31,611 bases of DNA from a bacterium (lineage in GTDB: Bacteria; Krumholzibacteriota; Krumholzibacteriia; G020349025). The notes beneath the pieces were generated by a model, which saw only the letters and a program-made list of their open reading frames with translations, made no database searches and was not told the origin of the DNA. Location: contig JANLSU010000043.1 of NCBI GenBank assembly GCA_031362565.1, positions 1 through 31,611 on the forward strand, written 5' to 3'. Shown one piece after another: positions 1 through 31,611 of this stretch (its first letter is position 1; each line of letters opens with the position of its first letter). The translations under genes were made by a program, and so were the position numbers.

Positions 1-59
1 GCTTGGTTAACGGGCTCGCGCATCTAATCATGCGCGCGAAGCGCGCGGCGCGGCCCGTT

Positions 60-114
60 CTGTCTGAGTCGGCGGGGGGTCGCACACTCCCGAAGACCGC
101 CTCGCTCCAGCGAT
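60..114. repeat. Dispersed intergenic repeat, copy A
   Basis: 81-114 matches 31422-31455 at 30/34 nt; 60-72 (CTGTCTGAGTCGG) matches 31360-31372 (CTGTCAGACTCGG) at 11/13 nt; same orientation. Confidence 0.7.
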
Positions 115-149
115 CCCTCCGAAACGGGCACAGGACGACGAAAAGAACC

Positions 150-959
150 TCAAGCCGTGGCCGTAACCGCGCCTTCGAAGATCTTCATTTCGCCGACGGT
201 ATAGAAGCCGCGCTCCGACAGCAGCCGGATGAGCTCCAGCAGGACGCGCGCCGTTGCGTAGGCGTCGTCGTGGGCGCGGTGGCGGTGTTCGAGGGGAATT
301 CCCAGGTGGGTCGCGAGACTGTGCAGCTTGCGGCTGCCGGTCTTGGGATGAATGAGCCGTTGCGACAATTTCACCGTGCACAGATGCGGCAGAATGAACC
401 GCACACCGGTCGCCTGTTCGACCATCACCTTCAAAAAGCCGTAGTCGAAGGAGGCGTTGTGGGCGACGAAGATGCCGCCATCCAGAGCCGCCAGAATCTT
501 GGGCAGCAGTTCCTCGAGCGTCGGCGCGTCCTGCACCATGAGATCGTCGATACCGGTGAGACGCGTGATGCTCTGCGGGATCGGCCGCTGCGGATTGACC
601 AGCGTCGAGAGCAACGGCTCGGCAACTCCACCGCAGACGCGGAACAGTCCGATGTCGATGATGGCGTTGGTGGCCGGATCGCTGCCGGTCACTTCGAGAT
701 CGAGAACGCGGAATTCGGCTTCGGCAAGCGGCGAGTCGGCATAGCCGCAACTGATCGCTTCCCACAGACCGGCGTGGACCTCTTGGAAGCGCGTGTCGCG
801 CGCCAGCACCCGCCGGACGGCGCGCCGCATCTGGCGCTTGTCACGCACTTTGAGCTCGAGCACCCGGCTACCGATCAACGCCGAGGGCGTCGGCGCCGGG
901 TTGTCGTTGATGAACCGGTATGCCAGGTCCAGCTTGGCTGCCCGAGCTTCGGGATCCAT
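150..959 (-). CDS. DEDDh 3'-5' exonuclease (DnaQ/Pol III epsilon-like) with an N-terminal extension
   Basis: Motifs VLDLEVTG (ExoI), VAHNASFD (ExoII), HRAHDDA (ExoIII). Start placed at ATG 959 (MDPEAR), downstream of the predicted promoter. Confidence 0.9.
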   Translation of the reverse strand: MDPEARAAKLDLAYRFINDNPAPTPSALIGSRVLELKVRDKRQMRRAVRRVLARDTRFQEVHAGLWEAISCGYADSPLAEAEFRVLDLEVTGSDPATNAIIDIGLFRVCGGVAEPLLSTLVNPQRPIPQSITRLTGIDDLMVQDAPTLEELLPKILAALDGGIFVAHNASFDYGFLKVMVEQATGVRFILPHLCTVKLSQRLIHPKTGSRKLHSLATHLGIPLEHRHRAHDDAYATARVLLELIRLLSERGFYTVGEMKIFEGAVTATA

Positions 960-1018
960 GCCACCATCTCTCGAAGTCGGTCGCAGCGGGGGGTCGTCCA
1001 CGGCCGTCGCAGACCCCA

Positions 1019-1048
1019 ATGGTACCCTTTATGACATCCCGGTGTCAA
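1019..1048 (-). promoter_or_regulatory. Sigma70-like promoter for the exonuclease, overlapped by an inverted repeat
   Basis: Minus strand TTGACA (1048-1043), 18-nt spacer, TACCAT (1024-1019). Palindrome TGACA-N6-TGTCA at 1032-1047. Confidence 0.6.
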
Positions 1049-1152
1049 AAGCGGCGCGATTTGGCACGGATCGAAGCGCTGCGGAGTGGGGCGATTTGCC
1101 ACGACGAGGGCCGTGGTTTGTTCGGCGCGACCGGCTACGACTCGGGCCCCGA

Positions 1153-1941
1153 TCACGGCCGCCGCGACTTGCCACGACTTGGGGCGCCCATGCCGAGCAG
1201 TTCCAGCGAGTACTCCCACGTGCGGGGCGAGCTCTGCGGCACGCCGGGAACCGGCTGCGAGAGGCTGCGTTCGCTGCGGACCGTCGCCGTGGCGCGAACG
1301 ATCCCAAGAATAGGTGCCTCGAGGTGCGTCCAAGTCTCGACGTCGCGCACCGCCGACTGGGTCATTTGCGCCGGGCCCAAGGCCTTCACCTGGCGGCTCG
1401 ACTCGTGGATCCGCCGCCCACGGCACTGGAAGGCACGCGCGCCAACGCGCAGCTCGCGGTCGGCGAGCACCGAATCGCGCCCCCCCGGCAGCGGCGGCGT
1501 GCGTTCGAGCCCGGGGATTGCGCCCCAGTCGTCCGGCCCGTAGTGGGTCGTATCGCGGCCGGCAATTTCCACGACGGAGCGTAGATGGTCGAGCAGCGAG
1601 CCGCCCTGGCCGCGAAAAAGCGCCGGCGCGACTTCGAGCCGCGCATCGAGGCTATCTCCGGCCGTGAGCTGCAAGTAGACGCTGCCATCGGGACCGGGAG
1701 CGATCCGCTGCACGCAGGCGTCGAATACGACTTCGCGCCTGCCCGCCGGCTCCTGGGCCGTGAAGCGGTAGTGGCCGCAAGCACCGACGCGCGGCGTGAC
1801 CGCCTCCAGGCCGCGCAGCAAAACTTCGAGCTGCGCCTGTGCCGGCCCCGCCACCGCGACGCACACCGCCACCAAAAGCAAACCGGCGCACGAGCGGTTG
1901 GAGCCGCTCGCGCGCCGGGGTTTCGAAAAGATGCTTCTCAC
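1153..1941 (-). CDS. Secreted hypothetical protein
   Basis: 262 aa; hydrophobic stretch ending ...AGPAQA|Q (signal peptide-like); GTG start overlaps the upstream stop (GTGA, 1938-1941). Confidence 0.7.
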   Translation of the reverse strand: MRSIFSKPRRASGSNRSCAGLLLVAVCVAVAGPAQAQLEVLLRGLEAVTPRVGACGHYRFTAQEPAGRREVVFDACVQRIAPGPDGSVYLQLTAGDSLDARLEVAPALFRGQGGSLLDHLRSVVEIAGRDTTHYGPDDWGAIPGLERTPPLPGGRDSVLADRELRVGARAFQCRGRRIHESSRQVKALGPAQMTQSAVRDVETWTHLEAPILGIVRATATVRSERSLSQPVPGVPQSSPRTWEYSLELLGMGAPSRGKSRRP

Positions 1942-3335
1942 GAGCCGGTATGCGCTCCGTGCGCCATTTTCGCCCAGTAACTCTTGAATTCGAAGTTCGG
2001 GCTGTTCTTCTGGTCGTGACAGACCGTGCAGGTCTTCGGATCCGGCTTCATGACGAACTTGGTGTCACCGTGCAACGTTCCATAGCTGTGACACTGTTCG
2101 CAGGACACGACGCCCAGTTCGGCCTGGGCGTTGGGATAGCCGGTAGGCTGGTTGTAGCCTGTCACGTGGCACTTGAGGCACTCGGCCGAGGACTCCATAG
2201 CCTTGGCCTCGAGTGACGCCATCGAGTGCGCGTGCTTGGTGTCCTTCCACGACTCGTACTCGGCTTGATGGCAGCGTGCACACATCATTGCGCCGATGAA
2301 CTTCTCCTGCGGGCCGCTGGCCGCCGACGCTCCCGCCGTGTTCGCCCCGACGACCTGCTCGACGGCCTCGCGCTTGCGCACATCCTTGAGGCGCTCCTTC
2401 AAGTCGTTCATCATGATCGTCGTGAGCGAGTCATCTTTGACGTTCTTGTCGAGCGCATGCATCTCGTGGGTGTAGCGCAAGATCTTGCCGTGCTCACTGA
2501 CCACCATCATGAGTGCACCGAGGTATTTGCCGCGCTCGCCGGCTTCGAGCACCAGGCTCTTGCCGCCGGTCGAATCGGAACCCACTTCGGTGACCTTGTG
2601 GTTGACGAAGCCGTCCATGCCCGAAATCGCCACGTCGATGCCTTTGACTTCGTCCACGAGCTGCTGTGATTTGCGTTGGCCCAGATGGGTGAACACCACG
2701 ACCACATCGGCCTTGGTGCGCACTTCCGGCAGCAGCGCCGCAACGGCTTCCTTGGGATCGAGGACGCTCAGATTGTCGCCGTCCGAGTTGTAGGGCGACA
2801 GGGCCTCGCCTTCCTGCATGACGCCGAGGAACGCGACCCGAATACCCTTCACGTTGCGCACAACGTAAGGATTGAAGACGAACTTCCCGTCCGCCTTTTG
2901 CTTGAGGTTCGACGACACCAGGTCGAGCTTGTCCTTGACCGCGAGGTCACGCAACGTCTGCACGCCCCAGGAGAGATCCGCCGGGGTGACGTTGACGGCC
3001 TCATACTTCATCGACCCCATGACATCCATGAGGAACAGGCTCTGCGTTTTTTGCGACTCCGCGGAGCCGCCCATGGCAAAGCCGCCACCCGACACCGGAA
3101 GCACGTTCGGGTGAGTGCCGCGATAGTTGTTGATCACCGTCGCTCGCCGAGCAACGCCGCCCATCCGGGCGGATTTTCAGCCACACTCTTCGAAGTCACC
3201 GCGATCGTCGCTCTGATACAGGAGCACGATTTCGGTTTCGGGTGCGGGCTTCATCGCCATTTGCTTCGGCTGTCCGCACGCATACGCGCCGGCGAGCCCC
3301 AGCAATGCGATCAACAACAACAGTCGACTCTTCAC
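1938..3335 (-). CDS. Probable selenoprotein: lipoprotein with an UshA/5'-nucleotidase-like domain (CGU motif) and a C-terminal tetraheme cytochrome c554-like domain, 465 aa
   Basis: RBS AAAGGA then GTG at 3335. Reads MKSRLLLLIALLGLAGAYA-C (lipobox)...LLYQSDDRGDFEECG-TGA(3179-3177)-KSARMGGVARRAT, in frame with the 408-aa ORF. Four CxxCH motifs: CARCH, CLKCH, CEQCH, CTVCH. Confidence 0.85.
3138..3172 (-). promoter_or_regulatory. Candidate bacterial SECIS element downstream of the in-frame UGA
   Basis: mRNA after UGA: AAAU-CCGCCC-GGAU-GGGCGG, then CGUUGCUC-GGC-GAGCGACG (8 bp including one G-U). The second loop starts with G and follows 28 nt after the UGA. Confidence 0.6.
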
Positions 3336-3361
3336 GTGTCGTCCTTTCGACGCATCAAGCG

Positions 3362-3706
3362 TTAGCGCTCGCCGTTGACTGTACCGCTACCGGCCGCCGG
3401 TTCGCAAGGGAGCGCAGCCCGCAGGCGAGCGCGAAATACCGTACCGGGCCGAAACGCGGCCGCCATTCCGGCCGGAACCACGATCGGTTGCTGCGTTTGC
3501 GGGTTGCGTGCCACCCGCTCGGCGCGCCGGCGCGTTTCGAAGGTGCCGAATCCAGGGAGTTGCACGCGCTCACCCCGTTCGAGCGCTTCTACAATGATAC
3601 CGGGTGCTTGGGTTCCGCCAAACAGCGCTTCAACAGCCCGCCGCGCGTTCTCGGCGCTCATGCCACCGCGCCGCGCAACATCAGTCACGAGATTTGTCTT
3701 GTTCAT
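3362..3706 (-). CDS. hup: HU family DNA-binding protein
   Basis: MNKTNLV...VQLPGFGTFETRRRAERVARNPQTQQPIVVPA...FRPG signature; RBS AAGGGGAG before ATG 3706. Confidence 0.92.
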   Translation of the reverse strand: MNKTNLVTDVARRGGMSAENARRAVEALFGGTQAPGIIVEALERGERVQLPGFGTFETRRRAERVARNPQTQQPIVVPAGMAAAFRPGTVFRARLRAALPCEPAAGSGTVNGER

Positions 3707-3971
3707 GTCTCCCCTTGTAGATGACATCGGCGTTCGTCTGGACTCCAAAAACGGCAGCAAGTTCGTTGCAAGTTCGTACCCGGCGCGGGTACCGCACCCC
3801 GGCGGAGCCGCAGACCTTGCCGGGTTGCCGGTGCTATGATCCGCGCACCCCGGGGCCCGCGCGACTCGCCCGCGCTGCCCGGTGGCCGCGGTCGCGGCTA
3901 CCGGTCTGCCGGATTCGGGCCTGCGCCCCGTGTGTGCCCGCATCGATGTTCCGAACCGGAGGATTCACCGC

Positions 3972-6900
3972 ATGAAAGCGAGCCCGAGTGCGCCCGCGTT
4001 GGCTTTCGCGTCTCTCGCCGGAGGCCTGTGTCTCTTTGTTGCAACCGCATTTGCGGTGGTCGAACCCTCTGCCCCGAACCTCGACGTGCACCGGTTGCAG
4101 CCCGTCGAAGCGCTGCCGAAAGCCGCGACCCTCGCGGCGCGCGCCACACTCGAGCGCTCCCCGGCATGGATCTCGTGGAACCAGGCGCACCGCGATTGGC
4201 GCGTCACCTGGAACGAGCGCACCGGAACGGCGCACCGTCTTGTCGGTCCCGGCCTGCACACGTCCGCGTCGCTCACCCATAGCGCCGCAGTGGAATCCGC
4301 GTGCCGCGACCTCTTGAACTCGGCGTCCGGCCTGACCGGCGTTCGCCCAAGCGATTTGCATCTCCTGGCCGCCGACCACCGGCTCGGCCGCTGGTACGTG
4401 GTCTTCGAACAAACGGCGAACGGCATCCCGGTGCGCGGCGGCCGTGCCGACGTGCGCGTCACCGACCAGGGTGACGTGCTGCTCTTGGGCGCCGACTGGC
4501 ATCGCAACGTGACGGTACCGGCACACGCACTGGTTGGTGCGGACGCGGCCCTCGCGTCAGCGTCGCGCGACCTCGGCACCACACCCACCGACGTCAAACA
4601 TGAACTCGTCGTGGTGCCCGAGCCGCAAGGCGCGGGGTACACGTACCATCTCGCTCACGAACTGCATTTCCGCACCACGGAGCCGCTCGGCAACTGGCAG
4701 GCGTGGGTCGATGCCGAAACCGGTGCGCTTCTCGAGCGCGTCAACCAGGTGCGGTACGCCGATCTCACCGGCACGGTAACGACGCAGATCGAACCCATCA
4801 CCGTCGGCGATCCGCTGGTCGAACAACCACTCCGCGATACGCGCTTCAACGTCGGCTCGGGCGTCACGGAGTTCGGCTATACCGGCCCCGATGGCAGCTA
4901 CAACGTGACCACGGCGGCGACAGATTCCGTCAGCGTGCGGGTCCGCCTTTCAGGCCGCTTCGGCCGGGTGTTCAACCAGCAACTGGGGCTGGTCACTCCG
5001 GCCATCGACGCCCGCATGTTGCCCGGCTCGCCGCGCAATTTCGTGTGGAACGACAGCAATTCCAGGGCCAGCGAACGCGATGCCTACTATCATGCACTGG
5101 TCGCGCATCAGAACATCAAGACTTTGGATCCGGCATTCACGGGACTCGACTACACGATGCCGATCAAAGTCGACATCTTCGATCGCGAGTGCAATGCGTT
5201 CTACGACGGTTTGGGGATCAATTTCGAGCTCGAGAGCGCCCGCTGCGCGAACACGGCCCGCATTGCCGACGTCGTTCTGCACGAATATGGCCATGGCATT
5301 ACCGACCAGGTGTACCGGCCCTTGGCGCCCTCCGGGGCGATGCACGAGGGATTCTCGGACTACTGGGCCGCCACCATCATGGATGACCCGCGCATCGGCC
5401 GCGGATTCCGTGGCCCGGGCACCATCCTGCGCACCGTCGACAACACGCGCCGCGTGCCCGACAACGTCAACGGCGAAGTCCACAACGACGGCCTCATCAT
5501 CGCCGGCGCGCTCTGGGACCTGCGCCAGGCGCTCGGCAAGGCAACCGCCGACACCCTGTTTCACTACGCGCGCTATGGGCGCGCCGACAACTTCGACGAC
5601 TACCTGCTGGACGTCCTGGTGACGGACGACGACAACGGCAATATCTATGACGGCACGCCGCACTTCGACGCCATCGTGGCGTCGTTCTCGGTGCACGGCA
5701 TCGGCGACTACAGCGTGCAGATCGCGCACACCCCGGAGGCCGATACCGAGGATCTCCTCAAGCCGCTGACCATCGACGCGACGATCCTGTCGATTTTCGC
5801 CCTCGATCCCGCAAGCTTGCTGCTGTACTACCGCACGGATGGCGGCGGGTGGAACGAGCTGGCGCTGGCACCGGCCGGTGCCGGCGTCCGCGAGTTCGCG
5901 GCGACGATTCCAGCCCAGTCGGGCGGGACGCTTGTCGAGTACTACGTCGCGGCGGCCGACACCGCCGGACACATCGCCGTTGCACCGCCCGCCGGCTCTT
6001 TGGAGCCGTTCGCGTTCCACGTCGGCACCGACATCACGCCGCCGGTAATCACCCACACCCCGCTCGACGACCAGCCCATCGATGCGCCGGCCGGCTGGAC
6101 GTTGCTCGCGGAAGTCACCGACAACCTCGATCGTGCCGTCGCCCAGGTGGCGGCGGAATACAGTGTCAACTCGCCGGCCCTCGACCAGACGGCGAATTTG
6201 GCCCCGGCGGGACTGCCGCGTTGGGCCGTGGGTCTGCCGGCAGCCGGCGCCAGTCTGGGCGACGTGGTGCACTACCGCCTGGTAGCGGTCGATTCGGCCA
6301 TTACTCCGAACAGCGCCGACACACCCAGCAAGGGCGACTACACGTTTCAGGTCGTCGAGGGTCTGAGCCGCGATCTCGAAGCCAACGACGCCGGCTTCAG
6401 CCCCGGCGGCGAATGGGAATGGGGCGTGCCGAATGGCGACCTCACGGCGTTCACCGGCACCAACGTCTGGGGCACCGGCATCCACGACAGCTACGGCGAC
6501 AACACGGACTCCGCCCTCGAGACGGCCCTCATCGATCTCGGTACCTGGACGCATGGGGCGTTCGTGTTCCATCACTGGCTGAAGAGCGAGCCCCTCTACG
6601 ACGGCGGGCGCGTCGAAATCACCACTGATGGTGGGACAAGCTGGACGCCGATCGTGCCGAACGGCGGTTATCCGGTGGATTACGTCGACGCGATCGGCGG
6701 GGCGGGATTCAACGGCGATTCGGGCGGCTGGCAACAGGCGGAGTTCGACTTGTCGCAGTTCCTCGGGCAAACCGTGGCGCTGCGCTGGCGCTTCCTTTCG
6801 GACAACGGCGTCGTTCAACGCGGTTGGTTCATCGACGATGTCGAGATCGTCGCCCGCCAGGTGTTGTCCGTGCCGCTCGTCGTGACCGCCGAGAGCGGAC

Positions 6901-8675
6901 TCGATTCGCAGGTGCCGGTGCGCTGGCAAGCGCCGGCCGGGATCGATCCGCTGGCCGTAAGGACGCCGCTCACCGGCTACAACGTCTACCGCGCCACGCT
7001 ATCGGACTTGAGTGACGCAGTGTTGATCACGCCGTCGCCGGTTGCGACCGCCGCGTTCACGGATGCCGATGCCGTGAACGGCACGGTCTATTTCTACGCC
7101 GTGACCGCCCTGTACGCGGCCGGCGAGAGCCCGCCATCGGCTCCGGCAGCCGGCGGGCCCTATGTCGCAGGTTATTCGGCCGACGTCGCGACCCTCGACG
7201 TGCACGCGGTCGAAGCAGCCAGCGATACGGTGGTGACGTTCAGCAACACCGGTTCGGGCTTCTTGAAAATGAATGTGTGGCTCGGGGATCCCGCCGACAC
7301 CAACATCGATCAAGTGCGCATCGCCTATCCGCTGGGGACGCCCGGCAAAGCCACGGCGGCGGCGGCACACCTCGAGCGCCCCCGCTTCCGCTTCGCGGAC
7401 ATGCTGCAGAAGCCGGCGGCGACGACGGCCAAATTGCCACGCAACGTCGCGAAGGCGGCGGCGGTCCCGGCGGGCGGCGGGTCCTGGACACCGCTCTACA
7501 CCGACACGTCGGAACCGACGGTCACGCCGGATCTGAAACAGTTCTTCGTGCAAGAAACACCGACCGACATTCTGTTCAAGATCACGGCGTATCAGCCGTG
7601 GACCGATTTGCTCAACGACTTCAATACGCTGGTCGGCATCGACGCCGATGCGAACCGTGAAACCGGCGATCAAAACGGCAACGACTACTACATCATCGTC
7701 GGACCGATCGCCCTCCAGTTCGGCGTCCCGGCGGTGATCCTGGTCGGCAACAACCCGGTTGGCGTACCGGCGCATCAAGTCCTGCCGGCGGCCGGCGACT
7801 CGTTGGAAGTCAGCATCGGCCGGGCGCTGTTGGGCAACTCGCAGCGCATCAATCTGACGGTCTTGGCGCTCGACCCGGCGTTTTCGTTGCGTGACATCAT
7901 GCCGAACGGCCGCGTGACATCGAGCTGGCTGCAGCCGCAGCAACTCGCCGTTTCGGTGCCGGCCGGCGCACCGGTTGCATTGTCACTCCACTTCCCCGGC
8001 ATCGTGCCGTTCGGCAACTACGGCGGTAAGATCTTCCTGGAAACCAATGCGCCCGCGAACCCGGTCGTGACGATTCCGGTCGGGTATCACTTCGCAACGA
8101 CGCCGGTGACAATCGCCGATTTGTCGGCGACGCAAACCAACGAAGATGTGGTGGTGCGCTGGCGTACGACGCGCGAGGACGGCGTGCAGGCGTTCCGAAT
8201 CTTCCGCGCCAAAGACGGCAGCGCGTTCGCGGCGCTCGAGCCTGACGTCCAGCCGGAACCGCGCCACCAGTACGCGTTCCGTGACCCGGCGCCGGAAGCC
8301 GGCACCTACGTGTATCGAATCGGCGAGGTCGGCACGGACGGTCGAGTGACACTCGCCGCCACGACCCAAGTCACCGTCGCGGCGACCGTGCCGCGCGTCA
8401 CATTCTTGGATCCGGCGGTGCCGAATCCGTTTAATCCGACGACGATCCTGCGCTTCGGACTCGCGGTCCCCGGCAGTGCCGAAGTCGCCATCTTCGACAG
8501 CCGTGGACGCCGGCTGCGCACTCTGTGGCGCACCGCGCATGCCGAGGCGGCGATCTACCATGTGACGTGGGATGGCCGTGACGATGGCGGCAGGCGCGTC
8601 GCGAGCGGTGTCTATCACGCCCGGCTTGTCGCCTCGGGCCGCGCCTGGACGCGCCGCTTGACGCTGGTGAAGTAA
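3972..8675 (+). CDS. Large secreted zinc metallopeptidase (M4/M36 type) with FTP/PepSY propeptide, Ig/FN3/MAM-like domains and a C-terminal FlgD-Ig/T9SS-like domain
   Basis: GGAGG RBS and signal peptide; VDAETGALL (PepSY-like); HEYGH...MHEGFSD...EVHNDG catalytic motifs; tail PNPFNPTT...IFDSRGR...WDGRDDGGRRVASGVY...LTLVK. Confidence 0.88.
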   Translation: MKASPSAPALAFASLAGGLCLFVATAFAVVEPSAPNLDVHRLQPVEALPKAATLAARATLERSPAWISWNQAHRDWRVTWNERTGTAHRLVGPGLHTSASLTHSAAVESACRDLLNSASGLTGVRPSDLHLLAADHRLGRWYVVFEQTANGIPVRGGRADVRVTDQGDVLLLGADWHRNVTVPAHALVGADAALASASRDLGTTPTDVKHELVVVPEPQGAGYTYHLAHELHFRTTEPLGNWQAWVDAETGALLERVNQVRYADLTGTVTTQIEPITVGDPLVEQPLRDTRFNVGSGVTEFGYTGPDGSYNVTTAATDSVSVRVRLSGRFGRVFNQQLGLVTPAIDARMLPGSPRNFVWNDSNSRASERDAYYHALVAHQNIKTLDPAFTGLDYTMPIKVDIFDRECNAFYDGLGINFELESARCANTARIADVVLHEYGHGITDQVYRPLAPSGAMHEGFSDYWAATIMDDPRIGRGFRGPGTILRTVDNTRRVPDNVNGEVHNDGLIIAGALWDLRQALGKATADTLFHYARYGRADNFDDYLLDVLVTDDDNGNIYDGTPHFDAIVASFSVHGIGDYSVQIAHTPEADTEDLLKPLTIDATILSIFALDPASLLLYYRTDGGGWNELALAPAGAGVREFAATIPAQSGGTLVEYYVAAADTAGHIAVAPPAGSLEPFAFHVGTDITPPVITHTPLDDQPIDAPAGWTLLAEVTDNLDRAVAQVAAEYSVNSPALDQTANLAPAGLPRWAVGLPAAGASLGDVVHYRLVAVDSAITPNSADTPSKGDYTFQVVEGLSRDLEANDAGFSPGGEWEWGVPNGDLTAFTGTNVWGTGIHDSYGDNTDSALETALIDLGTWTHGAFVFHHWLKSEPLYDGGRVEITTDGGTSWTPIVPNGGYPVDYVDAIGGAGFNGDSGGWQQAEFDLSQFLGQTVALRWRFLSDNGVVQRGWFIDDVEIVARQVLSVPLVVTAESGLDSQVPVRWQAPAGIDPLAVRTPLTGYNVYRATLSDLSDAVLITPSPVATAAFTDADAVNGTVYFYAVTALYAAGESPPSAPAAGGPYVAGYSADVATLDVHAVEAASDTVVTFSNTGSGFLKMNVWLGDPADTNIDQVRIAYPLGTPGKATAAAAHLERPRFRFADMLQKPAATTAKLPRNVAKAAAVPAGGGSWTPLYTDTSEPTVTPDLKQFFVQETPTDILFKITAYQPWTDLLNDFNTLVGIDADANRETGDQNGNDYYIIVGPIALQFGVPAVILVGNNPVGVPAHQVLPAAGDSLEVSIGRALLGNSQRINLTVLALDPAFSLRDIMPNGRVTSSWLQPQQLAVSVPAGAPVALSLHFPGIVPFGNYGGKIFLETNAPANPVVTIPVGYHFATTPVTIADLSATQTNEDVVVRWRTTREDGVQAFRIFRAKDGSAFAALEPDVQPEPRHQYAFRDPAPEAGTYVYRIGEVGTDGRVTLAATTQVTVAATVPRVTFLDPAVPNPFNPTTILRFGLAVPGSAEVAIFDSRGRRLRTLWRTAHAEAAIYHVTWDGRDDGGRRVASGVYHARLVASGRAWTRRLTLVK

Positions 8676-8751
8676 GCGGCGGCCTCGTTGGCCGCATCCC
8701 GTGGGCCCGGCAGGCTGCGCATCGGCGCCGCGTGCCGGGCCCGCGGTGCTT

Positions 8752-10251
8752 TCAGCGCTCCGAATCCGGGCGCGACTTGAGCTGCAACTCGATTTCGGAG
8801 GCCAGCAACGGCGCCGCTTCGCCGTTCCGCGAATACAAGTACGAACGCGCCGCGGTGTTCGCTCCACGCGGGTAGCGCCAGTAACGCCACGGGGTGCGGA
8901 GCAACTGGCGCAGCGCGTAGTTGCGAAAGTGTTCGGGGATATCCGCCACGAAGTCGTGCCCGAGGACCCGCAGCCGGCGGACGCCGGGCCGGTACTCGTG
9001 CGCCGGGTCCGGCCGCGCTTCGACGCGGAACGACGCGAGCAATTGCCGCAGCCGCGCCCGCCGCCAGCCGATTTCGAGCGGCATCGAGTACACGCCGCGC
9101 ACCTCCGGCGAGTGGAAGACGACGTTCATATCCGTTTCCACCATCCACGCCAGCGATTCGGTGCCGCCCCGCACCCGGTCGAGAGTGCGGCGCTGTTCGG
9201 TCGCACGCCGCGCACTCACCAGGCGCGCCTTCGGCAACCACAGCTCGCGATAGTGGAAATCGACCACGATCCACTCGACGTCGCCGGCATCCGGCCCATC
9301 GGCCCGGACCCACACTTCGACGCGTTCCCAGTCGCGTTCCCACATCTTGTTGAGTTCGGCGGCGGTGCAATACATGAAACGCCACACCCAGTAGCGCTGG
9401 CCGGCGAGCCATGCCGGCGCTTGCCCCGGTTCGTAAGAATGGGCCGCACTCTCCGGATCGGCGTCATAGAAATAGAGCGTCGGCTCGAGGCCGCGCGGCA
9501 CCAAGAAGGCGTCGACCAGGAAGTACGCCAGTGCCAGCGCCACCAGGGCCGCGACAAACAGACTCGGATGCGGCGCCGTGAGCGATCCCGAGAGCCGCAT
9601 GATGCCGACGACCACATAGACGGGCAGCGGTCCGATGACCGCGGTGATGCCGTCACGAAACAAGATCCACGACAGCAACACGACGAGCGGATAGTGCGCG
9701 AAACGCACCAGCCCTTCGAGCCCGTGCGGCACGAGCCCGGTATGCAGCACCCATTGCGAGCCGAGTGTGAGCCCGATCGCCACGAGCGCCGAGAAGAGCA
9801 ACTTGTACGTCGGGTACACCAGGCTGAAAAGCACTTCGGCGCGCTGCGGATCGAAGAGATCGCGGGCCAACGTCTCGCCGCCCCAGTCGAGCCGGACGTT
9901 GCCGTTCGGTTCCGGTTCGATCGCCAACCGGTGTGGTGTGAGCAACGTGGCCGAGTCATCGTCGGGAAGGTGCAGCCGGAACTTCGAACGTACGTGCTGC
10001 AGCACGCGGTACGGAATGAGCGCCGGCCCGGCGATGAGCGTCAGCAGGTAGTAGCCCAAGCCCGGGAGCCGCGTTTCGGGCCGGTCGAGACAGGCGCGAA
10101 ACAACGCCCGGTCGACGAGACCCTGCCGCGACAACGCCGCGCGCATGACGCCGCCGAGCCCGAGGACGGACGCCCAGTAGTCGCAGTACAAGAACGCGTG
10201 CGGCTTGTCGCCGGCTGCGTCCGCTTGTGCCGGATCGGTTTTAGTAGCCAA
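8752..10251 (-). CDS. Hypothetical integral membrane protein (~499 aa)
   Basis: Several hydrophobic segments followed by a Trp/Tyr-rich soluble domain. TTG start at 10251 after GGGGGA overlaps the end of the LptD-like gene; the start is uncertain. Confidence 0.7.
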   Translation of the reverse strand: MATKTDPAQADAAGDKPHAFLYCDYWASVLGLGGVMRAALSRQGLVDRALFRACLDRPETRLPGLGYYLLTLIAGPALIPYRVLQHVRSKFRLHLPDDDSATLLTPHRLAIEPEPNGNVRLDWGGETLARDLFDPQRAEVLFSLVYPTYKLLFSALVAIGLTLGSQWVLHTGLVPHGLEGLVRFAHYPLVVLLSWILFRDGITAVIGPLPVYVVVGIMRLSGSLTAPHPSLFVAALVALALAYFLVDAFLVPRGLEPTLYFYDADPESAAHSYEPGQAPAWLAGQRYWVWRFMYCTAAELNKMWERDWERVEVWVRADGPDAGDVEWIVVDFHYRELWLPKARLVSARRATEQRRTLDRVRGGTESLAWMVETDMNVVFHSPEVRGVYSMPLEIGWRRARLRQLLASFRVEARPDPAHEYRPGVRRLRVLGHDFVADIPEHFRNYALRQLLRTPWRYWRYPRGANTAARSYLYSRNGEAAPLLASEIELQLKSRPDSER

Positions 10252-13200
10252 GACCGCGGTCCCCCGACTCGTAGAACAGCTCATTCTGATGCTTCTCGAC
10301 ATACAGCCGGAAGTAATACTGCCAATCGTTCTGCAGACGCACGCGCGTAAAGCTCGCCTTCCAGCAATGCAACTGCCGCGTGACGCGAATCGACGGCAGT
10401 CCGAGGATGCGCGTCTTGGCGTCGTAGTACGTCCCGAACGACACGTCCCAGTTGCGGGTCGGCTGGACGCTGAAGCTGACGGGCACCGACGCGGTCTCGG
10501 TGTGGCCCTCGGTGCGCCGCAGCGAGTAGCTGAGCGACAGCGCCCAAGCGAGCGATCCCGTACCGCCCACCGCGACCGGTTTGACGTCGCCCAGCGCGCC
10601 ATCCACCGAACTCAACGGCCGGGCCCGGGGACGCAAGGGCGAGACCCCGGAGCTGTCTTCGGCGGCAGCGCCGCTCGCGGTCGTGTCACTGGCGGCCGCC
10701 GGGCCGCCGCCTTCCTCCTCGACGACCCGGTTGCGGGCCTTTTCCTCGAGCCCCGTGTTGCCATACCCGAACTTGCCGCCCAGGCGCATCGCAAACGGCA
10801 CCTGGGTGCTGGTGATCCGGCCGCGATACGGGTCGTAGGTTTGGCTGATGGTGAGCCGGAGGGGTCCGGAGCGATTGATGGTGATGTTGCTGCCGATCAT
10901 GCCCCACTTCCGGGCCGGACCACCGGTCGCGGGAGCCACGACATCGGGGTTGTACCCGGTGCTCAACTGCCAGTCGAGCAGGCCGTCGATCTTGCGCTCA
11001 CCGTCCTTGCCGCCGCGCACCTTGGCATCGAAGGTGTTGGCGAGCGACAGCGCGAGCGACGTACTGCGCACCTGTTGGTCGGCGATGTTCGGCCGCCACA
11101 CGAGCGTGGCACGCGGATCGAGCCGGTGCCGCAATGCGGTGATTCCGAACACATTCGGGTAGAAGAGGCCGTACATCGTCGTCGACGCGCCGACACTCGT
11201 ATCCAAGTTGCGATGGCTATTGCGCGCACTCGGGCGGGCCGTATCCTTGAGATAGCTCTCGCTGTAGTTGGCCGCCGGCGTCAAGCTCAGCATCGCCACA
11301 TGCACCGAGCGGCTCAACCCGAGGCCCGTCGCGGCGCTCACGGCGTTGTCGTCACGGATCCCGAACGAATCGGCATTGGTGGCGATCAACGGAATGGCCG
11401 CACTAGGCTTAGCAAACCGCGACCGGGTCGTGGTGCGCGAGAACCGCACCGAGGGCTGAAACTGCAGGCTGTGGAAGAACGCCTGAAAGGGCTCGTGGCG
11501 CGCATCCCGTGGCGCCGGCGCCAGGCTGATACGCGGAAACGTCACATTCAGATTCGGCAGATGCGATGTGATGAGGGAGCCGGCAAACTTCGAGCCCGGA
11601 TTCAAGAGCTGGGTGCGGTCGACGGCGACCGAAGTGTTCAGCCATTCGCCCTGCCGCCGGAGCGTCAGGCCCGAACGCAGGTTGCGCTCCAGAGACCGGT
11701 AAATATCGATGTTCTGGTTGACGTCGCGCACGGCGCGGTCGGAACTCGCGTAGTCGAGGCTGCCGGCGAGCCGCGTGCGTTCGCCCAGGGTCTGCTGGTG
11801 CTGCCCGCCGAGGGTGTACGAAAACACCCCGCCGCCCGGATCGAACGTCTTCCGCACGTTGTAGTTCAAGTTGCCGTCGGCGTGGTAGCGGACCTTGTAA
11901 CGCGTCGCGACCGCGAAGCGCACGCTGCGGGCTTCGCTCGTCCGCAACACGCTTTGGATGCTCGAACGGTTCGGCCGCGGCCGGTCGGTGAAGTCGCCCG
12001 AGAACGTAAAATCGTAATATTTGCTCGCGGCCCAGAAGTAATCGAGGCCGCGAATATATCGCGAGCTACCATTGATGCCGAACTCGACGTCCGGCTGTAG
12101 GAAACCGGAGTGCCGGTTGGTATCGGTGGAATTGAAGATGAACGGCAGGTACATGACCGGGACGTGCCCCAAGTACACATGCACCGGCCTGCCGACGATG
12201 CGTTTGTGCAAGTAGATCTTCATGCGGTCGCATTGGAACCGGTAGTGCGGCTGTGCCAAATCGCAGGTCGTGTAGCTGGCATTCCGCACCTGCAGGATGC
12301 CGTCCTCCTTCTTGCGCAGCACTTCACCCGTGTAGTAGCCCTGATCATAGGTCGTCGAGCCGCCTTGGATCCACGCCTCGCGGCTGTTCATGTCGTAGCC
12401 CATGCGGTCGCCAAAGATGCGGTCGCCGGCATCATCGAGGGCCGGCCGTTCGGTCGCGTCCAGGAGATCGGTGTCGGCGTCATAGTGGATGCGCCCGGCG
12501 CGGAGGGTATTGCCTTCGTAGATCACCTCGGCGGCCTTCTGCAACAGCAGATCGTTTTGCTTCGCCAGGTACAAGATGCTCTCGCCGCTGTACTCGACGG
12601 TTCGCGCGCGCCGGTCGAAGTCGAACCGCGTGCTGTCCCCCACCACCACCCCGAACGTCGAATCGAAGTGCGCCGTCGCCGGCGCCCGCAACGAATCCAG
12701 GTTGCCGTCGAAATAGCGGTAGGTGCCGGCAGCATTGCCGCGGAACACGACTTCGTCGACGGCGTCGTTTTGAAACGTCATCAAGATCGAGTCAGCGTGC
12801 GCTTCGTTGCGCGAGACACGAGTCTTTTGCGTTTCTTCCGGTACGAACCGGCTCGAAGCCTGCCCCACGACTACGGCGCGCGCCAGTTTGCCACGGTCGA
12901 AGTAGAGTTGCGCCGAATCGCCGTGCACTTCGTTCGGACCGCGAATGAGCGAGGTATCGGCACGGGCTTGTAACAGTTCGGCCTCGGCCCGCACCGCGAC
13001 CCGTTCGACCTCTTTGTCTTTGTAAAACACGTCGATCTGGCGGCCGCGCATCGTCGTGCCATCGCGGTCGACCATCGGATGGCCGCGCAGGAGAATCATG
13101 TCGCGGTTGCGATACAGGATGGCCGAATCAGCGAGGGCGAGGGTCGTGCCGCGCCGGATCTGCACGTTGCCGCGGGCCCGCACCACACTGCGGTCGCGAT

Positions 13201-13951
13201 CGAAGCGCAGGTCGGCGGCCCGCACTTCGGTATTGTCGGCACCTTTTTCGCGCAACACCATGAGCGGCTGGGGCTCGAGCCGGGCTTCGCCGCTCGTGCG
13301 GTCGTAGACCGCATGCGTGCCGCGCGCCTCCGAGCCGGTCTCCAAATCGGTGATGACGACCGAACCAAATGCTTCGCCGGTACCCGCGGCCTCGTGGTAC
13401 AGCACGCTGTCGGCTTGCACGCGGTTCTTGGCGTCCTTGAAGTCGACCTCGCCCCACAGCCACGCGAGCTGTGTCTTGCGCCAATAGCGCACCCGGCGCG
13501 CGTGAATGAGCCCGAAGCGATCTTCGATGGTGACGCGGCCCTTCAACGCCGCGATGTCGTCGGGACGCGAGAACTCGCCCTCGTCGCCCTTCATGACCAC
13601 ACCGCGGTCGTGGACCACGACATTTTCGAAGAAGAAGCCGCGGCCTTGGCTGCGATAGATGCGGGCGCGGCGGCTGTCGATGGTCGTGCTGTCGCTCACG
13701 AGCCGCACGCCGTTTTCCAGGTAGCTCACCCATTCGCCGTTCTCACGCACGTAACGGCCGCGCCCGGCACTGACGTGCAGGGTGTCGGAGCGTGCCGAGG
13801 AGTCGGCGACGGCGAGAGGCGCCGGAACGGGCGCTGGAACCGGAGCCGGCGGCTTGGGCACGGGCTGCGAGCGTGCGAGAGCGGCGCCAAGCGTGCACGC
13901 GACGCAGGCGAGGGCTGCAATGCGGCGCAGTCCGGCGGGCGAAAACTTCAC
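10241..13951 (-). CDS. lptD: LPS assembly protein LptD-like with an extended N-terminal OstA/LptA beta-jellyroll region (~1236 aa)
   Basis: Signal peptide; repeated OstA-like strands (G.V.I.D..., ADS..Y); YTTCDLAQPHY...VPVMYLPF...SGFLQP; C-terminal barrel with RQLHCW. GTG start overlaps the ROK stop (GTGA). Confidence 0.8.
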   Translation of the reverse strand: MKFSPAGLRRIAALACVACTLGAALARSQPVPKPPAPVPAPVPAPLAVADSSARSDTLHVSAGRGRYVRENGEWVSYLENGVRLVSDSTTIDSRRARIYRSQGRGFFFENVVVHDRGVVMKGDEGEFSRPDDIAALKGRVTIEDRFGLIHARRVRYWRKTQLAWLWGEVDFKDAKNRVQADSVLYHEAAGTGEAFGSVVITDLETGSEARGTHAVYDRTSGEARLEPQPLMVLREKGADNTEVRAADLRFDRDRSVVRARGNVQIRRGTTLALADSAILYRNRDMILLRGHPMVDRDGTTMRGRQIDVFYKDKEVERVAVRAEAELLQARADTSLIRGPNEVHGDSAQLYFDRGKLARAVVVGQASSRFVPEETQKTRVSRNEAHADSILMTFQNDAVDEVVFRGNAAGTYRYFDGNLDSLRAPATAHFDSTFGVVVGDSTRFDFDRRARTVEYSGESILYLAKQNDLLLQKAAEVIYEGNTLRAGRIHYDADTDLLDATERPALDDAGDRIFGDRMGYDMNSREAWIQGGSTTYDQGYYTGEVLRKKEDGILQVRNASYTTCDLAQPHYRFQCDRMKIYLHKRIVGRPVHVYLGHVPVMYLPFIFNSTDTNRHSGFLQPDVEFGINGSSRYIRGLDYFWAASKYYDFTFSGDFTDRPRPNRSSIQSVLRTSEARSVRFAVATRYKVRYHADGNLNYNVRKTFDPGGGVFSYTLGGQHQQTLGERTRLAGSLDYASSDRAVRDVNQNIDIYRSLERNLRSGLTLRRQGEWLNTSVAVDRTQLLNPGSKFAGSLITSHLPNLNVTFPRISLAPAPRDARHEPFQAFFHSLQFQPSVRFSRTTTRSRFAKPSAAIPLIATNADSFGIRDDNAVSAATGLGLSRSVHVAMLSLTPAANYSESYLKDTARPSARNSHRNLDTSVGASTTMYGLFYPNVFGITALRHRLDPRATLVWRPNIADQQVRSTSLALSLANTFDAKVRGGKDGERKIDGLLDWQLSTGYNPDVVAPATGGPARKWGMIGSNITINRSGPLRLTISQTYDPYRGRITSTQVPFAMRLGGKFGYGNTGLEEKARNRVVEEEGGGPAAASDTTASGAAAEDSSGVSPLRPRARPLSSVDGALGDVKPVAVGGTGSLAWALSLSYSLRRTEGHTETASVPVSFSVQPTRNWDVSFGTYYDAKTRILGLPSIRVTRQLHCWKASFTRVRLQNDWQYYFRLYVEKHQNELFYESGDRGLGY

Positions 13952-14919
13952 GACGGCTCGAGACGCGCGACTGCGAGGAGTGCGGCGCCCACCACGGCGG
14001 CATTGTTGCCGAGCGCCGCGGTGACGACTTCCGCTGTCTCGGCCGGCACACTCATCGCGCGCTCGCGCAACGTGCGGCGCGCCGGCCCAAGCAAGAGATC
14101 GCCGGCGCGCGCAATGCCGCCGCCGACTACGATGCGCTCCGGATTCAAGAGATTCGCCAAGTTCGCGAGCGCGACACCCAGCCACCGGCCGGTCGCGTCG
14201 AGCACTTCGATCGCTACGGCATCGCCGTCGCCCGCTGCTTCGCTGATGAGGCGAGGCGACAGCGTTTCTGCCGCGACCGCGCGCAACACACTCGGACGGG
14301 TATCCCGTCCCAGCATCTCGACGGCGCGCGCCACGATGAATTGTGCGCCGACATAGCGTTCGAGGCAGCCCCAGTTGCCGCAGGCGCATTGCGGCCCATC
14401 GGCCTCGATCGACATGTGGCCGATTTCACCCGCAGCGCCGCGCGCGCCGCGATACAACTTGCCGTCCAGAACGAGTCCGCCACCGACGCCGGTGCCGAGC
14501 GTCAAACACAAGAGGTGGCGCGTGCCGCGTCCGGCGCCGCAGTGCCATTCGCCGTACGCCATCGCGTTGACATCGTTCTCGAGAAAGGCCGGCACCCCAA
14601 GCGCTGCACCCAAGCGGGCGGCCAGCGGATAGCGCTCCCAGGTGCGCAGATTCGGGGCATCGAGCACGAGATTGTTGGCGCCGTCGATGATGCCGGCGCT
14701 GTCGATACCGAGGGCGCGCATCTCGCCGGCCTCGAGCCCGTGTTCGCGCCGCAGCATGTCGACACAGGCCAGGATCCGCCCGGCGGCTGCCTCGGGCCCG
14801 GCGTCGCCCTCGGTTGGGATCTCGCGCGACTCGACGACGCGGCCATCGCTCCAGACGACGGCGATTTTGATCGCCGTACCGCCGATGTCGACGCCGATTG
14901 TCCGGAAGGTGTCGCTCAA
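13948..14919 (-). CDS. ROK family sugar kinase (glucokinase-like)
   Basis: IGVDIGGT, ENDVNA, TLGTGVGGG, GEIGH, CACGNWGCLE motifs; no HTH; TTG start after GAGGTGGGG. Confidence 0.92.
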   Translation of the reverse strand: MSDTFRTIGVDIGGTAIKIAVVWSDGRVVESREIPTEGDAGPEAAAGRILACVDMLRREHGLEAGEMRALGIDSAGIIDGANNLVLDAPNLRTWERYPLAARLGAALGVPAFLENDVNAMAYGEWHCGAGRGTRHLLCLTLGTGVGGGLVLDGKLYRGARGAAGEIGHMSIEADGPQCACGNWGCLERYVGAQFIVARAVEMLGRDTRPSVLRAVAAETLSPRLISEAAGDGDAVAIEVLDATGRWLGVALANLANLLNPERIVVGGGIARAGDLLLGPARRTLRERAMSVPAETAEVVTAALGNNAAVVGAALLAVARLEPS

Positions 14920-14995
14920 CGTCCCCACCTCGCCCGTCGCGTCCGGCAGCGCATTCAGGGCGTCTGCCCGCAGCACGCAGCCGGACCGCCCGCAG

Positions 14996-16363
14996 TTACA
15001 TCGCCGCTCGGAGTGGCTCGTCCGGCACTCCATAGAGGAGCACGTCCGGTGCCACGCCACGCCTGGCGGCGAGGAGCGGCACCGCCTCGCCCAGAAGATA
15101 GTGGCTGCCCAGCACGAAAACCGGTGTTCCGTGCGGCGCCGACTCGAGCGCCCACTCGAGGGCGTCGGCGACGCGCGGCAGGACGCGCACTTTCGCCGCC
15201 TGCTGCCCGGTGGGAAACTCGCGCTGGGCGGCGCGTGCGTCCCAGCTGCGATCCATGGCCGGCGCAGTCAGCACGATCTCCCGCGCGAAAGCCGCCAAGC
15301 GCGCCGCCGCCGAACCCAGGCGTTTGTCACGCAGGAGCCCGAGCACGACGCGCGGCCGGATTCCCGGCAAGAGCTTCGCCGCCACGTCCAGCGTCGCCGC
15401 CAAGGCCTGCGGATTGTGCCCGACGTCGAGCACCATGGCCGGTTCGCGGCGGTACGGCAGGAGCACTTGAAAACGTCCCGGCATGAAGGCGCGCGCCGCC
15501 CCGGCCAGGATGTCGGGCGGGCGATCGATGACGCCACGCTGCCAGAGTTCCTGCACCGCCGCCGCCGCCAGGGCCGTGTTGCGCACCTGATGGACGCCGA
15601 ACAAGCGGGTGTTGATCCGGCCCGCGACCGGGAACCGCAGGTCGAACTGCATCCCCGATTCGAGCCCCATCGCGACCACCCGGCCGCAGTCCGCCGGCAA
15701 GAGGGTGAGCGGCGCGCGCCGCGCCCGGCAGAACTCTTGGGCGAGAGCGACGAGATCGGGCCGCTCGAGGGCCGCGAAAAAGGGGACGCCGCGCTTGGCG
15801 ATGCCGAGCTTTTCGCGGCAAACATTGCGCAAGCCGCGGCCCAGAATCGATTCGTGGTCGTTGCCGACGCTCGTCAGCACCGAAACCGAGGCCGGCAACA
15901 CATTGGTGGAATCGAGCCGTCCACCAAGTCCCACTTCGTAGACCGCCACGTCGCATTTCTCGTCGCGGAAGTGCTGGGCGCCAAGCGCCGTCATGGCTTC
16001 GAAAAACGACGCGCCGGTGCGCTCGATGAGCGGCCACAGATCGCCAATGCGGCGCCGGAAAGTGTCGGTGGGAATCGGCTGGCCATCGACGCAGATGCGC
16101 TCTTCGACGCGCAGCACATGCGGTGAGGTGAACCGCCCGACGCGCAGCCCCGCCGCCTGCAGCATCGCCGCGGCCAGTGCAGTCGTCGAACCCTTGCCGT
16201 TGGTGCCGGCAACGTGCACGACCGGCATGCCGCGCGCCGGATCGCCGGCGAGGCGCAGTAAACGGCGGGTCGAGGACAAGCCGAGACGGGTCTCGCCGCG
16301 GCGCAGACCAAAGAGCGCGGCAAGTTGCGGATCGAGCGTCTCGGCGACGCTAGGCCGATCCAT
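14996..16363 (-). CDS. folC: Folylpolyglutamate synthase/dihydrofolate synthase
   Basis: HVAGTNGKGST, FTSPH, EVGLGGRLDSTN, LDVGHNP; directly downstream of accD (conserved order). Confidence 0.93.
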   Translation of the reverse strand: MDRPSVAETLDPQLAALFGLRRGETRLGLSSTRRLLRLAGDPARGMPVVHVAGTNGKGSTTALAAAMLQAAGLRVGRFTSPHVLRVEERICVDGQPIPTDTFRRRIGDLWPLIERTGASFFEAMTALGAQHFRDEKCDVAVYEVGLGGRLDSTNVLPASVSVLTSVGNDHESILGRGLRNVCREKLGIAKRGVPFFAALERPDLVALAQEFCRARRAPLTLLPADCGRVVAMGLESGMQFDLRFPVAGRINTRLFGVHQVRNTALAAAAVQELWQRGVIDRPPDILAGAARAFMPGRFQVLLPYRREPAMVLDVGHNPQALAATLDVAAKLLPGIRPRVVLGLLRDKRLGSAAARLAAFAREIVLTAPAMDRSWDARAAQREFPTGQQAAKVRVLPRVADALEWALESAPHGTPVFVLGSHYLLGEAVPLLAARRGVAPDVLLYGVPDEPLRAAM

Positions 16364-17375
16364 GCAGGCCGATCCCCCGCGGGGTCGCGGCACTCGGCGC
16401 CGGGACCCGGGCGGCGGACCTCAACTCCGGCGCCACCGTCTCGGTCGCGGCTCGGACGCTAGCCGAGTCCGGGCTCGCGGCGGCAGTCGCCGGCGCGCCG
16501 ATCCCCGTCGCCTGCTCCTGGGGCATGGGTGCCAGGAAGGCCAGCACGCGCGTCAGCACGGCGCGCATGTCCTTGCGGGACGCGATGAGGTCGATGAAGC
16601 CGCACTCCTGGACGAATTCCGCGGTTTGGAAGCCTTCCGGCAACTCCTGATTGATGGTCTCGCGGATGACGCGCGGGCCTGCGAAGCCGATCTGGGCCCG
16701 GGGTTCGGAGATGATGACGTCGCCCAGCATGGCGAAGCTCGCCGACACGCCACCGGTCGTTGGATTGCTGAGAATCGACACGAACGGCAGATGCGCTTCG
16801 TGCAGCTTGGCGAGGACGGCCGACGTCTTGGCCATCTGCATGAGCGATAGAATCGACTCGTGCATGCGGGCGCCACCGGACCTGGAAAGGATGATGAGCG
16901 GCATCCGGCGCTCGAGCGCCAGCATGCCGGCGCGGGCGATCTTCTCGCCGACCACCGATCCCATGCTGCCGCCCAGAAAAGCGAAGTCGAAGACGCATAT
17001 CATGACGTCGCGGCCCTGCAGTTGGGCGCGCCCGGTCAGCACCGCCTCGGTCAGATTGGTGCGCAGCATCGTCTTCTTGAGCTTGAGACGGTACTTTTCC
17101 TTGGCATCCTTGAAATCGAGCGGGTCGAGCGAGGTGATCTCGCGCCACATCTCGACGAACGAGCCGGGGTCGACTAGCAGCTCGGTGTATTGCCGGGCAT
17201 CGATCGAGAAGTGGTAGTCGCAGCGGCTGCAGACCCACAGGTTCTTCTCGAGCTCAATCCGATAGATGATGTCCGAACAAGTCGGACACTTCGTCCACAA
17301 GCCTTCGGGGAGTTCGCGTTTCTCCGCCGTGGGCTGGGCTTTGACGCCCTTTTTGGCACGATGCAGCCAAGACAT
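16350..17375 (-). CDS. accD: Acetyl-CoA carboxylase carboxyltransferase beta subunit
   Basis: PEGLWTKCPTC...CSRCDYH zinc finger, FLGGSMGSVVGEKI, SGGARMHE, PTTGGVSASFA. Confidence 0.96.
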   Translation of the reverse strand: MSWLHRAKKGVKAQPTAEKRELPEGLWTKCPTCSDIIYRIELEKNLWVCSRCDYHFSIDARQYTELLVDPGSFVEMWREITSLDPLDFKDAKEKYRLKLKKTMLRTNLTEAVLTGRAQLQGRDVMICVFDFAFLGGSMGSVVGEKIARAGMLALERRMPLIILSRSGGARMHESILSLMQMAKTSAVLAKLHEAHLPFVSILSNPTTGGVSASFAMLGDVIISEPRAQIGFAGPRVIRETINQELPEGFQTAEFVQECGFIDLIASRKDMRAVLTRVLAFLAPMPQEQATGIGAPATAAASPDSASVRAATETVAPELRSAARVPAPSAATPRGIGLHGSA

Positions 17376-17434
17376 AAACGAGTTTCGCGCATCCTTCCCG
17401 TTGGGCCGCGCGGGTCCAGCGCGATGTGGCGAGG

Positions 17435-17462
17435 ATTATAGGCGAGGGGGGCCCGGCCACAA
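17435..17462 (-). promoter_or_regulatory. Putative promoter for the accD-folC-ROK-lptD operon
   Basis: Perfect TATAAT (17440-17435) with a weak TTGTGG 16 nt upstream. Confidence 0.45.
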
Positions 17463-17558
17463 GGCATTTTGGGGCCGTGGGCGGCGATTCTTGGGGTTTT
17501 CCAGACGCTGGACCGGATCGACCGCTGAAGCTTAACTCGTTTGTTTAAATTGGGTTAC

Positions 17559-18128
17559 TCACAGATTCGCGTTCCGGCCGGCTTCGCCGTCCGGGACTGC
17601 GTCCGGGACCGATTCGGGAGCCGCGGCGGCCGAGGTTCGGAGCGCTTTGAGCATCACCACGGCATCCTCGCCGTTGTCGGCGTAGTAACGCTTCCGGATG
17701 GCGATCTTCTGGAAGCCAAGCGCCTCGTACAGCGTCGTCGCGGCGGTGTTGTTGACGCGGACCTCGAGCGTCGCGATCGTCATGCCGCGCTCGCTCGCCG
17801 CATCGAAAATCGCCCGCAAGAGCACCCGCGCTACGCCCCGGCGGCGAAACTCCGTGTGCACCGCGACGTTCACGATATGGACTTCATCGGCCACGTACCA
17901 CCAGAGCGCATAGCCCACGACCTGGCCATCCCATTCGGCGACATTGTTGGCGGCCGACTGCGCCTGCGACAGTTCCTGCACGAACATCTCGCGCGTCCAC
18001 GGTGCGGTGAACGTGTGCTCGATTTCGACCACCGCATCGAGGTCGGCCGTACCCATCGGCCGCAGCCGGAGCGGCGACGTGGGCTCAGGCCCGCTCGCTG
18101 CGAAACTGCTCGCGCTGAAGTTCGGCAT
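17559..18128 (-). CDS. rimI: Ribosomal protein S18-alanine N-acetyltransferase (GNAT)
   Basis: EVHIVNVAVH.EFRRRG, TLEVRVNN..A..LY..LGF....IRKRYY.DN.EDA; follows tsaB. Start could be 18128 or 18056. Confidence 0.9.
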   Translation of the reverse strand: MPNFSASSFAASGPEPTSPLRLRPMGTADLDAVVEIEHTFTAPWTREMFVQELSQAQSAANNVAEWDGQVVGYALWWYVADEVHIVNVAVHTEFRRRGVARVLLRAIFDAASERGMTIATLEVRVNNTAATTLYEALGFQKIAIRKRYYADNGEDAVVMLKALRTSAAAAPESVPDAVPDGEAGRNANL

Positions 18129-18804
18129 CGGACTTCCGGAGATAGTTGGGTTCGAGATCGCGCGGCGCCAAGAGCCGGCATCCGCCGGCCCGGACCAAAT
18201 GCACGAGTGCGGTCGCAACCGTCATGGCCGGTGGGCCGAGCACCCGGAGCGACGCCTCCGGCGCTGCGCCGGCGACCAGCGCCGCGCCCGAACCACAGAC
18301 GGCAATTTCCGAACCCGGGCGCAGTCCCGCCGCGGCCGCCACGAGGCGCGCCGCTGCCACATCCGGCGCGGCGCAGAACGGTTCGACCCGCACTTGCGGC
18401 CGTGCCTCCCGCACATCATACAGCGCCGCGTACACCTCGCCACGCCGGGCGTCGAACACGACCGCGAGTGGCTCCTCCAGGCCCTGCCAGAGTGCCGCGT
18501 GCGCCGCATGGCTTTCGCCCACGTACACCGGCCAGCCGCGGGCGGCGGCCAACCCCTGCACCGTCGCAAGTCCAATGCGAATGCCGGTGAAGCTGCCGGG
18601 GCCGTTCGTGACCGCGATCCCCTCGCAGAGATCGAGCCCAACGCCGGCCTGCTCCAGGCCGCGCAAGATCTCGTGCAGCACGACCGGTGCCCGCGGGCCC
18701 GCGGCCACGAACTCGTGCGACACGATGTGCGCCCCCTGGGCTACCGCCACCGACCCCGTGGGGTCCGACGTGTGCAGAGCGAGAAGCACCTGGGGCGTGG
18801 TCAT
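18085..18804 (-). CDS. tsaB: tRNA threonylcarbamoyladenosine biosynthesis protein TsaB
   Basis: LLALHTS, GPGSFTGIRIG, DARRGEVY, EPNYLR; ATGA overlap with tsaE. Confidence 0.93.
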   Translation of the reverse strand: MTTPQVLLALHTSDPTGSVAVAQGAHIVSHEFVAAGPRAPVVLHEILRGLEQAGVGLDLCEGIAVTNGPGSFTGIRIGLATVQGLAAARGWPVYVGESHAAHAALWQGLEEPLAVVFDARRGEVYAALYDVREARPQVRVEPFCAAPDVAAARLVAAAAGLRPGSEIAVCGSGAALVAGAAPEASLRVLGPPAMTVATALVHLVRAGGCRLLAPRDLEPNYLRKSDAELQREQFRSERA

Positions 18805-19217
18805 GGCGCCTCGATCACGATATCGCGTCCGCCGTCGGCGGTCACGGTGAAGACGATGCGGACGGCGCCAACGGGGGCCGCGACCCGGTCGCCCCATTCC
18901 ACGAGCGCCACCTCGCGCGGGTCGTCGCTCTCCAGGAATCCAATCTCCCGAAGCTCGGCAGCGCTGCGGACGCGATACAAATCGTAGTGCACGAGCGGCA
19001 GGCGGCCTTCGTAGCGCGCCGACAGAATGAACGTCGGCGAGGCGATCTCGGCCTGCACCCCGAGTGCCGCGGCGACACCTTTGGCGAATTGCGTCTTGCC
19101 GGCGCCCAGGTCACCGCACAAGAGCACGACCTCGCCGCCCACAAGATGCGACCCGAACTCCACCCCGAGCGCGCGGGTCTCGGCCGCGGAAGTGGTCTTG
19201 AACTGCGCCGGCGTCAT
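18801..19217 (-). CDS. tsaE: t6A biosynthesis ATPase TsaE
   Basis: GDLGAGKTQFAKG, SPTF, HYDLYR, VEW; ATG at 19217 just after the upstream stop. Confidence 0.93.
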   Translation of the reverse strand: MTPAQFKTTSAAETRALGVEFGSHLVGGEVVLLCGDLGAGKTQFAKGVAAALGVQAEIASPTFILSARYEGRLPLVHYDLYRVRSAAELREIGFLESDDPREVALVEWGDRVAAPVGAVRIVFTVTADGGRDIVIEAP

Positions 19218-19219
19218 GA

Positions 19220-20776
19220 TCAGGCGCGCGGCACGAGCCGGACGATGGGCAACAGCATCTCCTCCAGCGACACGCCGCCGTGCTGGAAGCTGCCGAAGAA
19301 CTGGCGCTCGTACTGCCGGTATTTCGTCGGATAGACGAAGTAGAAGTTCTCCTTGGCGATGATGTAGTTCATCGTCGAGCGCAGTTTGGGCAGCATGAAA
19401 TCCTCCGGCTCGGCCATCTTGAAGGCGCCCTTCTCGTCGTAGCCCAAGTTCTCGCCGAACTTGTAGCGCACGTTGGTCGAGGTGTCGCGATTGCCGGTGG
19501 CGATCGTCGGGCGTTTGCCGAGCACGGCGCCATGATCTGTGGTGACGTACACCTCGATGCCGTGATGCGCCATCTTCTTGAGGATATCGAACAGCGCCGA
19601 GTGTTGGAACCAGGACCGGGCGACGCTGCGAAACGCCGCCTCGTCGGGTGACATTTCCTGCAGGATGCGCGACTCGCTCCGCCCATGGGCCAGCATGTCG
19701 ATGAAATTGAACACCAATCCATAGACATTGGCGTCGTTCTGCCGGTCGAGCGACTTTTGGATATCGACGGCGTCTTCCGGGTTGTAGATCTTGCCGTACT
19801 TCACCTTGACGTCGGAGCCCGCACCCAGGCGTTTGAGCTGCAGTTCCAGCAATTCGCGCTCGTGGCGGTTGAGGCTGCCTTCGTCGCGCATTTCCCACAA
19901 AGTCGGGTGCTTGCGCTGGATCTCGAGCGGAAACAGGCCGGCAAAGAGCGCATTGCGCGAGTACGGCGTCGCGGTCGGCAGAATGCTGTAGTACTGCTTG
20001 CGCTCGACGCGAAAGTACGGGTCGATGAGGGGCTCCATCATCATCCACTGGTCGAGCCGCATGCAATCCACGATGATGAACGCGACGCGCTTACCGCTTT
20101 GCACCGCCGGGAAGACGTGGTTCTTGAATACATCGGGTGACAGCTCGGGGCCGCTGCCCTTGCGCTGGACCCAATCCTTGTAGTGGCGGACGACATAGCG
20201 CGAGAACTCGAAGTTGGCTGCATGCTTCTGGTCTTCGTGCGTCTCGTTGAGCCCGGTGTTGCGATACTCGTCGAGCCGCAGGTCCCAGTCGATGATGCGC
20301 AAGTAGGTATCGATCCAGCCGGCGTGATCGAGGCCGCCGAACGTCGTGGTGTCGAGCGCCGCATACTGCTGGACGTAGTCCTTGGCCACCTGCGATTCGG
20401 TGATGCGGTGGCGGTCCAGGATGCGGCGGATGGCGGCGAGGATCTGGGTCGGGTTGACCGGCTTGAGCAGGTAGTCGTCGGCGCGCCGGCCGATCGCTTG
20501 ATCCATGATTTCTTCGGCTTCGTTGCGCGTCACCATGACGATGGGCACGTTCGGCGCCACATGGCGGATCTCTTGCAGCGTCTGCAAGCCGTCCTTGCCC
20601 GGCATGTTCTCGTCCAACAGTACGAGATCGAAAGCGCGGCTCTTGACCAACGCCACGGCGTCGTCGCCGTTCGAAACCGGTGTCACCGTGTAACCCTTGT
20701 CTTCCAAGAACAAGAGATGCGGTTTGAGCGTCTCGATCTCGTCGTCGACCCAAAGGATCGAGCGGGTATCAGCCAT
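19220..20776 (-). CDS. PorX-like response regulator (REC domain plus PglZ/alkaline-phosphatase domain)
   Basis: ILWVDDE..LKPH, LLDENMPG, DYLLKPVNP; DCMRLDQW, ILPTATPYSRNA, DMLAHGR, TTDHG, FQHGGVSLEEM; GAGGAGG RBS. Confidence 0.9.
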   Translation of the reverse strand: MADTRSILWVDDEIETLKPHLLFLEDKGYTVTPVSNGDDAVALVKSRAFDLVLLDENMPGKDGLQTLQEIRHVAPNVPIVMVTRNEAEEIMDQAIGRRADDYLLKPVNPTQILAAIRRILDRHRITESQVAKDYVQQYAALDTTTFGGLDHAGWIDTYLRIIDWDLRLDEYRNTGLNETHEDQKHAANFEFSRYVVRHYKDWVQRKGSGPELSPDVFKNHVFPAVQSGKRVAFIIVDCMRLDQWMMMEPLIDPYFRVERKQYYSILPTATPYSRNALFAGLFPLEIQRKHPTLWEMRDEGSLNRHERELLELQLKRLGAGSDVKVKYGKIYNPEDAVDIQKSLDRQNDANVYGLVFNFIDMLAHGRSESRILQEMSPDEAAFRSVARSWFQHSALFDILKKMAHHGIEVYVTTDHGAVLGKRPTIATGNRDTSTNVRYKFGENLGYDEKGAFKMAEPEDFMLPKLRSTMNYIIAKENFYFVYPTKYRQYERQFFGSFQHGGVSLEEMLLPIVRLVPRA

Positions 20777-20924
20777 CGTTCGGGCGCCTCCTCGAGTGCC
20801 AGCACAGGCATGGTGGATCATACGCGAAGCGCCGAGCCCGGAACATGACCTTCGCTTCACATGCCTGGCTCGGCCCGGTGGTGCCAGAAGAGTCGGGCAG
20901 CGTCGACCAACCTCACCACAATCG

Positions 20925-22412
20925 CTATTTGCTGATGACTACGGCTCTGCCGACGGCAATGGGAGCAGCGTCTGCGCCTTCGACGCGCAAGTAGTAGATG
21001 CCCGAAGTGAAATGCTGTGCGTGCCACGGAACAATGCGGTGCAAACCCTCCGGAATCGGTCGCCGATCGAGCAGTCGGCCGCCTACATCGAAGACCGCGA
21101 GCGTCGCGCCCCCAACCGCTGTGTCGGGGATACGAATCGTCGCTTCGAGGTGACATGGATTAGGGGCGATGGAGAGCCGAGCTGCCCTCGGAAAAGTTGA
21201 TGGCGTTGCGTCAGAAACACCCGAGGAGTACTCCAGGACGAGAGTGTTTCGTGTGACCGCGCCGGTCGCCCAAAAGACCTCCGTTCGGCCGTTCTCATTG
21301 ACATCCGACGCGAACACCCCGTAGTGGGAGCCGCCATCGGGATCCGGAACTTGGCCGACGAGGGCCCAGTTCCCGGGACTCGTGGGCCGGAAAACCCATA
21401 AGCCAATCGAGCTGTTCACCACGTACTCTTCGACACCAAGCCCGTCCAAGTCTCCGAGGCAGTTTGCAAGCGCACCGGAACTTCCATCCGTGACCTCAAA
21501 TGTATCAACGGGAGCAAACTGATTGTCCCCCGTCGGTCGATATACAACGGTCCTGTACGAGGACACTCCGCCCACAGATCCACTTCCGCCGATGAAAAAA
21601 TCGGGCTTCCCGTCGCCGTCCACATCGTGCCCGCCCTCGATTTGACTCGGATGCGAGACTGTCGGAGACGAGAATGTCTGAATCCACGTATCGTTAGCGG
21701 GCGACTCAAAAATCTTCAGGAGACTCGCCCCTTCTTTTGTGCAGGCGATTTCCACCAATCCATCCTGGTCGAGATCACCGATGGCGAAATCATCCACGCC
21801 GCCCGCCCCGGTTGAGAAAAGAAATGTTTGGAACGTGTTGTCACCAGTGCTCTCGAAAATGGCAACCGTTCCAGAACCTGGGACGCCGTAGATGATCTCG
21901 CGATGCCCATCGCGATCGGTATCGCCGAACGCGAAACGGCCAAGCGTTGTCGAGAACGGCAGCGACGACCAAATGAGAATACTTGGAGAGCTTGCCGCAT
22001 CCGACGCTTCGTAGACCTGGACCTGATTGCCGATTTGACCAATGATTTCAGCTTTCCCGTCCTGGTCAAGGTCGTCAACGCCGCGAACATAGAGTTGAGC
22101 GCCGAGGTACTGCTGCGTGTACACGTTGTTGCCCTGATGCTCAAAGATCTGGTAGTAGCAACATGAACCTTGGGGGTTCCGCCCCGAGAACACCACCTCT
22201 CGGCGTCCGTCGTGATCGGTGTCTCCGAATCCGACCCAATTGCCCGAAGCAAGGGGCAGCAGCGCCTTCACCTGAAGGGGAAATACGGTTGTCACTGGGT
22301 TCGGATTTCGCGCGGGGGTGCCAGCCAGCCCGCCGCCCGGGTTGGTCGCTACGCAGGCGAAGATTACTCCGCACAGCATCCATTCGCGTCGAACGAAGAA
22401 AATCGCGGTCAC
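20925..22412 (-). CDS. Secreted FG-GAP/VCBS repeat beta-propeller protein with a T9SS-type-A-like C-terminal domain
   Basis: Seven D-x-D/N-x-x-G-x-x-E/D repeats (GDTDHDG, DDLDQDG, GDTDRDG, GDLDQDG, HDVDGDG, GDLDGLG, SDVNENG); tail APNP...FDVGGR...SGIYYLRV...VVISK. Start uncertain (22412 or 22379). Confidence 0.8.
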   Translation of the reverse strand: MTAIFFVRREWMLCGVIFACVATNPGGGLAGTPARNPNPVTTVFPLQVKALLPLASGNWVGFGDTDHDGRREVVFSGRNPQGSCCYYQIFEHQGNNVYTQQYLGAQLYVRGVDDLDQDGKAEIIGQIGNQVQVYEASDAASSPSILIWSSLPFSTTLGRFAFGDTDRDGHREIIYGVPGSGTVAIFESTGDNTFQTFLFSTGAGGVDDFAIGDLDQDGLVEIACTKEGASLLKIFESPANDTWIQTFSSPTVSHPSQIEGGHDVDGDGKPDFFIGGSGSVGGVSSYRTVVYRPTGDNQFAPVDTFEVTDGSSGALANCLGDLDGLGVEEYVVNSSIGLWVFRPTSPGNWALVGQVPDPDGGSHYGVFASDVNENGRTEVFWATGAVTRNTLVLEYSSGVSDATPSTFPRAARLSIAPNPCHLEATIRIPDTAVGGATLAVFDVGGRLLDRRPIPEGLHRIVPWHAQHFTSGIYYLRVEGADAAPIAVGRAVVISK

Positions 22413-22516
22413 GACCAGCCCTTCGCATGACGTGAAGAATAGATGATACGCCTGGTCGGCTGCGGCAGGAATGCGGTTGCCAATCGGCGCGAAAAACGGG
22501 TCTCGCGGAGCCCACA

Positions 22517-23803
22517 CTACGCGGCTGCGAGCCGCATCGCGAAGCAGACGCCGCGTTTGTCCGGGTTGTCTTCGATCCAGATGCGGCCGCCGTGGTATTC
22601 CTCGACGATCCGGAGCACGAGTGCCAGCCCCAAGCCCCAGCCGCGGCGCTTGGTCGTGTAGCCCGGTTGAAAGACACGGGTGCGGTTCGCAGCGGGAATC
22701 CCCTTGCCGGTATCGGCGACGCGGACTTCGATCGCCTGGCCACCGGCGACGGCTTCGGCGCGGACCCGAATCTCGCCGCCCTTCTCGAGCGCATCGACGG
22801 CGTTCTTGAGCAGATTCTCGAAGACCCATTCGAGCAGTTCGCGATTGGCACGCACCGGCGGCAGCGCCGCGATGTTGGCCTCGACGCGGACATGCGACCC
22901 GAGATGCGGAATACGGCGCTCGATATATTGCACCGATTCGCGCAGCACTTGCTCCAAATCGAGCGGCACGAGGTCCGGCTTCGAACCAATCTTGCTGAAC
23001 CGCGCGCTCACCTTCGACAGACGTTCGAGGTCGTGCTCCATCTCGCGGTAGGTTTCGGCGCGCCGGGCCCGCGCTTGCTCGGGTGGCGTGTCTTTTTCAT
23101 CCTGGGCTTGCAGCACTTGCACCCAGCCCAGGAGCGACGTCAGCGGCGTGCCGAGCTGATGCGCCGTCTCGCGCGCCATGCCGACCCAAATCGAGCGCTG
23201 CTCGCCGAGTTTCATGTAACGGAACATGAGCAATGCGACGGCGGTGAAAATGGCGACGGTGGCGACCAAAAAGAGCGGAATCCAGCGCAACTGCCGCGCC
23301 AGGCTGGAAGGACCGTAGTGCACCGAGGCCTGCAGAACATCGCCGACTCGGATTGGATACGGCGCCACATGAGCATCGAACTCGCGCACCAGCCGATCGA
23401 GCGCCCGGCGCCGGGCTTGCGCTTCAACCGACAAATCGGCACGCCCGAGGTCGCCCGGCTGCTCGGCCTGCTGCGGCGGCACCGGAATGTTGCGCCACAC
23501 GAGCGGCACGTTGGCGGCGTCGGTGATGATGATTGGGAAATCCACCTCGCGGAGCACGTTCTCGATGACCTGAAACGATCCGGGCTGGTCGGCCTTCAGC
23601 ACCGACTCGCCGACGAAGAGCGAGAAAACGCGCGTCACGACCTGCGCTTGGCGGTCCATCTGGCGGGCGGCGCGCCCGGTATAGATGATGGCCGACAGGA
23701 ACACGAGCCCGAGCCCGCCCAAGAGATACGCCGTGAGCAGGACTTTCGGCCGCGAGCCTGCCACCCGGGGCGTCCGTAGGAATTCGTTGAGGGCTCGATT
23801 CAA
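22517..23803 (-). CDS. Membrane sensor histidine kinase
   Basis: Two TM segments; H-box ETAHQLGTPLTSL, N-box ENLLKNAVDA, DTGKGI, GYTTKRRGWGLGL; TTG start after GGAG. Confidence 0.9.
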   Translation of the reverse strand: MNRALNEFLRTPRVAGSRPKVLLTAYLLGGLGLVFLSAIIYTGRAARQMDRQAQVVTRVFSLFVGESVLKADQPGSFQVIENVLREVDFPIIITDAANVPLVWRNIPVPPQQAEQPGDLGRADLSVEAQARRRALDRLVREFDAHVAPYPIRVGDVLQASVHYGPSSLARQLRWIPLFLVATVAIFTAVALLMFRYMKLGEQRSIWVGMARETAHQLGTPLTSLLGWVQVLQAQDEKDTPPEQARARRAETYREMEHDLERLSKVSARFSKIGSKPDLVPLDLEQVLRESVQYIERRIPHLGSHVRVEANIAALPPVRANRELLEWVFENLLKNAVDALEKGGEIRVRAEAVAGGQAIEVRVADTGKGIPAANRTRVFQPGYTTKRRGWGLGLALVLRIVEEYHGGRIWIEDNPDKRGVCFAMRLAAA

Positions 23804-23897
23804 GAAGCCTGTCTCCGAACGTCGGGGACTCGAGCGCGGCCATGGCGCCCGAGTATACTCACCAAATCCCGATCCATCGGCGCCGAATGCGCCCGCG

Positions 23898-23927
23898 TTG
23901 ACCCCCAGCCCCAAGGGGCAGTACCAT
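23898..23927 (+). promoter_or_regulatory. Sigma70-like promoter for the radical SAM-miaB operon
   Basis: TTGACC, 18-nt spacer, TACCAT. Confidence 0.55.
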
Positions 23928-24044
23928 GATCGGCCCGCTGTCCGCCCGGTTGATCGAGACCGCGTGCGGCCGCGGCCGCGCACCAGAGCCCACGGCCATC
24001 CACGCCACGTGTTGCGCAGTCGACCGCCACCGCTCGGAGCTGTC

Positions 24045-27008
<2,964 letters not shown>

Positions 27009-27039
27009 ACCGCGGGCGTTGAGCACGGAAGGATCCATC

Positions 27040-28401
27040 GTGCAGGTCTACGTCGAAACCTATGGCTGCCAGATGAACGAGTACGACTCGGAGCTGGTGC
27101 GCGCCATTCTGCGCCAAAACGATTTCACCCTCGTCGACGGGCCGGAATCGGCCGACGCCGTGTTGCTCAACACCTGTGCCATCCGCGAACACGCGCACTC
27201 CAAGATCTACGGCCGCGTCGACACCTTGGCGCGATTACGGCGCGACAATCCGCGCCTGTTGATCGGCATTCTGGGCTGCATGGCGCAGAACCTGAAGGAC
27301 GACCTCTTGCAGCCCAAATCCGGCATCGACCTCGTTGCCGGCCCGGATTCGTACAAGCGCTTGCCGGCGCTGCTCCGCGAGGTCTATGACACCGGTACGA
27401 AGGCCAAGGAAATCGACCTCTCGGAATTCGAAACCTACAGCGATGTGTATCCGGAGCGGATTCCAGGCGTGAACGCCTGGATCGCTTGCATGCGCGGCTG
27501 CGACAACTTCTGTTCGTTCTGTGTCGTGCCCTACACGCGCGGCCGCGAACGGAGCCGAGCGCCCGACAACATCGTCGCGGAAACCGAACGGCTGGCCGCG
27601 CAGGGATACCGGCAAGTGACGCTGCTCGGGCAGAACGTCAATTCGTACACCTTCGAGGCTGCCGACTTTGCCGATTTGCTGTTGCAGGTCGCGGCTGTCG
27701 ACGGCATCGACCGGGTGCGTTTCACGTCACCCCACCCGAAGGACTTCCCGCGCAAGCTCCTGGCGGCGATCGCCTCGCACCCGAAGCTGTGCAAGCAGAT
27801 CCATCTGCCGTTGCAGTCGGGCAGCGACCGGGTGCTCGACCTCATGCGCCGGACCTACACCCAGCGCGAGTTCCTCGACCTGGCGGCCGAAATCCGCGCC
27901 ACGATTCCGGGGGTCTGCCTGTCGACGGACGTCATCTGCGGCTTCCCCACCGAAACCGATGCCGACTTCGCCGCCACCCTCGCGGTCATGGAAGCGGTCG
28001 AATTCGACTCCGCCTTTATCTTCAAATACTCGGAGCGCAAGAACACGATCGCGGCGCGCAAGTACCCGGACGACGTCACGGAGGCCGACAAGACCGCCCG
28101 GGTGGTACACCTGAACGAGGTCCAGAAGGCGGTTTCGCTGCGGCGCGCCCGCGCCTATATCGGCCGCACTTTGGACGTGATCATCGAGGCCCCGAGCCGC
28201 AAATCCGACGCCGATCTGCTCGGGCGAGACGACGGCAACCATGGAGTTGTCTTGGCGCGCGGCGACCTGCAGCCCGGCGACCGGGTGGCGGTCGAGATTT
28301 TGGGTGCTTCCGCCCACACCCTGCTCGGGCGCGCCGTCAGTACGCCGGATCGGCGCGTCCTGGGGACGCTGATGGCTCCACAGGGCACTGCGAAGGCTTG
28401 A
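27040..28401 (+). CDS. miaB: tRNA-2-methylthio-N6-dimethylallyladenosine synthase MiaB
   Basis: ETYGCQMNEYDS, NTCAIRE, GCDNFCSFCVVPYTRGRERSR, LLGQNVNSY, RFTSPHP, TRAM tail; GTG 27040 after GAAGGA. Confidence 0.95.
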   Translation: MQVYVETYGCQMNEYDSELVRAILRQNDFTLVDGPESADAVLLNTCAIREHAHSKIYGRVDTLARLRRDNPRLLIGILGCMAQNLKDDLLQPKSGIDLVAGPDSYKRLPALLREVYDTGTKAKEIDLSEFETYSDVYPERIPGVNAWIACMRGCDNFCSFCVVPYTRGRERSRAPDNIVAETERLAAQGYRQVTLLGQNVNSYTFEAADFADLLLQVAAVDGIDRVRFTSPHPKDFPRKLLAAIASHPKLCKQIHLPLQSGSDRVLDLMRRTYTQREFLDLAAEIRATIPGVCLSTDVICGFPTETDADFAATLAVMEAVEFDSAFIFKYSERKNTIAARKYPDDVTEADKTARVVHLNEVQKAVSLRRARAYIGRTLDVIIEAPSRKSDADLLGRDDGNHGVVLARGDLQPGDRVAVEILGASAHTLLGRAVSTPDRRVLGTLMAPQGTAKA

Positions 28402-28427
28402 CGCCGGGTGCATGGAAGTCGCACAAT
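28398..28427 (+). promoter_or_regulatory. Putative sigma70-like promoter for the Cys-rich secreted protein
   Basis: TTGACG, 18-nt spacer, CACAAT; overlaps the miaB stop. Confidence 0.45.
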
Positions 28428-28571
28428 GAGATGCCCCCGAAGATCCCTGTAGGGCGCGTTCCGCGATTTACAGGCCTGCGAAGCAAATCGGCTTCGGCCG
28501 TGGGAGGCAGGCCCGCGGTGCATGGCTGAGCGATATCACGGAGTCTTAGAACGACGACGGAGGAGTTCCTC

Positions 28572-29267
28572 GTGAGAAAACATCTAAGTGCAGCGGTTGC
28601 TCTCGCAAGCCTGTGTCTGGTCGCCTCCCCGACACTGGCCGCGAACGGCAACATCGGCCTCTTTTTCGACCAAGGTGCAGCGCTTTGTGCGCAAGAGATC
28701 CCGTGTGGTGGCCAGGCGACGATTTATGTCTTCGGGCTTCTGCAGGGCGCGAGCGGCACCGGTCTCACCGGCGCCGAGTACCGGGTGACAACCGGTTTGA
28801 ACACGGCTGCGGACGGCTATCTGTTCAACGAGGTGTTCGACCCCGCGGCGACCGTGCTCGGCGTTGGCGCATTCAACCCGATCGATCCGGGTGCGCGCGG
28901 CGTCAACGTGAGCTACGCGTCTTGCCAGGTCGGCGATGGCACCAAGGTGCTCCTCGAGACCGTGTTGGTGTTCAACCTCGGCTGCGGCACGGGGGAAACC
29001 CGTCTGCGTGTCGAGAAGCACAACACGGCTTCGAACCAGTTCTTCCAGTGCCCGCTGTTCACGCTTTGCGACGCACCGGTGTTCACCAAGGTCTGCTTGG
29101 GCAGCAACCAGCTGCTGTGCCGCAACCCGGAACCGCCGTTCGCGACCAACGCCATCTGCTCGACGAGCGGCCAGGCGTACATCAACGCCACTCCTGGCCA
29201 CGACTGCGTGGTCGGCGTGACGCAGGCGACGTGGTCGACGGTCAAGCGCCTGTACGGCACGAACTGA
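28572..29267 (+). CDS. Secreted Cys-rich hypothetical protein with a C-terminal 'ATWSTVKRLY' motif
   Basis: GGAGGAG RBS; signal peptide ending ...SPTLA|A; 10 Cys in the mature part; followed by a terminator. Confidence 0.85.
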   Translation: MRKHLSAAVALASLCLVASPTLAANGNIGLFFDQGAALCAQEIPCGGQATIYVFGLLQGASGTGLTGAEYRVTTGLNTAADGYLFNEVFDPAATVLGVGAFNPIDPGARGVNVSYASCQVGDGTKVLLETVLVFNLGCGTGETRLRVEKHNTASNQFFQCPLFTLCDAPVFTKVCLGSNQLLCRNPEPPFATNAICSTSGQAYINATPGHDCVVGVTQATWSTVKRLYGTN

Positions 29268-29293
29268 GACGCGACAACGTTCGAGTTTGAAAT

Positions 29294-29330
29294 GCGAAGG
29301 GCGTCCGCGAGGGCGCCCTTCGTGCTTTTA
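29294..29330 (+). terminator. Rho-independent terminator, possibly bidirectional
   Basis: GCGAAGGGCGTCC-GCGA-GGGCGCCCTTCGT stem with a GNRA loop, followed by GCTTTTA; lies between convergent genes. Confidence 0.75.
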
Positions 29331-29342
29331 CCGATCGTGGAT

Positions 29343-29999
29343 TCAACCGCGTGTTGCGGTCCAATAGAGAATGGCGAGCGCCGTGTCGACTCCCATGTGG
29401 CTCGCAGCACTCCACCACACGCGGCCTGTACGCTCGAAGACCAGCGTCCAGCAAGCTCCGGCGATGAAGATCGGCAGGCACAGAGCAACGGCGGCACGCG
29501 GCCCGAGGCACATGGCGAGAACCACGGCATGGTGGTTCAGGAAGGCGATGAGCGTGACGGTGCGGGCCAGTCGCACGCCGGTGCGGGACCGCACGTGTGG
29601 CCCGAGGAGGGCGCCGCGCCAGTAGGCCTCCTCGACCCAAGGGTTCACCGTCGCGTAGAGGACGAGCCACAAGAGATCGGCCGGAGCATTCAGACCAAGG
29701 GCGCTCCCCGCGTGGCCGATCGCGGACCGGTCGACACGCATGAGAACCAGCATTCCGGCGGCAACGGCGGCAAGCAAACACGCCCCCGCCACGCCAACCA
29801 GGTGGCGCCAGGCAGGCCGCGGACCGCGGTGAACGCCCACCGCCCACACGCACAGCAAGCAGCCGGCGTCGTAGCCGCCAACCGCCCACCACGCTCCAGC
29901 AGGCAACCGCAGGAGCAGCCCCACCACCGGGCCGCAGAGCAGGCTCCAAGCGAGAACCCAGGCCGTTCGCCGGTCGATTAGGAGCCGCTGGCGGAGCAA
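29343..29999 (-). CDS. CPBP (Abi/CAAX protease family) intramembrane glutamic endopeptidase
   Basis: EEAYWRG, FLNHH and SHMGVD motifs; multiple TM segments; strong AAAGGAGG RBS before TTG 29999. Confidence 0.82.
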   Translation of the reverse strand: MLRQRLLIDRRTAWVLAWSLLCGPVVGLLLRLPAGAWWAVGGYDAGCLLCVWAVGVHRGPRPAWRHLVGVAGACLLAAVAAGMLVLMRVDRSAIGHAGSALGLNAPADLLWLVLYATVNPWVEEAYWRGALLGPHVRSRTGVRLARTVTLIAFLNHHAVVLAMCLGPRAAVALCLPIFIAGACWTLVFERTGRVWWSAASHMGVDTALAILYWTATRG

Positions 30000-30147
30000 T
30001 GCTTTCCTCCTTTGGAGGGGAGCGCCGACAAGGCTCCATCCTCGCACACTGCCCAGCGCCGAGGCCAACGGCGCGGCGCTCTGATATGCTCGGCTGCGGC
30101 ATGTGCCCAAGCCATGCCGCGCCACCAAGCGCGCAGGAGCGTCACCC

Positions 30148-31343
30148 ATGTCGATTTGGCCGCGACCGGAAGGGCTGGTTCCGCCGCGCATTCTCGATGC
30201 ACTCGCCGCCGTTCAAGCCGGTGACGCGAACGCCGCGGCCCAGCTTTGCCTCGACACCGACAGCCGCGATGGCTTGAGTGCGCCCACCGCGCGCCTCGTC
30301 CGGGCGCTCATCGACGTCGAACGCGGTGACCGGGCCCGCGCCCTGGCCGACTTGCGACTCCTCTCACGGCATCGTGACCCGGCGATCGCCTGGCTGGCGA
30401 TTGCGGCACGCGTCGAAGACGCGGTTGGGGTGCGGCGCTTCGCGCCGCTCACACCACTCCTGGCCCGCATCCGCCTCCGGGTGCGTGACACGGCACTCCG
30501 TTTGTGGATCGACGCCACGGTGCGCTCGGTGGAACTGCTGCGCCACGGTACACTGGCGCGCGCCCCGCTGGATGCACTGCAAGCACGGCTCGAGCGCGGC
30601 CACCCGCCGGTTGTCCACGCCGCCGTGCACGTACTGCGCGCCGAACGCGCCCTGCTTGCCGGCGATCTTCCGGAAGCGGTCGTCGCCTATCGCGACGCCC
30701 GGCCCTACATCCGGGCCTGCGGCAATGCCGCGATCGTGCGCCGGCATGCCGAACTCGTCCGTTTGCTGCGCGTCCCGTTCGTCGACGTGGAGGATTGGGA
30801 AGAACCGCTCCGCACCGTGTCGCGCGAAGAGCTCGCGGAAATCGAAGCGCGTGATTGGCAGATGTGGATCGACGTGCTGCACCGGCGCGTGCTCAAACGC
30901 ACTCGCGCCGGCACTGAAACGATCTCGTTTGCGCGCCTGCCCGAGTTGTGGATCGCCCTCGAGGCGGTCGTGCGCGCGCCGCGCCAGACCCTGACATGGA
31001 AAGCCGCCTGCCGCACTCTCGACATCGCGACGCCCGCCGCCGCCGCCGAACGTGCCCGTCGCCTGCATTCCGAGTTGCGCGCCGTCGGCCTCGGCCTCGC
31101 GATCACCGACGAAGCCTATGCCCTCCGCGAATCCCGCTTCGTGTCCGTGCTTCCGACCGCCCAGCTTCCCGCGCCCGCTCTGCGCCTGCTCGGCCTGCTC
31201 GCAGCCCAACCCGGCGCCCGCGCCCGCGACCTCCAAGACGCCGCCGCCACCGCACCATCGTCCGCCAACTCCAACGCCTCCGCCGCGACGGCTACGTCCG
31301 CCTAGTAGGCGGCGGCCCCGAATCCCGCTACACCCTGGTTTAA
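30148..31343 (+). pseudogene. Putative transcriptional regulator (helical N-terminus, winged-HTH-like C-terminus) with an apparent frameshift near 31237-31250
   Basis: The main frame reads ...LLGLLAAQPGARARDLQDAAA and then turns into low-complexity sequence (stop 31305). The -1 frame continues RTIVRQLQRLRRDGYVRLVGGGPESRYTLV to TAA at 31343. Confidence 0.6.
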
Positions 31344-31359
31344 ATAGGTTGGGTTGGCG

Positions 31360-31455
31360 CTGTCAGACTCGGAGTCCGCGACCGAGTTCCGAGTCCACGT
31401 CCGAGTCCGAGTCCGGCCAGACGCACGCCCCCGAAGACCGCCACGCTCCAGCAAT
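31360..31455. repeat. Dispersed intergenic repeat, copy B, with an internal GAGTCC hexamer expansion
   Basis: Matches the two blocks of 60-114; between them is GAGTCC-GCGACC-GAGTTCC-GAGTCC-ACGTCC-GAGTCC-GAGTCC. Confidence 0.7.
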
Positions 31456-31611
31456 TGCATTGAAGAAGCGGCTTACGCGAAGGCGATCGGGCGTGTTGGG
31501 ACGATGCCCGTTACGAAGGCCGCACCGCTGCCGGTGGCAGATGCGCAAGTTCCGGCGCCGGCGCGCCGTCGTGGCGTGCCATGGGGCGGCCCGAAGCAAC
31601 TGCCGCAACCG

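Follow-up and report, generated by a model that had tools for sequence, protein, structure and literature searches.

The window analysed here, a stretch of 31,611 nucleotides (contig JANLSU010000043.1 of assembly GCA_031362565.1), carries on its minus strand a gene at 1938..3335 that, translated with TGA read as selenocysteine (U), comprises 465 codons from a GTG start through selenocysteine 53, followed by a terminal TGA at 1940-1938. Between the GTG at 3335-3333 and that stop there is a single in-frame TGA (3179-3177, codon 53), and a putative Shine-Dalgarno-like AAAGGA (3342..3347, minus strand), read directly from the sequence, lies 6 nt upstream of the start. The predicted protein begins MKSRLLLLIALLGLAGAYAC, Cys20 included, and reaches the internal TGA through LLYQSDDRGDFEECG, after which it reads KSARMGGVARR; four CxxCH motifs are present in the same frame. 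The preliminary description of this DNA had proposed just such a gene, and its frame, ribosome-binding site, GTG start, LAGAYA-C20 pattern, codon-53 TGA and KSARMGGVARR segment were all found as given there, on the minus strand. It had also held that the ORF caller missed the read-through, which is the case: the mechanical ORF list contains only a 408-aa ORF (1938..3164, starting at Met58) and the public gene call in the window (P0002) is 399 aa long, starting at residue 67, so that both begin after the TGA. All close database relatives are likewise called from downstream of the TGA (370-403 aa, 77-86% coverage). The whole length of the read-through frame could be aligned to relatives across the phylum.

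Immediately upstream on the same strand lies a gene for an HU-type DNA-binding protein (3362..3943, minus strand; HU domain at ORF residues 80-174; Pfam PF00216, 81.2 bits), and 19 of 29 related loci likewise have an HU homolog ahead of the gene in the same orientation. Downstream, a 262-aa ORF with a signal peptide (1153..1941, minus strand) has a GTG start that overlaps the selenoprotein stop (GTGA) and may be co-transcribed with the selenoprotein gene. This ORF had no Pfam match, a protein atlas returned unnamed clusters only, and it is conserved downstream in 4/29 loci, all of the same family; because its conservation is confined to that family, no partner role is claimed for it. The selenoprotein gene sits amid housekeeping genes (HU, exonuclease, LptD, AccD, TsaE), with no respiratory or sulfur operon in the gene neighbourhood to point to a pathway.

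Assignment of the TGA at 3177..3179 (minus strand) as selenocysteine codon 53, within the motif E-C51-G52-U53, is based on a conserved TGA column and on homologs with cysteine. A first set of related loci numbered 30, one of them partial, and in all 29 that cover the site the same aligned column is TGA, within [E/P]CGU...GG.ARR and with both flanks conserved. Relatives without a TGA have Cys at the codon-53 column in every case fetched (12/12; SCGC or PCGC), and all 12 keep the four CxxCH motifs; P0049 likewise has PCGC at the site. A second set of 80 loci, which overlaps the first, contained 72 with TGA, four with Cys and four that end before the site at a contig end. Codon 53 is TGA or Cys, with no other residue, in 37/37 sequences of the alignment (A2) and in 76/76 site-bearing loci of the second set. 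This pattern of TGA conservation, as read from the alignments, is far beyond chance. Retention of the TGA across the phylum also rules out a sequencing error. Among contigs over 3177-3179, the sole spanning one came from run X1, from which the window itself may derive (0 differences); in the other three runs, contigs end at 3180, 3183 or 3167, and none independently bridges the TGA. Related-strain contigs from RNA libraries span 3183-3391 and 2900-3167, and since such libraries may contain DNA we do not claim expression from them. Upstream of the TGA, all seven differences in related-strain contigs (7/7, our own count) fall at third codon positions of the read-through frame.

A SECIS-like hairpin at 3138..3156 (minus strand), identified from minimum free energy (MFE) folds and covariation, consists of an 8-bp stem (CGUUGCUC / GAGCGACG) closed by a GGC triloop. 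In bacteria the SECIS stem-loop lies about 16-37 nt downstream of the UGA; here the stem starts 20 nt past the UGA, the UGA-to-loop separation is 28 nt and a G is present in the apical loop. MFE folding placed a hairpin at the same position in 28/29 Sec loci compared to 0/12 Cys loci, and 91.2% of cells in the hairpin were paired compared to 31-51% in slid controls. Four of the eight pairs changed on both sides in a compensatory manner, and the observed covariation score was reached by none of 500 shuffles. A scan of 201 nt around the UGA against Rfam, at E up to 10, gave chance-level matches only (11-13 bits) and no SECIS family, as one would expect of bacterial SECIS elements. Another hairpin directly after the UGA (3172-3157, CCGCCC/GGGCGG) was considered as a SECIS and rejected, because relatives do not conserve it and it is peculiar to the window. 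The genome from which the window derives (100% complete) holds all four components sought: selA (501 bits), selB (350 bits) and selD (384 bits), each above its cut-off, and a tRNA-Sec above cut-off with anticodon TCA; selD itself contains one TGA. Translation would start at GTG 3335, with SelB and tRNA-Sec reading the UGA at 3179-3177 as selenocysteine under the guidance of the hairpin at 3156-3138.

With the Sec residue read as Cys, the protein matched NF041198 (UshA_like_PCGU, "UshA-like (seleno)protein") with 261.2 bits in two stretches, below the curated cut-off of 275; the genome scan placed these at model positions 15-269 (142 bits) and 346-519 (109.8 bits), leaving 270-345 unmatched. 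All 37 aligned relatives match the same model (best E 2.5e-91). The x-C-G-U/C motif is present as ECGU, and the protein matches the UshA-like as well as the heme-bearing half of the model. The preliminary description's assignment to the UshA-like CxU selenoproteins stands, and the protein is a divergent member of the NF041198 family. It shares with that family the [P/E]-C-G-U/C motif ahead of GG.ARR, the two halves and the alternation of Sec and Cys, and differs in its Krumholzibacteriota-type lineage, the missing positions 270-345 and an ECGU motif where PCGU is more usual (of the 72 Sec loci of the second set, 68 have PCGU and four ECGU). It is not a member of NF049981 (UshA-like selenoprotein family 2), for which the score was 33.5 bits and the cut-off 140. 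UshA-like proteins (COG0737) have been described as a CxU selenoprotein family, with CxU given as its redox-type motif (Zhang and Gladyshev, 2008, PMC2398784; 2022 and 2026 reviews, PMC9312934 and PMC13188914); where the family appears in these sources it stands in tables, which leave the heme module unmentioned. As NF041198 already spans a nucleotidase-like and a heme half, the fusion is a catalogued trait of the family and not a new one.

Residues 33-326 (2358..3239, minus strand) form a 5'-nucleotidase-type N-terminal domain of metallophosphatase fold together with a linker helix. A profile search of the PDB returned 5'-nucleotidases at E 1e-36, the AlphaFold2 model had high pLDDT across these residues, and Foldseek matched CD73 and 5'-nucleotidases across about 315 columns (E 9e-23). 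The likeness to periplasmic and ecto-5'-nucleotidases (E. coli UshA, human CD73, snake-venom 5'-nucleotidase; PDB 1ush, 4h2i, 7d0v) lies in this fold and helix, and the profile alignment identified GG.ARR, N143 and D234 as structural motifs common to both. The two-metal centre, in contrast, is gone. At the positions of the canonical metal ligands and catalytic histidine (D, H, D, N, H, H, H) the protein has D, R, G, P, A, H, M and so retains two of seven (D43 and H217), and the full canonical set was found in none of the 37 family sequences. C51 and U/C53, a Cys/Sec pair that 5'-nucleotidases lack in the loop after the first strand, are invariant (37/37). A D/D/E/H/H pattern at the old metal positions is kept by 24/37 family members but not by the window's protein, and metal-assisted chemistry is therefore conceivable in the wider family. 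Neither PF00149 nor PF02872 was matched in the protein at E<=0.01; the C-terminal substrate-binding domain of 5'-nucleotidases (PF02872), which binds the nucleotide, is absent and a cytochrome stands in its place. The thiosulfohydrolase SoxB (TIGR04486; PDB 2wdc), a periplasmic member of the same superfamily that is tied to sulfur chemistry, was weakly matched by 36/37 relatives and by the protein itself with 76.6 bits against a cut-off of 550; unlike the protein described here, SoxB retains a di-manganese site and has neither a CxU motif nor hemes.

The cytochrome occupies residues 345-465 (1941..2303, minus strand) and is of the tetraheme c554 type, as had been claimed: Pfam PF13435 was matched with 52.2 bits (gathering threshold 20.8), the module coincides with NF041198 positions 346-519, and the profile match to cytochrome c554 in the PDB (1bvb) reached E 2.6e-19. 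Its predicted heme-binding motifs lie, all on the minus strand, at C352-H356 (2282-2268), C386-H390 (2180-2166), C412-H416 (2102-2088) and C436-H440 (2030-2016). These four CxxCH motifs, H368 and H422 are invariant in 37/37 sequences and H459 is present in 36/37; with three conserved non-motif histidines for four hemes, one heme is left with no obvious sixth ligand. In the AlphaFold2 model, which was built without hemes, this part has low confidence (pLDDT 36-72). The resemblance to Nitrosomonas europaea cytochrome c554 (PF13435; 1bvb) consists in four CxxCH motifs in a c554-type arrangement and three conserved distal histidines, but that protein is a free electron carrier, whereas the module here, of about 120 residues and low identity, is the C-terminal part of a larger enzyme. 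The same c554-like module occurs in P0054, recovered by homology search (139 bits to NF041198 positions 401-518), where it is fused to a TlpA/ResA-like thioredoxin-fold domain with CPHC, and thus the heme module is joined to a dithiol redox centre in another context. P0054, also uncharacterised, differs in having a thioredoxin-fold rather than a 5'-nucleotidase-fold redox domain, in its extra hemes and in not being a selenoprotein; by analogy, it is the nearest guide to how the protein might work.

The N-terminus carries a signal peptide with a possible lipobox, L-A-G-A-Y-A-C20 (3276..3335, minus strand), recognised by sequence pattern. Every relative has a hydrophobic N-terminus ahead of the domain. 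A lipobox ends in a Cys after the hydrophobic region of the signal peptide; a Cys closing the hydrophobic stretch was found in 9/12 Cys-form relatives and in none of the four closest Sec-form relatives. On the AYA-C20 pattern, a lipoprotein anchored in the membrane is plausible. Taken together, the evidence indicates that the gene encodes an exported selenocysteine protein that combines a metal-less 5'-nucleotidase-type domain with a predicted four-heme cytochrome. The core of the preliminary description is borne out: selenocysteine read-through, membership of the UshA-like CxU selenoproteins, a tetraheme module of c554 type within that one chain, and an uncultured lineage. The refuting conditions named there, on homologs, Sec genes and sequencing error, were each decided in its favour.

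The explanation that best accounts for the locus, to which we assign a probability of roughly 60%, is that the product is an exported 465-residue selenoprotein of the NF041198 family acting as a heme-wired Cys/Sec redox enzyme. In the mature protein, a domain of 5'-nucleotidase fold, stripped of the two-metal phosphatase centre and holding the invariant C51-G-U53 pair instead, would be connected via a long helix to the c554-type four-heme module. The Cys/Sec pair would cycle between the selenol/thiol and selenenylsulfide states, and the four hemes would pass electrons between the C51/U53 site and either an external partner or the respiratory chain; the protein would then work outside the cytoplasm, in the cell envelope, as a heme-wired selenol/thiol oxidoreductase. 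The CxU motif of the family and, by analogy, the dithiol/heme fusion of P0054 are consistent with a redox role of this kind. As substrate, a small oxidised compound of the sulfur, selenium or disulfide type seems most likely. More tentatively, and at somewhat less than even odds, the protein could represent, as a core component across the phylum, an enzyme class that is still uncharacterised. Such an enzyme would carry a C-G-U selenenylsulfide within a 5'-nucleotidase scaffold devoid of metal and connect it directly to a four-heme chain of the c554 type, giving a cytochrome-driven selenol/thiol oxidoreductase of the envelope that reduces or oxidises a sulfur, selenium or disulfide substrate. 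We know of no biochemically characterised precedent for such a class. A 5'-nucleotidase fold that trades its metals for Cys-Gly-Sec and a four-heme wire would make for a redox enzyme of unusual design.

Cys51 and Sec53 might instead serve as ligands rather than as a selenenylsulfide couple, either of a metal in the remodelled pocket or of one heme whose vacant axial position would be filled in this way, as in the Cys-ligated hemes of sulfur-oxidising cytochromes, with catalysis taking place at the metal or heme. The shortage of conserved non-motif histidines (H368, H422 and H459 for four hemes), the D/D/E/H/H pattern in 24/37 members and the presence of SoxB among the weaker matches (76.6 bits) all lend something to this proposal. 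We nevertheless consider it unlikely. The window's protein and its closest relatives lack three of the five D/D/E/H/H residues and still keep C-G-U, which shows that the metal site is not a conserved requirement. Cytochrome c554 itself has one five-coordinate heme, and the missing sixth ligand needs no special explanation; a position of Sec53 near a heme is hypothetical, the heme part of the model being of low confidence.

A domain that remains a hydrolase of the 5'-nucleotidase or SoxB type, either a phosphoesterase or a thiosulfohydrolase with the hemes as an accessory electron sink, would fit the homology in sequence and fold and the matches to the UshA, CpdB and SoxB models (30-78 bits), but is very improbable given that just D43 and H217 survive of the seven active-site positions, that no member (0/37) has all seven, that PF00149 and PF02872 are unmatched at E<=0.01 and that the substrate-binding domain has been swapped for a cytochrome. 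The reading in which the TGA is a true stop or an assembly error, the real product being a 399-408 aa protein from a downstream start and the upstream frame non-coding or a separate small ORF, is close to refuted: gene callers give exactly such a product, both here and in every close database relative, and no independent contig bridges 3177-3179, but the TGA and both protein flanks are conserved in 29/29 loci with Cys in the alternative forms, the strain differences upstream fall at third codon positions (7/7), the hairpin with its covariation is accompanied by complete Sec machinery, and the truncated product would have no signal peptide, yet attachment of c-type hemes must occur outside the cytoplasm.

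For the selenoprotein reading, the consequence is that gene calls cut at the Sec codon strip this protein and all its close relatives of their putatively catalytic Cys/Sec pair and of their export signal, and genome miners see a cytoplasmic "multiheme cytochrome" or "phosphodiesterase", a form that cannot exist. In the literature library searched, no paper combined Krumholzibacteriota and selenocysteine. The gene was present in 202 of the 208 genomes of the candidate phylum, apparently Krumholzibacteriota, and in all 125 of those of high quality, mostly in the Sec form. What is new here is this near-universality in the phylum (202/208) and the finding that the full phosphatase metal-ligand set occurs in 0/37 sequences. 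With 125/125 high-quality genomes carrying it, the gene appears indispensable to Krumholzibacteriota. A gene so nearly universal offers a good entry point both to the physiology of the phylum and to the role of a selenoprotein family long listed as an orphan, for which the natural Cys forms provide an easy route to expression.

The selenoprotein gene lies on the minus strand (3335–1938) and forms a single uninterrupted frame of 465 codons when its internal TGA is translated as U. The motif AAAGGA (3347–3342, minus) stands six bases ahead of the GTG start (3335–3333), the N-terminus reads MKSRLLLLIALLGLAGAYAC and includes Cys20, and the Sec codon TGA (codon 53; 3179–3177, minus) is preceded by EIVLLYQSDDRGDFEECG and followed by KSARMGGVARR. 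Four CxxCH motifs (C352–H356, C386–H390, C412–H416, C436–H440) precede the terminal TGA (1940–1938, minus). A preliminary description had proposed a UGA read-through lipoprotein from the sequence alone, and all the features it described were present, at the coordinates it gave, on this reading of the minus strand. The mechanical ORF list held only 1938..3164 (408 aa, first residue Met58) and the public gene call from the window (P0002, 399 aa) begins at residue 67.

A phylum-wide protein search matched the selenoprotein in 202 of 208 genomes (E ≤ 1e-20), with a match in all 125 genomes that were ≥90% complete and ≤5% contaminated; among the matches listed, 136 of 150 contained at least one in-frame TGA. 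Thirty returned loci were re-translated, 29 of which cover the Sec site (L030 is a partial contig). The same aligned column was TGA in all 29, within [E/P]-C-G-U-x5-G-G-x-A-R-R, and the protein sequence 5′ of the TGA was likewise conserved. Twelve full-length relatives among the matches listed had no TGA, all from one family of the phylum, and every one carried Cys in the Sec column (SCGC or PCGC) and kept the four CxxCH motifs. A further set of 80 loci from public genomes, overlapping the first, gave 72 TGA, four Cys and four contigs that stop short of the site. The preliminary description had made its case depend on homologs carrying Cys or TGA here, and no other residue was found among the loci holding the site in either sample; in a 37-sequence protein alignment of relatives the column was U or C throughout.

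A SECIS-like hairpin of 8 bp with a G-G-C/A triloop (3156–3138, minus) begins 20 nt after the UGA. In minimum free energy folds of 60 nt from the UGA 28 of 29 Sec loci showed it at one shared position, compared with none of the 12 Cys loci, and in the 80-locus set at least seven of the eight pairs were possible in 68 of 72 Sec loci versus 0 of 4 Cys loci. In an ungapped nucleotide alignment downstream of the UGA, 91.2% of cells were paired compared to 31–51% with the 3′ arm slid by 1–3 columns. Two-sided changes were seen in four of the eight pairs (e.g., columns 39/45 change from C-G to U-A, and columns 36/48 from G-C to either U-A or C-G), and none of 500 shuffles reached the observed covariation score. 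As the stem falls within the codons for A-R-R-A, this covariation is at synonymous sites. An Rfam scan returned no family matching the hairpin, which is expected for bacterial SECIS elements.

The window's own genome (5.4 Mb, 133 contigs, 100% complete) was searched for the Sec machinery that the preliminary description had called for, and the set was recovered: selA (501 bits), selB (350 bits), selD (384 bits; C6:945–1859, locus L010) and tRNA-Sec (78.8 bits; tRNA-SeC with anticodon TCA by ARAGORN). The selD gene contains one in-frame TGA, indicating that selenophosphate synthetase is itself a selenoprotein in this organism. Four independent lines (conservation, Cys forms, SECIS and machinery) thus identify TGA codon 53 as selenocysteine, which we regard as almost certain.

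A 2008 report on ocean metagenomes described the UshA-like CxU selenoprotein family, counting 76 sequences with Sec and 92 homologs with Cys (PMC2398784), and the family is listed with COG0737 in a 2022 review (PMC9312934) and with NF041198 in a 2026 review (PMC13188914); the table passages of these three sources do not mention hemes for it. Against the NCBIfam model NF041198 (UshA_like_PCGU, "UshA-like (seleno)protein") the window protein scored 261.2 bits, below the curated cut-off of 275, and all 37 aligned relatives matched (best E 2.5e-91). A genome scan matched the model in two stretches, positions 15–269 (N-terminal half, one TGA) and 346–519 (cytochrome half, 109.8 bits), with only positions 270–345 missing. 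The curated model therefore already includes the heme-bearing C-terminus, and the fusion is known to curators. The family is known, yet uncharacterised, and the window protein is a slightly sub-threshold member. Within the library searched, no paper was found in which Krumholzibacteriota and selenocysteine occur together. What is new is the corrected gene model, the covarying SECIS, the nearly obligatory distribution across the phylum, the systematic loss of the phosphatase metal site and a thioredoxin-fold analogue. The selenoprotein finding itself is in line with what specialists would expect; the biochemistry would be interesting if worked out.

A second UshA-like selenoprotein, a paralog of ~330 aa, is located on contig C6 of the same genome (~75.9–76.9 kb; L021 ~1440–2450, plus). 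It has a lipobox-type signal (…LLGAGCSG…), PCGU with an in-frame TGA and GGLARRA, and no CxxCH or heme module. It scored 83 bits against NF041198 (positions 19–244) and just 25.7 bits against NF049981 (UshA-like selenoprotein family 2). Its sequence suggests that the Cys/Sec domain can also function stand-alone.

The profile of the 37 sequences matched 5′-nucleotidases in the PDB over the N-terminal 280 positions (E 1e-36) and cytochrome c554 (1bvb) over the C-terminus (E 2.6e-19). The AlphaFold2 model (mean pLDDT 78) was confident at 33–326, comprising an α/β domain and a long helix (303–326), and not in the heme part, modelled without hemes; its best Foldseek matches in the PDB were CD73 and other 5′-nucleotidases (E 9e-23, ~315 columns). 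Pfam assigned only Cytochrome_C554 (52.2 bits, residues 352–417), with no metallophosphatase and no 5′-nucleotidase C-terminal domain. At the canonical metal positions, located by HMMER alignment to snake-venom 5′-nucleotidase, phosphatases carry D, H, D, N, H, H, H whereas the window protein has D, R, G, P, A, H, M. The complete ligand set was present in 0 of 37 relatives; many retain a D/D/E/H/H subset, the window's clade does not. Judged from this alignment, the old phosphatase active site is gone. Invariant residues were C51, G52, U/C53, G59, G60, R63, R64, N143, R206, D234, the four CxxCH, H368 and H422. GG.ARR, N143 and D234 are probably structural, as they also occur in the true (snake-venom) enzyme, and by this comparison it is the Cys/Sec pair and the presence of hemes that distinguish the family.

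A hydrophobic N-terminal segment precedes the domain in every relative, consistent with the need of c-type hemes for attachment outside the cytoplasm, and export is well supported by these sequence features. Lipid anchoring, also part of the preliminary description, is plausible: A-Y-A-C20 at the end of the segment presumably fits the lipobox pattern, but the Cys is absent in the four closest Sec-form relatives; it occurs in 9 of 12 Cys-form relatives.

The Cys-Gly-Sec motif is placed in the loop that follows strand one of the 5′-nucleotidase fold, on the same chain as a four-heme c554-type module. Unlike the former metal ligands, the Cys/Sec pair and the heme motifs do not vary within the family. 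We favour an exported selenoprotein with a heme-linked C51/U53 redox couple (probability roughly 0.6). C51 and U53 would cycle between selenol/thiol and selenenylsulfide, and the hemes would carry electrons between them and the respiratory chain or an external partner. This redox chemistry is somewhat probable, given that the family is listed as a CxU-motif selenoprotein in the tables of PMC2398784, PMC9312934 and PMC13188914, and given an apparent natural domain swap in P0054, a metagenomic protein of 650 aa. P0054 shares the heme module, which matches NF041198 positions 401–518 at 139 bits, and carries, in place of the 5′-nucleotidase fold, a thioredoxin-fold domain that resembles TlpA/ResA and contains a CPHC motif, plus three CxxCH motifs beyond the c554-like tetraheme module. 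From its sequence, P0054 is an uncharacterised architecture of a putative heme-wired thiol-disulfide oxidoreductase. The Cys/Sec pair could instead be a metal or heme ligand, as only three distal histidines are conserved for the four hemes, so that the sixth ligand of one heme is not evident; we consider this unlikely. That the N-terminal domain is still a hydrolase is contradicted by the loss of ligands and by the lack of the C-terminal domain, and is very improbable.

That the TGA is instead a genuine stop, or results from an error, is extremely unlikely. The read check at 3177–3179 advised in the preliminary description was answered in part: the one contig spanning the site had 0 differences and is probably from the window's source run, and no independent contig bridged the site. 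Contigs of related strains showed seven differences upstream of the TGA (3225–3300), all at third codon positions of the read-through frame, and 18 of 25 downstream differences were at third positions. The contig evidence adds little to the Sec case.

Directly upstream is an HU-type DNA-binding gene (3362–3943, minus; 81 bits). Across the phylum, 19 of the 29 related loci have a homolog at this position and on this strand, a stability of gene order that is unusual for a functionally unrelated pair; the 80-residue N-terminal extension of the HU ORF in the window may be an over-call. Downstream, the GTG start of a secreted-type ORF (1153–1941, minus; 262 aa, signal peptide) overlaps the selenoprotein stop (GTGA). 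This ORF matched no known family, and its conservation is confined to 4 of 29 loci, all of the same taxonomic family. No pathway-indicating gene was found near the selenoprotein within the window, the rest of which is housekeeping (DEDDh exonuclease, LptD, a Mur-ligase-type protein, AccD, TsaE, a radical SAM enzyme of the MiaB type, and a response regulator plus histidine kinase). Divergent from the HU and selenoprotein genes is a 1597-aa ORF (3882–8675, plus) with InhA-like MAM, fn3 and C-terminal FlgD-Ig-like domains; its product is probably a large protein that is either secreted or located at the cell surface. The LptD-type ORF (10241–14389, minus) is unusually long at 1382 aa, and a fusion of radical SAM, B12-binding and DUF2344 domains (1107 aa) lies at 23685–27008 on the plus strand.
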